A stretch of 33,988 bases of DNA, taken from sequence record OM401714.1; one strand, given 5' to 3'. The position numbers were made by a program, and so were the translations under genes. The notes beneath the pieces are model-generated. The model was not told the origin of the DNA. It saw only the letters and a program-made list of their open reading frames with translations, and did not search any database. Positions 1-33,988 of this stretch are shown here, piece after piece (the first letter of the stretch is position 1; each line of letters opens with the position of its first letter).

Positions 1-402
1 AAGTGGGGCGAAGATATAAGTCAAGAAGAAGAAAAGTTAAATCTGTTAAGTAAGGAAGAATTGGGTCAGACAGAGTTAAAGGAATTGGTTAATAAAGTAT
101 TAAATGAAGGCAAAGATGAGGCAAAGTTTATATTAGTCCAAAGCGAGTGGCATAGACCAGGGCCAAGTTTTAACGATTTCAGCGAAATAAAAATTCTGTA
201 CGGCGAAGTTGAACAAATATTAGTAGACCATGTGTATAATTATCCTACAACTGATGAGTACATATATTTCATCATTCCGAAATCAAGGACTGTTGTAATA
301 TTATGCGAATATGGTGATAATTATCAAGGTAAAATGATGAGACATGCAAAATTATATGTATTTAGCTATCCAAAAGGTTGGAGATCAATACATCTGTATT
401 AA
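1..402 (+). CDS. Hypothetical terminal-region protein; start uncertain
   Basis: Frame 1 is open from base 1 to the TAA at 400-402. The track start is TTG at 61. A T-rich terminator follows. Confidence 0.75.
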   Translation, partial: KWGEDISQEEEKLNLLSKEELGQTELKELVNKVLNEGKDEAKFILVQSEWHRPGPSFNDFSEIKILYGEVEQILVDHVYNYPTTDEYIYFIIPKSRTVVILCEYGDNYQGKMMRHAKLYVFSYPKGWRSIHLY

Positions 403-470
403 TTTAATTCTTTTTTTTATCTTTTTCAGTTTTTCAGTTTTCCAATTTTGTTTTTCTTATTTTTTATATT
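403..470 (+). terminator. Oligo-T terminator region
   Basis: TTTAATTCTTTTTTTTAT and further T-tracts lie directly after the stop codon, typical of Sulfolobales terminators. Confidence 0.6.
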
Positions 471-573
471 CTTAACTCTATGTATCTTATTTTTATGCTT
501 TATATTTTTCAAAATCGGAATAAAATTTGATAATATATAATAAAAAAGTAGATAGATAGAGAGATAAAAGTTT

Positions 574-590
574 AGAGAAAAATTTATATA
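574..590 (+). promoter_or_regulatory. Early-type BRE+TATA promoter (class 1)
   Basis: AGAGAAAAATTTATATA, one of 7 near-identical 17-mers. Confidence 0.8.
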
Positions 591-620
591 TAAGTTTTTA
601 CATATATGTAATTGATAAAA

Positions 621-836
621 ATGAGATTTCAAGTTTTGAATGTTCGAGTCCATAATTTTCAAGTAATTCAACAAATGAATAATTTTGCTTTGGCTAAATG
701 TACATGTTGTGTTTCTTCACGTTATGCAGTTTTTAAAATAATAAATTCATATAGATTTTTTTATTATCATGGATTTGATGAAGTTTATGCTAAAAAATTG
801 TTTAATTCTCTTGTTTCTCGTTCTCAAGTTGAATAA
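621..836 (+). CDS. Hypothetical 71-aa protein, early-gene candidate
   Basis: ATG at 621 follows the class-1 promoter. Contains a CTCC motif. A T-tract follows the stop. Confidence 0.6.
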   Translation: MRFQVLNVRVHNFQVIQQMNNFALAKCTCCVSSRYAVFKIINSYRFFYYHGFDEVYAKKLFNSLVSRSQVE

Positions 837-883
837 TTTTTTTAATGTTTCAAAAATTAATATTAGAATTTTAAGAAGCTTAT

Positions 884-919
884 AAATCGGAAGTCAAAGA
901 CATTTTTAAATATGTCATA
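884..919 (+). promoter_or_regulatory. Class-2 promoter (AAATC-N25-GTCATA)
   Basis: AAATCGGAAG...TTTTTAAATATGTCATA. The same 36-bp layout occurs at 4 other sites. Confidence 0.7.
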
Positions 920-949
920 TTTTTTTATCTTATTTTTAGTGGAAAGAAA

Positions 950-1138
950 ATGGTGATAACGCATAAATTAACTGAAGAACAGAAAAAAATTTTGGAAAGG
1001 ATGCATAATAGAATAGATTATATTATCAAAACTTATAATGAATATTTGAATGCGTTAGCTGAATTTGATAAAAATGGAGTATTAAAAATTCAGGGAAAAG
1101 TAATTTATGTAAGAAAATATAATAATCAAGAAAATTAG
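950..1138 (+). CDS. Hypothetical 62-aa protein
   Basis: ORF with an upstream TATA+GTC promoter and a purine-rich RBS. Predicted helical N-terminus and short beta C-terminus. Confidence 0.8.
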   Translation: MVITHKLTEEQKKILERMHNRIDYIIKTYNEYLNALAEFDKNGVLKIQGKVIYVRKYNNQEN

Positions 1139-1175
1139 AACAATTGTAGAACGAAAAATAGAAGTATAAAAAGAT

Positions 1176-1192
1176 AGAGAAAACTTTATATA
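1176..1192 (+). promoter_or_regulatory. Class-1 early promoter
   Basis: AGAGAAAACTTTATATA, followed by TACATA-A-TATGTA and a GGTGA RBS. Confidence 0.85.
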
Positions 1193-1227
1193 GGAGTTTT
1201 TACATAATATGTATTGGTGAAAAAAGA

Positions 1228-1527
1228 ATGAACGTACAAAAAAGAGTTGAACAAAAGATAGGTCAAATATTATATCAAGCAAGGCAAGAAGGTGAAGTTT
1301 TTTTAGTTACCTTAACCTCTCAGCAATTGAAGGAAAGTGGGTTTGAAGAATCTAGTGACTTTTTTGACTTTGAATATGTAGATATATACGTATTGTATGA
1401 TGGCGAATATAAAATTAAATATATATTTGATAATGATCCTAGCAATTATATGTATGAAACTGAAAAAGGAATTGGAGGACTAAAGAATTTTATAGAAGTA
1501 ATTAAAGCATATCTTAATTTAAGTTAA
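1228..1527 (+). CDS. Acidic, aromatic-rich 99-aa protein; anti-defence candidate
   Basis: Class-1 promoter, GGTGA RBS and a T-tract terminator. Function inferred from context only. Confidence 0.8.
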   Translation: MNVQKRVEQKIGQILYQARQEGEVFLVTLTSQQLKESGFEESSDFFDFEYVDIYVLYDGEYKIKYIFDNDPSNYMYETEKGIGGLKNFIEVIKAYLNLS

Positions 1528-1684
1528 TAATTTTTTAAAACTACAATTTTTATTTTTATTATTTTTAACTTACTAATTCTATTTTTATGTTCTATTTTTT
1601 TCAATTTTGAAATAATAATTCAAGACTGCTATTTATTGAGGGAAACATAAATATGTCATAAATATAAAAGAAAATCGATATATT

Positions 1685-2206
1685 ATGGTTATTATTTTAA
1701 TAGAACTTGATAAAGAAAAATTTAGAAAAAATGTTACTACAATTCTGGATATGGATGATTTTTATGATGGTTGTGAGACAAATTTTAAAGATGTTTTAAT
1801 TCAAACGATAGTTCAAATGATTTCTGAAATTCTAGAAAAAGATGGATGGACTTTACAATATTTTACAAAAGAAGAATCAGAAAAATTATTTAATGCATTT
1901 ATGAAAAATTCCAAAGTTACAGTAAGATTAAATAAAAAGATAGATGAATTAAATTATGACTTTAAAGAAGTTACTGTTAAGTTTAACTTTCCAGAAAATG
2001 AGAAAAAGAAAATTGCCGAAATATATTTAAATAATTTATTTGATTATCCTTCTTATTTTGAAAATTGTATTATTGAAGATCCAGAAGAAATAGATATAAT
2101 TGAAATATCTGAACTTCTCAGTGATAAAGTTTATCAATTGTTAAGTTCTGACGAAATAGAGGAAAAATTTAGAGATAAATTAGAGAAAATTATTAATGAT
2201 AACTAA
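1685..2206 (+). CDS. Acidic 173-aa hypothetical protein, paralogue of 27977-28519
   Basis: Shares TNF(K/R)D, EKDGW, FNAFMKN, KEVTVK and FPENEKK blocks with the 180-aa ORF. TGTCATA promoter upstream. Confidence 0.85.
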   Translation: MVIILIELDKEKFRKNVTTILDMDDFYDGCETNFKDVLIQTIVQMISEILEKDGWTLQYFTKEESEKLFNAFMKNSKVTVRLNKKIDELNYDFKEVTVKFNFPENEKKKIAEIYLNNLFDYPSYFENCIIEDPEEIDIIEISELLSDKVYQLLSSDEIEEKFRDKLEKIINDN

Positions 2207-2229
2207 CGGCTATGCAAAGATAAAAATTG

Positions 2230-2246
2230 AGAGAAAACTTTATATA
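2230..2246 (+). promoter_or_regulatory. Class-1 early promoter
   Basis: AGAGAAAACTTTATATA. Confidence 0.85.
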
Positions 2247-2281
2247 TGAGTTTTTACATATGTTATATTGGTGATAAAAAG

Positions 2282-2449
2282 ATGAAAACAATAAGCATAA
2301 ATGGCGTGAGGTATTTCATTCAAGACAAAGATGATGAAATAAGTATAGCTCACGAGTTGGCGAAAAAAGGTTACTCAATTCAACAGATAGCGAATTTGTT
2401 AGGAATTTCTGAAAGAAAAGTAAGACAATATATGTCTGAATGTTGGTAA
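2282..2449 (+). CDS. 55-aa HTH DNA-binding protein (SIRV Gp1/ORF56a-like)
   Basis: AHELAKKGYSIQQIANLLGISERKVRQY is an HTH matching my recollection of SIRV Gp1. ATG at 2282 follows a GGTGA RBS; the track start at 2246 lies inside the promoter. Confidence 0.85.
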   Translation: MKTISINGVRYFIQDKDDEISIAHELAKKGYSIQQIANLLGISERKVRQYMSECW

Positions 2450-2605
2450 TTTAATTCTTTTTTTATTTTCCTTATCTTAAACTTTTTTTCTTTTATTTTG
2501 ATTTTCTATTTTTCTCATATTTTTATCTATAATTTTTTTCACTTTTGTTATATTATTTCTAGTTTGGAGGAATTAAAAGAGCGTGAGATACAAATGTAAA
2601 ACTAT

Positions 2606-2622
2606 AGAGAAAACTTTAAATA
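2606..2622 (+). promoter_or_regulatory. Class-1 early promoter
   Basis: AGAGAAAACTTTAAATA. Confidence 0.85.
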
Positions 2623-2654
2623 GTAGTTTTTACATATTATATATTGGTGATAAA

Positions 2655-2903
2655 ATGAGTCAAAACGGAAATAAAAGGATTAAATTAGGTAAAAAAGAAA
2701 AGGCAGTTCTAGATTTTTTAAGAGAGCATCCTGAGGGCGTTTGGAAGACAGATCTTATTATGCATTTTTCATGGGCAAATAAGTATAGTTCAATAATGAT
2801 GAGACGATTATATCTAATGGAAAAGAAAGGGTTGATAATCATAAAAACTGAAATAAATCCAGAAACCGGGAGATATAAAAAACGTGTTTACTTAAAGCAA
2901 TAA
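2655..2903 (+). CDS. 82-aa winged-HTH regulator (possible Aca-like)
   Basis: Pattern KEKAVLDFLREH...RRLYLMEKKGLI...wing GRYKKRVYL. ATG at 2655 follows GGTGA. Confidence 0.8.
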   Translation: MSQNGNKRIKLGKKEKAVLDFLREHPEGVWKTDLIMHFSWANKYSSIMMRRLYLMEKKGLIIIKTEINPETGRYKKRVYLKQ

Positions 2904-2936
2904 TTTTTTTCTCTTAAATTTTTCTTTTTTTAATAT

Positions 2937-3128
2937 TTATTTTAGTTCTCTAATTAAATCTTCTATCTCGTATATTATATCTTCAATTTTTTCAATTTTT
3001 TCTTTTTCAAATTCATGTTCTTCATAGTCTTCAATAATTTTTACGGTTTCTTCTAATTTTTCTTTTGCATTTTGTAATTCTTTTATTGCATCTTCAAGAT
3101 CTGATATAATTTCATCATAATTCATCAT
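2937..3128 (-). CDS. Very acidic 63-aa coiled-coil protein
   Basis: Heptad pattern, rich in D/E. Starts 3 bp after the stop of the 88-aa ORF. Confidence 0.75.
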   Translation of the reverse strand: MMNYDEIISDLEDAIKELQNAKEKLEETVKIIEDYEEHEFEKEKIEKIEDIIYEIEDLIRELK

Positions 3129-3131
3129 TTT

Positions 3132-3398
3132 TTACACCTCTTTTATAACTTTAGAAACTTTTCCAATTATAATAGATATATCATTATTTACTATAGAAAA
3201 CCAAATTTCAAAAACTAATAATTTATTAGTAATCTCAATATATCCCGAGATCTTGGTTTCACTTTTTTCATAAAATATTAATTTTGGTTCTATCTTGAAT
3301 GTAAAAGCCTTATTTAAAATATCTAAAATATCTTTTTCTTTCATATTTTCGATTTGTGACTTTATTTTTTTCCTTTTTTCCAAAACTTTTTCACTCAT
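3132..3398 (-). CDS. Hypothetical 88-aa protein
   Basis: ORF with a TTTGTCATA promoter at ~3423-3431, downstream of the Cas4-like gene. Confidence 0.75.
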   Translation of the reverse strand: MSEKVLEKRKKIKSQIENMKEKDILDILNKAFTFKIEPKLIFYEKSETKISGYIEITNKLLVFEIWFSIVNNDISIIIGKVSKVIKEV

Positions 3399-3450
3399 CT
3401 CTCATCAAATAATCATATAAATTATGACAAATAAAAAGATTTTTATTTTT

Positions 3451-4074
3451 TCAGAATAAGGAGCCGAAACATTTTGCTTTAAATTCGCAATTTTTACATA
3501 AATAATTATTTGCTCCTGGTATAATTTTATAATCTTGTAGTTTCATAAATTCTTTAAATTTCTTAATCCAGTCAATTGTTTTTTTCATATATTCATCTAA
3601 TACTTTTTTATCTATTTGGAATTGTCTAACTTCTTTATTTATTCTATTTAAATATATGATATAAACATTATTAATTTTGTAATTTTGTTGTTGTAATAAA
3701 TAATAGTAAATTGAAACTTGATAAAGATGATATTCTTTGATATTAAAATAGTTACTTGTGATAGTTTTTAATTCTATTAAATCATTATTACAAATTAGAT
3801 CAACTCTTCCAGAAATTTTTATATTTTCAATTTCTCCTTTTACTTCAATTTCTGATTTACAATTTAATTTTTCTTCAAAATAATGTTCTACTTTTTCATG
3901 ATATTGTTCTCCTAGATCTAAAGTAATTTCATTTACAGCCTTCTCGAATTCAAATTTTCTACTAAAATAGCTTTTTCTAAAGCAAATTCCAATTTCGCTT
4001 GGAAAAATTGTATCTTCTGGATATTTCATTTTAAAACTTTGTTTTACAAATTCTTCATAATTTGTCATTTTCAA
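3451..4074 (-). CDS. cas4: Cas4-like (RecB-family, Fe-S) nuclease, SIRV2 ORF207-like
   Basis: N-terminal Cys (ICFRK), GRVDL...IELKT nuclease motif, HLYQVSIY, and C-terminal [10 protein letters not shown]. Overlaps the ATPase stop codon. Confidence 0.93.
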
Positions 4075-5378
4075 CCACCCAAATTACTAAATCTCATTAA
4101 GTTTATTATTCTATTACAAATTTCTTCATTTTGTACTTTTCCAATTTGTAAATCAATATCAAGAGCTTGCAATAAAATTTGAATATCAATACTTTGCTCT
4201 TTTCTTCTAGATTCTAAATTTTCACAATTTACATAATTATTAATACTATTTATCTTCTGTTGAATTAATTCAATTAAAGCTTTTAAAATTGAAGGATACA
4301 ATACTTGTGCATTTATAATTTTATCGTAAGTTTTCTTTATTGCTAATTGAATAATATGAATTCTATCTAAAATTGCAGATGTAAATATTTCATAATTTTG
4401 TAAATAATCTTCCACATCTGGATTTACTAATTTATTAATTGTATAGCTATAAGGATTTCCGGCGTAAATAATTGGAATACATTTTTGAATAGTTGCCGAT
4501 TTTGATTCTGTACCAGCCCCACGTGTCCAAATACAGTTTTCAATTCCAGTTGACAAAGTTGAATTTATAGTATTTAATTCTTTTGTTGAAAATCCATCTT
4601 TCCAATTTTGAATTTCATCAAAAATTAGGCCATTTGATAGAAAAACGGCTCCATACATATTATTTCTAGCATCATAGATTAAATTTGCATATGTAGGAGA
4701 TTCTGTATAATATCTAAAATTGAACACTTCTTGTAAAATCATAAAAGTTGTAGTTTTTCCAGTTCCTCTATTAGAAATTTCAATATAATTAATTTGTCTT
4801 TTTGTAATTGGAGATTTGAAAAGTGGAAATAATCTAGGGAGAAATAGAAATATATCATTTATTTCCATTTTTGAAGGATCATATCCAAAACTTTGAAGCA
4901 GAAGAGCATATGTTTGATATTGTTGATTTGCTAATTCAAATAATTCTTTTGCAATTTCATAATTATTTGGCGGTTCAATTGAATAAATATCGTAAATATG
5001 CCAACCTTCTATGCCTTTTCTAATTTTTACAAACATATAACTAGTTATTAAGTTATAGAAATCTTCAGGATTATCAGCTATAAAATGTGGATCAAATTCT
5101 CCAACAAATCCATTCTGAAATTTTGCTATTACAGATCCATCTTTTACTTTGAATTGTGTAATTTTTGAAATAAATTTAATTTCATTATTATATAATAAAT
5201 AAGACTGAAAATATTGTTGATCAATTCCACGTTTGTAAGCTTTTAAAATTTCAATTTTTTTACTTTCTTCAATTTGTTTTCCAGAGAGAATTATATTAAG
5301 GACTCTTTCTGTATCTCTTGGATTGTAAAAAAAAGAATGAGACTTTACTTTATCCAAAAACTGAAAATTACTACTCAT
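4071..5378 (-). CDS. P-loop ATPase / putative replicative helicase (SIRV2 ORF436-like)
   Basis: Walker [10 protein letters not shown], Walker B LIFDE, and SAILDRI arginine finger. Lies between SSB and Cas4. Confidence 0.9.
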
Positions 5379-5403
5379 AAAAAAAATGATAACTTATGAC
5401 GTT

Positions 5404-5805
5404 TTAAAATTCATCTTCAACATTCTTTTTCTGTGCTTTTTTCTCTTTCTTTTGTTCTTTTTCACTTTTCTCTTCTTCTTCTAATTCTAATTCTTCTTCT
5501 CTCGGAGTATTATTATTTTTTGGTGTGAATTTTACATATTCATTCAATAAGTCAGCATATTTAGATAGAAATTCAGAGATTAATTTTAAATCTTCTGCAT
5601 CATTTGCAGTTATTCCAAGTTGTTTTCGAAAATTATTTTGTGAATGTATAGTCATACTGTATCTTACTTTATTATCTTGTGGAATTGCATTTAGTTGTAC
5701 TACTATTCTTTTTAATCCCTTAATTTTTAAAATTCTTGAAGCTATTTTATTATCTTCTTTAGCTTGTTTTCCTAATTCATCTATTATTTCTTTTAATGAA
5801 GGCAC
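5404..5805 (-). CDS. Single-stranded DNA-binding protein (SIRV2 ORF131b-like)
   Basis: GTG start, ASRILKIKGLKRIVVQLNA core and a disordered acidic tail ending DEF. Conserved position before the ATPase. Confidence 0.85.
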   Translation of the reverse strand: MPSLKEIIDELGKQAKEDNKIASRILKIKGLKRIVVQLNAIPQDNKVRYSMTIHSQNNFRKQLGITANDAEDLKLISEFLSKYADLLNEYVKFTPKNNNTPREEELELEEEEKSEKEQKKEKKAQKKNVEDEF

Positions 5806-5905
5806 GTTTTTCGCCTAATTTAAAACTTATAATATGACATATTTATATATTTATAAAGATGTAGTTTAGGACATTTTAGAGTTTAAAAAAAGGTGAAAAC
5901 AATAT

Positions 5906-6178
5906 TTAAATTAACTTAAAGAATATAGATCTTATTAATTTAGATATTTTAATATTATATTTCTCTGCTAATTCTTCAAGCTTTTTATAATATAATTCAT
6001 CAACTGTAAAAAAAACACGTTCATCATAAATTTCGCTACTTTCTATTTCTCTAAATGGACTTTGAGAATTTAATATTTTATCGATTTCTTGTTTTATTAA
6101 ATCTCTTTTCTCATAAAAAAGATTTTTATATTTAGATGGTATACGTAATTCGATATATTTGTTCTTCTGTTGCTTCAT
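5906..6178 (-). CDS. 90-aa putative tandem ribbon-helix-helix protein
   Basis: The C-half RVFFTVDELYYKKLEELAEKYNIKISKLIRSIF fits RHH. The N-half YIELRIP... is a possible degenerate copy. Confidence 0.65.
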   Translation of the reverse strand: MKQQKNKYIELRIPSKYKNLFYEKRDLIKQEIDKILNSQSPFREIESSEIYDERVFFTVDELYYKKLEELAEKYNIKISKLIRSIFFKLI

Positions 6179-6249
6179 ATGTTTCTTTATTTTTACAAAA
6201 TATATAAACGTGACATATACATTTAAATGTCAGATTTTCATTTAAACAT

Positions 6250-6594
6250 GTGAACTGTCAAAAAGTTTTGATTTATCATTTTCTTTATACTTATACGTAT
6301 TTTATCACTATTGCTACAAATTATCGCTATAATGATACGACAAAAATCTATACAAAATTTCGGCAATATATTTATAATCATGATAAAAATTGTCATGTTT
6401 TTTCGATAAAAGAATATACAACTAAAATGAATGGTCTACATTATCATGTTTTGGTTTTCACGAATAAAAGACTTGATTATTCTAGAGTTCATAAACGAAT
6501 GCCGAAACATAGTGATATTAGAATTCAATTAGTTCCAAAAACGAAAAGTGATATAAAAAAAGTTATATCTTATATGTTAAAAAATCAAAAATAA
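6250..6594 (+). CDS. rep: HUH-superfamily Rep protein (SIRV ORF119-like)
   Basis: FITIAT motif I, LHYHVLVF HUH motif and SYMLK catalytic YxxK. Start codon uncertain (GTG 6250). Confidence 0.9.
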   Translation: MNCQKVLIYHFLYTYTYFITIATNYRYNDTTKIYTKFRQYIYNHDKNCHVFSIKEYTTKMNGLHYHVLVFTNKRLDYSRVHKRMPKHSDIRIQLVPKTKSDIKKVISYMLKNQK

Positions 6595-6595
6595 A

Positions 6596-6895
6596 TTATT
6601 TACTTTGTGATTGTTGTTGTGAACTTTGCTTTTTCTGTGCTAATGCATTTACATCTGAAAGAGTATCCATGTTCAGAAGTGCATTAACTCCAAGAGTTGT
6701 AGTATCTTTAATACTTTCTATTGCACTAATTGTAGATTTTGTCATTTGATCAATAGCTATTTGAAATGATTGATTTGCTTGCTTTTGATTGTAGAGATGT
6801 ACTATTTCTCCAATTATATAACTAGCTATTAGAACTCCCATCAATACTAGAAATCCTTCTAATGCAGTTGTTGATACAGTTGTTGGAAGACTCAT
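6596..6895 (-). CDS. Virus-associated pyramid protein (PVAP, SIRV2 P98-like)
   Basis: N-terminal TM followed by GVLIASYIIGEIVHLYN...AIDQM.KST..AIESIKDTT..G.NALLNMDTL.DVN, which matches P98 as I recall it. Confidence 0.92.
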   Translation of the reverse strand: MSLPTTVSTTALEGFLVLMGVLIASYIIGEIVHLYNQKQANQSFQIAIDQMTKSTISAIESIKDTTTLGVNALLNMDTLSDVNALAQKKQSSQQQSQSK

Positions 6896-6996
6896 TTCAA
6901 GTCTATTATATGTAAGTTACTTTGTAATAAAGTTTGTGCAAAAAATCGAAATATATAAATATGTCATAATGTATGTTTATAAAATGAGGGAAAAAG

Positions 6997-7155
6997 ATGG
7001 AGAAAGTAAAGAAAGAAAGGGTAGTTTTTGGAATCAATATTGATAAAGAACTGAAGAGAAAATTAAAAGTATATTGTGCAAATACTAATAAAACTTTAAC
7101 CGAGACAATTGAAGAAGCTTTGGAAGAATATTTGCAAAAAAGGGGAGTTAAATGA
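6997..7155 (+). CDS. svtR: SvtR-like RHH transcriptional repressor, 52 aa (not in ORF track)
   Basis: Manual translation: MEKVKKERVVFGINIDKELKRKLKVYCANTNKTLTETIEEALEEYLQKRGVK. GAGG RBS and TATA+TGTCATA upstream. Confidence 0.9.
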   Translation: MEKVKKERVVFGINIDKELKRKLKVYCANTNKTLTETIEEALEEYLQKRGVK

Positions 7156-7328
7156 GAGTAATAACATTTAAAATTGATGAAGATTTTCTAAAAGAAGTTG
7201 ACAAATATGCTATGAATAACAGATTAAACAGATCTGAAGTTGTAAGATTAGCAATTATAGAATTCTTAAGTAATCATACTAATTATAGAAATCAAGAAAA
7301 ACTTAATGTTGAAGCCATGAAGAAATAA
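7152..7328 (+). CDS. CopG-type RHH protein, 58 aa (not in ORF track)
   Basis: Manual translation begins MRVITFKIDEDFLKEVDKYAMNNRLNRSEVVRLAIIEFL. ATGA overlap with svtR. Confidence 0.88.
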   Translation: MRVITFKIDEDFLKEVDKYAMNNRLNRSEVVRLAIIEFLSNHTNYRNQEKLNVEAMKK

Positions 7329-7344
7329 AGCAAAAAATATTTTT

Positions 7345-7674
7345 TTATTTTTCGTTTTCTGATGAATATATTTCTAGTCATTTTCTTCTTTTTAATCTTT
7401 CAATTTCATCCTTAAGCTCATCAATTTTATCATAAATATCTGCAAGAACTTCAACAATTTCAGTATACAAAATTGCAAAAATTCCAGATGCAAAAGATGT
7501 TGATATTATAACTATTGGCATATTTTTTACAAGAATTCCTAAGGACATAACTATTAAAGCTAAAGAAGCTAAAGCTAGAAAAATTAGGAAAACTATTATT
7601 TTACGAAATTCTCTATCCATACTTTCTCATTTTCATTTTTCGTTTTCTGACAAATATATATCATCATTCTTTCT
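7345..7674 (-). repeat. 42-bp direct repeat (7345-7386 and 7633-7674) flanking the 80-aa ORF
   Basis: 31/42 identical without gaps; the distal 30 nt are 26/30 identical. Period 288 bp. Confidence 0.75.
7378..7620 (-). CDS. 80-aa membrane protein (2 TM + C-terminal coiled coil)
   Basis: Two hydrophobic stretches followed by IYDKIDELKDEIERLKRRK. Confidence 0.75.
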   Translation of the reverse strand: MDREFRKIIVFLIFLALASLALIVMSLGILVKNMPIVIISTSFASGIFAILYTEIVEVLADIYDKIDELKDEIERLKRRK

Positions 7675-7974
7675 ACCACAAATTATTGTCAAATCAAAGA
7701 AATTTTTGATATATCTGTAATTTACTCTTATATATTGTGGATATCTAAAAGTTTTTGTAATATAGCTTACAATTCCATTTAATCTTTTTATATAAAAATT
7801 ATGTGGTACTGTAAATCTTATTTTTATCATTAATTCGTTACCGTTATCTATTACATTATAATAATAAATATTTGTCGAATAAAAAGCGTTTAGCCAATTC
7901 AAGACTTGATCTTTAAATTTTCTACATTCATATAATGCTATCTGTTCCATAATTTTAATATGAATAACTGACAA
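7633..7974 (-). CDS. Hypothetical 113-aa protein
   Basis: Long ORF divergent from the MCP, with TATA and GTC upstream. Confidence 0.7.
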   Translation of the reverse strand: MSVIHIKIMEQIALYECRKFKDQVLNWLNAFYSTNIYYYNVIDNGNELMIKIRFTVPHNFYIKRLNGIVSYITKTFRYPQYIRVNYRYIKNFFDLTIICGRKNDDIYLSENEK

Positions 7975-8067
7975 TTAAATAGTTTTCTAAAAAATAAAAG
8001 ATAGTATATTAGATAGTTAATAATTCTCCCAATTACTATGATTTTTTAGTTCACAATCTTGTCAACT

Positions 8068-8091
8068 CATATACATAATATTATGTATATG
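8068..8091. promoter_or_regulatory. Perfect 24-bp palindrome (putative late-gene operator)
   Basis: CATATACATAATATTATGTATATG. Confidence 0.75.
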
Positions 8092-8129
8092 GTTTTAGTC
8101 TTGAATTATACGCCAAGTTCAACAATTAA

Positions 8130-8149
8130 TATACATCATATTATGTATA
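8130..8149. promoter_or_regulatory. Palindromic operator directly upstream of the MCP BRE/TATA
   Basis: TATACATCATATTATGTATA. Confidence 0.75.
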
Positions 8150-8198
8150 AGGCGTGAAAATTTATATTATAGAAATTTAAAATATTAATTGACCAAAA

Positions 8199-8603
8199 AT
8201 GGCAAAAGGAAGAACACCAAGATCATATAGTCAAAGATATGCAAAATGGAACGCTAAGTTTGTCTCATTTAGCAATCCAACTGTAGCTAGTACAATATTG
8301 TCAAATGTTGCACCAGTTGCACAACAAAATTTCCAAACTAATGTTCCCAAATTCACATCTGTAAATGAACAAGTTAGTGCAGTATTAAGTGAGTATGGAA
8401 TAACGGGGCCTAACAGAGCGATTTACCAAGGTTTCGGCCTTAAGGTAGCTAGAGCGCTTAATAGATTAGGCGGTGGGCCAGCACTTGTTAATATGATAAA
8501 CGGTTTGAAAGCATATTACATTTCAGCATTTAATGCAAATCCTACAGTATTGGATGCGGTAACTAATATAATTACTGGATCTCCTACTGGATATGTAAGC
8601 TAA
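8199..8603 (+). CDS. Major capsid protein (SIRV ORF134 family)
   Basis: MAKG...RSYSQRYAKW...SNPTVASTILSNV...GITGPNRAIYQGFGLKVARALNR...TGSPTGYVS, 134 aa. Confidence 0.98.
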   Translation: MAKGRTPRSYSQRYAKWNAKFVSFSNPTVASTILSNVAPVAQQNFQTNVPKFTSVNEQVSAVLSEYGITGPNRAIYQGFGLKVARALNRLGGGPALVNMINGLKAYYISAFNANPTVLDAVTNIITGSPTGYVS

Positions 8604-8639
8604 AAAAATTAATAATATCTTTTAAGCTATTTTATTTTT

Positions 8640-8813
8640 TTAATTTTCATTATCTGAAGTTTTTGTTTCTATATATTCATAGGTTCTTTTACTTATCCTT
8701 TTACAATCACTAATTTTGACACTTTGATGATATTTTTTCAAATGTGTAATCATAGCTTTTCTAGTTTTAGTTATTCTTTTACAAACTGGACATTCAAATA
8801 AGAACAGACCCAT
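8640..8813 (-). CDS. C2H2 zinc-finger protein (SIRV ORF55-like), 57 aa
   Basis: FECPVCKRITKTRKAMITHLKKYH. ATG 8813 fits TATA spacing better than the track start at 8831. Confidence 0.85.
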   Translation of the reverse strand: MGLFLFECPVCKRITKTRKAMITHLKKYHQSVKISDCKRISKRTYEYIETKTSDNEN

Positions 8814-8849
8814 ATTATTTTTTAATGTCATGACGTTTAAAAATTCTTC

Positions 8850-9857
8850 ATGAAAACCGTAATTTTGACCATGAATTATTCATCTATTCGTAACGTTAGT
8901 GAAGATATTGCACAAGTTCTTAGAAAAAATGGAGAAATTGTAACAATTTCAACAAATCCGTATTTAATTCCACAAAGTGATAAATTAATAATATTCATGC
9001 CATTTCATCCACCTTCACTAAATCCTTTTCTTTATACATTTAGAGAATTTAAAGGAAAGAAGTATTTTTATACTACTTGTGATGGTCAACCTAATATAAA
9101 TATTGTAAATCAATATTTATTAGAAAATATAACATTTATTCCAAATTCAAAATTTACAGCTCAAAATTTACAAGAAGTTGGCTTAAATGTTGATTTACCA
9201 GTTTTTCATGGTATAAATTTTGAAATTGTAGAAAAAGCTGAACAATTATCACAACAATTAAAACAAAAATTAGATAGAGATTTTCCAAATACTGTAAAAT
9301 TTGGAATTGTTAGCGGTTTAACTAAAAGAAAAAATATGGATCTCATGATAAGAGTTTTCCAAGAAATAAATACTAAAATTCCAGATTTGGCTAAGAAAGT
9401 TCACTTTTTTGTAATTTCGCATAAAGACTTTAAAAATTATGAAGTTCCCGAAAATGTGCATTTTGTCTCAGAATTTGGCTATAATCCGAGAGAATATATA
9501 TTTGCTTTCTACAAAATTATGGATTTTGTAATTGTGCCAAGCGGAACTGAGGGCTTTGGACTTCCAGTTCTAGAAAGTATGGCCATGGGAACTCCAGTTA
9601 TCCATCAATTAATGCCACCGTTTGACGAATTTACATCTTGGCAATGGAATTTACTAATTAAATCTTCAGAAGTTGAAGAATACTATGACAAAACTCATGG
9701 ACAAAAATGGAAAATTCATAAATTTGATATTCAAGATATGATAAACGCTATAATAATAGCTTCAGAATTGAAAGATAGAGATGAGAGAAGTAAAAATTTA
9801 AGAGAATTAGCTAAGAAATATAATATAGAAAATTTGTATGTTAGATTTTTAGAGTGA
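8850..9857 (+). CDS. GT-B (GT4-like) glycosyltransferase, 335 aa
   Basis: PSGTEGFGLPVLESMAMGTPVI (E-x7-E) motif. Confidence 0.93.
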   Translation: MKTVILTMNYSSIRNVSEDIAQVLRKNGEIVTISTNPYLIPQSDKLIIFMPFHPPSLNPFLYTFREFKGKKYFYTTCDGQPNINIVNQYLLENITFIPNSKFTAQNLQEVGLNVDLPVFHGINFEIVEKAEQLSQQLKQKLDRDFPNTVKFGIVSGLTKRKNMDLMIRVFQEINTKIPDLAKKVHFFVISHKDFKNYEVPENVHFVSEFGYNPREYIFAFYKIMDFVIVPSGTEGFGLPVLESMAMGTPVIHQLMPPFDEFTSWQWNLLIKSSEVEEYYDKTHGQKWKIHKFDIQDMINAIIIASELKDRDERSKNLRELAKKYNIENLYVRFLE

Positions 9858-9905
9858 TTTATATTTGTCATTTTTCATAACCTTACATTAAGGAGATGAT
9901 ATGAT

Positions 9906-10115
9906 ATGAGTTTTACAATTGAAAGAAAAGAAAATAAAATTTATATTACTTACGAAAGTCTCTATAATCAAATAGAATCAAATACTATAAATGTAGAAAT
10001 TGAAGCTAAAAAATTTGAAGAATGTGTTCAGAAATTTAGAGGTAAAACAACTGTAAATCCAGAATTAGAAGCTATGATAAGATTTGTATTTTATGGTGAT
10101 TGTGTTGAGTATTAG
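9906..10115 (+). CDS. Hypothetical 69-aa protein
   Basis: GGAG RBS and a TTTATATTTGTCAT promoter at ~9858-9871. Confidence 0.7.
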   Translation: MSFTIERKENKIYITYESLYNQIESNTINVEIEAKKFEECVQKFRGKTTVNPELEAMIRFVFYGDCVEY

Positions 10116-10350
10116 TCCTACTTTGTTCGCAATAAAAAATGGAAATAATATCAAATATTTTTGTGCAATATGTAATATAATGTTGGCTGAAGTTGAAGAC
10201 AATAAAATCAAAAATTTTCAATCATGTATTCATTTTCGTATAGAAAAATTCGGAAAAGAATATTATTTCCATAGATTTATAGGGTCTAGAAAAATAATTG
10301 CAAAAGATGATGATTATTTTTACTTGGTGATTCCAAATGACAAGGATTAA
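10093..10350 (+). CDS. Small CxxC...CxH metal-binding protein, paralogue of 32221-32484
   Basis: KYFCAICNIMLA...SCIHF and C-terminal FYLVIP. Start ambiguous (10084/10093/10102). Confidence 0.7.
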   Translation: MVIVLSISPTLFAIKNGNNIKYFCAICNIMLAEVEDNKIKNFQSCIHFRIEKFGKEYYFHRFIGSRKIIAKDDDYFYLVIPNDKD

Positions 10351-10400
10351 TTAATCGAAAAATTTATGTATGTCATAATATTCATAATTATTATGAGACT

Positions 10401-10526
10401 ATGAAGGAAGTAATAATCGAATGTAAAGATTTTACAAAATTTCATGTAAAAGAAAAAAAAGGTATGCAAATTCGAAATATAATACAAATGTGTCAAGATT
10501 TCGGTCTTGAGGTCAAGGTGTATTAA
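10401..10526 (+). CDS. 41-aa small protein (not in ORF track)
   Basis: MKEVIIECKDFTKFHVKEKKGMQIRNIIQMCQDFGLEVKVY. TATA+TGTCATA at ~10360-10378; ends 3 bp before the zinc-finger gene. Confidence 0.55.
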   Translation: MKEVIIECKDFTKFHVKEKKGMQIRNIIQMCQDFGLEVKVY

Positions 10527-10529
10527 AAA

Positions 10530-10829
10530 ATGCCGAAACAATATTACTGTTATATTTGTAAAACTACACTTGTTGGGAAAAAACAATTTAAAAAGCATGC
10601 ACAAATACATTTTCAGAATAATAGATGTCCTTATTGTAATATGAAAACTAATAATTTATCAATACATTTAGCATTTTATCATCTACAATTTAGAAGAAAA
10701 GCAATATTACTTAGAGATTTAGCAATTTTGTGTAAAGAAGCCAATACTACAAATATTCTTTATGATAAAGATTTAAAAATTGACAACTACGTTAAATTTC
10801 ACATAAAAAGAATGATGAATAAGTTATAA
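10530..10829 (+). CDS. Double C2H2 zinc-finger protein, 99 aa
   Basis: CYIC...HAQIH and CPYC...HLAFYH. Confidence 0.85.
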   Translation: MPKQYYCYICKTTLVGKKQFKKHAQIHFQNNRCPYCNMKTNNLSIHLAFYHLQFRRKAILLRDLAILCKEANTTNILYDKDLKIDNYVKFHIKRMMNKL

Positions 10830-10905
10830 TTCTTTTTTTTAATACTATTTCTTTTTTCGAATGCTTTATATCTGTCATACTACATTTTTTTGTTTACGTG
10901 AGAGG

Positions 10906-11100
10906 ATGGTAAACAGAATAGATATAATAAAAATGCAAATATTATTTAAATTAGAATATGAATTAATGAATGAATTAGTACAAAATAAGGAACTTAATAA
11001 TGAAGATATAGTTGATATTTTACTTTTAATAAAAAATATTTTAAATGAAATTGACAAAACACTTACAGTTTTAATAAGAACAACTCAAAAAAACGAGTAG
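10906..11100 (+). CDS. 64-aa helical hypothetical protein
   Basis: ATG 10906 after a GAGG RBS. The track start at 10861 overlaps the TATA/GTC promoter. Confidence 0.7.
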   Translation: MVNRIDIIKMQILFKLEYELMNELVQNKELNNEDIVDILLLIKNILNEIDKTLTVLIRTTQKNE

Positions 11101-11130
11101 AGAAGATATTTTAAAAATATTAGAAAAACT

Positions 11131-11352
11131 TTAACTTAATTTCTTTTTAATTTCTTCTATTTGTTGTTTTAGTTCATTCTGATTTATCTTTAATTCTTCA
11201 ATTTCTATTTTCAAATTTTGAAGTTCGGCATTTACTATCTCTTTTACTGCATCTTTTAAAGCATTCTTAATTTTTAAATAAAGTTGTACAATTGCGAATA
11301 ATGTAGTTGCAAATGTTGAAATTATAGTTAAAATAAGAGTTATTTCATCCAT
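11131..11352 (-). CDS. 73-aa TM + coiled-coil protein
   Basis: N-terminal hydrophobic helix and C-terminal heptads. Overlaps the end of the 122-aa ORF. Confidence 0.75.
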   Translation of the reverse strand: MDEITLILTIISTFATTLFAIVQLYLKIKNALKDAVKEIVNAELQNLKIEIEELKINQNELKQQIEEIKKKLS

Positions 11353-11713
11353 CTTTTTGACCCTCAAATATATCTTCTAAATTATCCAAATTTAAATTTT
11401 CATCTTCTTTGAATTTTTGGTGTACTGAATCTACTTGTTTCGCGTATGGTTGCGGATAAACTACGCGAAAATCTGAAATACCAATTCTATTAGTTTCGGG
11501 ATCTTTTACTATAAGAAATTGAAAATAGAAAGTAAAAGTAGGAATATATAAATCTACAACCATAGGTAATTCTGCATTTTTTAAAACAATAATTGAATGA
11601 GGTAAATATTTTGATAATCCATAAATTTGTCCTTGTAATTCTAATTCTCGAATCTTATCAATTGCAATTCTTACGGGGCCGAAAATATTCGCGAATTCAT
11701 CTTTAGTTTGCAT
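11345..11713 (-). CDS. Hypothetical 122-aa protein (probably rudiviral core)
   Basis: Long ORF with a normal residue composition in the core region. Confidence 0.75.
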   Translation of the reverse strand: MQTKDEFANIFGPVRIAIDKIRELELQGQIYGLSKYLPHSIIVLKNAELPMVVDLYIPTFTFYFQFLIVKDPETNRIGISDFRVVYPQPYAKQVDSVHQKFKEDENLNLDNLEDIFEGQKDG

Positions 11714-11762
11714 GATTATTTATTTTAAAAAACAAGAATAAATAAACTCAAAGCAAATTTGC

Positions 11763-11786
11763 CATATACATTATATTATGTATATG
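11763..11786. promoter_or_regulatory. Palindromic operator
   Basis: CATATACATTATATTATGTATATG, between divergent genes. Confidence 0.75.
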
Positions 11787-11862
11787 AGTTTGTTGATGAG
11801 TGTGTCAAACACAACCGAAAAATTTATATATTTCGAAAACGAATATTAGAATGGTGAAAAGA

Positions 11863-12216
11863 ATGAGAAGCCAAGAAAAGCAAATTAAGTCTCAAAATAA
11901 GTTACTTTTTTGTACTCTTTGTTCATACATAGCTGAGACTTCAGAAGAACTTAATCACCACATAAAAATGTTTCATGAGATTGATGATGATATTTCTGAA
12001 GAATTTGAAATTCATTTTGTTGACAAGAAAACATATGAGAAAATTCTTTATCGAGACTATTTAAATATTTGTAAAAATAATAGTTGTATTATAAGACGTA
12101 GAATAAATATTAAAGATGATAAAGAAGAAGTGAAAAGATTGTACAAAGAATATTGTTCAACATGTGTACTAAAAACGTTTCTTCAAAATGAATTGAAGAA
12201 AGAAGGAAAAATGTGA
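11863..12216 (+). CDS. C2H2 zinc-finger protein with extra Cys cluster, 117 aa
   Basis: CTLCSYIAETSEELNHHIKMFH plus C-terminal C...C...CSTC. ATG 11863 follows GGTGA. Confidence 0.78.
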   Translation: MRSQEKQIKSQNKLLFCTLCSYIAETSEELNHHIKMFHEIDDDISEEFEIHFVDKKTYEKILYRDYLNICKNNSCIIRRRINIKDDKEEVKRLYKEYCSTCVLKTFLQNELKKEGKM

Positions 12217-12354
12217 ATTTGTTAAATCTTTATTTTTTTATCTCTAATTTTTTTCATCTTTGTAATTTTATTTGATACTTCTTTTCAAACATTAATTGAA
12301 AAAAAGAAATAAAGATATCTTTAAATTTGTCATATTTTAAAATCATATATTGAT

Positions 12355-12570
12355 ATGAGCATAAAAGAAGTTGAGGAAGAAATAGTTAAGATAGCTCATG
12401 AATTTACGAAAAAATATGAAAGTGAAATTTTAGAATTAACAGAAGATGAACTAATTGCGTATATAAATTCGAAATTGGACTATGAATCCTGGAAATATTT
12501 TAATTTCTATCAACCAAAATTGTTAAGTCTTTTTGTAAAGACTGTAAAAGAAGATTTAGATAAATCTTAA
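12355..12570 (+). CDS. Acidic 71-aa hypothetical protein
   Basis: TTTAAATTTGTCATA promoter ~25 bp upstream, probably leaderless. Confidence 0.75.
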   Translation: MSIKEVEEEIVKIAHEFTKKYESEILELTEDELIAYINSKLDYESWKYFNFYQPKLLSLFVKTVKEDLDKS

Positions 12571-12594
12571 GCCAATATTTTTTTAATTTTCTTT

Positions 12595-13995
12595 TTATCT
12601 ATTTGCAATATTTTGAAAGTTTTTGTAGTAAAAAATTGATTTATATTGTTTAGCTTTTGCTGACTTTTGTGCTAACTTAAGTGAATTTTCAATTTTTGCT
12701 TGACCTTGTAATTTCTCTCCAAGTTGTTGAGCAAATTGTAAATCAGCATTTGAAATTCCGTAAAATGACCATTTTGTTCTCCAATAGTTAAGAAAATCAG
12801 AATATGATAATGTCCTTTTTCCAGAATTGTAACTATAATTTTGTTGATAAGGATATCTAGCAATTTCCAAAATTGCACTAGCTACCATTTTGGCATACCA
12901 AACGTTAGAATATTTTTTATTTACAATTCTTTGAATTTGTAGAAATTGTTCATATGAAACCGCATAATTTTCAATTTCAGAACTATAAGATATATTTTGT
13001 CCGCCCGGTGAAGGATCATATAAATGCAATTTAAATAAACTTCCAAATATTGAAATTATAGTTTTATCGGCTGTTAAAATAGAAACTAAATCTAATTGTG
13101 TGATATTATTAGGATTAAATTCTGGAATTAATATCGCGAAATCTAACGGTGTATAATCTAGAATCATTCCAAAAACGTTAGCAAAATTTTGTAAAATCAT
13201 TCCATTTTGTAATTGTACTTTATACTCTGTAGTATTTTGAGATTCTGGAACTAAAACACATCTATCGAGCCAACCAACATCTAGAGCAAATCCGCTATTA
13301 ATTATATCATTTAAATTGGGAACAAATGAAATTAAGAATTTAGCTAAATCTGGAAGTTGATTATAATTGAGATTTAAAGCATTTAATAAATCTCCAATAC
13401 CAGTATTTTGAATATTTGCTAAAGAATAATTGTCAACATTTGGAATTTGAGTATTTCCAATTCCTAAAGTTGGAAGATCAATACTAATATTTGAAGCTGG
13501 TAAACTATTAAAATATTGTTCTAGTTTTTCACATGCTTGATTTCTATTTATTATTGTATTTGCTGACTGGAAAACTGATAAATCAAAATATGTCTCATCA
13601 AAAATCGCTGGTTGATAAAGAACTGAGCAAAGTTCTACATAATAATCGTAAAGTTGTGTAGATTTATTAATAAACGCAAGACCAGAAGTTTGTCCATAAA
13701 TTGGACTTTGTCCTAATTGTAGAAAACTAAATGAATTTGTATTTGGATTAAATGTTGAAATTGCTAAATTGTTTAACGCAGAAAGTAAAGATGAAATAAT
13801 TGTAGCATATGCAATTCCATAATTTGTATTTATACCCGGAGGAATTTGAATAGTTTCAAGTGGTGTTGGTAAAACTGATGATACACCAGCGTTAAACATT
13901 GTCGAAAAAGCCGGAAAAGTATTTCTATTTAATACTTTTTGATAAAGATGATACTTCATAGATGCGATATTTCTATTCCCTACTTTCTTACCCAT
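12595..13995 (-). CDS. Minor virion protein (SIRV2 ORF488-like)
   Basis: Size, position next to GNAT/Hjc, basic N-terminus (MGKKVGNRNIASMKY) and an upstream palindrome. Track start is 14010. Confidence 0.8.
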   Translation of the reverse strand: MGKKVGNRNIASMKYHLYQKVLNRNTFPAFSTMFNAGVSSVLPTPLETIQIPPGINTNYGIAYATIISSLLSALNNLAISTFNPNTNSFSFLQLGQSPIYGQTSGLAFINKSTQLYDYYVELCSVLYQPAIFDETYFDLSVFQSANTIINRNQACEKLEQYFNSLPASNISIDLPTLGIGNTQIPNVDNYSLANIQNTGIGDLLNALNLNYNQLPDLAKFLISFVPNLNDIINSGFALDVGWLDRCVLVPESQNTTEYKVQLQNGMILQNFANVFGMILDYTPLDFAILIPEFNPNNITQLDLVSILTADKTIISIFGSLFKLHLYDPSPGGQNISYSSEIENYAVSYEQFLQIQRIVNKKYSNVWYAKMVASAILEIARYPYQQNYSYNSGKRTLSYSDFLNYWRTKWSFYGISNADLQFAQQLGEKLQGQAKIENSLKLAQKSAKAKQYKSIFYYKNFQNIANR

Positions 13996-14037
13996 AATTA
14001 TTATATTCACAAAATACAGATTTAAAACTTAATTCTA

Positions 14038-14055
14038 ATACATAATATAATGTAT
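14038..14055. promoter_or_regulatory. Palindromic operator
   Basis: ATACATAATATAATGTAT, about 10 bp from the TTTTAAA of the minor virion gene. Confidence 0.7.
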
Positions 14056-14129
14056 ATTAACTTTACATTTTGATCTCATCATATTCAATTCGTAAAGTAT
14101 ATATTTGTCATAATTTGAGCTATAAATAT

Positions 14130-14588
14130 ATGCAATTACAATTTAGAATAGAAGAAGCAAAAGATAGAGAATTAATAAAATTTGTAAGAATGCTTATCGA
14201 TTTCTATCATAGTAAAGGAATGCCTTTGGGCGGTGGAGCTGGAAAAAATAGCAGATATTTTATGTATTTAGCTAATGATGGAGAACAAGATTTTATAGTA
14301 GCAGTAGCATGGCTTCATGACAATACACCTTTCAAATATATAGCTCAGCAATATAAAATTCCAGATGGTAAGAGTTATTTTATTAGAAGAATTACTAAAA
14401 CAGTTCCAGGTGATTATGATGTTAATTTTCTAATTGATTTAGCTAAAAAACTAAAAAATGATGGATTTGAAGTACTTTGGACTTTAGGATTTCCAGGCCA
14501 TTCTAATGCTTTGTACAAGAAAGCGGGATTTGAAGAAGTTGGAAAAACAAATAGAACTGGTCACCCAATTTTCGTAAAAAAATTATAA
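14130..14588 (+). CDS. GNAT-fold acetyltransferase (SIRV2 ORF154-like), 152 aa
   Basis: FIRRI...LAKKLKNDGFEVLWT...SNALYKKAGFEEVG GNAT motif B. ATG at 14130. Confidence 0.85.
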   Translation: MQLQFRIEEAKDRELIKFVRMLIDFYHSKGMPLGGGAGKNSRYFMYLANDGEQDFIVAVAWLHDNTPFKYIAQQYKIPDGKSYFIRRITKTVPGDYDVNFLIDLAKKLKNDGFEVLWTLGFPGHSNALYKKAGFEEVGKTNRTGHPIFVKKL

Positions 14589-14864
14589 TTTCTGTTTTTT
14601 AATTTGATTTGCTACATATACAGATTCTATAATTGCAAGAAGCGTTTCAAGTTGAACATCATCATTTATAAGCATACCAAAAAAATATCCAAAGAAAATA
14701 ATTAAAGAATCCATACTTATTTTTTCATCTTTATAACTTTCTAACATATCATAAAAAGCATATTCTAGATAACTTACTTGTTTTTCTATAATTTTTAATG
14801 AATTTTCATCTGGATGAAAAGTTTCTTTGAAAACTTCTATTATTTTTCGTAAACCGGGATCCAT
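14583..14864 (-). CDS. Hypothetical 93-aa protein
   Basis: ORF with a TTTAAATTTGTCATA promoter shared divergently with hjc. Confidence 0.7.
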   Translation of the reverse strand: MDPGLRKIIEVFKETFHPDENSLKIIEKQVSYLEYAFYDMLESYKDEKISMDSLIIFFGYFFGMLINDDVQLETLLAIIESVYVANQIKKQKL

Positions 14865-14936
14865 ATATCATCAATATAAAAATTTTTATATGACAAATTT
14901 AAACATATATATGTCATAATTTTTAACTTTTATTTG

Positions 14937-15302
14937 ATGAATTTTAGACAATCTGGAAAATATTATGAATATAAAACTGTTGAATTTTTAGAAAAAAATG
15001 GCTATAAAGCTATAAGAATTCCAGTTTCTGGAACTGGAAAACAACCACTTCCAGATATTATAGCAGTTAAGAATAATACAATTTTTCCAATTGAAGTTAA
15101 ATCAACTTCCCAAAATTATATTATAGTTGAGAATTTTCAAATTGATAAATTGTTTAAGTTCTGTGAGATATTCAATTTTTGTAATTGTCAGCCTTTAGTT
15201 ATCGTGCATTATAAAAAATATAAAAATGTCATAATATATAATTTGAGTCAAGATGACAGAAGAAAAGAGAAAGTCAAACTTAAGTTCAGAAATAACGGCT
15301 AA
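14937..15302 (+). CDS. hjc: Holliday junction resolvase (Hjc family), 121 aa
   Basis: GKYYEYKTVEFLEKNGY...PDIIAVK...IEVKST PD-(D/E)xK motif. Confidence 0.95.
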   Translation: MNFRQSGKYYEYKTVEFLEKNGYKAIRIPVSGTGKQPLPDIIAVKNNTIFPIEVKSTSQNYIIVENFQIDKLFKFCEIFNFCNCQPLVIVHYKKYKNVIIYNLSQDDRRKEKVKLKFRNNG

Positions 15303-15462
15303 ACTGTATTTAGCTCTTGATGATTTAACTATGGCATTAGCAACTTGTGATGATGAAAATATTAGAAAAAGTGAAGTATTCCAAAAAGCTCTAGGAGTCG
15401 TGAAAGTTGTGAAAGAGATGAGAAAATTACAAGTAAAACAAGAAGGAGAAGAAAAATTATAA
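15253..15462 (+). CDS. 69-aa helical protein (SIRV2 ORF69-like)
   Basis: Follows and overlaps hjc, with its own TGTCATA at ~15227. Confidence 0.75.
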   Translation: MTEEKRKSNLSSEITAKLYLALDDLTMALATCDDENIRKSEVFQKALGVVKVVKEMRKLQVKQEGEEKL

Positions 15463-15681
15463 ATTACTATTTTTTTCAAATTCTTGAGATAACACTTTTG
15501 AGCTATATCTTTTTATCTAAAACTTTTTTCTATATAAACGTTTTTACGCTCTTTTTTTGCGTAAAATTACGTTAAGAAAAGTAAAAATCTCGAGAGATAA
15601 GAGTTTAAAAAGATTTCTTGTAAATTAACGCTTTGAGTTTATATAGTTATCATTACAATTTCTTAGCAAAATAATGAGAAA

Positions 15682-15705
15682 AAATATCATCTAGAGAATT
15701 GAAAG
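15682..15705 (+). other. Solitary CRISPR-repeat-like 24-mer (no array)
   Basis: AAATATCATCTAGAGAATTGAAAG: exact ATTGAAAG 3' handle and 17/20 matches to the 3' part of the Sulfolobus repeat ...ATCTACTATAGAATTGAAAG. Confidence 0.35.
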
Positions 15706-15792
15706 AACTTTTATGCTTGTATTTTTTTACATAAAACAATTTTTACTTTTACAACAACATTTATAATTTTATAATATACACATAATAATAAT

Positions 15793-18700
15793 ATGAGTTT
15801 CCTCTTAAATCTTGGAGATTTAGGAACATTTTTTTCAGATGAGCTAACAGCATTAGAACAATTTACAAATTTCTTAAGTTCTGATTTTATAAACTTTTTT
15901 AGTACTGTAGTTAATGATATTGAAAATGTTGTAAGTTTCTTAGGTCAAGCAATTAGCGATATTCCTACTTTTATGCAAAAAATTGCTAACAATTTCTTAA
16001 CTGTTTTGCAGAATTTTGTACAAACTGCAATTCCAGTAGTAAGTGGATTTTTAACATTTCTTGAACAACAAATTGTAAATGTATTTCAAGATTTATCTTC
16101 TTTAGCTTCTACATTTATAAATGATGCTTATTCATTTTTCCAAGATGTTGTTAATGTATTTTCACAAATAATAAGTGTTGTTGTGCAAGATTTTCTAAAT
16201 TTCGTTGGTCAAAATATGAAACATATTAGTTCTTCAATTTCGCAAATTACACAATTTCTAACGCCCTTTATCGCACCTATTACAATTGGTAAATTTTTGC
16301 CAACAATAATAGACAAATTAGCTGAAATTCTTCCAGAAGTTGAAATTGATTTAGCTCCAGTTGGCTTAGGTGGAAAAATTCCAATTAACTTTGGAGAAAT
16401 TGTAAAAGCGTTTGCGGAAACTAGTGTTGATTTTCTAAATGAAGTCAGACAAGAAATTCAAGTTACACTTAAAGAATTTATAAAAGAACCATTTATTTCA
16501 GATTTTAAAATTACTGCGAGAGAAATATTTAATGAAATTGGACTTGGAGATTTACCATTTGCAGATCCTCCATTTGTACAAATTGCAAAATGGGTAGGTG
16601 CAAGATCATTTTCTGAAATTAAAGATCATTTAAGAGAAACAATTCTATTAACTGGATTTCCAGCATGGTTTACGGACGCTTATCTAGAATCTCCAGTTGA
16701 TGATTTCGTGCCAAGAAATCCACTTTTTAAACCAGTTAGTATAAGAGATGTAATTTTAGCTTCTCAATACGGAATTGTAGACTTTAGTGCAGTTTCTCAA
16801 TACGCTGAAAATAATTTAATAACTCCAAAAACTGCTAAATTAATGTATCAAAATGAAACTGCTAGATTATTACAAAGAGCAGTAGAATTAGGAATTAGAC
16901 AATTCGTTATTTCTCCAAATGAAGCTTATCAAGAAATAATAAATAATATAAATTTAGCTGGAAAAGACTTATATCTAAAAGTTTTCACTTTAGAATATAA
17001 TTATTCAGTTCAAAGAATTGTTAGACAATTTTTAAGAACACTTTTAAGTCGTGCCTTAACCAATTTTGGAAGACCTTATATAGATTTAAAGTTTTTAGAA
17101 TCTACAGTTCAAAAATTATTTAAAGAACTTAATTATCCTGAAGAAGTTCAAAATGTTTTTAACATTATGATAGAACAATCTCAAATTGTCTACACTAATC
17201 AATTACTTTTGACACAATTAGAACAACTTACAAGATTAGGAATATTTGATGAAAAGAAAGTGAGAGAAATACTAAAAGCTAATAATTTTAATGAACAACT
17301 TACATTAACAATTTTGAATTATGAACTTCAACATGTACAATTACAGTATATCTTAAAAGAATTTCAATTTAAATTACAAAATTACATTATTAGTTCAAAA
17401 GATGTGGAAAAAGAGTTAAAACATTTAGGCTTTGATTCTTCTATAATTTCTGAAGTCATATTTGAATATCAAACTGCTCCATTAACGAAATATCAAATTA
17501 GCCAAATTGAAAGCTTAGCAAGAAAAGGATATTTATCAGCTGATGAAATTATAAAACAATTACATAGTTTAGGTGTAATTAAAGAATTTGAAGACATATT
17601 TATCACTTATGTAAATCAAGAAATTCAAATATCTTCAATTCTCTCCATTATAAAACAACAATTAAGGAATTTCCTAATAGATTCAAAAACTGTAGAAAAT
17701 GAATTAAAAGCATTAAAAATTAACGAATATTTAATAAACGAAATAATTCAAGAAGAATATAACATAAATATTGCTAAATTGCAATTATCATATTTGGAAA
17801 CTTTAGCTAAGAATTTATACTATGATCAAGCTCAATTGTCTGGAGAATTAGCAAAAATTTTGAAAGATAGAACTGCAATTGATTTATATGCTCAAAAATT
17901 CTATTATGAATATGTATTTCCAAAAATTGTAAATTATTACACACAATTAGCAAGACACGGTATTATTTCTAAGATTTCTAATTTACCAAAAGAAATTGTA
18001 CAATATGAAATTCAACCCGCAATTCAAGTTTTCCAACTCACGACAGAATTAGAATATATAAAATCACTATTAAGAGATCTAGAAATTAAACCAACAGATG
18101 CTATAAATGAATTAGAAAAATTAGGAATGCAAAAAGACTTAGCTACTTTATTTGTACAAACTTATATACCGACATTTTTCAATTTACATACAATTATTCA
18201 AAATATTATTGAAGGTCAGCTTTTCAAAGTCGGAAAAATTCCGATTAACTTAGGAAATGCGGAACAACAATTAAGACAACTAGGAATTCCAGAAAATCAA
18301 ATCAAAGTTTTACTAGAACAATATGCTTCAAGTTTTGGTCTTGAAATTTGGAGAAAATTCTTACCTTCACTTTCTCAAATTGAAACTGCAATAAAGTATA
18401 ACTTTCCAATTAATCAATTAGTTGAATATTCATTTATACCATCTGAATTTCTAAATCTTTATGCTAATTTATATCAACATGAATTAGTAGGACAATATGT
18501 GCAATCTTTGAGAAGTGAATATATTCAACTTCTCACCTATGGAGTGCAAAATATACAATTAGAAAGTTTGATGAGACAATATGGAATTAATGATGTTTTC
18601 TTAAACGTTTTCAAATTATCAGCTCAAATTAGAAAATTATTAATGGCTTATCAAGAGCTTTATATCACGCCATCTAAAGCGTTATCGATTAGTGAATATT

Positions 18701-18969
18701 TATCAAATCCAACACAATTATTACAAAAAGTCTTTTCTGACTTCCAAGTTCCTTCAGACTTACAAAATACATATTTCGAATATGCTAGAAATAGGAGAGT
18801 TAGGCGTTATGTTGATGAAATAATTACAACAATTAATTTACTATTTGAAAGGCAAAAAATAGATCTAAATACGGCTCAACAATATTTACAACAATTGAAA
18901 AAATACGGATTAACTGATGAAGAAATTCAATTAATCTTACTGAATTGGCAATTAAGGTCAGCATACTAA
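15793..18969 (+). CDS. Terminal-fibre structural protein (SIRV ORF1070-like), 1058 aa
   Basis: Size, position after hjc/ORF69, amphipathic N-terminus and helical internal repeats. Confidence 0.9.
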   Translation: MSFLLNLGDLGTFFSDELTALEQFTNFLSSDFINFFSTVVNDIENVVSFLGQAISDIPTFMQKIANNFLTVLQNFVQTAIPVVSGFLTFLEQQIVNVFQDLSSLASTFINDAYSFFQDVVNVFSQIISVVVQDFLNFVGQNMKHISSSISQITQFLTPFIAPITIGKFLPTIIDKLAEILPEVEIDLAPVGLGGKIPINFGEIVKAFAETSVDFLNEVRQEIQVTLKEFIKEPFISDFKITAREIFNEIGLGDLPFADPPFVQIAKWVGARSFSEIKDHLRETILLTGFPAWFTDAYLESPVDDFVPRNPLFKPVSIRDVILASQYGIVDFSAVSQYAENNLITPKTAKLMYQNETARLLQRAVELGIRQFVISPNEAYQEIINNINLAGKDLYLKVFTLEYNYSVQRIVRQFLRTLLSRALTNFGRPYIDLKFLESTVQKLFKELNYPEEVQNVFNIMIEQSQIVYTNQLLLTQLEQLTRLGIFDEKKVREILKANNFNEQLTLTILNYELQHVQLQYILKEFQFKLQNYIISSKDVEKELKHLGFDSSIISEVIFEYQTAPLTKYQISQIESLARKGYLSADEIIKQLHSLGVIKEFEDIFITYVNQEIQISSILSIIKQQLRNFLIDSKTVENELKALKINEYLINEIIQEEYNINIAKLQLSYLETLAKNLYYDQAQLSGELAKILKDRTAIDLYAQKFYYEYVFPKIVNYYTQLARHGIISKISNLPKEIVQYEIQPAIQVFQLTTELEYIKSLLRDLEIKPTDAINELEKLGMQKDLATLFVQTYIPTFFNLHTIIQNIIEGQLFKVGKIPINLGNAEQQLRQLGIPENQIKVLLEQYASSFGLEIWRKFLPSLSQIETAIKYNFPINQLVEYSFIPSEFLNLYANLYQHELVGQYVQSLRSEYIQLLTYGVQNIQLESLMRQYGINDVFLNVFKLSAQIRKLLMAYQELYITPSKALSISEYLSNPTQLLQKVFSDFQVPSDLQNTYFEYARNRRVRRYVDEIITTINLLFERQKIDLNTAQQYLQQLKKYGLTDEEIQLILLNWQLRSAY

Positions 18970-18995
18970 TAAAAAAGAACACCAAGAACTCATCA

Positions 18996-19015
18996 TATAC
19001 ATAATATTATGTATA
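18996..19015. promoter_or_regulatory. Palindromic operator
   Basis: TATACATA-ATTA-TATGTATA with perfect 8-bp arms, upstream of the 566-aa gene. Confidence 0.75.
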
Positions 19016-19057
19016 AGTTATGTGTACTTATTTTTGTCAAGTCAATAATTTTTTCAT

Positions 19058-20758
19058 ATGAGTTTACCATATAAAGTACGTTTCAAATTACCTTTAGAAT
19101 TTTTAACTTTACAAGACTGGAATAACTTTGTACAAAATTTATTGTTTATAAATCAATATGGTTCGGCAAAATTATTACAATATTATCAAAATGGCAATTT
19201 TCAGAATTTAAATGATGTAATTGCAAAATATCTATATGTTTCAGCTTTAAAAATCGCTGGATATAATGTTTTACATAATTTATCTGCACCGTTAGCTTAT
19301 ACCTTTGGAGAAGGAAAACAACAACCGTTTGAAAGCATGGCAAATAAACCAATAATTCAATTGAAGTCTATAATATTTCCAATTCTAAATTTTCAGATAC
19401 AATTATCTAAAGTTAGTAAACAATTACAACTATTAATTCCTAAATTAACAAGTAAAATTATAACTCCTAATAATATTGCAGGTACTCAATTTATATTTTC
19501 TGGAACTGCAACAGTTGAGCAACTTATTGAAAATTATTTAGACCCATCATATTTACAAACATGGAGAGAAATAATAATACAAAATCTTGGAACTTCTGCA
19601 GTACAAATAAACAATTCTATCTATCTAATGCCTAAGAATTGTCTAAAAATAACTGCAAGTTCTCCATCAGAAATTCAATTAACTGCACAAACCCCAACTT
19701 TATTAAGTGAAGAAATTGAATTTACTGGAATTCCGATAACATTTTATACAATTACAATAACAAATAATCAACCAGATCCAACACCTTTACCATTTCAACA
19801 ATTGTTAAATTTGAATTTATCATCTATATTATCAAGTTCTAGTCAACTTTTGAATTTACAATTTTGCTTAGATGTGAATTGTAATACTCCATTATATGCA
19901 TGGATTGAAAGTTACAATTCGAATTTATCAAGTGTTTATATTTGGATAAATTTACCAACTTCAATTCCCGCAAATGGCTCATTAACTATCTATATGTTTA
20001 TCAGAAATTCAATACAATATCCTTACACTGGAATAAGACCAGATTTAACCACAACTTACGCACAATATGATAATGGAAAAAATGTATTTTTAATTTATTT
20101 TAACGGAAATGAACCATTATCTAATTTTAATAATCAAGGAAATTCATTAACTCAAATATCCACAACTGGGCCGTTAGGAAATACAATAAATGCAATTTAT
20201 ATAAGCGGTTATAATTCACATTTTGGATTTGTATATACTCCTAAATATATATCAAATCAACCAGTAATTGCAGAATCATCAGTAATAGATTTAGGAAATC
20301 AAGCCGGTGGATTAAATGCAGATAACGGATTTTCTTCTATAGTTGATAGTACTTCAATTGGTAATTTAAATGCTATAAGCGTAGATATGGGATATTCCGG
20401 TTCTTATTTTTCTAATGATTATTTTATAAGTGGAACTCAAACTTCTGATGTAAATCCTCAAGGATCCGCAGTATCACAATGGCTTTATGCATGGGTTGTA
20501 TATTCTGGATCATCAGCTAGTTCATGGTATGGATGTATAGCTCCTCAATTTTATAGTTCAACTGGCGGTTATTGTGGTACAGTTAACAATAATCCATTTT
20601 CTAGTTCTTCTCAATTATATTTAGGTATAATTGGTAGTGTAAATTCTAGTTATCAATGGCAAACCGCATGGAACTTTATGAGATTAAGAGCTTATCCACC
20701 AAATAATATCATGCCTTCAAATTCTCAACCACAAAAAACTATAATATTAATCACGTGA
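19058..20758 (+). CDS. Putative minor virion / receptor-binding protein with DUF2341-like domain, 566 aa
   Basis: The N-part resembles the 267-aa ORF. From aa ~229 it has ITITNN...LQF...PLYAWIE...YIWINLP..IPANGSLTIYM, then a beta-rich S/N/G region. Confidence 0.75.
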   Translation: MSLPYKVRFKLPLEFLTLQDWNNFVQNLLFINQYGSAKLLQYYQNGNFQNLNDVIAKYLYVSALKIAGYNVLHNLSAPLAYTFGEGKQQPFESMANKPIIQLKSIIFPILNFQIQLSKVSKQLQLLIPKLTSKIITPNNIAGTQFIFSGTATVEQLIENYLDPSYLQTWREIIIQNLGTSAVQINNSIYLMPKNCLKITASSPSEIQLTAQTPTLLSEEIEFTGIPITFYTITITNNQPDPTPLPFQQLLNLNLSSILSSSSQLLNLQFCLDVNCNTPLYAWIESYNSNLSSVYIWINLPTSIPANGSLTIYMFIRNSIQYPYTGIRPDLTTTYAQYDNGKNVFLIYFNGNEPLSNFNNQGNSLTQISTTGPLGNTINAIYISGYNSHFGFVYTPKYISNQPVIAESSVIDLGNQAGGLNADNGFSSIVDSTSIGNLNAISVDMGYSGSYFSNDYFISGTQTSDVNPQGSAVSQWLYAWVVYSGSSASSWYGCIAPQFYSSTGGYCGTVNNNPFSSSSQLYLGIIGSVNSSYQWQTAWNFMRLRAYPPNNIMPSNSQPQKTIILIT

Positions 20759-20765
20759 TGTAAAA

Positions 20766-22304
20766 ATGTCTTCAACTTACTGCGTTCAATTACCAGAAAA
20801 TCTTTTATTATTATCTATGACCACAGTAAATCCTATAAATTTTACATCTTTGCAATTTTCATTAAGCGTAAATTCGCTAGTTATTTTTCTATTTTCAAAA
20901 TATCCTTTTAATGCCGGTTATTATAATAATTTTTGTGTTAATGCTGATGAATTTGGATTTGCACAAGTTGGTCAAAATTTCAATATAGATTTATCAAATT
21001 ATCAAAATTATTATATGTTAATGTTAATTTATCCACAAGGAATTAGTTTAAAGAGTTTTAAAAGTTGCGTTCCGGCTCAAGGTTTAACTATGACTTTTCA
21101 GAATACAACAATTTCACCAATTGGAAGCGAAACTGTAATTAATAATTTTGATGGTCAAAAAGAAACTGGATTTTGTTTATGTTATGATGGTCAAAGTCAT
21201 GTAATAGGAATTCTATGTAATAATTCAAATTATGTTTCTGCTATTTCATTAGATAATTTAAATAATCAATTATTAATAATGACTTGTCAAGGATTTATTT
21301 ATCAAAATAATACAACTGTAGGATTTATAACACCAAGTACATGCGGTACTTTTGGTTCATATTTAACAGCAGAAATAACATTTATTGCAAATCAATCAGT
21401 TATAGATTTTTTACAAAATAATGGTATCTCTTATAATATTTTATCATCTACTTCATGTCAATCAACTTATAAATTACTTCCATGTACTTTACCATGCAAA
21501 TCATTTTATCAAATTACAAAATTATTATCTCCTCCAACTAAATATTCATTAATTTCCTCAAATTTGTGGAATGAAATTGTACAAGATTTATATCTAACTT
21601 ATAGCGTATTTAAATACATTAGATATTTAACACAATATGCATATTTAGATTATATATATCCTACAATTTTAGACTTTTATAATTTTTATGAGAACTTTCA
21701 ACCATATTCATTTGTTCCGTTATTGTATGCACAAAAAGGAATTCCATTAACTGTAAATGATTTTAACAAATTAATAGATGCAATTATAGAATTAGCAAAT
21801 GAAAATAATATAAAATTGCAAAAAGGACTTTCTTACGTTCAACGTGATCAAGTCGTAAAAGCTAAACAATTTGCAGATATAGTTTATGATGTTAATCAAT
21901 TTCTAACTTTCAATCAAAATCAATATTTTCTATTAGATTGTAATGGATCAATTTTCTCGAATTTATTAAATACACAAAATGCATTTCTAAATGTTATAAT
22001 TAACAATCTAGTAAATTCACTTAATATTCCTTCAAACGTTTATATTAAAAACTTATTAATATATACTTCAAATCAAACTATTTATAATTACGGTGCAATA
22101 GATAAATTAATAATTAATATTAATAACGGCGAAATTTATCTTAATGATAATTCATTTATAAATTATCTACTTATAACTGACAATAATAACAATATTTATA
22201 TAAATGATAATTCAGTAATAAATAATTTAATTTGTATTAGCAATACTGGAACTATAAATATCTCAGCAAATGCAATAATTAAAAATAATCAGTGTAATTT
22301 ATAA
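20766..22304 (+). CDS. Putative minor virion protein (SIRV2 ORF564-like), 512 aa
   Basis: Lies in the fibre operon. Has LWNEIVQDL / DFNKLIDAI motifs and C-terminal Asn/Ile beta-helix-like repeats. Confidence 0.75.
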   Translation: MSSTYCVQLPENLLLLSMTTVNPINFTSLQFSLSVNSLVIFLFSKYPFNAGYYNNFCVNADEFGFAQVGQNFNIDLSNYQNYYMLMLIYPQGISLKSFKSCVPAQGLTMTFQNTTISPIGSETVINNFDGQKETGFCLCYDGQSHVIGILCNNSNYVSAISLDNLNNQLLIMTCQGFIYQNNTTVGFITPSTCGTFGSYLTAEITFIANQSVIDFLQNNGISYNILSSTSCQSTYKLLPCTLPCKSFYQITKLLSPPTKYSLISSNLWNEIVQDLYLTYSVFKYIRYLTQYAYLDYIYPTILDFYNFYENFQPYSFVPLLYAQKGIPLTVNDFNKLIDAIIELANENNIKLQKGLSYVQRDQVVKAKQFADIVYDVNQFLTFNQNQYFLLDCNGSIFSNLLNTQNAFLNVIINNLVNSLNIPSNVYIKNLLIYTSNQTIYNYGAIDKLIININNGEIYLNDNSFINYLLITDNNNNIYINDNSVINNLICISNTGTINISANAIIKNNQCNL

Positions 22305-22781
22305 CTTACAAAATACAAACTCTTTATTATCATCAGTTATGAAAGTCAAAATTGTTCCATATAATTTTTTCAATAATTCAAATTTATTTTCTGTCCATTC
22401 ATGTATAGCTATACAATATTGCTTATATTTTTGTAATTGTGAAAAGTCTAAATTTTTTTCACAACCTTCACAATCCATCACGAAAATATCAGTATCTGGA
22501 TATTCATTACCTTTCCACTCTCCATGAACCTCAACTTTGTCACAAATCTGGAATTCTTTACATACTTTTTCTTTAAATCTCTTGTTTAATTTGTCGCTTT
22601 TTTCATATCCAATTATATGTTTTGCACCTTTTAACAAAAAATATAAAGCCGAACTTCCACAATCATTTCCAACTATTGTAATTGTTTTATTTTCAACTTG
22701 TAATTTACCATAAGCTAAATCAAACTCATGCCAATAACAACATTCTAATTTACAAAAATAATCTTTATAATTTATACTCAT
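22299..22781 (-). CDS. SAM-dependent methyltransferase (SIRV ORF158-like)
   Basis: TIVGNDCGSSALYF motif I, IIGYE motif II, and FVMDCEGCE (FkbM-like). Confidence 0.88.
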   Translation of the reverse strand: MSINYKDYFCKLECCYWHEFDLAYGKLQVENKTITIVGNDCGSSALYFLLKGAKHIIGYEKSDKLNKRFKEKVCKEFQICDKVEVHGEWKGNEYPDTDIFVMDCEGCEKNLDFSQLQKYKQYCIAIHEWTENKFELLKKLYGTILTFITDDNKEFVFCKL

Positions 22782-22786
22782 ATTTC

Positions 22787-22885
22787 CACCACGTCGTTAA
22801 TTCTGAACTTCTGACATGACATTATTAAATTTACAATTGCAAATTTGGACTGGTTCAGCCTTAATTCTGAATTATAGAATTTCAA
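22787..22885 (-). repeat. 99-bp element, copy A (inverted relative to 24633-24731)
   Basis: 73/99 ungapped identity to copy B. Contains TAATTC-A-GAATTA, TATA+TGTCAT and GACGTGGTG. Confidence 0.85.
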
Positions 22886-22898
22886 ATTTGACTTCACC

Positions 22899-23081
22899 TT
22901 AATCAAATAATCTAGCATTTTCTTCATATAATTTGTTACATATTGAATAACAATCATTAACATCATCTGGAAAATCTTTTTTATCACACATTTCATAACA
23001 TTCATGAACAATATTATTTAAACAAACAAAATCTGAACATTCTCTAAATTTTTCTAGAAAATAACTCCACATATTCATCAA
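22899..23081 (-). CDS. Cys-rich acidic 60-aa protein
   Basis: Six Cys (CxxxxC, CxxxC, CxxxC). Starts 2 bp after the stop of the 267-aa gene. Confidence 0.65.
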   Translation of the reverse strand: MMNMWSYFLEKFRECSDFVCLNNIVHECYEMCDKKDFPDDVNDCYSICNKLYEENARLFD

Positions 23082-23083
23082 CT

Positions 23084-23887
23084 TTACACAACCTCAAATA
23101 GAGCATAAACTTTAGCTTTTCCAGTTGCCCATGCATAAATATTACTAGGATTATTCACGTGAATTTCTAAACTATCATTTGGCAAAATTGGAAAATTATT
23201 ATATAATTGATTTCCAATATAAACTATATAATTACTCAAATTCTGTAATATTATTCTAACAGTTTCTATTGACGGGCCGGAATAAAGTGGACTAGGAGTA
23301 GTAGAGACATCTAACTGTAAACCTTCTATAGTTGGCGGACTTAAATATAAAGTTAATTTATTTATTGTATTCGCTAAACCTACAGTTGCTAAATATACAT
23401 AATCAAGTACATATTCTATAGAATTCGCAACAAAATAAATTGCATTTTGTAACGAAATTCCTAATTTTTTAGAAATTGAATTTATTAAAACATAAAATGA
23501 CTCATAAAAGTTCTCAAAATTTTGTGCAAGTGTATTGCTAATTTGATTAGGCAATTTGATAATTGAGTAATATAATTGTTCATTTGAATATAAAATTAAA
23601 TTTATTTGTTGTTGAGCAGTTGAAACAAATCCAGCAATATAAATTGGATCAAGTTCCGTAATGACAGGCTGACCCGCAACATAAATTTCATCATAGAAAA
23701 ATCCAGAACTAGCAGTTATTGAATTCGGAATTGTCAAATTTCCATTTTTCAAAATTGAAGTAACTGCATTTCCACCAGTTTCATACAATTGAATTAAAAG
23801 CAAAGATGCAGTATTCCACATGGAAGATGTTAAACGCTGAAATGGTGAAGCCAACAAACTTGAAATTGAAGCATACGTTATACTCAT
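23084..23887 (-). CDS. 267-aa probable virion-associated protein (SIRV2 ORF269-like)
   Basis: N-terminal LTSSMWNT motif and C-terminal IILQN...PILPNDSLEI beta domain. Palindrome upstream. Confidence 0.8.
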   Translation of the reverse strand: MSITYASISSLLASPFQRLTSSMWNTASLLLIQLYETGGNAVTSILKNGNLTIPNSITASSGFFYDEIYVAGQPVITELDPIYIAGFVSTAQQQINLILYSNEQLYYSIIKLPNQISNTLAQNFENFYESFYVLINSISKKLGISLQNAIYFVANSIEYVLDYVYLATVGLANTINKLTLYLSPPTIEGLQLDVSTTPSPLYSGPSIETVRIILQNLSNYIVYIGNQLYNNFPILPNDSLEIHVNNPSNIYAWATGKAKVYALFEVV

Positions 23888-23929
23888 ATGTTTATATTCT
23901 CAACTTGCAGTAAAAATAAACTCATACCT

Positions 23930-23949
23930 TATACATAATATAATGTATA
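23930..23949. promoter_or_regulatory. Palindromic operator
   Basis: TATACATAATATAATGTATA, between divergent genes. Confidence 0.75.
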
Positions 23950-24018
23950 TGAGTTGATGTAATTGATCTCATAACGATTTAGCAATATTTTAATTTGTCA
24001 TGAACTTGAGAAATAATT

Positions 24019-24624
24019 ATGAAAATCTTTACTTTTGTTGGATATACAAAACATCTTTCAGAATTGGATTTTGATTATGTTACAGTAGATAAAACATTTA
24101 ACGATTTAACTCCAGAATTAGAAGAGAAATATAAAGATAAAATTATCTGGAATGAAACAAATAGTAACATAAGATGGGTAAGAATAGCAAAACAATTACT
24201 AAAAATTCTAGAAATAGCAAAAGATTTAGATGATGATGTATTTGCAATAATTGACAGTGATCTAATTGTTCCAAAATTACGCGATATTGATCCACAAAAT
24301 AAAATTTTGACTTTATGTTATTGGCTATATTACGACTGGGCTAATGAAGTCAGACCATTCTGTTCTGGTACAAATTATATATTTAATAAAAAACATATCA
24401 CAATTTTAGAATCTGTAATTAATGTTTATTTAGAAAAAGAATATTATAAAGAATTTCCAATTGATATATTTCTACATGACCATATTTTACATATAAATGT
24501 TCTAAAACTTGGAACTATTCATTACGTAAAAACTCCAGAAGGAGAAAAGAAAATGGAATTTAAACTAGATGATATTTCACAATTATTTAAACATATTCCA
24601 GAATTTGTTTTAATTAGTTGGTGA
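24019..24624 (+). CDS. GT-A-fold glycosyltransferase, 201 aa
   Basis: FAIIDSDLIV DxD motif. Position before the GT-B gene is as in SIRVs. Confidence 0.8.
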   Translation: MKIFTFVGYTKHLSELDFDYVTVDKTFNDLTPELEEKYKDKIIWNETNSNIRWVRIAKQLLKILEIAKDLDDDVFAIIDSDLIVPKLRDIDPQNKILTLCYWLYYDWANEVRPFCSGTNYIFNKKHITILESVINVYLEKEYYKEFPIDIFLHDHILHINVLKLGTIHYVKTPEGEKKMEFKLDDISQLFKHIPEFVLISW

Positions 24625-24632
24625 GGACAAGA

Positions 24633-24731
24633 ATGAAATTCATTAATTCAGAATTAAGTCCGATCCAATCCAAGTTAAAAATTAAAGATATTAAAATGTC
24701 ATTTTCTAAACTTTGAATTAAGGACGTGGTG
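24633..24731 (+). repeat. 99-bp element, copy B
   Basis: 73/99 ungapped identity to the reverse complement of 22787-22885. Contains the perfect TTAATTC-A-GAATTAA. Confidence 0.85.
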
Positions 24732-24739
24732 ATACAAAT

Positions 24740-25804
24740 TTGACAAATATTATTTATTATGTTTACCCTCAACATCATGATGTCAGCTTCAAATTTGTTG
24801 CCACAGAACATATAAAAATGTTAAGAGAAAAATATACAGTTTACGAAATTCCCTCTTTATCTTTCTATCAATTTACTCCATTTAGATATCCAATTTCTAT
24901 AATTCATCCATTCTTTTATAGTATGTGGCACTGGGGAAAAATAGAATTTTCATTTTTTGAACAATATAGATCTAAAGTTTCTGCAATTATAGGAGTTGAA
25001 GTAGCTGATTCTGATAGAATAGCAGAGAAATTTATTGAATATGGCAATAATTACGCTGACAAAATAATAGTAAATTCTGAATGGTCAGTTAGAGCATTCA
25101 AAAATTCTGGATTAAAAATTCCAATTTATAAAGTTGTACATAATTTCAATTCTAGACTATTGGCAAAAGATAATGAATTAAAACTTGATGATCAAGTGAA
25201 ATATATTGAAAAAGTTAAAAACGAAAAGAAAATAAAGTTAATCTTCATTTCGCTTTGGCATAGTGATTTTAGAAAAGGAGCTGATTTATTTCACACTATA
25301 GCTAAAGAAATACAAAAAGAAAGAAATGATGTTTATTTCTTAGTTAAAAGTGGCGGGCCTAGGACAGATTTTCAAGATTTGAGAATGTTCAATTTCACTG
25401 GAAATACTGATTTTGATAATATAGTAAAGATGTATAGAATATCTGACTTGTATCTCCTAACTTCAAGAGGTGGAAGTTTTGAATTAAACGGTTTAGAAGC
25501 TTTTGTATCAAAAATTCCAGTTATTGCGACAAAAGGCGGGGCATGGGAAGAATATTTTCCATCTCAACTGAAAGATTTATTAGTTGACAGTTGTAGATTT
25601 CCAGATGTTCTTTGGAACAATCCAATTCATATTGGTCAAGGAGTAGAAATGTGCATAGATAAAGCTATAGATAAAATATTAGAAGTTCTAGATAAACTGG
25701 ATGAATATAAAGCGAAAATTGAGGAGAATTATAATTTCTGGTTAGAAAATTTCAGTTATAACGCAGTAAAAAAGCAATTATTTAACGCAATTCAAAAATC
25801 TTAA
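24740..25804 (+). CDS. GT-B glycosyltransferase (SIRV ORF356-like), 354 aa
   Basis: RKGADL and SRGGSFELNGLEAFVSKIPVIAT motifs. TTG start after GGTGA. Confidence 0.92.
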   Translation: MTNIIYYVYPQHHDVSFKFVATEHIKMLREKYTVYEIPSLSFYQFTPFRYPISIIHPFFYSMWHWGKIEFSFFEQYRSKVSAIIGVEVADSDRIAEKFIEYGNNYADKIIVNSEWSVRAFKNSGLKIPIYKVVHNFNSRLLAKDNELKLDDQVKYIEKVKNEKKIKLIFISLWHSDFRKGADLFHTIAKEIQKERNDVYFLVKSGGPRTDFQDLRMFNFTGNTDFDNIVKMYRISDLYLLTSRGGSFELNGLEAFVSKIPVIATKGGAWEEYFPSQLKDLLVDSCRFPDVLWNNPIHIGQGVEMCIDKAIDKILEVLDKLDEYKAKIEENYNFWLENFSYNAVKKQLFNAIQKS

Positions 25805-25830
25805 ATTGGTCATAATGTAGGAACTATGAT

Positions 25831-27021
25831 ATGGAATTTCAAAGAAAAAGTTCAGGTATAATAAAAAGTTTCAATTCTCTAGATATTTTTTCTATTAACT
25901 TATTGTACATGGGAATCTTAAGCGGTATAAGTTATCCATTATTTGTCTCTGAAATGATGAAAAATGTAAACTTATTATTTGCGATTCTAATAGGTTCTGC
26001 TTTTGGAATTCCATTACTTGTAATGTATTACGTATTAACTAAAAAAATTCCGTTAAATGGTGGAGATTATGCTTATATTCGTTCAACATTTTCGCCGAAA
26101 TTCTATACAATTTTCGGAATTTCGTTATGGTTAATTTATGTATTTTCAGCTCCAGTTTTATCAGATCTAGTTTTACTCAATTTCAATATTCCAACAATTG
26201 AGAAATTCTTTATTTCAGAATTATTATTTGCTATTGCTTTACTTAGCATAGTGAAAAAGTCAATTTACGCTTACATAGTTGATGGTTTGGCAATTTTACA
26301 AATAATTGTATCGTTAATCTTACCAATTTCAAGCTTCCATTTTGAATTTGAAAATTTCACTGTATCGAATACTTTACTTTCAGCTTTACTATTTGATTTA
26401 GCAATGTTTCTATTCTTGAATGCAATTAGTTATATAGCTGGTGAAACAAAGAATGTAAATAGAAGCATGAAAATAGGATATTTTGTAAGCTATTTAGTAG
26501 TTACTGTATTAGCAATATTAGACAGTTATTCAAATCTAAATATATTATTTATATTAATGCCAATTTGGTTCATGAGCTATATTTTTGTAACTTCTATGAT
26601 ACAAAGCAGATTAGTGCAAAATTTAGCATTTGATAAAATCTTACCCGAGAAATTCACAAAAATAACGCCTAACGCACTTTTATTAATCTTTACTGCTGAT
26701 ACAATTACAAATATTCTAGAAAATCTTCTAAACTTTTCAATTTCATTTGGGTTTGACGGTCTATTATTCATATTCTGGAATTTTATAGTTGTTAGTTTTG
26801 CATTTCTAAAGTTGACAAACAAAAAATTATTATTTTCAGTTGTACTAATTAGTTTAGCTTTACAAATTTTCCTATTCTTCTATTTAGGTATGCAAAATCA
26901 AATATTCTATAGTTTCGTAATTGAAGGTAACATACTATATACTATATTAAGAATATTGATAATGCCAATTTTAGGCGGAATTATTTACTTATTAAGGAGA
27001 AAAGTGATAAATGTTGAATAA
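25831..27021 (+). CDS. APC-superfamily (amino-acid permease-like) transporter, 396 aa
   Basis: About 11 hydrophobic segments with RKSSGIIK, PLNGGDYAYI and SYIAGETKN permease motifs. Confidence 0.85.
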   Translation: MEFQRKSSGIIKSFNSLDIFSINLLYMGILSGISYPLFVSEMMKNVNLLFAILIGSAFGIPLLVMYYVLTKKIPLNGGDYAYIRSTFSPKFYTIFGISLWLIYVFSAPVLSDLVLLNFNIPTIEKFFISELLFAIALLSIVKKSIYAYIVDGLAILQIIVSLILPISSFHFEFENFTVSNTLLSALLFDLAMFLFLNAISYIAGETKNVNRSMKIGYFVSYLVVTVLAILDSYSNLNILFILMPIWFMSYIFVTSMIQSRLVQNLAFDKILPEKFTKITPNALLLIFTADTITNILENLLNFSISFGFDGLLFIFWNFIVVSFAFLKLTNKKLLFSVVLISLALQIFLFFYLGMQNQIFYSFVIEGNILYTILRILIMPILGGIIYLLRRKVINVE

Positions 27022-27023
27022 AG

Positions 27024-27959
27024 ATGAAGTTGATTTTTGGTATTTCTGGTTCAAAAAGTTATCTTTTTCAAACTAATTTTCCAATTTTAGCAAATCAATT
27101 AAAACTAAAACGAATAAATTGGAAAAATGAAACTTGGATAGATAGCGGTGGATTTCAGATAATTATGCATAATCTAAAAATTTCTGTAAATGATGTCTTA
27201 CAAAAATATAAAAGTGTTAATGCTTACGCTTTTTTTAGTCTAGATATCCCTAGTATTTTTTCTCCAATTGATAAAAGAAATTTTCAATACTTTGAATATC
27301 TATATACCAAAATTGAATGGATAGAAAAAATTATACCGGTTTTACATCTTTATCCAATTCAAGATATAGATTTAGCTATAGATTTTTATAAACAATATTC
27401 TTATTATTTCGCAATTGGCGGAATTATGACTTCTAGCAAAATGAAAGTTTTAATTTATACATTTCCATGGATTTATTATATAAAAAGAAAAGTTCCATAT
27501 CTTCATGTTTTAGGCATGTCATCTCCATATTTTTTGCAAATTTTTAATAATATGCAAAGCATGGATACTGCAATTTGCTCAACAATTTCGGCATTTAAAG
27601 AAATAATTTGGTTTGATGGATCTAGAAAATATGTCGGAAATATGAAAACAAAAAGAGAGAGATATAAAATAAGTAAAGAAGAAACAGAAGAACTCTTTGA
27701 ATTTTTAGATAAACATAATTTCTCATTTGAATATAACTTAAACGATAATAAAATTTTAGAAATGATAAATGTATACATGTTACTATATAATAATTGGAAA
27801 ATTAAGAATAAGTATACTGAATATGCAAATAAATTAAGAAAAATGGGAATAGATAGTTTGACAACTGAATTAATTAGAAATTATAAAATTGCAAATGAAA
27901 TATTGAAAGAAAAAAAGAATAAGAAGAAAAAAGAAGATGAATTAGACCTTGAGATATAA
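27024..27959 (+). CDS. tRNA-guanine transglycosylase (TGT/DpdA)-like protein, 311 aa
   Basis: WIDSGGFQI, SLDIP, AIGG, LHVLG and SMDT motifs. No recognisable PUA domain. Confidence 0.85.
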   Translation: MKLIFGISGSKSYLFQTNFPILANQLKLKRINWKNETWIDSGGFQIIMHNLKISVNDVLQKYKSVNAYAFFSLDIPSIFSPIDKRNFQYFEYLYTKIEWIEKIIPVLHLYPIQDIDLAIDFYKQYSYYFAIGGIMTSSKMKVLIYTFPWIYYIKRKVPYLHVLGMSSPYFLQIFNNMQSMDTAICSTISAFKEIIWFDGSRKYVGNMKTKRERYKISKEETEELFEFLDKHNFSFEYNLNDNKILEMINVYMLLYNNWKIKNKYTEYANKLRKMGIDSLTTELIRNYKIANEILKEKKNKKKKEDELDLEI

Positions 27960-27976
27960 AAATTCATATTTTCACA

Positions 27977-28519
27977 TCACTCATCTTCTTCAGCTTGCAT
28001 TATAATATCAATAGTCTCTTTTATTTTATCCTTAAATTTCTCTATTATTTCATTAGGACTTAACAATTGATAAACTTCATTACTTAGAACTTCTGAAATT
28101 GTATTTACATTTACTTCTCCTAAATCTAGAAAAATACATATATCTAAGTAATAATAGCCTTCAAGTATATTATCAATATAAACTTCTGCAATCCTCTTTT
28201 TTTCATTTTCTGGAAAATCTAACTTTACAGTAACTTCTTTTGTCTCATCTTTGGATTTATCAACTTTTTTACTTAGCAGAATCTTGAATTCGGCATTTTT
28301 CATGAATGCATTAAATATTTTTTCTTCTTTATTTTTCTCAAAATATTTTATTTTCCAACCATCTTTTTCTATATTTTCACGGATCATCTTGATTATTGTT
28401 TCAACTAGAGAATCTCGAAAATTCGTATAACAACTTTCACTAATGTTATCCTCTCTTAGACTTTCTTCAATATTCTCACTTAGTTCAAATTCATCTAAAT
28501 CCCTTAAAATCAAACTCAT
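27977..28519 (-). CDS. Acidic 180-aa hypothetical protein, paralogue of 1685-2206
   Basis: Shares sequence blocks with the 173-aa ORF. Class-2 promoter and GGTGA RBS upstream. Confidence 0.85.
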   Translation of the reverse strand: MSLILRDLDEFELSENIEESLREDNISESCYTNFRDSLVETIIKMIRENIEKDGWKIKYFEKNKEEKIFNAFMKNAEFKILLSKKVDKSKDETKEVTVKLDFPENEKKRIAEVYIDNILEGYYYLDICIFLDLGEVNVNTISEVLSNEVYQLLSPNEIIEKFKDKIKETIDIIMQAEEDE

Positions 28520-28564
28520 ACCAATTCACCTTCTTTTTTTATTCACCTAAATTATCATATCTTT

Positions 28565-28600
28565 TATGACATATTTAAAAACATCTCGAATTTTCGATTT
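28565..28600 (-). promoter_or_regulatory. Class-2 promoter
   Basis: AAATCGAAAATTCGAGATGTTTTTAAATATGTCATA. Confidence 0.75.
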
Positions 28601-28693
28601 AGAAATCTTTAAAAATACAAATTATTTATTATTTACAAATTTAGGGCTATATTAACTTTTTAATGTCATATTGTAAACTTTACTTGAACTAAA

Positions 28694-29404
28694 ATGAGAA
28701 AACTATATGCAAATGTAAAACAAATTAGAACTTATACATCTATACTGCCAAATGCAAAATTATTATGGCAAAATGATAAATTAGCGTTATATTATACATA
28801 TGACTCTACACAAGGACAAGTAAATTGGATTATGCAAAATAATACAAATTCTTCTATACTTGTATCACTTTTAAGAGGTGCCGAATTAAATATAAACGGT
28901 CAAATTTATACAATACCAGACTACTTATTTGGAAATGCTTTTGCTGAGGTTTACTTTGCAAACAATTTGTCTAATTTCATAACTGACTTGAACAATATTC
29001 CGCTTTATTCATTAGCAATTGTAAATAATAATAATGGAGTTAGAACTATAGCTTTTGTCTTCCAAATACCACCAAATTCAGTAATTATAGCACCAGAATA
29101 TGGTTTTACTAATTTACAAAGTATAGATGGACAACTATTAGAAGTAACTCCAATAAATCAAAATCTATTTGGAATAATTTACGACTTTTCTGAAATTATT
29201 GAGTATGAAAATCAGACTGGAATTAACGTGAATTATCCACCAGATCCATATATAGTTCAAAGCTATCAATTTCTAGTTGATAATCTAGGACAAATCATGA
29301 CTCAAAGATTAATATTAGAAATACCAGAAAGCGATATAAATACAGTAAAATCCTTGGTTTCGGATTTTCAAAAAGTAATAGATAAATTAAAGAAGATATT
29401 TTAA
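28694..29404 (+). CDS. 236-aa beta-rich hypothetical protein
   Basis: Long ORF with a TTTTAATGTCATA promoter. Asn-rich, with LFGNAFAEVYF and PEYGF motifs. Confidence 0.8.
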   Translation: MRKLYANVKQIRTYTSILPNAKLLWQNDKLALYYTYDSTQGQVNWIMQNNTNSSILVSLLRGAELNINGQIYTIPDYLFGNAFAEVYFANNLSNFITDLNNIPLYSLAIVNNNNGVRTIAFVFQIPPNSVIIAPEYGFTNLQSIDGQLLEVTPINQNLFGIIYDFSEIIEYENQTGINVNYPPDPYIVQSYQFLVDNLGQIMTQRLILEIPESDINTVKSLVSDFQKVIDKLKKIF

Positions 29405-29426
29405 GCTAAGTCAATTTTTCATTTTT

Positions 29427-29621
29427 TTAATGATGGAAACAGTGAGACCATAGATCTACAAAAATTCCAGCTATAATTATTAATTGAAAGATTATGATTA
29501 ATTTTAAAGTCTCATTTTGAATTGAGAAATAAAGAATAAAAGATAGAATAAAGAGAATTATCAACCCATATAAATCGTGAGTTTTTCCTCTCAGAAAATA
29601 ATGCCACATTCGGCAATCCAT
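29427..29621 (-). CDS. 64-aa two-TM membrane protein with His-rich ends
   Basis: Two hydrophobic helices. TTGTCAT element ~20 bp upstream. Confidence 0.55.
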   Translation of the reverse strand: MDCRMWHYFLRGKTHDLYGLIILFILSFILYFSIQNETLKLIIIFQLIIIAGIFVDLWSHCFHH

Positions 29622-29693
29622 AAATTTAAGTTAAAAAATGACAATTTTAAAGTTATTGAAAGAATAGAAAAAAACAACTACTTCTTTTTGAAA

Positions 29694-30428
29694 TTAATCA
29701 GCTTTACGACTTCTTGGTCTTGGATGTGTTATTAAATAATATTTATTTCCGCTCAATAAGACTGAATTTTCACCATGATCTGGAGATTTCATAATAAATG
29801 TTGTACTCTCTTGAAGATATACTAAAAATGTAATTCCAGGTATTGAATGTAAATCCAAAGCTAGTAAAGGATTGGAAAATTGTATTTCATGGTTATAAAT
29901 TGTTAAACTATTTGCATGATTAAAATTAGGTTTTAATGTAGAATTTGGTGATGGAACTTCATAGATTTCCAGATTTCCTTGATTATATGTTAAGTTAAAT
30001 TGATATAATTGGCCTTTTATAAAATAATCATAAAATTCTATGCTATAATTGTCAAAATCAACAAGCAATTTTTTAGAATTAAGATTTGAAAGTTCTATTT
30101 GTTTTAATATAAAGTTTTTCATTTCATCTAAGTTTCTAGTAATTTTATTTCTTCTATAGACAGATATTATAGATGGTGCAGGTATGTAATATATACCTCT
30201 AACTTCTATAAGTTGATCATGATTATATTCTAAACAGCCATTGAATGTCATTCCACTTCTTGAAACATATCTAGAACAATCAATAAAATGATTTGAAATT
30301 AACGAAATTTTTGTAACTTGACCATTTACATGTTTTAACATAAAAACAACTGGTAGATATTTAATTTGTTTTAAAATTTTTACTTCATACATTTTAACTT
30401 GATCTTCTTGGGACATACAACCTATCAC
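29694..30428 (-). CDS. acrIIIB1: Anti-CRISPR AcrIIIB1 homologue (SIRV2 gp48-like)
   Basis: Shares SRSGMT, EV.GIY, SIIS, IYNH, SPDH and terminal HPRPR blocks with AcrIIIB1 as I recall it. Similar length (~240 aa). Confidence 0.85.
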   Translation of the reverse strand: MIGCMSQEDQVKMYEVKILKQIKYLPVVFMLKHVNGQVTKISLISNHFIDCSRYVSRSGMTFNGCLEYNHDQLIEVRGIYYIPAPSIISVYRRNKITRNLDEMKNFILKQIELSNLNSKKLLVDFDNYSIEFYDYFIKGQLYQFNLTYNQGNLEIYEVPSPNSTLKPNFNHANSLTIYNHEIQFSNPLLALDLHSIPGITFLVYLQESTTFIMKSPDHGENSVLLSGNKYYLITHPRPRSRKAD

Positions 30429-30448
30429 CCGTAAAATATCATATATTA

Positions 30449-30484
30449 TATGACAAATATAAAACTTTTTTTATCTTTCGTTTC
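30449..30484 (-). promoter_or_regulatory. Class-2 promoter of the acrIIIB1 homologue
   Basis: GAAACGAAAGATAAAAAAAGTTTTATATTTGTCATA. Confidence 0.65.
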
Positions 30485-30589
30485 TTTTATTGTCATCCAA
30501 ATTCGTTTAATTTCAAAATACCGTATAAAACAAAATATTAAAACAAAAATGAAAAAAATAAAAAAGAAAAAACAAACAAAAAATTAGTA

Positions 30590-31006
30590 TCAAATTTTAA
30601 CAAAATTTATCTTATATCCTTTTCGCAAAAGACAATAAAATCTAAGATAATAATCTCTAAGATAAATAATATCAGATTCTGGCAACTTCTTTAATATTTC
30701 TAAAAGTTCATCTGGAAGATCATATTCGCTACTATATTGTAACACAATATTTTTATCTTTAATTTCATAACTATCCCAACTATATATTTTACTATTTGTA
30801 ATTAAAAGATTTCTAAAACCATCACTCTTTGGTTCACTAGAAATATATTTTACATTATTATCATCAACAAAAATCACAGTTCTGATTCTTCCATCATTTG
30901 TAATTTCAAATAATTGTTCAAATAAATATTTTATATCTCCATCACTTTTTTGTTCTAGTTTTTTTAACTGATTAATTATTTCATTTAATTTATTCTCAAT
31001 CTCCAT
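30590..31006 (-). CDS. 138-aa hypothetical protein, paralogue of 31574-32038
   Basis: Shares DIK..F, IFV..N.VKYI, EYD.P and LKKLPES blocks with the 154-aa ORF. Confidence 0.85.
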   Translation of the reverse strand: MEIENKLNEIINQLKKLEQKSDGDIKYLFEQLFEITNDGRIRTVIFVDDNNVKYISSEPKSDGFRNLLITNSKIYSWDSYEIKDKNIVLQYSSEYDLPDELLEILKKLPESDIIYLRDYYLRFYCLLRKGYKINFVKI

Positions 31007-31036
31007 TTCTCTTTCGCCTCAGATCAACATATCTTT

Positions 31037-31072
31037 TATGACAAATATGAAAATATCTTCAATTTTCGATTT
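31037..31072 (-). promoter_or_regulatory. Class-2 promoter
   Basis: AAATCGAAAATTGAAGATATTTTCATATTTGTCATA. Confidence 0.75.
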
Positions 31073-31168
31073 GTAAATTTCTTAAAATGCTAGTATTAAT
31101 ATTTGGAACATGAAAAAAATTAGGCATGGAAAAAGACAATAAAAAACAAAAAAATTATTGGCTTCAAA

Positions 31169-31486
31169 TCAATGGTTAATATTCCAAATCAAGAGGCCTA
31201 TTAATTTGAGAAGTTCTTCTCTTGAACCTTCAATTATTTTCTCATTATTTGTATATCTATATACTTGATATAATTTTTCTATCTGTTTCAATACTTTTCT
31301 GAATTTGATCTCTTCAGGACTTAGATAGCTAAAGTTAATTTCATTTCCATCATTCTTTATTTTCATACGTAATGCATAATATTCTATGTGTTTCCCCTTA
31401 ACTTGTGTTAACTGAATCAAAAAATCTAGATTAATTTCTTCCTTTACTACCTCGTTAAAATTATCTTGAACTTTTTCTTGTGTCAT
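31169..31486 (-). CDS. 105-aa hypothetical early protein
   Basis: Class-1 promoter at 31522-31538 and a GAGG RBS. Confidence 0.8.
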   Translation of the reverse strand: MTQEKVQDNFNEVVKEEINLDFLIQLTQVKGKHIEYYALRMKIKNDGNEINFSYLSPEEIKFRKVLKQIEKLYQVYRYTNNEKIIEGSREELLKLIGLLIWNINH

Positions 31487-31521
31487 TTTTCTTACCTCAT
31501 ATTATAGTATGTCTAAACTTA

Positions 31522-31538
31522 TATATAAAGTTTTCTCT
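31522..31538 (-). promoter_or_regulatory. Class-1 early promoter
   Basis: AGAGAAAACTTTATATA. Confidence 0.85.
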
Positions 31539-31573
31539 ATAGTTTTACGTTTGCATTTTTCGATTCCCAAAAA

Positions 31574-32038
31574 TCATTCTTTAATTAAATCAATCGGATA
31601 ACGTTTTTTCAAGATATGATACAATTTGAAAAGTATCGGCTCAGCATAATCAATATTACTTTCTGGTAATTTTTTCAAAGCACTAATAATATCTTCTGGA
31701 ATATCATATTCTTTAAAATATCTTAATTTTAATTTGTCTTCAATAATTACATAATCGTAGAAATGATATGCTTTATTATTTAGAATTACACGACATTTAT
31801 ATCCAGTACTATCTGGAGAAATTGCAATATATTTAACTTCATTTTCTGAAACAAAAATTATAGAATTAATTAAATGATCATCAACAATTTTTCTTAATTT
31901 GTCAAAAACATTTTTTATATCTTCATCATTACTTGATATTGATAATTTTATCTTAATTTTATCAATTTGTTGTTTCAAAACTTCTAGATCATTAATTACT
32001 TCACTTATAACTTTATTTTCACTCATTTTTTCTTTCAC
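31574..32038 (-). CDS. 154-aa hypothetical protein, paralogue of 30590-31006
   Basis: Shared blocks as above. Class-2 promoter at 32057-32092. Confidence 0.85.
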   Translation of the reverse strand: MKEKMSENKVISEVINDLEVLKQQIDKIKIKLSISSNDEDIKNVFDKLRKIVDDHLINSIIFVSENEVKYIAISPDSTGYKCRVILNNKAYHFYDYVIIEDKLKLRYFKEYDIPEDIISALKKLPESNIDYAEPILFKLYHILKKRYPIDLIKE

Positions 32039-32056
32039 TTAAATCAACATATATCT

Positions 32057-32092
32057 TATGACAAATATATAGCTTTTTTCATTTTTTGATTT
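32057..32092 (-). promoter_or_regulatory. Class-2 promoter
   Basis: AAATCAAAAAATGAAAAAAGCTATATATTTGTCATA. Confidence 0.7.
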
Positions 32093-32220
32093 ATAAATTT
32101 TGTAAAATTTTCGTATTTTTATTCCGAAATTGAAAAAAATCGAACATAAAATTAGAAAATATAGAAACATTATGAATAACATGAAAAAAATAAAAACTTA
32201 ACTAAAAGTATAGAAAAAAA

Positions 32221-32484
32221 TTAACTTTGCTTTGGAAGTAATAGATAAACATTATCGCCGTTAACTATTTTTACAACATAATTTTCTTTTAGCCAATTTA
32301 TGTATTTCTTACCACAACCTGACAAAAAGTTGTAAAAACAAGTGCTAGATACTTCATACCATTGATAGTGTTCACAATCACTATATATCTCTCCGCCATC
32401 TAAATCATACTTTATTGCAAGCAATTTCTCACATACTTTACATTTGTACTCTGTAAATCCCTTCCCAATTTCTCTTTCCAACAT
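32221..32484 (-). CDS. 87-aa CxxC...CxH metal-binding early protein
   Basis: EYKCKVCEKLLA...SDCEHY...VYLLLP. ATG 32484 follows GGTGA; the track start is 32502. Confidence 0.8.
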   Translation of the reverse strand: MLEREIGKGFTEYKCKVCEKLLAIKYDLDGGEIYSDCEHYQWYEVSSTCFYNFLSGCGKKYINWLKENYVVKIVNGDNVYLLLPKQS

Positions 32485-32515
32485 CTTTTCACCAATATTC
32501 ATTTCTCCATTCTCA

Positions 32516-32532
32516 TATTTAAATTTTTCTCT
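32516..32532 (-). promoter_or_regulatory. Class-1 early promoter
   Basis: AGAGAAAAATTTAAATA with upstream GATAGAAAGATAAAAAGAT. Confidence 0.85.
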
Positions 32533-32679
32533 ATCTTTTTATCTTTCTATCTAACGTTTATTTTATCGTTAAACTACTTACTGTTCAATTCTCTCCTACT
32601 TAGTAATTTTATCTCTAACTCGAGAAAAATTATCTATAATCTTGTCTGAAATTAGAAATAGAAAATAAAAATTATAAAT

Positions 32680-32877
32680 TTAACTTAATGTGGTAATTTC
32701 TAAATAAAATTCTTTTCCAAACTGATAAACTTTTATATGAACTTTTCCTTGTCTCTCAATAAATGAATAATACTCATCAGATTGACTTTTATACGGTATA
32801 AAATCACTGTTTTGCAATAATTTTTGTGTTAGCTCTTTGTATTGTTTTTTCGTAATCTTTATTTTTGTGCCATTCAT
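32680..32877 (-). CDS. 65-aa hypothetical early protein
   Basis: Class-1 promoter at 32912-32928 and a GGAG RBS. Confidence 0.8.
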   Translation of the reverse strand: MNGTKIKITKKQYKELTQKLLQNSDFIPYKSQSDEYYSFIERQGKVHIKVYQFGKEFYLEITTLS

Positions 32878-32911
32878 CTTCCTTCACTATTATCTATTAT
32901 CTCTTTTCTCC

Positions 32912-32928
32912 TTTATAAATTTTTCTCT
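32912..32928 (-). promoter_or_regulatory. Class-1 early promoter
   Basis: AGAGAAAAATTTATAAA with upstream GATAGAAAGATAAAAAGAT. Confidence 0.85.
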
Positions 32929-33341
32929 ATCTTTTTATCTTTCTATCTTTCGATTTCTTAACGCCATCTCTCTATAAAGAGAACGTGCAAAATCTGTCTG
33001 CTGAATTTCTTTAGCTCCTGCTAAGAAAAATTGTTTACAAACGGTGAAAAGTCGGAAAAAAATCTATTTCGGGTTTACTCATAATTATATAATTATAAAT
33101 TAATAGTTAGTAGTTAGCTAATTATATAACTATGTAATTATACAATTATATAATTATATAATTTAAATGTTAATAATAATATATATAAAAAAATAATAAT
33201 AAGAAGAAAGATAATGCCCACTAACATTATTAAATGCTTTCTTCTGGTATTTAAACTTTTCTTTCTAAACTTCCAATTTCTCCAACACTAAACACAAAAA
33301 ACTAACAACACATAACGAAACGAATAAATATAACGAATTTG

Positions 33342-33476
33342 GAATATGTTTAGTAACTTTTTAATTTTAAACTGGAGTTTTGGTTTGTTCTAATTAATAA
33401 TTTAAATAAATTATGAATATGTTTAGTATATTACCAATTTTAAATTGAGGTTTTGGTTTTTCTAATTTATAAATTT
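33342..33476. repeat. Degenerate tandem duplication, period ~73 bp
   Basis: GAATATGTTTAGTA...AATTTTAAA.TG..GTTTTGGTTT.TTCTAATT begins at 33342 and again at 33415. Confidence 0.8.
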
Positions 33477-33569
33477 ATAATCTATAATTAGTAGTTATTA
33501 ATATCTCCAAATTAACATTTATTTCAAATTTCCAAAGTTTGTATTTGCAAATTTTATATTACAAATTTC

Positions 33570-33988
33570 ACTAAATGACAGATTAATTGTAATTTAGGAA
33601 TTTAGAAAATTAGTATTTTTTAGCAAAGTTGTAAAATTATTTGGAAATGTAGAATTAATTGGAACTTAGGAATTTCCAATTATTTTACTTTTTTGCAGAA
33701 AATGATAGATTATTTCAAATTTAGGAAATTAGGAATTTACAATTTTTCTCATTTTTTGCACAATTTACGCAAAATGACAGATTAATTGGAATTTTGGAAT
33801 TTTGAATTTTTTGCACCGCTCCAATTAATATTTGGAGGTGTAGAATTAATTGGAATTTCCAATTTATTGCGAAAGTTGGGAAATTTGCGAAAAAAACGAA
33901 AAAAACGAAAAATATTGGAATTTTCAATTTTTTGCATTAATTGTGAAATTTTCGCAGAAAATGAAAAAAACTACAAATACCTAATTAA
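33570..33988. repeat. Telomere-like / terminal repeat region
   Basis: AATTTAGGAAATTAGGAATTT at 33718-33738 is 20/21 identical to the rudiviral terminal motif AATTTAGGAATTTAGGAATTT. AAATGACAGATTAATTG occurs at 33573 and 33772; TGTAGAATTAATTGGAA at 33648 and 33839. Confidence 0.85.

Follow-up and report, generated by a model that had tools for sequence, protein, structure and literature searches.

A conserved CRISPR-repeat-like 3′ end in the tail-fibre control region of Sulfolobus islandicus rod-shaped viruses, with the host protein Cbp1 as its candidate reader

The tail-fibre control region and its promoters

The window, that is, the whole stretch of DNA analysed here (33,988 bp), is identical to OM401714.1, the whole genome of Sulfolobus islandicus rod-shaped virus isolate V65 (Usarudivirus, Yellowstone). 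The non-coding gap of 330 bp that the first-pass annotation placed before the fibre gene corresponds to positions 15463-15792, and this control region is homologous in all of the SIRV-clade genomes compared. The 24-mer AAATATCATCTAGAGAATTGAAAG, the 8-nt handle ATTGAAAG which closes it (15698-15705), two TATA-like boxes (~15604 and 15638-15645) and a T7 tract (15722-15728; possibly an archaeal terminator, or else simply T-rich promoter DNA) all lie where that annotation had put them. The control region was aligned across 14 SIRV genomes, comprising V65, V3, V60 and SIRV4-11 from Yellowstone, and SIRV1-3 from Iceland, with an overall identity of 70-100%. The features relevant to the argument are as follows.

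7003..7146, + strand: homologue of SvtR (ORF56b), a viral RHH repressor (tblastn, 65% identity)
15463..15792, + strand: intergenic control region, 330 bp, with an ORF69-like gene on one side and the minor capsid / tail-fibre gene on the other (ORF list and GenBank annotation)
15603..15625, + strand: near-invariant block GTTTAAAAAGATTTCTTGTAAAT, with the TATA-like TTTAAAAA (15604-15611) inside it (alignment of 14 genomes)
15638..15645, + strand: distal TATA-like box TTTATATA, kept in 13/14 genomes; SIRV2 reads TTTTATAG
15650..15661, + strand: invariant block TCATTACAATTT (alignment of 14 genomes)
15662..15696, + strand: 35-nt spacer, variable in sequence and invariant in length (no indels in 14 genomes), which takes in the non-conserved ‘repeat body’
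15682..15705, + strand: repeat-like 24-mer AAATATCATCTAGAGAATTGAAAG (sequence read directly)
15697..15705, + strand: invariant 9-mer AATTGAAAG, with which Sulfolobales CRISPR repeats end on their 3′ side (an A followed by the 8-nt crRNA handle)
15706..15729, + strand: AACTTTTA..TTGTATTTTTTTA, kept in 11/14 genomes
15760..15767, + strand: proximal TATA box TTTATAAT, 33 nt before the tail-fibre ATG
15793..18969, + strand: minor capsid / tail-fibre gene (ORF1070 homologue, 1058 aa)

The position of the tail-fibre promoter depends on the start codon, which requires correction in the Icelandic viruses. In tblastn, the alignment to SIRV1, 2 and 3 places residue 1 of the V65 tail fibre 36 nt inside ORF1070 as annotated. 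The annotated first ATG of these genes overlaps the TATA box TTTATAAT, and their second ATG gives an MSFL... N-terminus, as in the SIRV, SRV and Hoswirudivirus homologues. With the start codon corrected, TTTATAAT begins 33 nt before the ATG in the Icelandic and Yellowstone clades alike, and is likely the core promoter of a leaderless tail-fibre mRNA. The distance from the 9-mer to TTTATAAT is 39 nt in the Icelandic viruses, 63-64 nt in most of the Yellowstone viruses and ~148 nt in SIRV8-10; the 9-mer is therefore not a position-fixed part of this core promoter. It moves together with the other elements of a distal unit, made up of TTTATATA, TCATTACAATTT, the 35-nt spacer and AATTGAAAG.

A rival proposal is that the motif is itself a basal promoter part (a BRE-like GAAAG followed by a weak TATA-like CTTTTAT), or some other basal signal, read by TFB/TBP. 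Purine-rich BREs of the GAAAG type precede TATA boxes in strong Sulfolobus promoters, and AACTTTTA directly follows the motif in 11 of the 14 genomes. However, TTTTAG/TTTTAT makes a poor TATA box, the spacing of the G and A residues misfits the G at -6 and A at -3 of the described BRE (PMC11065993), and SIRV8, SIRV9 and SIRV10 keep AATTGAAAG whilst losing its TTTTA neighbour. A basal function also leaves the AATT part of the motif unexplained, and the gene already has a promoter in the conserved proximal TATA at -33, such that we regard a role for the motif in basal transcription as very unlikely.

Conservation of the motif and its match to host repeats

The first-pass annotation had described the 24-mer as a mimic of a Sulfolobales CRISPR repeat. 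That repeat is real, with TAATCTACTATAGAATTGAAAG present hundreds of times, in long arrays, in four Saccharolobus genomes. Taken in a GATAATC form, which is our assumption, the F repeat would match the 24-mer at 18/24 positions; as printed in the oligo table of PMC10883916 (GCTAATC...), it matches at 17/24, and the claimed 17/20 match to the repeat end holds. The A, D and F repeats in the same table all end in GAATTGAAAG. Across these three repeats the 24-mer matches at 15-17 of 24 positions in V65, and at 13-17 in the relatives, which falls short of a full-length stand-alone repeat. The 14-nt repeat body upstream of GAATTGAAAG matches at 7/14 positions in V65 and at 3-7/14 in the relatives, which is the level of AT-rich DNA.

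As a null model, 300 dinucleotide-preserving shuffles of the V65 genome were searched for the best 24-mer against any of the repeats. A match of at least 18/24 was found in 71% of the shuffles and a 17/20 match in 5%; mimicry of the whole repeat is thus no better than chance, and the first-pass description stands for the last 9 nt of the repeat only. The search for further repeats agreed with its statement that there is no second one: a single repeat-like site was found in the region, and no mini-CRISPR array (at least two repeats around a spacer, with a leader). The other copy of AGAATTGAAAG, which had been noted inside a gene, was located at 9764; both this copy and a near-copy at 25869-25884 are inside genes, far from the locus.

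The 3′ end of the repeat-like sequence behaves differently from its body. The 9-mer AATTGAAAG (15697-15705) is invariant in all 14 aligned genomes, and its spacing from TCATTACAATTT is exactly 47 nt in every one of them, the 35 nt between the two differing in sequence whilst keeping their length. In SIRV10 the flanking sequence has diverged on either side, leaving AATTGAAAG as an island, the limits of which coincide with the 3′ end of the repeat. An insertion of ~84 nt starts 2-3 nt after the G of AATTGAAAG in SIRV8, SIRV9 and SIRV10; the insertions of these three viruses and of V60 gave no significant match in V65. Since the 9-mer is invariant and the body variable, the selected unit is the last 9 nt of the repeat, and not the whole repeat. 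As judged from the aligned genomes, the repeat-like 3′ end is under selection in this non-coding DNA.

The alternative is that ATTGAAAG happens to fall in a slowly evolving stretch of an AT-rich genome and is functionless. The 8-mer is indeed expected about five times per genome (10 copies observed in V65 versus 4.8 expected), and the similarity to the whole repeat is, as described above, at the level of chance. What chance does not account for is a 9-mer that stays invariant in 14 genomes amid changing flanks and that persists as an island in SIRV10. Moreover, this copy alone amongst the ten in V65 is kept at the orthologous site in SIRV2, despite the alignment there being the least conserved, and the nine other copies are not kept. 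A functionless coincidence therefore appears extremely unlikely.

Conservation in related rudiviruses, which the first-pass annotation had proposed as a check, holds for the 9-mer throughout the 14 SIRV genomes compared and does not extend to the repeat body or to the more distant rudiviruses: TTGAAAG is absent upstream of the gene in SBRV1, SRV, SSRV1, MRV1, ARV1-3 and SMRV1. A scan of IMG/VR for further rudiviruses carrying the element in this context returned known isolates only. Separately, a scan with TATAGAATTGAAAG gave mostly chance matches, together with a 20,222-bp contig carrying five copies in two clusters; this contig looks like a portoglobovirus with mini-arrays.

Candidate readers of the motif

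The first-pass annotation interpreted the site as an RNA anti-CRISPR or viral crRNA. Such a reading would have a short transcript run from a start near 15666-15670 to the T7 tract, carrying AUUGAAAG, and be cut by Cas6 or loaded onto Cas proteins as an RNA anti-CRISPR or crRNA-like guide. Several observations are of the kind expected. The distal TATA-like box, itself conserved, is 52 nt upstream, and the T7 tract (kept in 11/14 genomes) begins 17 nt downstream; the conserved island spans precisely the crRNA 5′ handle and the one base that precedes the Cas6 cut; the summit of the Cbp1 ChIP signal considered below adjoins the distal TATA-like box, as would fit an active promoter; and other Sulfolobales viruses carry stand-alone repeats (PMC6858448).

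The part of the repeat that Cas6 recognition requires, however, is the variable body, with its chance-level match (3-7/14). The pattern is the opposite of that described for a characterised Racr, which needs its Cas6-binding stem-loop, a dependence that the paper contrasts with changes to the 8-nt handle (PMC10651486). In SIRV8, SIRV9 and SIRV10 the T-tract is displaced by the 84-nt insertion. Folding of the putative small RNA gave no structure beyond chance (z = +0.30), and an alignment of nine sequences folded at -2.9 kcal/mol with no compensatory pair and no conserved hairpin; a search of Rfam at E <= 10 returned two meaningless matches only.

The sequence that would serve as a ‘spacer’ is a conserved self sequence, without a target in viruses or in eight genomes of the host genus. 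The 43 nt after the motif match only the same locus of sister SIRVs, and the first 23 nt have no match with three or fewer mismatches in the eight Saccharolobus genomes. A viral crRNA was rejected on the ground that the downstream sequence has no target. Public sequencing runs containing viral sequence were DNA metagenomes only, with at most 10% of its sequence words, and none was an RNA run; a literature search for a SIRV2 TSS map found none. With only the last 9 nt kept, and given the lack of structure, covariation, target, second repeat and Cas6-binding part, neither the RNA anti-CRISPR nor the viral crRNA is supported, and we consider any RNA-level function distinctly improbable.

A DNA-level function could involve a regulator which is unrelated to CRISPR, with AATTGAAAG as its operator (a second sub-site for SvtR, or a site for another viral or host factor) and the identity to the repeat a coincidence. 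The reverse complement of TCATTACAATTT, AAATTGTAATGA, is an imperfect inverted copy of GAATTGAAAGAA, and on this reading an imperfect inverted repeat would have AATTGAAAG and TCATTACAATTT as its arms, 47 nt apart. The two share a common core, AATTG.AA, in inverted orientation and at fixed spacing. SvtR is known to act on the control region of gp30 (ORF1070) in SIRV1, where it has its highest affinity, ~80 nt upstream of the TATA/BRE, and from where it may spread further (PMC5569661). In SIRV1 this distance from the gp30 TATA places the primary site on TCATTACAATTT or immediately beyond it. The SvtR consensus, ATnnTTCAAnAnnnnnAAAATG, contains TTCAA, the complement of TTGAA, and the region holds several further invariant blocks, so a conserved 9-mer is not rare here.

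Against this operator, the consensus ATnnTTCAAnAnnnnnAAAATG has no match with three or fewer mismatches at the motif, in either SIRV2 or V65, and is no commoner in these genomes than in shuffles, although a scan of this kind is uninformative in AT-rich DNA. The limits of the invariant island are those of the repeat 3′ end, and a Cbp1 peak lies in the homologous region of SIRV2. The N-terminal FGIYM stretch of SvtR, which we take to be the DNA-contacting strand of its RHH fold, also differs between the viruses (FGIYM in SIRV2, FGINI in V65), whereas the 9-mer never varies; given that the element is the same in Icelandic and Yellowstone viruses, a conserved host factor would be the better fit. 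A CRISPR-unrelated operator is the chief rival to a Cbp1 site, but on balance we think it unlikely.

Cbp1 is a three-HTH protein of the Sulfolobales which binds CRISPR repeat DNA, and its motif is most conserved over 6 bp near the 3′ end of the repeat (PMC10883916). Double mutations of the A repeat at A17C/A18C, T19G/T20G and A22C/A23C (AATTGAA), as well as at A6/T7, weaken binding, and Cbp1 also occupies many single ‘non-canonical’ sites outside arrays; one strongly bound example, in ISC1229, has little in common with repeats beyond GAATTGAAAG and an AT ~10 nt upstream (PMC10883916). The core of the Cbp1 site (AATTGA(A); A repeat positions 17-23) is present at the viral locus, with GAATTGAAAG identical to that of all four Cbp1-bound oligos. 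V65 carries both determinants, that is, ATC at the same offset followed by GAATTGAAAG. The upstream AT is found in 7/14 viruses, being ATC in V65, V3, V60 and SIRV8-11; SIRV1-3 have AAC and SIRV4-7 have AGT at this position. On a crude matrix built from four Cbp1-bound sequences only, the 24-mer is the top site in the V65 genome (17.1 bits versus 13.2 for the next); on the same crude matrix the orthologous SIRV2 site, a poor match outside the core, scores poorly (rank 105).

The supplementary data of the Cbp1 study include a peak at AJ344259.1:20351 (8.4-fold) in SIRV2-infected LAL14/1 cells (PMC10883916 Supplementary File 4); viral peaks are not discussed in its text. This peak is the strongest of 11 viral Cbp1 summits, the others being 3.0-5.4, and lies within the homologous SIRV2 intergenic region (277 bp), 64 bp upstream of AATTGAAAG (20415-20423). 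A site chosen in advance would fall this close (64 bp or less) to the top peak with a probability of ~0.4%.

The summit is nonetheless ~54 bp from the expected cross-link centre. It corresponds to approximately position 15633 of V65, 5 nt upstream of the distal TATA-like box and just downstream of the block GTTTAAAAAGATTTCTTGTAAAT. The motif windows used in PMC10883916 were +/-80 bp for P2 and +/-50 bp for REY15A, and the 64-bp offset is inside the former and outside the latter. Because the summit adjoins the distal TATA-like box, the peak is perhaps promoter-associated; it could also be background signal, which the authors of PMC10883916 report to be raised in infected cells. Given the offset, the ChIP evidence is regional and not site-specific. 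A perfect GAATTGAAAG inside SIRV2 ORF1070 (21963-21972) has no Cbp1 peak listed, and SSRV1, which infects the Cbp1-bearing S. solfataricus, is without TTGAAAG upstream of the gene, which counts against Cbp1. That the peak is caused by the 9-mer is something we infer, as is every functional consequence of it.

Taken with the conservation of the 9-mer, these data lead us to favour, tentatively and at somewhat less than an even chance, the interpretation that AATTGAAAG is bound by a protein as double-stranded DNA within the tail-fibre control region, most likely by host Cbp1. In such a model, Cbp1, with or without Cren7, would sit downstream of the distal TATA-like box and upstream of the proximal TATA and, together with the viral repressor SvtR, would help to keep the late structural gene, or the distal promoter, quiet. 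Cbp1 is known to damp promoters close to its non-canonical sites; TSSs near such sites tend to go up on deletion of cbp1, and Cbp1 transcripts stand at ~100 TPM compared with 1,400-1,800 for Cren7 (PMC10883916). As Cbp1 is of low abundance, a rising viral copy number could lift its repression and draw it off CRISPR arrays. If Cbp1 does read the motif, this would be the first example of a virus in which a site bound by a CRISPR-array-specific chromatin protein is conserved. Late-gene control in a model archaeal virus would then be tied to the host CRISPR expression machinery, the possibility of anti-CRISPR activity by a DNA decoy, and not by a protein or RNA, would arise, and the stand-alone repeats of other viruses and plasmids of the Sulfolobales, so far unexplained, might gain a function.

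A more elaborate version, which we consider improbable, is that a conserved viral DNA mimic of the repeat end captures scarce Cbp1, acting both as a copy-number timer for the late gene and as a DNA-decoy anti-CRISPR. At a single genome copy, Cbp1 would help to silence the tail-fibre control region; hundreds of viral copies would then out-titrate Cbp1, releasing the late gene, and the stripping of Cbp1 from the long CRISPR arrays of the host would lower pre-crRNA output. Even if the motif proves to be an ordinary operator, the control region of the tail-fibre gene has been mapped and its start codon corrected in the reference genomes.

Comparison with known systems

Four groups of known elements invite comparison. 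The Racrs, or solitary repeat units, of phages and plasmids (Camara-Wilpert et al. 2023, PMC10651486) resemble the locus described here in being solitary, repeat-like, non-coding viral sequences with a promoter-like element upstream and no cas genes. They differ in that Racrs resemble the whole repeat and need a Cas6-binding stem-loop, whereas here the handle end only is conserved.

The stand-alone repeats and mini-CRISPR arrays of SPV1, SPV2, ATV and others (Medvedeva et al. 2019, PMC6858448) likewise carry host-type repeat sequence, in intergenic DNA of Sulfolobales viruses, with no recognisable leader. Those repeats are full-length and the spacers of the mini-arrays target rival viruses; the V65 locus has a single terminal match of 9-11 nt and lacks a spacer for which any target was found.

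Rudiviral promoters are also known to carry operators for small DNA-binding proteins, host ones included: SvtR acts on that of gp30/ORF1070, in the same control region, and Sta1 on promoters 56, 134 and 399 (PMC5569661, PMC1635249). The motif misfits both published consensuses, and its candidate reader, Cbp1, differs from these regulators in being a CRISPR-array-specific chromatin factor.

On the sequence features compared, the element would work most like the non-canonical Cbp1 sites, such as those in ISC1229 and in the leaders of CRISPR arrays 3-5 of S. islandicus LAL14/1 (Blombach et al. 2024, PMC10883916), and it lacks defining features of Racrs/SRUs, mini-CRISPR arrays and full stand-alone repeats. 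As at those sites, a single copy is present outside an array and beside promoters, with the core GAATTGAAAG and, in V65, also the upstream AT, and with few other resemblances. The homologous region of SIRV2 contains a Cbp1 ChIP peak, but its summit is 64 bp off. Unlike the sites described in PMC10883916, a study that does not mention it, the candidate site lies on a virus genome and is conserved across a virus clade.

ORF1070 start codon and the flanks of the control region

The start of the minor capsid/tail-fibre gene (ORF1070 and its V65 homologue) was compared in both clades:

Window 15760-15795: start region in V65
L002:1774-1812 (SIRV2 20451-20489): start region in SIRV2, with counterparts in L003 (SIRV1) and L014 (SIRV3)

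In SIRV1, 2 and 3 the ORF1070 start has probably been annotated 12 codons too early; a conserved TATA box, TTTATAAT, overlaps the first ATG, the one annotated, and it is the second ATG that yields the conserved MSFL... N-terminus. TTTATAAT begins 33 nt upstream of the true tail-fibre start, at the same spacing in Icelandic and Yellowstone viruses.

The gene on the other side of the control region was compared at window 15463:

L002:1152-1496: DUF1874 gene ORF114 of SIRV2
L003: DUF1874 gene gp29 of SIRV1

A DUF1874 gene directly adjoins the control region on its upstream side in SIRV1, 2 and 3, and is missing at the corresponding position in V65 and the other Yellowstone viruses examined. The literature describes ORF114/gp29 as the AcrIII-1 ring nuclease.

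Candidate operators and the SvtR homologue

Window 15542-15566 and 15620-15632: palindrome TTTTACGC-N9-GCGTAAAA and TTACG/TAACG motifs
Window 7003-7146: homologue of the viral repressor SvtR (ORF56b), 65% identical to the SIRV2 protein

The TTACG/TAACG motifs are repeated within the upstream half of the intergenic gap and, together with the palindrome, are conserved in the 14 genomes apart from minor differences; both are candidate operator sites. The V65 SvtR homologue differs from that of SIRV2 at two residues (Y to N and M to I) of an N-terminal stretch presumed to form the DNA-contacting strand, which suggests an operator specificity co-evolving between the Icelandic and Yellowstone lineages.

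Insertions, duplications and a second copy in the permease gene

L010:607-690 (SIRV9), also L011 (SIRV8) and L013 (SIRV10): ~84-nt insertion immediately 3' of AATTGAAAG(A/T)A
L009:356-600 (V60): extra ~216 nt at the 5' end of the homologous intergenic region
Window 25869-25884, - strand: exact second ATCTAGAGAATTGAAA, within the amino-acid permease gene (25831-27021)

The ~84-nt insertion contains a 7-bp inverted repeat (CTTCTTC...GAAGAAG), is wholly unlike between SIRV9 and SIRV10 over its first ~38 nt, and has no significant match in V65. Part of the extra V60 sequence duplicates gene-end/terminator sequence (AAATCATAAATTAGTATTTTTTTCAA).

The second ATCTAGAGAATTGAAA (E = 0.002) is flanked on either side by gapped similarity to the intergenic element. 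Its central GAGAATTGAAA is specific to V65, differing in SIRV4, 9, 11, V3 and SIRV2; the copy could reflect gene conversion over a short patch, or be coincidental.

Terminal AATTGAAAG copies and Cbp1 occupancy

L143:238-246 and 1136-1144: AATTGAAAG in the SIRV2 terminus
34307 and 35205: mirror copies at the opposite end

Each SIRV2 terminal region carries AATTGAAAG twice, one copy coinciding with the TTG start of ORF83a/b; the 9-mer is absent from the V65 termini. ChIP data are uninformative on the terminal SIRV2 copies because reads there would multi-map. At CRISPR array 1 of the host LAL14/1, Cbp1 enrichment is 13.6 in uninfected cells vs 6.1 in one infected replicate (PMC10883916 source data, Figure 5 sheet). 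The authors ascribe the generally lower Cbp1 values in infected cells to background (PMC10883916); a global drop in enrichment would also be expected from titration of Cbp1 by viral DNA.

Follow-up and report, generated by a model that had tools for sequence, protein, structure and literature searches.

Small dispersed regulatory or mobile repeats, such as REP, MITE, Correia and PeSL elements, are well known from bacteria and their phages. MITEs, REP/BIME, IS200/IS605-derived PATE and the Correia elements of Neisseria are about 100-170 nt long, non-coding or nearly so and dispersed in intergenic DNA. They contain conserved hairpins, are polymorphic for presence and absence, and can donate promoters or affect mRNA. 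Phage 'morons' are independent promoter-gene-terminator insertions between two genes. The PeSLs of T4-type phages (Arbiol et al. 2010, PMC2839356; PMC4122927) are short, repeated intergenic modules of promoter and stem-loop that flank small ORFan genes and are found where close relatives differ by insertion, deletion or replacement. For crenarchaeal viruses a literature search yielded no description of a small dispersed regulatory or mobile repeat. Documented for rudiviruses are the GTC element of SIRV promoters, in a passage of PMC5569661 that cites Kessler 2004, and the 12-bp indels, in a section of PMC4390879 that summarises Peng et al. 2004 and Vestergaard et al. 2008 and presents them mostly as single 12-bp units inside ORFs.

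The DNA analysed here, the window, is record OM401714, the complete genome of SIRV isolate V65 (Usarudivirus) with 33,988 bp. It carries two inverted copies, A and B, of an element that belongs to a family of 108-168-nt elements. The family is previously undescribed; neither the V65/V60 isolate paper (three Yellowstone SIRV-like isolates, PMC9319562) nor the SIRV4-11 paper (PMC5454432) mentions the element. In our best reading its closest counterparts are probably the T4 PeSLs or the MITE/REP elements.

Like PeSLs, type I copies of the family combine a canonical promoter motif and a stem-loop in one short repeated intergenic unit. Copies also bracket variable ORFans, here ORF58, and mark indel and replacement breakpoints: ORF58/59 lies between two copies in loci L018, L210 and L227 and has one bracketing copy in V65, L226 and L207. 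Transcription termination by the stem-loop and recombination mini-circles further characterise PeSLs. In contrast to the sigma-70 promoters of PeSLs the rudiviral element has an archaeal TATA/GTC promoter motif, which is located within a hairpin loop. It furthermore adds a translated-looking micro-ORF and Shine-Dalgarno (SD) sequences at both ends, and it differs from PeSLs by its 2-3 copies per genome and its 12-nt length steps.

Size, dispersal, hairpins and presence/absence polymorphism, with multiple dispersed copies and both empty and filled sites, are common to the rudiviral element and the MITE/REP/PATE/Correia group. The conservation of sub-terminal hairpins by compensatory change is shared with IS200/IS605-derived PATE/REP elements. 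Yet the rudiviral element has no recognised cognate transposase and no terminal inverted repeats, its ends GTGAGGNCAAAT... and ...ACGTRGTGA being direct, not inverted; internal complementarity is confined to the 7-nt TTAATTC/GAATTAA. There is no clear target-site duplication beyond GTGA, the element resides in a 34-kb virus genome rather than in a cell, and it is always operon-oriented between co-directional genes. The 300-nt insertion of ORF58 plus element between genes that abut in relatives resembles a moron with its own expression signals. Unlike morons, copy B comes without a cargo gene, and what is conserved is the repeated linker.

Two inverted copies in the V65 genome

A repeat search of the window returned inverted arms at 22787-22898 and 24620-24731 (112 nt, 73%). 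The original prediction, made from the sequence alone, had described a 99-bp inverted pair at 22787-22885 (minus) and 24633-24731 (plus) with 73/99 ungapped identities. This count was exact, and extension by 13 nt upstream, reaching GGTGA, gave 82/112. By chance, Markov shuffling of the 8 kb around the locus (30 replicates) gave at best 55-62/99 for a 99-nt inverted match. A covariance-model (CM) scan of the V65 genome with filters off detected exactly two copies, A and B. Copy A is located between the small Cys-rich ORF and the SAM methyltransferase, copy B between ORF201 and the GT-B type glycosyltransferase. The length of copy A, 117 nt, is counted from its GGTGA through the base preceding the methyltransferase ATG. 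The features of the locus are:

22782..22898, minus: element copy A, type I, CM score 115.5 bits
24620..24739, plus: element copy B, type I, CM score 112.9 bits
22778..22885, minus: micro-ORF A, TTG start, 35 codons
24633..24716, plus: micro-ORF B, ATG start, 27 codons
22857..22893, minus: 5' stem of copy A, AGTC (22890-22893) with GGCT (22857-22860)
24625..24661, plus: 5' stem of copy B, GGAC (24625-24628) with GTCC (24658-24661)
22799..22846, minus: copy A, imperfect 3' hairpin with arms at 22831-22846 and 22799-22814
24672..24719, plus: copy B, imperfect 3' hairpin with arms at 24672-24687 and 24704-24719
22787..22795, minus: GACGTGGTG(G) at the 3' end of copy A, Shine-Dalgarno-like for the methyltransferase (ATG 22781-22779)
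24723..24732, plus: GACGTGGTGA at the 3' end of copy B, Shine-Dalgarno 7 nt upstream of the glycosyltransferase TTG (24740)
22299..22781, minus: SAM-dependent methyltransferase (MT), downstream of copy A, phrog_5108, E = 2e-83
24740..25804, plus: group-1 (GT-B) glycosyltransferase (GT), downstream of copy B, PF13692/PF00534, phrog_2170
22899..23081, minus: small Cys-rich accessory ORF (ORF58), 57-60 codons, start at ATG 23072 or TTG 23081
23084..24624: ORF267 and ORF201, the core of the divergent block that separates the copies
23084-23887, minus: ORF267
24019-24624, plus: ORF201

The element is built in a fixed order: a 4-7-bp stem enclosing the micro-ORF start codon is followed by an imperfect hairpin and a terminal SD. 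Every sub-motif that had been listed in the original prediction recurred at identical offsets in copies A and B, namely the palindrome TAATTCAGAATTA at 24, GAATTAA at 31 and 95 (64 nt apart), TGTCAT at 77 and GACGTGGTG at 103. Likewise, GGTGA is followed after 8 nt by the start codon in both copies, TTG in A and ATG in B. The longest exact run common to both arms was 15 nt, TAATTCAGAATTAAG. In copy A the loop of the 5' stem, 29 nt in length, contains the start codon and the palindrome (22862-22874), as does the corresponding loop of copy B (palindrome at 24644-24656). The promoter-like sequences TAATAATGTCAT (22816-22827, minus) and TTAAAATGTCAT (24691-24702, plus) are situated in the loops of the 3' hairpins of A and B, respectively. 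The TGA of micro-ORF A overlaps the methyltransferase ATG (ATGA), while 23 nt separate the stop of micro-ORF B from the glycosyltransferase start codon.

Several known or conceivable motifs did not explain the sequence. As a genome-wide operator the palindrome TTAATTCNGAATTAA gave 3 matches with up to two mismatches versus 2.9 expected; it is not a general motif, merely part of the element. The published SvtR consensus ATnnTTCAAnAnnnnnAAAATG misfits copy B in a comparison by eye, and the rudiviral ITR motif AATTTAGGAATTTAGGAATTT occurs near the right terminus (33591, 33718) and is absent from the element.

A family of junction elements with 12-nt length steps

Searches of GenBank, IMG/VR and metagenome rudivirus loci with nhmmer and the CM yielded at least 29 distinct copies at at least eight gene junctions. 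The element was found only in Yellowstone rudiviruses (Usarudivirus), with 2-3 copies per genome. In IMG/VR a loose pattern gave chance matches only, and a stricter pattern recovered rudivirus contigs. No copy was detected by blastn in the Icelandic SIRV1/2/3, Stygiolobus, Acidianus or other rudiviruses, and none in Sulfolobales when 185,579 species genomes were scanned once with a pattern that detects exact GGTC/GACC-type copies only. Type I has a length of 9 x 12 = 108 nt, and V65 copies A and B are diverged members of it. The view that the pair arose by a local duplication within the V65 genome had to be dropped: the nearest non-orthologous relatives of copy A are located at other sites in other viruses (80-81% identity vs 73% to copy B).

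Occupied sites are ORF201>GT (B site), ORF58>MT (A site), ORF267>ORF58 and ORF566>ORF512 (J site; 120-nt insert in V3, 168-nt insert in SIRV10). Further copies are found 3' of the MT stop, 3' of hjc (V60), antisense at ORF32/33 of SIRV11, and in loci L192 and L193. The copy at the ORF201>GT site of L193 (B2_L193) clusters with the SIRV11 ORF32/33 copy with 100/98 support. Empty and filled alleles at the A, B and J sites were aligned base by base. Because the flanking genes abut with gaps of 2-7 nt in most relatives, both V65 copies are insertion alleles. The A site is filled in V65, V3 and V60 only and empty (taa-TC-atg) in SIRV4, 8, 9, 10 and 11. The B site is filled in V65, V3, V60, SIRV4 and several metagenome contigs, empty with a 7-nt gap in SIRV1, 3, 8, 9, 10 and 11, and also without element in SIRV5 and SIRV7. 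The insertion allele with copy A measures 300 nt; copy A makes up its 3' part and ORF58 its 192-nt cargo half. Copy B is a 108-nt insertion allele that reaches from the ORF201 stop (TGA inside GGTGA) to the glycosyltransferase TTG start.

The element begins immediately 3' of GTGA, often the stop codon of the upstream gene plus its SD, and ends with ...GAATTAAG(G/C)ACGT(G/A)GTGA about 7 nt upstream of the downstream start codon. Since it ends in a fresh SD, the operon junction is rebuilt after insertion. The 3' GGTGA, proposed earlier to merge into the next ribosome binding site, indeed looks like the SD of the next gene, with the 7-nt spacing also seen in relatives without the element. A GTGA direct repeat of 4-6 nt, doubling as SD/stop, flanks the inserts at the B and J sites. 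This target rule fits B and J and not clearly the A site, where the empty allele is without a pre-existing GTGA.

All length alleles at element junctions differed by multiples of 12 nt, with gains and losses of 12, 48, 72, 96, 108, 120, 156, 168, 192, 300 and more. The alleles were 0, 12, 108, 120 and 156 at the B site, 0, 120 and 168 at the J site and 0, 48 and 96 in the divergent region; the A site had two baselines (0 or 18), each with an additional 84-384 in 12n steps. All indels of the 5-kb region were at element sites or 12n units. Gain and loss in 12-nt multiples places these alleles in the class of rudivirus/lipothrixvirus 12-bp indels. In contrast to the single units inside ORFs typical of that class, structured modules and a gene cassette in intergenic DNA follow the 12-nt rule here.

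Promoter motif, stems and micro-ORFs

The combination of TATA and TGTCAT, named as a promoter in the original prediction, corresponds to the canonical promoter motif of the virus. W7GTCAT occurred 23 times in the V65 genome versus 7.5 expected, a number reached in 0/100 shuffles. W7-TGTCAT is present upstream of most first genes, mostly 20-45 nt before the ORF start, and the GTC of other window genes lies at 21-51 nt. In the two copies an A/T-rich TATA-like box is directly followed by GTC, as in SIRV promoters. The GTC precedes the MT start codon by 39 nt and that of GT by 42 nt, a distance comparable to that of bona fide promoters, and the predicted leader contains an SD. In relatives without the element no W7-TGTCAT was detected within 150 nt of GT or MT. 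AATGTCAT was invariant in 19/19 type I copies, and the loop with the promoter motif is the most conserved block of type I, above the stems. As MT and GT gain the same promoter class, the earlier notion of a 'co-regulation cassette' appears fair, judged from the motifs. Promoter supply is not the common function of the family, because type II copies are without the promoter motif. A scan for sigma-70 promoters and intrinsic terminators remained at chance level and is irrelevant to the archaeal host.

Selection at the DNA or RNA level, as suspected originally, agrees with compensatory changes in two stems and with homologous copies being read in two frames. The 5' stem had at least 4 bp in 26/29 family copies with at least seven complementary sequence variants. 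In the 3' hairpin 86% of cells were paired vs 16-63% with the partner slid, and the covariation score of 0.275 vs 0.152 was exceeded in 0/500 shuffles. G·U outnumbered A·C 55 to 25, indicating that it is the sense strand that folds. Folding of the V65 copies was no better than that of shuffled sequence (z = -0.03 and -1.3); type II (z = -4.1) and family-2 (z = -2.9) copies alone folded better. Rfam 15 gave no family match, only a sub-threshold snoRNA chance match elsewhere in the region.

The micro-ORF was open over 24-55 codons, in two frames, in 23/23 co-directional junction copies and dead, with the start lost or stops gained, in 8/8 copies without a downstream co-directional gene; these counts, like the covariation, are drawn from related sequences and thus represent few independent events. 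It seems that the act of translation is kept rather than the peptide. The longest micro-ORF has 55 codons (SIRV10). The dN/dS-like ratio of 0.38 in the micro-ORF frame was not distinguishable from 0.34 in the off-frame control, so the peptide may still be functional. The peptides matched nothing in Pfam or PHROGs.

A proposed portable junction cassette and its alternatives

We favor, as the somewhat more probable case, that the dispersed structured junction elements of Yellowstone rudiviruses are a portable intercistronic promoter/SD cassette, with copies A and B as diverged type I members. The element would keep the downstream gene translatable by its own SD and a translated-through micro-ORF. 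It would give both modification-enzyme genes an internal promoter of one class and thereby uncouple MT and GT from ORF267 and ORF201. Elements may spread and be lost between co-infecting viruses via illegitimate or microhomology (GTGA) recombination, possibly of the kind that yields the rudiviral 12-bp indels. The original interpretation is retained with respect to DNA/RNA-level selection, promoter, SD and co-regulation, and not supported with respect to local duplication, inversion, gating and a leader-peptide or riboswitch role.

A rather unlikely alternative is a selfish, non-autonomous element of the MITE/REP/PATE kind, in which promoter and SD only make insertions tolerable and have no regulatory role. 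The hairpins would be recognition structures for copy-paste in single-stranded DNA with insertion 3' of GTGA. Movement could be due to the rudiviral Rep, which Oke et al. in 2011 reportedly found to be an HUH enzyme, to a host TnpA of the IS200/IS605 type, or to template switching in the course of strand-displacement replication. Copies at at least eight sites with empty and filled alleles, their cross-site kinship, covariation in two stems, the G·T bias towards the sense strand and GTGA at both the left flank and the right end of the B and J inserts would suit such an element, as would the extensive ssDNA intermediates of rudivirus replication noted in PMC5062984. However, terminal inverted repeats are missing, no transposase was found in these genomes or in the block, the limited pattern scan showed no copy in host genomes and the A site lacked a pre-existing GTGA. 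Moreover, 2-3 copies per genome are few, and the 12-nt length steps point to a general indel process, not to a transposase. Should the micro-ORFs encode real small proteins (27-55 aa), the element would amount to a tiny gene, equipped with an SD of its own, that has been duplicated and shuffled. In line with this, every junction copy has GGTGA, 7-8 nt and a start codon, the frame is open in 23/23 of them although about 9% of random codons are stops, and substitutions within the frame-2 subfamily are conservative. Yet homologous nucleotides are read in two frames into unrelated peptides, the stop position ranges over 24-55 codons, dN/dS is no better than in the off-frame control and no protein family or homologue was found. 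In addition, copies 3' of the MT stop keep the nucleic-acid structure with the start codon lost, though still expressible, and we regard small-protein genes as distinctly improbable.

The cassette is also to be weighed against a cis-acting RNA that tunes ORF58/ORF201 read-through into MT/GT, be it a leader-peptide attenuator, an RNA switch or a processing/stability hairpin. The sense-strand structure with G·U pairs, a 5' stem that sequesters the start codon, in family 2 also the SD, and the strong hairpin of type II copies at convergent gene ends (z = -4.1), reminiscent of a 3'-end stabiliser or terminator, are features of such an RNA. Nevertheless Rfam contains no match, alternative mutually exclusive structures were not found, and type I conservation peaks in the promoter-motif loop rather than in the stems. 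The 'gating' and the leader-peptide or riboswitch role proposed at the outset obtained no specific support, as the peptide is not conserved family-wide, has no conserved regulatory codons and arises from two unrelated frames of variable length, and the V65 copies are thermodynamically unremarkable; we consider this reading very unlikely. Least of all do we expect an invertible switch, whose chance we put close to nil, in which recombination between the inverted copies would flip the 1.7-kb block and swap the operon reading into MT or GT. The arms are inverted and have the 15-nt exact run. But no inversion was seen in about 40 related loci; gene order and orientation were constant in every locus spanning both genes, and most relatives have one copy or none at the two sites. 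Identity between the arms is only 73%, ORF58, ORF267 and ORF201 have no recombinase family match, and there is no recombinase gene in or adjoining the block. The inverted orientation of the arms follows from the two divergent operons, nothing more.

An extension of the cassette reading, which we offer as speculative and doubtful, is a rudiviral cassette-exchange system. Here the junction elements of 108-168 nt (n x 12) would be promoter/SD linkers and recombination handles at once, moving themselves and cargo such as ORF58 between the junctions of co-infecting viruses. Movement might use ssDNA hairpins that arise in strand-displacement replication and might involve the viral HUH Rep, and the 12-nt quantum might tie to the unexplained 12-bp indels, perhaps to the 12-bp-per-capsid-dimer repeat of the virions.

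The family would provide a concrete mechanism for operon rewiring in rudiviruses: MT and GT, whose coupling to upstream genes is strict in most relatives, gain their own promoter-type motif in V65. It also shows a possible route by which small ORFans are inserted with the translation of their neighbours unbroken. The junction copies with open ORFs and the non-junction copies with dead ORFs constitute a natural test system for archaeal translational coupling and internal promoters, and the strict 12-nt allele steps make the 12-bp indels of rudi- and lipothrixviruses, a puzzle of long standing, directly testable at defined loci.

Two observations concern the block itself. ORF58 is without annotation in the GenBank record; it has no Pfam or PHROGs family, and its homologues occur in 6 hot-spring metagenome clusters only. 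The divergent promoter region of ORF267 and ORF201 contains an 18-bp palindrome, ATACATAATATAATGTAT, at 23931-23948 and TTAATTTGTCAT at 23990-24001.

The inverted pair and its alleles

Isolate V65 of SIRV (OM401714.1; Rudiviridae, Usarudivirus) from Yellowstone has a linear, complete genome of 33,988 bp with about 25% G+C. The annotation comprises 12 CDS only and leaves out most ORFs, among them ORF201, ORF566 and ORF512. The region studied contains:

22299..22781 (-), SAM methyltransferase gene (MT; phrog_5108)
22782..22898 (-), copy A of the element, before MT
22899-23081 (-), ORF58, unannotated, Cys-rich (C-x4-C ... C-x3-C ... C-x3-C), 57-60 codons
23084-23887 (-), ORF267
24019-24624 (+), ORF201
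24620..24739 (+), copy B, before GT
24740..25804 (+), group-1 glycosyltransferase gene (GT; PF13692/PF00534, phrog_2170)

ORF58 is accessory: it occurs in only some Yellowstone rudiviruses and in six metagenome protein clusters, and has no family in Pfam or PHROG. GenBank labels ORF267 'putative protein acetyl transferase'; its sole PHROG match was phrog_7221 (function unknown), and no Pfam match was detected.

The original prediction of an inverted, duplicated element in front of two modification-enzyme genes was confirmed in full. The ungapped identity of 73/99 between 22787-22885 and 24633-24731 was reproduced exactly, and a repeat search yielded arms of 112 nt (22787-22898 and 24620-24731; 82/112, 73%). 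When the surrounding 8 kb was shuffled 30 times, the top inverted match over 99 nt had 55-62 identities. Both copies carry GGTGA, 8 nt, a start codon and the TAATTCAGAATTA palindrome at identical offsets, and two GAATTAA 64 nt apart, TGTCAT and GACGTGGTG at matching offsets. The micro-ORFs, short frames inside the element, have the predicted 35 (A) and 27 codons (B), and the next genes are MT and GT. The inverted pair is real and of greater interest than a neutral duplication of a promoter.

Alignment of both junctions across SIRV1-11, V3, V60 and metagenomic rudivirus contigs showed that copies A and B are both insertion alleles. The ORF201/GT junction is empty in SIRV1, 3, 8, 9, 10 and 11 with a 7-nt gap (e.g. 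tggtga/TATTTAA/ttg); in SIRV5 and SIRV7 the element is absent and the annotated GT start overlaps ORF201. V65, V3, V60, SIRV4 and several contigs have the filled site (115 nt), where an insert of 108 nt starts directly 3' of GTGA and ends with ...GACGTGGTGA. Because removing exactly 108 nt from a SIRV4-type filled site gives the 'empty' site of SIRV11, GGTGAGGACAAATTG, precise loss occurs, not gain alone. The ORF267/MT junction is a 2-nt gap or an overlap in relatives and holds a 300-nt insert in V65, V3 and V60, made up of ORF58, the small Cys-rich frame of 57-60 codons, and copy A. The SIRV2 ORF176/ORF356 junction (L002 3500-3630) has an 82-nt 'gap' without element; the ORF201 homologue ends there at an early stop (...gagaaataa), and the remainder of the 'gap' is still homologous to the 3' end of ORF201.

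A dispersed family of structured elements

An HMM and a covariance model were built from the copies and used to search GenBank, IMG/VR and metagenome rudivirus loci. The rudivirus relatives, proposed originally as the place to look, hold at least 29 distinct copies in at least eight different places.

Sites of the element (L numbers: related rudivirus loci from GenBank or metagenome contigs)
ORF201/GT
ORF58/MT
ORF267/ORF58: L018, L227, L226, L188
ORF566/ORF512: V3, 120-nt insert; V65 empty (gtga/TGTAAAA/atg)
ORF566/ORF512: SIRV10 (NC_034625.1), 168-nt long form, L272 1788-1962, between ORF35 and ORF36; SIRV9, same element 3' end
Directly 3' of the MT stop, convergent gene end: L018, L226, L227, L038, L029
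3' of the MT stop, 72-nt remnants: SIRV5, 8, 9, 10
After hjc: V60
Between ORF32 and ORF33, antisense: SIRV11
Two further contexts: L192, L193

With the covariance model V65 has exactly two copies and V3 three. No copy was found in the Icelandic SIRV1/2/3 and the other rudivirus genera searched, nor in prokaryotic genomes by a pattern scan sensitive to GGTC/GACC-type copies only.

The consensus reads GTGA-GGNCAAAT-ATG-GAATTCTTTAATTCAGAATTAAG-NCCGAAC...[3' module]...GAATTAAG(G/C)ACGT(G/A)GTGA. The 5' stem forms between the 4-7 nt that follow GTGA and a partner strand made up of the G of AAG and the bases after it. It has at least 4 bp in 26 of 29 copies and occurs in at least seven different complementary versions (GGTC/GACC, GGAC/GTCC, AGCC/GGCT, TGATGC/GCATCA, GTGATAC/GTATCAC, TGGTGC/GCACCA, GTAC/GTAT); the loop is always 29-30 nt and contains the start codon and a small palindrome. 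The imperfect 3' hairpin was recovered unaided by RNAalifold. In its 21-pair structure 86% of cells were paired, compared with 16-63% when the partner was slid. The test for compensatory changes suggested with the original prediction gave 54 double-sided changes vs 19 expected in this hairpin, with a covariation score of 0.275 vs 0.152 (0/500 shuffles). G·U outnumbers A·C 55 to 25, thus the sense strand is the folded strand. There are two 3' modules differing by exactly 12 columns: type II contains an additional inner helix and is strongly folded (z = -4.1), and type I, to which copies A and B belong, has in its place a loop with an invariant AATGTCAT. Folding of the V65 copies was unremarkable with z = -0.03 (B) and -1.3 (A). 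Taken together, we are highly confident of the family, its polymorphism and its structure.

Several copies deviate in form. The SIRV10 long form holds an unannotated 55-codon ORF ending 3 nt before the ORF36 ATG, and its internal insertion of about 48 nt recurs at the ORF201/GT site of contig L018. In V60 (OM401713.1, L268 2500-2790, about 15777-16060) a start-less type II copy after hjc/ORF76 is followed by a second, partial 5' module copy (ATGGAAACAAGTTTAGAATTTTTTTGTTTAGAATTAAG...). A 24-31-nt 5'-module fragment, GGTGAAATTCTTTAATTCAGAATTAAAG, lies across the ORF23 stop codon at the ORF23/ORF22 junction of SIRV9 (NC_034620.1, L007 1499-1531), and likewise in SIRV8; it is probably the remnant of a further insertion site.

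Open frames and promoter motifs

All 23 distinct copies between co-directional genes have an SD-preceded start codon and a frame open for 24-55 codons; each frame stops within the 3' arm, shortly before the next start codon, or overlaps that codon. In the 8/8 copies not followed by a co-directional gene the start codon is gone or early stops have arisen, and the stems are kept. The micro-ORF may encode a functional peptide. The dN/dS-like ratio was 0.38 in frame, no better than the off-frame control (0.34), and the peptides matched no protein family. Two subfamilies read homologous sequence in different frames via a compensated 1-nt shift, and their peptides (M[KE]FFNSEL...QSK... vs MKFLNFRIKHQIAQIWNCKF...) are unrelated. 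The property retained would rather be openness, i.e. translation through the element, for which translational coupling or avoidance of polarity may be the simplest reason.

The motif W7GTCAT (consensus TAAATATGTCAT / TATATTTGTCAT) occurs 23 times in the genome vs 7.5 expected (0/100 shuffles); most copies, the one in the ORF201 promoter at 23990-24001 among them, lie 20-45 nt ahead of an ORF start. It matches the SIRV promoter signature 'TATA box + GTC' as quoted from Kessler 2004 in PMC5569661, with a conserved core, TGTCAT, longer than the published 'GTC'. GTC precedes the start codon by 39 nt in copy A (MT) and 42 nt in copy B (GT), so that a transcript would have a short leader containing GGTGA. 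In relatives that lack the element, the 150 nt upstream of MT or GT contain no such motif. These data support, but do not prove, a role of type I copies as internal promoters. In one L227 copy the 5' half runs straight into the genuine promoter of ORF201.

An 18-bp palindrome, ATACATWATATWATGTAT, is present at six sites of the window (0 expected): 8071-8088, 8131-8148, 11766-11783, 14038-14055, 18997-19014 and 23931-23948. All lie upstream of or between divergent genes, mostly structural ones (MCP 8199, ORF566 19058, ORF267 23887). The palindrome is a putative second promoter/operator class, distinct from TATA+TGTCAT. One site is within the block between copies A and B, upstream of ORF267; because this upstream region is of the palindrome class, copy A would give MT the promoter class of ORF201/GT. 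We slightly favor the view that the element acts as a portable promoter/SD-linker.

Origin of the pair and step size of the indels

The tree of copies is not sorted by insertion site: the ORF201/GT copy of L193 and the ORF32/33 copy of SIRV11 form one group (support 100/98). Copy A is closer to its nearest non-orthologous relatives at other sites (80-81%) than to copy B (73%). For these reasons the arms are not a local duplication but two old members of one family that were placed independently, and they are inverted only because they are located in two divergent operons. Inversion of the block as a regular switch is essentially refuted, since gene order and orientation do not vary among the related loci that cover MT to GT, the longest exact run common to the arms is 15 nt, and family searches detected no recombinase encoded between the copies. 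Most related loci have one copy or none at the two V65 sites. A 'gating' of the enzyme genes was likewise not supported. Functionally, the element comes closest to the PeSL of T4-type phages, a 'mobile regulatory cassette' in which a promoter and a stem-loop recur between ORFan genes and mediate modular shuffling (PMC2839356). Next in similarity are MITE, REP, PATE and Correia elements; the terminal inverted repeats expected of a MITE are missing from the element. Rfam has no family for it, and no prior description was found in papers on these viruses or in literature searches. We know of no transposase for the junction element, and any specific mobility mechanism is doubtful.

Indels between V65 and its relatives in 20766-25804 measured 12, 60, 72, 96, 108, 120, 300 and 480 nt; the full list of multiples of 12 is 12, 48, 60, 72, 96, 108, 120, 156, 168, 192, 300, 384 and 480. 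Such multiples are near-universal in this region (loci L003-L030, L200, L226, L227, L272), in coding and intergenic sequence. Anchor to anchor, the alleles are 0/12/108/120/156 at ORF201/GT, 0/120/168 at ORF566/ORF512 and 0/48/96 in the divergent promoter region; at ORF267/MT the series starts from one of two baselines, 0 or 18, to which 84, 192, 276, 300, 324, 360 or 384 is added. The ORF58 cargo of 192 nt is 16 x 12. The rule clearly fails in two cases, an 18-nt step where ORF267 meets MT and a 10-nt indel at 25789; small irregular gaps in the most divergent contigs, L026 and L030, are perhaps alignment noise. These lengths match the mechanistically unexplained '12-bp indels' described for rudi- and lipothrixviruses (PMC4390879) and extend this rule to whole modules. 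The nucleoprotein repeat in the virion of the related AFV1 is 12 bp (PMC5517147); a connection with the 12-nt quantum is speculative.

The conserved rudiviral terminal motif AATTTAGGAATTTAGGAATTT, not found near the left genome end at up to 3 mismatches, occurs twice near the right end with 1-2 mismatches, at 33591-33611 and 33718-33738.

Follow-up and report, generated by a model that had tools for sequence, protein, structure and literature searches.

A probable two-module locus in the rudivirus SIRV isolate V65: a candidate DpdA1-type DNA guanine transglycosylase beside core rudiviral genes

SIRV isolate V65 is a Usarudivirus with Sulfolobus islandicus as host. In its genome, a gene for a small core rudiviral protein is followed by genes for a glycosyltransferase, a permease and a TGT-like protein. 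The question raised by this locus is whether the four genes form a single system that imports a 7-deazaguanine and installs it in the viral DNA, as the original prediction proposed. The window analysed is the entire genome (OM401714.1; 33,988 nucleotides). The predicted layout between positions 24019 and 27959 is correct, as all four genes are on the plus strand and only 2 nt separate the permease stop codon (TAA, ending at 27021) from the ATG of the TGT-like gene (beginning at 27024). The features are listed in Table 1. The reading that we favour, with a probability of about 0.6, is that two independent modules lie side by side, one of which carries an accessory DpdA1-type DNA guanine transglycosylase using host-made 7-deazaguanine.

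Table 1. Coordinates of the genes and of the junction discussed in the text.
Feature	Position	Strand	Basis
Core rudiviral protein of ~200 aa, SIRV2 ORF176 homologue	24019..24624	+	phrog_5113 (function unassigned), homologues in rudiviruses
GT4 (GT-B) glycosyltransferase, SIRV2 ORF356 homologue	24740..25804	+	Pfam Glyco_trans_1_4, phrog_2170
Probable APC-family permease, SIRV2 gp14/ORF399 homologue	25831..27021	+	AA_permease_2, phrog_8289, TIGR00908, GkApcT profile match
Spacer of 2 nt between permease and TGT-like genes	27022..27023	+	Read from sequence
Compact TGT-fold guanine transglycosylase, DpdA1 type (predicted), SIRV2 gp13/ORF310 homologue	27024..27959	+	Fold, active-site His, no Zn site

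The TGT-like protein has 311 amino acids. The DSGGFQ, LDIP, GG, HVLG and SMD motifs which it was claimed to retain are all found in the translation of 27024-27959, within WIDSGGFQ (residues 38-45), SLDIPS (72-77), AIGGIM (130-135), LHVLGM (160-165) and QSMDTA (178-183). Its AF2 model (pLDDT 84.9) has the TIM-barrel fold of TGT-type enzymes, with structural Z scores of 21.2 to arcTGT (over 263 residues), 18.3 to bacterial TGT, 17.7 to the bacterial DpdA 7UI4 and 16.1 to Cap10; other TIM barrels gave values of at most 13.2. Foldseek matches in the PDB were dominated by Z. mobilis TGT entries. A search of the BFVD viral structures did not separate DpdA from TGT, but the wider structural comparison with the PDB did. 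Since a single-sequence phmmer search against the PDB gave no match and none of the Pfam TGT, NCBIfam and PADLOC models matched the protein, profiles were needed, and the family profile matched arcTGT with an E-value of 8e-38 and bacterial DpdA with 4.5e-17.

The residues expected to take part in catalysis are conserved. D40, D74 and D181 are invariant in 60/60 family representatives and align with Asp95, Asp130 and Asp256 of the DpdA of S. Montevideo, which are respectively the general acid/base, the base-binding residue and the nucleophile of that enzyme (PMC10164549). H161 and G164 are also invariant or nearly so. H108, present in 58 of the 60 representatives, aligns with His181 of the same DpdA, a position held by Gln in arcTGT (Gln169) and in T. 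maritima TGT. The Zn motif CxCx2Cx22H is missing, the protein having a single Cys and an Ile at the position of the His ligand. The family can be described as an offshoot of Zn-less, His-type proteins near the catalytic domain of arcTGT.

The original prediction placed the protein closer to DpdA than to the tRNA enzymes, and this part of it is supported. The active-site His, the loss of the RNA-binding domains, the homology with the DpdA of phage 9g and the 35% identity to that of STSV2 (BLASTP, 277 residues, E 1e-57) favour DpdA, whereas in the comparison with DpdA, arcTGT and bacterial TGT the best match by both structure and profile is the catalytic domain of arcTGT, combined here with a DpdA-type His and no Zn site. 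What the computations establish is a TGT-type fold, conserved catalytic residues together with the DpdA-type His, the absence of both the Zn site and the RNA-binding domains, homology with validated DpdAs, and the synteny described below. Counting against DpdA are the backbone and profile nearest to arcTGT, and a missing Zn site which is conserved in bacterial DpdA; moreover, an arcTGT catalytic domain deprived of PUA can still modify tRNA.

If the enzyme acted on RNA instead, it would insert 7-deazaguanine into host or viral tRNA or into another RNA, as arcTGT does at G15, and so tune translation during infection. The arcTGT catalytic domain (1IQ8/1J2B) is its closest solved structure and profile match and shares with it the DSGxFQ, LDIP and FDS-type motifs; moreover, existing annotations label the gene a tRNA ribosyltransferase. 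We consider this explanation unlikely nevertheless. Of the 577 residues of the arcTGT chain, the viral protein aligns with 34-358 alone, and domains C1 and C2 are thus missing together with the PUA extension, the absence of which had been noticed earlier; it also differs from arcTGT in its His in place of Gln169 and in lacking the Zn site. In addition, it groups with the DpdAs of 9g and STSV2, arcTGT is already present in the host, and tRNA genes are absent from the annotation listing of the window.

Among the known systems, the DpdA1 of Enterobacteria phage 9g and Escherichia phage CAjan resembles the V65 protein in having a compact TGT barrel of ~300 aa, the catalytic Asp pair, the base-binding Asp, His for Gln, a C-terminal helical region that aligns and no Zn motif, which is also missing from the validated 9g enzyme. 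Sequence similarity is, however, very low (hhalign against 9g DpdA: probability 90.8%, E 1.2e-6, 18% over 202 aligned columns), and V65 is a rod-shaped adnavirus with a candidate DpdA, of an archaeal host in which preQ0/G+ synthesis genes are lacking. Across all the other V65 ORFs of at least 75 aa, Pfam models for FolE, QueC, QueD, QueE, QueF, DUF5591 and YhhQ found no match at E<=0.01, which agrees with the earlier observation that folE, queC, queD and queE are not in the genome. The bacterial DpdA 7UI4, from the Dpd restriction-modification system, has the same three Asp and the His181 equivalent. It also has insertions particular to DpdA, a Zn site and the partners DpdB and DpdC, all of which V65 lacks; the PADLOC Dpd models did not match any of the four proteins, and Pfam gave no relevant match elsewhere in the genome.

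The DpdA of STSV2 (Bicaudaviridae), also a Sulfolobus virus, has the same Zn-less, His-type architecture. The STSV gene is paired with ArcS2 (DUF5591) beside a thymidylate synthase and a DNA methyltransferase and has no permease, unlike V65, which has a permease and no ArcS. DNA of STSV2 carries dCDG, a 7-deazaguanine, at 0.04% (PMC10516641). A search of IMG/VR with one alignment recovered SIRV and STSV contigs only, and a scan of genome contigs recovered only SIRV-like ones, within two actinobacterial assemblies. The closest non-rudiviral relatives of the gene adjoin DUF5591, the ArcS-core gene, and we can add that outside rudiviruses the usual partner of the family is the ArcS core domain.

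The assignment of rudiviral proteins to DpdA is not new, since it has been in print since 2019, when the orthologues of SIRV1, 2, 4, 5, 7, 10 and 11 and of SRV were listed as DpdA singletons by Hutinet et al. (PMC6884629). The same authors reported that S. islandicus has all the genes of the G+ pathway (PMC6884629), and host gene content is taken here from the literature. Two DpdA singletons have been tested so far: phage Orion was unmodified and in phage 7-11 only 0.02% of G was replaced. Our literature search found no report of 7-deazaguanine in the DNA of any rudivirus. These results, and the low level in STSV2, weigh against the reading that we favour.

In the reading that we favour, the second module (25831-27959) would be a co-transcribed accessory pair of permease and TGT-like gene, and its enzyme would most likely insert into DNA a 7-deazaguanine produced by the host. 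The general acid/base would be D40, and D181 would be the nucleophile forming a covalent enzyme-DNA intermediate, so that guanine in viral dsDNA would be swapped for preQ0 or G+ supplied by the FolE/QueD/QueE/Gat-QueC pathway of the host. Replacement would probably concern a low fraction of G, and the modified base would be a shield against host nucleases; the DNA substrate, the inserted base and the protective role are what we infer for the enzyme. In SIRV2, gp13-gp14 were lost spontaneously and deletion mutants grew like the wild type in CRISPR-null hosts (PMC6315595); such a loss without growth cost is compatible with an accessory role in defence. Should rudiviral DNA prove to contain 7-deazaguanine, DpdA-type modification would reach the realm Adnaviria and genomes packaged in A-form, and a genetically tractable archaeal system would be at hand, since a SIRV2 mutant lacking gp10-gp14 exists.

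The permease is probably of the APC type, as had been proposed. It matches Pfam AA_permease_2 with an E-value of 3.2e-5 (23.5 bits, under the gathering score of 27), TIGR00908 with 3.8e-5 and phrog_8289 with 6e-199, and a profile of seven viral permeases matches GkApcT (3.5e-7), CAT4 (6e-5) and AdiC (5e-4). E205 is invariant, as are the residues that make up the GGDY-Y motif. Its AlphaFold model, built from 9 sequences, has a pLDDT of 37.6. Word searches for relatives found near-identical viral proteins, with no cellular homologues among the matches listed. The 2-nt spacer implies, at the level of sequence, that permease and TGT-like gene are co-transcribed, and possibly that their translation is coupled; in the favoured reading the permease would be a transporter of the APC family that is co-expressed with the TGT-like gene.

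The import-and-install idea goes further and has the permease bringing exogenous 7-deazaguanine into the infected cell as a substrate that the DpdA-like enzyme then places in viral DNA. The 2-nt junction is indeed strictly kept in 21/21 usarudivirus-like IMG/VR contigs, and the two genes are adjacent in three genera, co-directional in SIRV1, 2 and 3 and convergent in SRV. Moreover, every TGT-positive rudivirus compared also has the permease, and Hutinet et al. raised the uptake of exogenous precursor for DpdA-only viruses, noting that some phages carry YhhQ (PMC6884629). The pairing is nevertheless incomplete: SSRV1 and ARV2 have the permease without the TGT-like gene, STSV1, STSV2 and their metagenomic relatives have the TGT-like gene without the permease, and in SBRV1 4.6 kb separate the two. 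Co-occurrence counted by hand with one row per genus gives a Fisher p of ~0.14. What gene order offers is a weak link, and it is clarified here that it amounts to partial synteny only. The hoswirudiviruses retain a permease without the TGT-like gene.

YhhQ/COG1738 and the ECF importers QueT/QrtT have the very role proposed for the V65 permease, which is a probable APC-family protein and has no similarity to them; its Pfam and NCBIfam matches are to APC models only, with none to YhhQ or QueT/QrtT. The transporters to which it is related carry amino acids or cations, and the host has its own synthesis of preQ0/G+. To our knowledge, no member of the APC family carries 7-deazapurines, and uptake of amino-acid or organocation nutrients is no less likely than import of 7-deazapurines. 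The import role is speculative and import followed by installation appears doubtful. The same can be said of a salvage module in which the permease would import a 7-deazaguanine base or remove the displaced guanine, to which we give an equally small chance; if true, its permease would be the first APC-family transporter of 7-deazapurines and the first 7-deazapurine transporter reported from archaea or archaeal viruses.

It has also to be considered that the TGT fold might serve another acceptor, for instance by attaching deazaguanine to protein like Cap10, a TGT-family enzyme which conjugates a 7-deazapurine to protein, or that it might be a non-catalytic relic. This is very unlikely: against the structural Z of 16.1 to Cap10 stand a marginal profile match (5.6e-5 over ~45 residues), catalytic residues that are all invariant across the family, and the lack of CBASS partner genes in the Pfam scan of V65 ORFs of at least 75 aa.

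Regarding the two glycosyltransferases that had been proposed, the second can be accepted. The product of 24740-25804 matches Pfam Glyco_trans_1_4 (E 2.8e-10; 41.1 bits, cut-off 27), Glycos_transf_1 (36.9 bits, cut-off 26.4) and phrog_2170 (4e-111). For the first, encoded by 24019-24624, the support consists of an invariant D79-S80-D81 and of weak GT-A hints, one homologue matching Glycos_transf_2 (E 0.0043); a PDB search gave no match, and the product may be a small GT-A-like glycosyltransferase.

Both genes are core in 8/8 rudivirus lineages compared. Homologues of the first are present in 7/7 other lineages (43-68% identity), and those of the GT4 gene are 56-77% identical in all the others, including ARV1 and SMRV1, which lack both TGT and permease and yet carry both glycosyltransferase genes. 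Being core even in lineages without TGT or permease, both fall outside the TGT system, and the proposal that the four genes are one system is not supported. This is a negative, clarifying result, which leaves the glycosyltransferases outside the module. That the four would form one glyco-DNA modification pathway, the glycosyltransferases decorating the inserted base, is barely credible despite their closeness on one strand in V65, as both have homologues (43-77% identity) in ARV1 and SMRV1, where TGT and permease are missing, lie ~20 kb from the permease-TGT pair in SIRV2, and are joined to it in V65 by a GT4-permease junction that is an indel hot spot in IMG/VR contigs.

We know of no glycosylated 7-deazaguanine. 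The first module of the favoured reading (24019-25804) would instead belong to a conserved rudiviral block of a methyltransferase, ORF267, the ~200-aa protein and the GT4 glycosyltransferase, most likely glycosylating virion or host proteins. The Atlas neighbours of the ~200-aa protein, another weak GT-A hint, score 0.90-0.94 and have few features in common. At the boundary of the two modules, the gap between GT4 and permease genes ranges from ~30 to ~1080 nt in usarudivirus-like IMG/VR contigs.

The 3.9-kb region was found to be 100% identical to GenBank OM401714.1 with identical coordinates. This record, whose 33,988 bases are also the length of the window, is the Yellowstone isolate V65 of Sulfolobus islandicus rod-shaped virus (Rudiviridae, Usarudivirus), with three of the four genes annotated as a putative glycosyl transferase, a putative amino-acid transporter and a putative tRNA ribosyl transferase. 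As described in the original prediction, the four genes are neighbours on one strand with 2 bp between the permease and the TGT-like gene (the permease stop codon ends at 27021 and the next ATG begins at 27024), and every TGT motif that had been named is found in the translation. The observation is therefore correct; what was built on it fared unequally.

Location of the genes of the region and of related permease and TGT genes
Feature	Location	Strand or arrangement
First glycosyltransferase candidate	24019-24624	+
GT4	24740-25804	+
Permease	25831-27021	+
TGT-like protein, 311 aa	27024-27959	+
Permease and TGT, SIRV2	both at 6.4-8.6 kb	about 20 kb from GT block
Permease and TGT, SRV		adjacent, convergent
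Permease and TGT, SBRV1		4.6 kb apart
Permease and TGT, SSRV1 and ARV2		permease only
Permease-bearing contig L017, Streptomyces gamaensis	NZ_JBHSPB010000050.1	
Permease-bearing contig L018, Planomonospora alba	NZ_BAAAUT010000071.1, 31,951 bp	

The TGT-like protein gave a confident AlphaFold model (pLDDT 84.9, with 16 homologues as input). When this model was compared with a single representative per PDB cluster, the Z scores were 21.2 for the Pyrococcus horikoshii archaeosine TGT (arcTGT), 18.3 for bacterial TGT, 17.7 for DpdA (7UI4, a DNA preQ0 insertase), 16.5 for QTRT2 and 16.1 for Cap10, with unrelated TIM barrels at 13.2 or less. The alignment to arcTGT covers residues 34-358 of 577, which is the catalytic domain only, and the protein therefore lacks the C1, C2 and PUA domains, the absence of the PUA extension having been correctly foreseen. 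Searching 1.8 billion cluster representatives by profile gave 1,062 relatives at E<=0.001, and none of the best 150 is longer than 440 aa. A 60-member profile matched arcTGT (8e-38), DpdA (4.5e-17) and Thermotoga maritima TGT (3e-16).

Within this family D40, D74, H161, G164, D181 and N249 are invariant, and in HMMER alignments D40, D74 and D181 of V65 correspond to Asp95, Asp130 and Asp256 of the S. Montevideo DpdA. H108, which aligns with His181 of that DpdA at a position where arcTGT and bacterial TGT carry Gln, is kept in 58 of the 60 members. TGTs and bacterial DpdA share a conserved structural Zn site (CxCx2C...H). Neither the rudiviral proteins nor their nearest 30 or so representatives (E below about 1e-30) have it, but most of the more distant members do. 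The validated DpdA of phage 9g and the DpdA of STSV2 likewise have no Zn motif. The rudiviral profile matched 9g DpdA over 202 columns (probability 90.8%), among them the helical C-terminal part, which stands in for the Zn subdomain. STSV2 DpdA and the V65 protein share 35% identity (E 1e-57). The catalytic residues, the His, the Zn-less architecture and this homology all favour the DpdA-like reading, and the protein is predicted to be a DpdA1-type enzyme with a backbone closest to the catalytic domain of arcTGT; it is no close relative of bacterial DpdA. The C-terminus (27885-27959) is a long helix, Lys-rich in one stretch and then acidic at its tip. SIRVs keep this tail, SBRV1-like, STSV and metagenomic relatives do not have it, and it may bind nucleic acid.

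This well supported prediction is already published, as Hutinet et al. (2019) list as DpdA the TGT-like proteins of SIRV1, 2, 4, 5, 7, 10, 11 and SRV, viruses which carry no synthesis genes (PMC6884629). The V65 genome is alike in this: when its other 37 ORFs with a length of 75 aa or more were compared with Pfam, no FolE, QueC, QueD, QueE, QueF, ArcS-core or YhhQ domain came up, in agreement with what had been noted for the first four. S. islandicus has FolE, QueD, QueE, Gat-QueC and arcTGT (PMC6884629). Modification in the two singleton phages tested by Hutinet et al. was nil in one and 0.02% of G in the other (PMC6884629), and dCDG in STSV2 amounts to 0.04% of G (Cui et al. 2023, PMC10516641). 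We found no report of a 7-deazaguanine test in any rudivirus.

In the closest non-rudiviral relatives a DUF5591 gene (ArcS catalytic core) adjoins the TGT gene or lies two genes away, an arrangement matched by DpdA and ArcS2 in STSV, which connects the family with 7-deazaguanine chemistry. A permease is missing from one related viral contig of 8.9 kb. Metagenomic archaeal contigs (L012 369-8951, L046 2283-10987, also L013 and L047) share a conserved cluster of NurA, a DUF87 (HerA-like) ATPase, a roughly 1,413-aa protein that matches no Pfam family, DUF5591 and a compact TGT, with an integrase close by. The cluster could be a Dpd-like island for 7-deazaguanine modification or restriction in archaea.

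Judged from its sequence, the permease is a real, conserved protein that probably belongs to the APC family, with an invariant GGDY-Y motif and TM6 Glu and profile matches to GkApcT, CAT4 and AdiC. Its known relatives are carriers of amino acids, polyamines and organocations, and it does not resemble YhhQ. Its genetic link to the TGT is partial: the junction is fixed in 21 usarudivirus-like IMG/VR contigs, but each gene also occurs without the other. SSRV1 and ARV2 have the permease and no TGT, even when every ORF was searched with the profile, and STSV1 and STSV2 have a TGT and no permease. Co-occurrence is partial and among closely related viruses (Fisher p of about 0.14, one row per genus, counted by hand from the BLASTP distribution). 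An import role for the permease has a low probability. The position of the TGT in SIRVs, directly downstream of the permease, is occupied in hoswirudiviruses by a conserved protein of some 207 aa that shows no similarity to the TGT profile (SSRV1 ORF28-207, L005 20000-20623; ARV2, L006 21879-22502).

Passage of SIRV2 in CRISPR-null hosts led to spontaneous loss of gp10-gp14, which includes gp13 (TGT) and gp14 (permease), and the mutants so formed propagate as wild type (PMC6315595). This loss fits an accessory function tied to defence or niche, and the mutant is a control strain already at hand. Mayo-Munoz et al. (2018) stated that gp13-gp14 are absent from SRV, but this is contradicted by SRV ORF419 and ORF294, convergent homologues with 30% and 35% identity (L003 3487-5608).

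As to the two glycosyltransferases, the second is a solid GT4, but the first is only a candidate, belonging to a PHROG of unknown function with an invariant DSD motif, weak GT-A signals and no solved relative found by sequence. When V65 proteins were compared by BLASTP with all ORFs of seven other rudiviruses, the methyltransferase, ORF267, the protein of about 200 aa and GT4 occurred in every one, even in ARV1 and SMRV1, where both permease and TGT are lacking. The GT4-permease spacing also varies between about 30 and about 1080 nt in usarudivirus-like IMG/VR contigs. Because of this distribution and spacing, the GT genes are taken as core genes lying upstream by chance; the four genes are two modules, and a four-gene system is not supported. 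Capsid proteins are glycosylated in many archaeal viruses (PMC4456609), which offers the GT genes an ordinary role. The spacer is an indel hot spot among usarudiviruses, measuring 26 nt in V65 (25805-25830), while in relatives it reaches 450-1080 nt and holds additional small ORFs (L021 8362-8807; L037 6607-7685).

Two actinobacterial assemblies contain contigs (L017, L018) encoding a permease 71% identical to that of V65, the same identity as is seen for SIRV1, 2 and 3. These contigs are almost certainly rudivirus contamination, which would account for the NCBI name 'MULTISPECIES ... [Bacteria]' on the SIRV3-like TGT protein P0079. The genes that flank the module downstream, 27977-28519 (-) and 28694-29404 (+), fall in PHROGs of unknown function; of the seven other rudivirus genomes compared, none has a homologue of ORF180, and SBRV1 and SMRV1 share ORF236 with V65.
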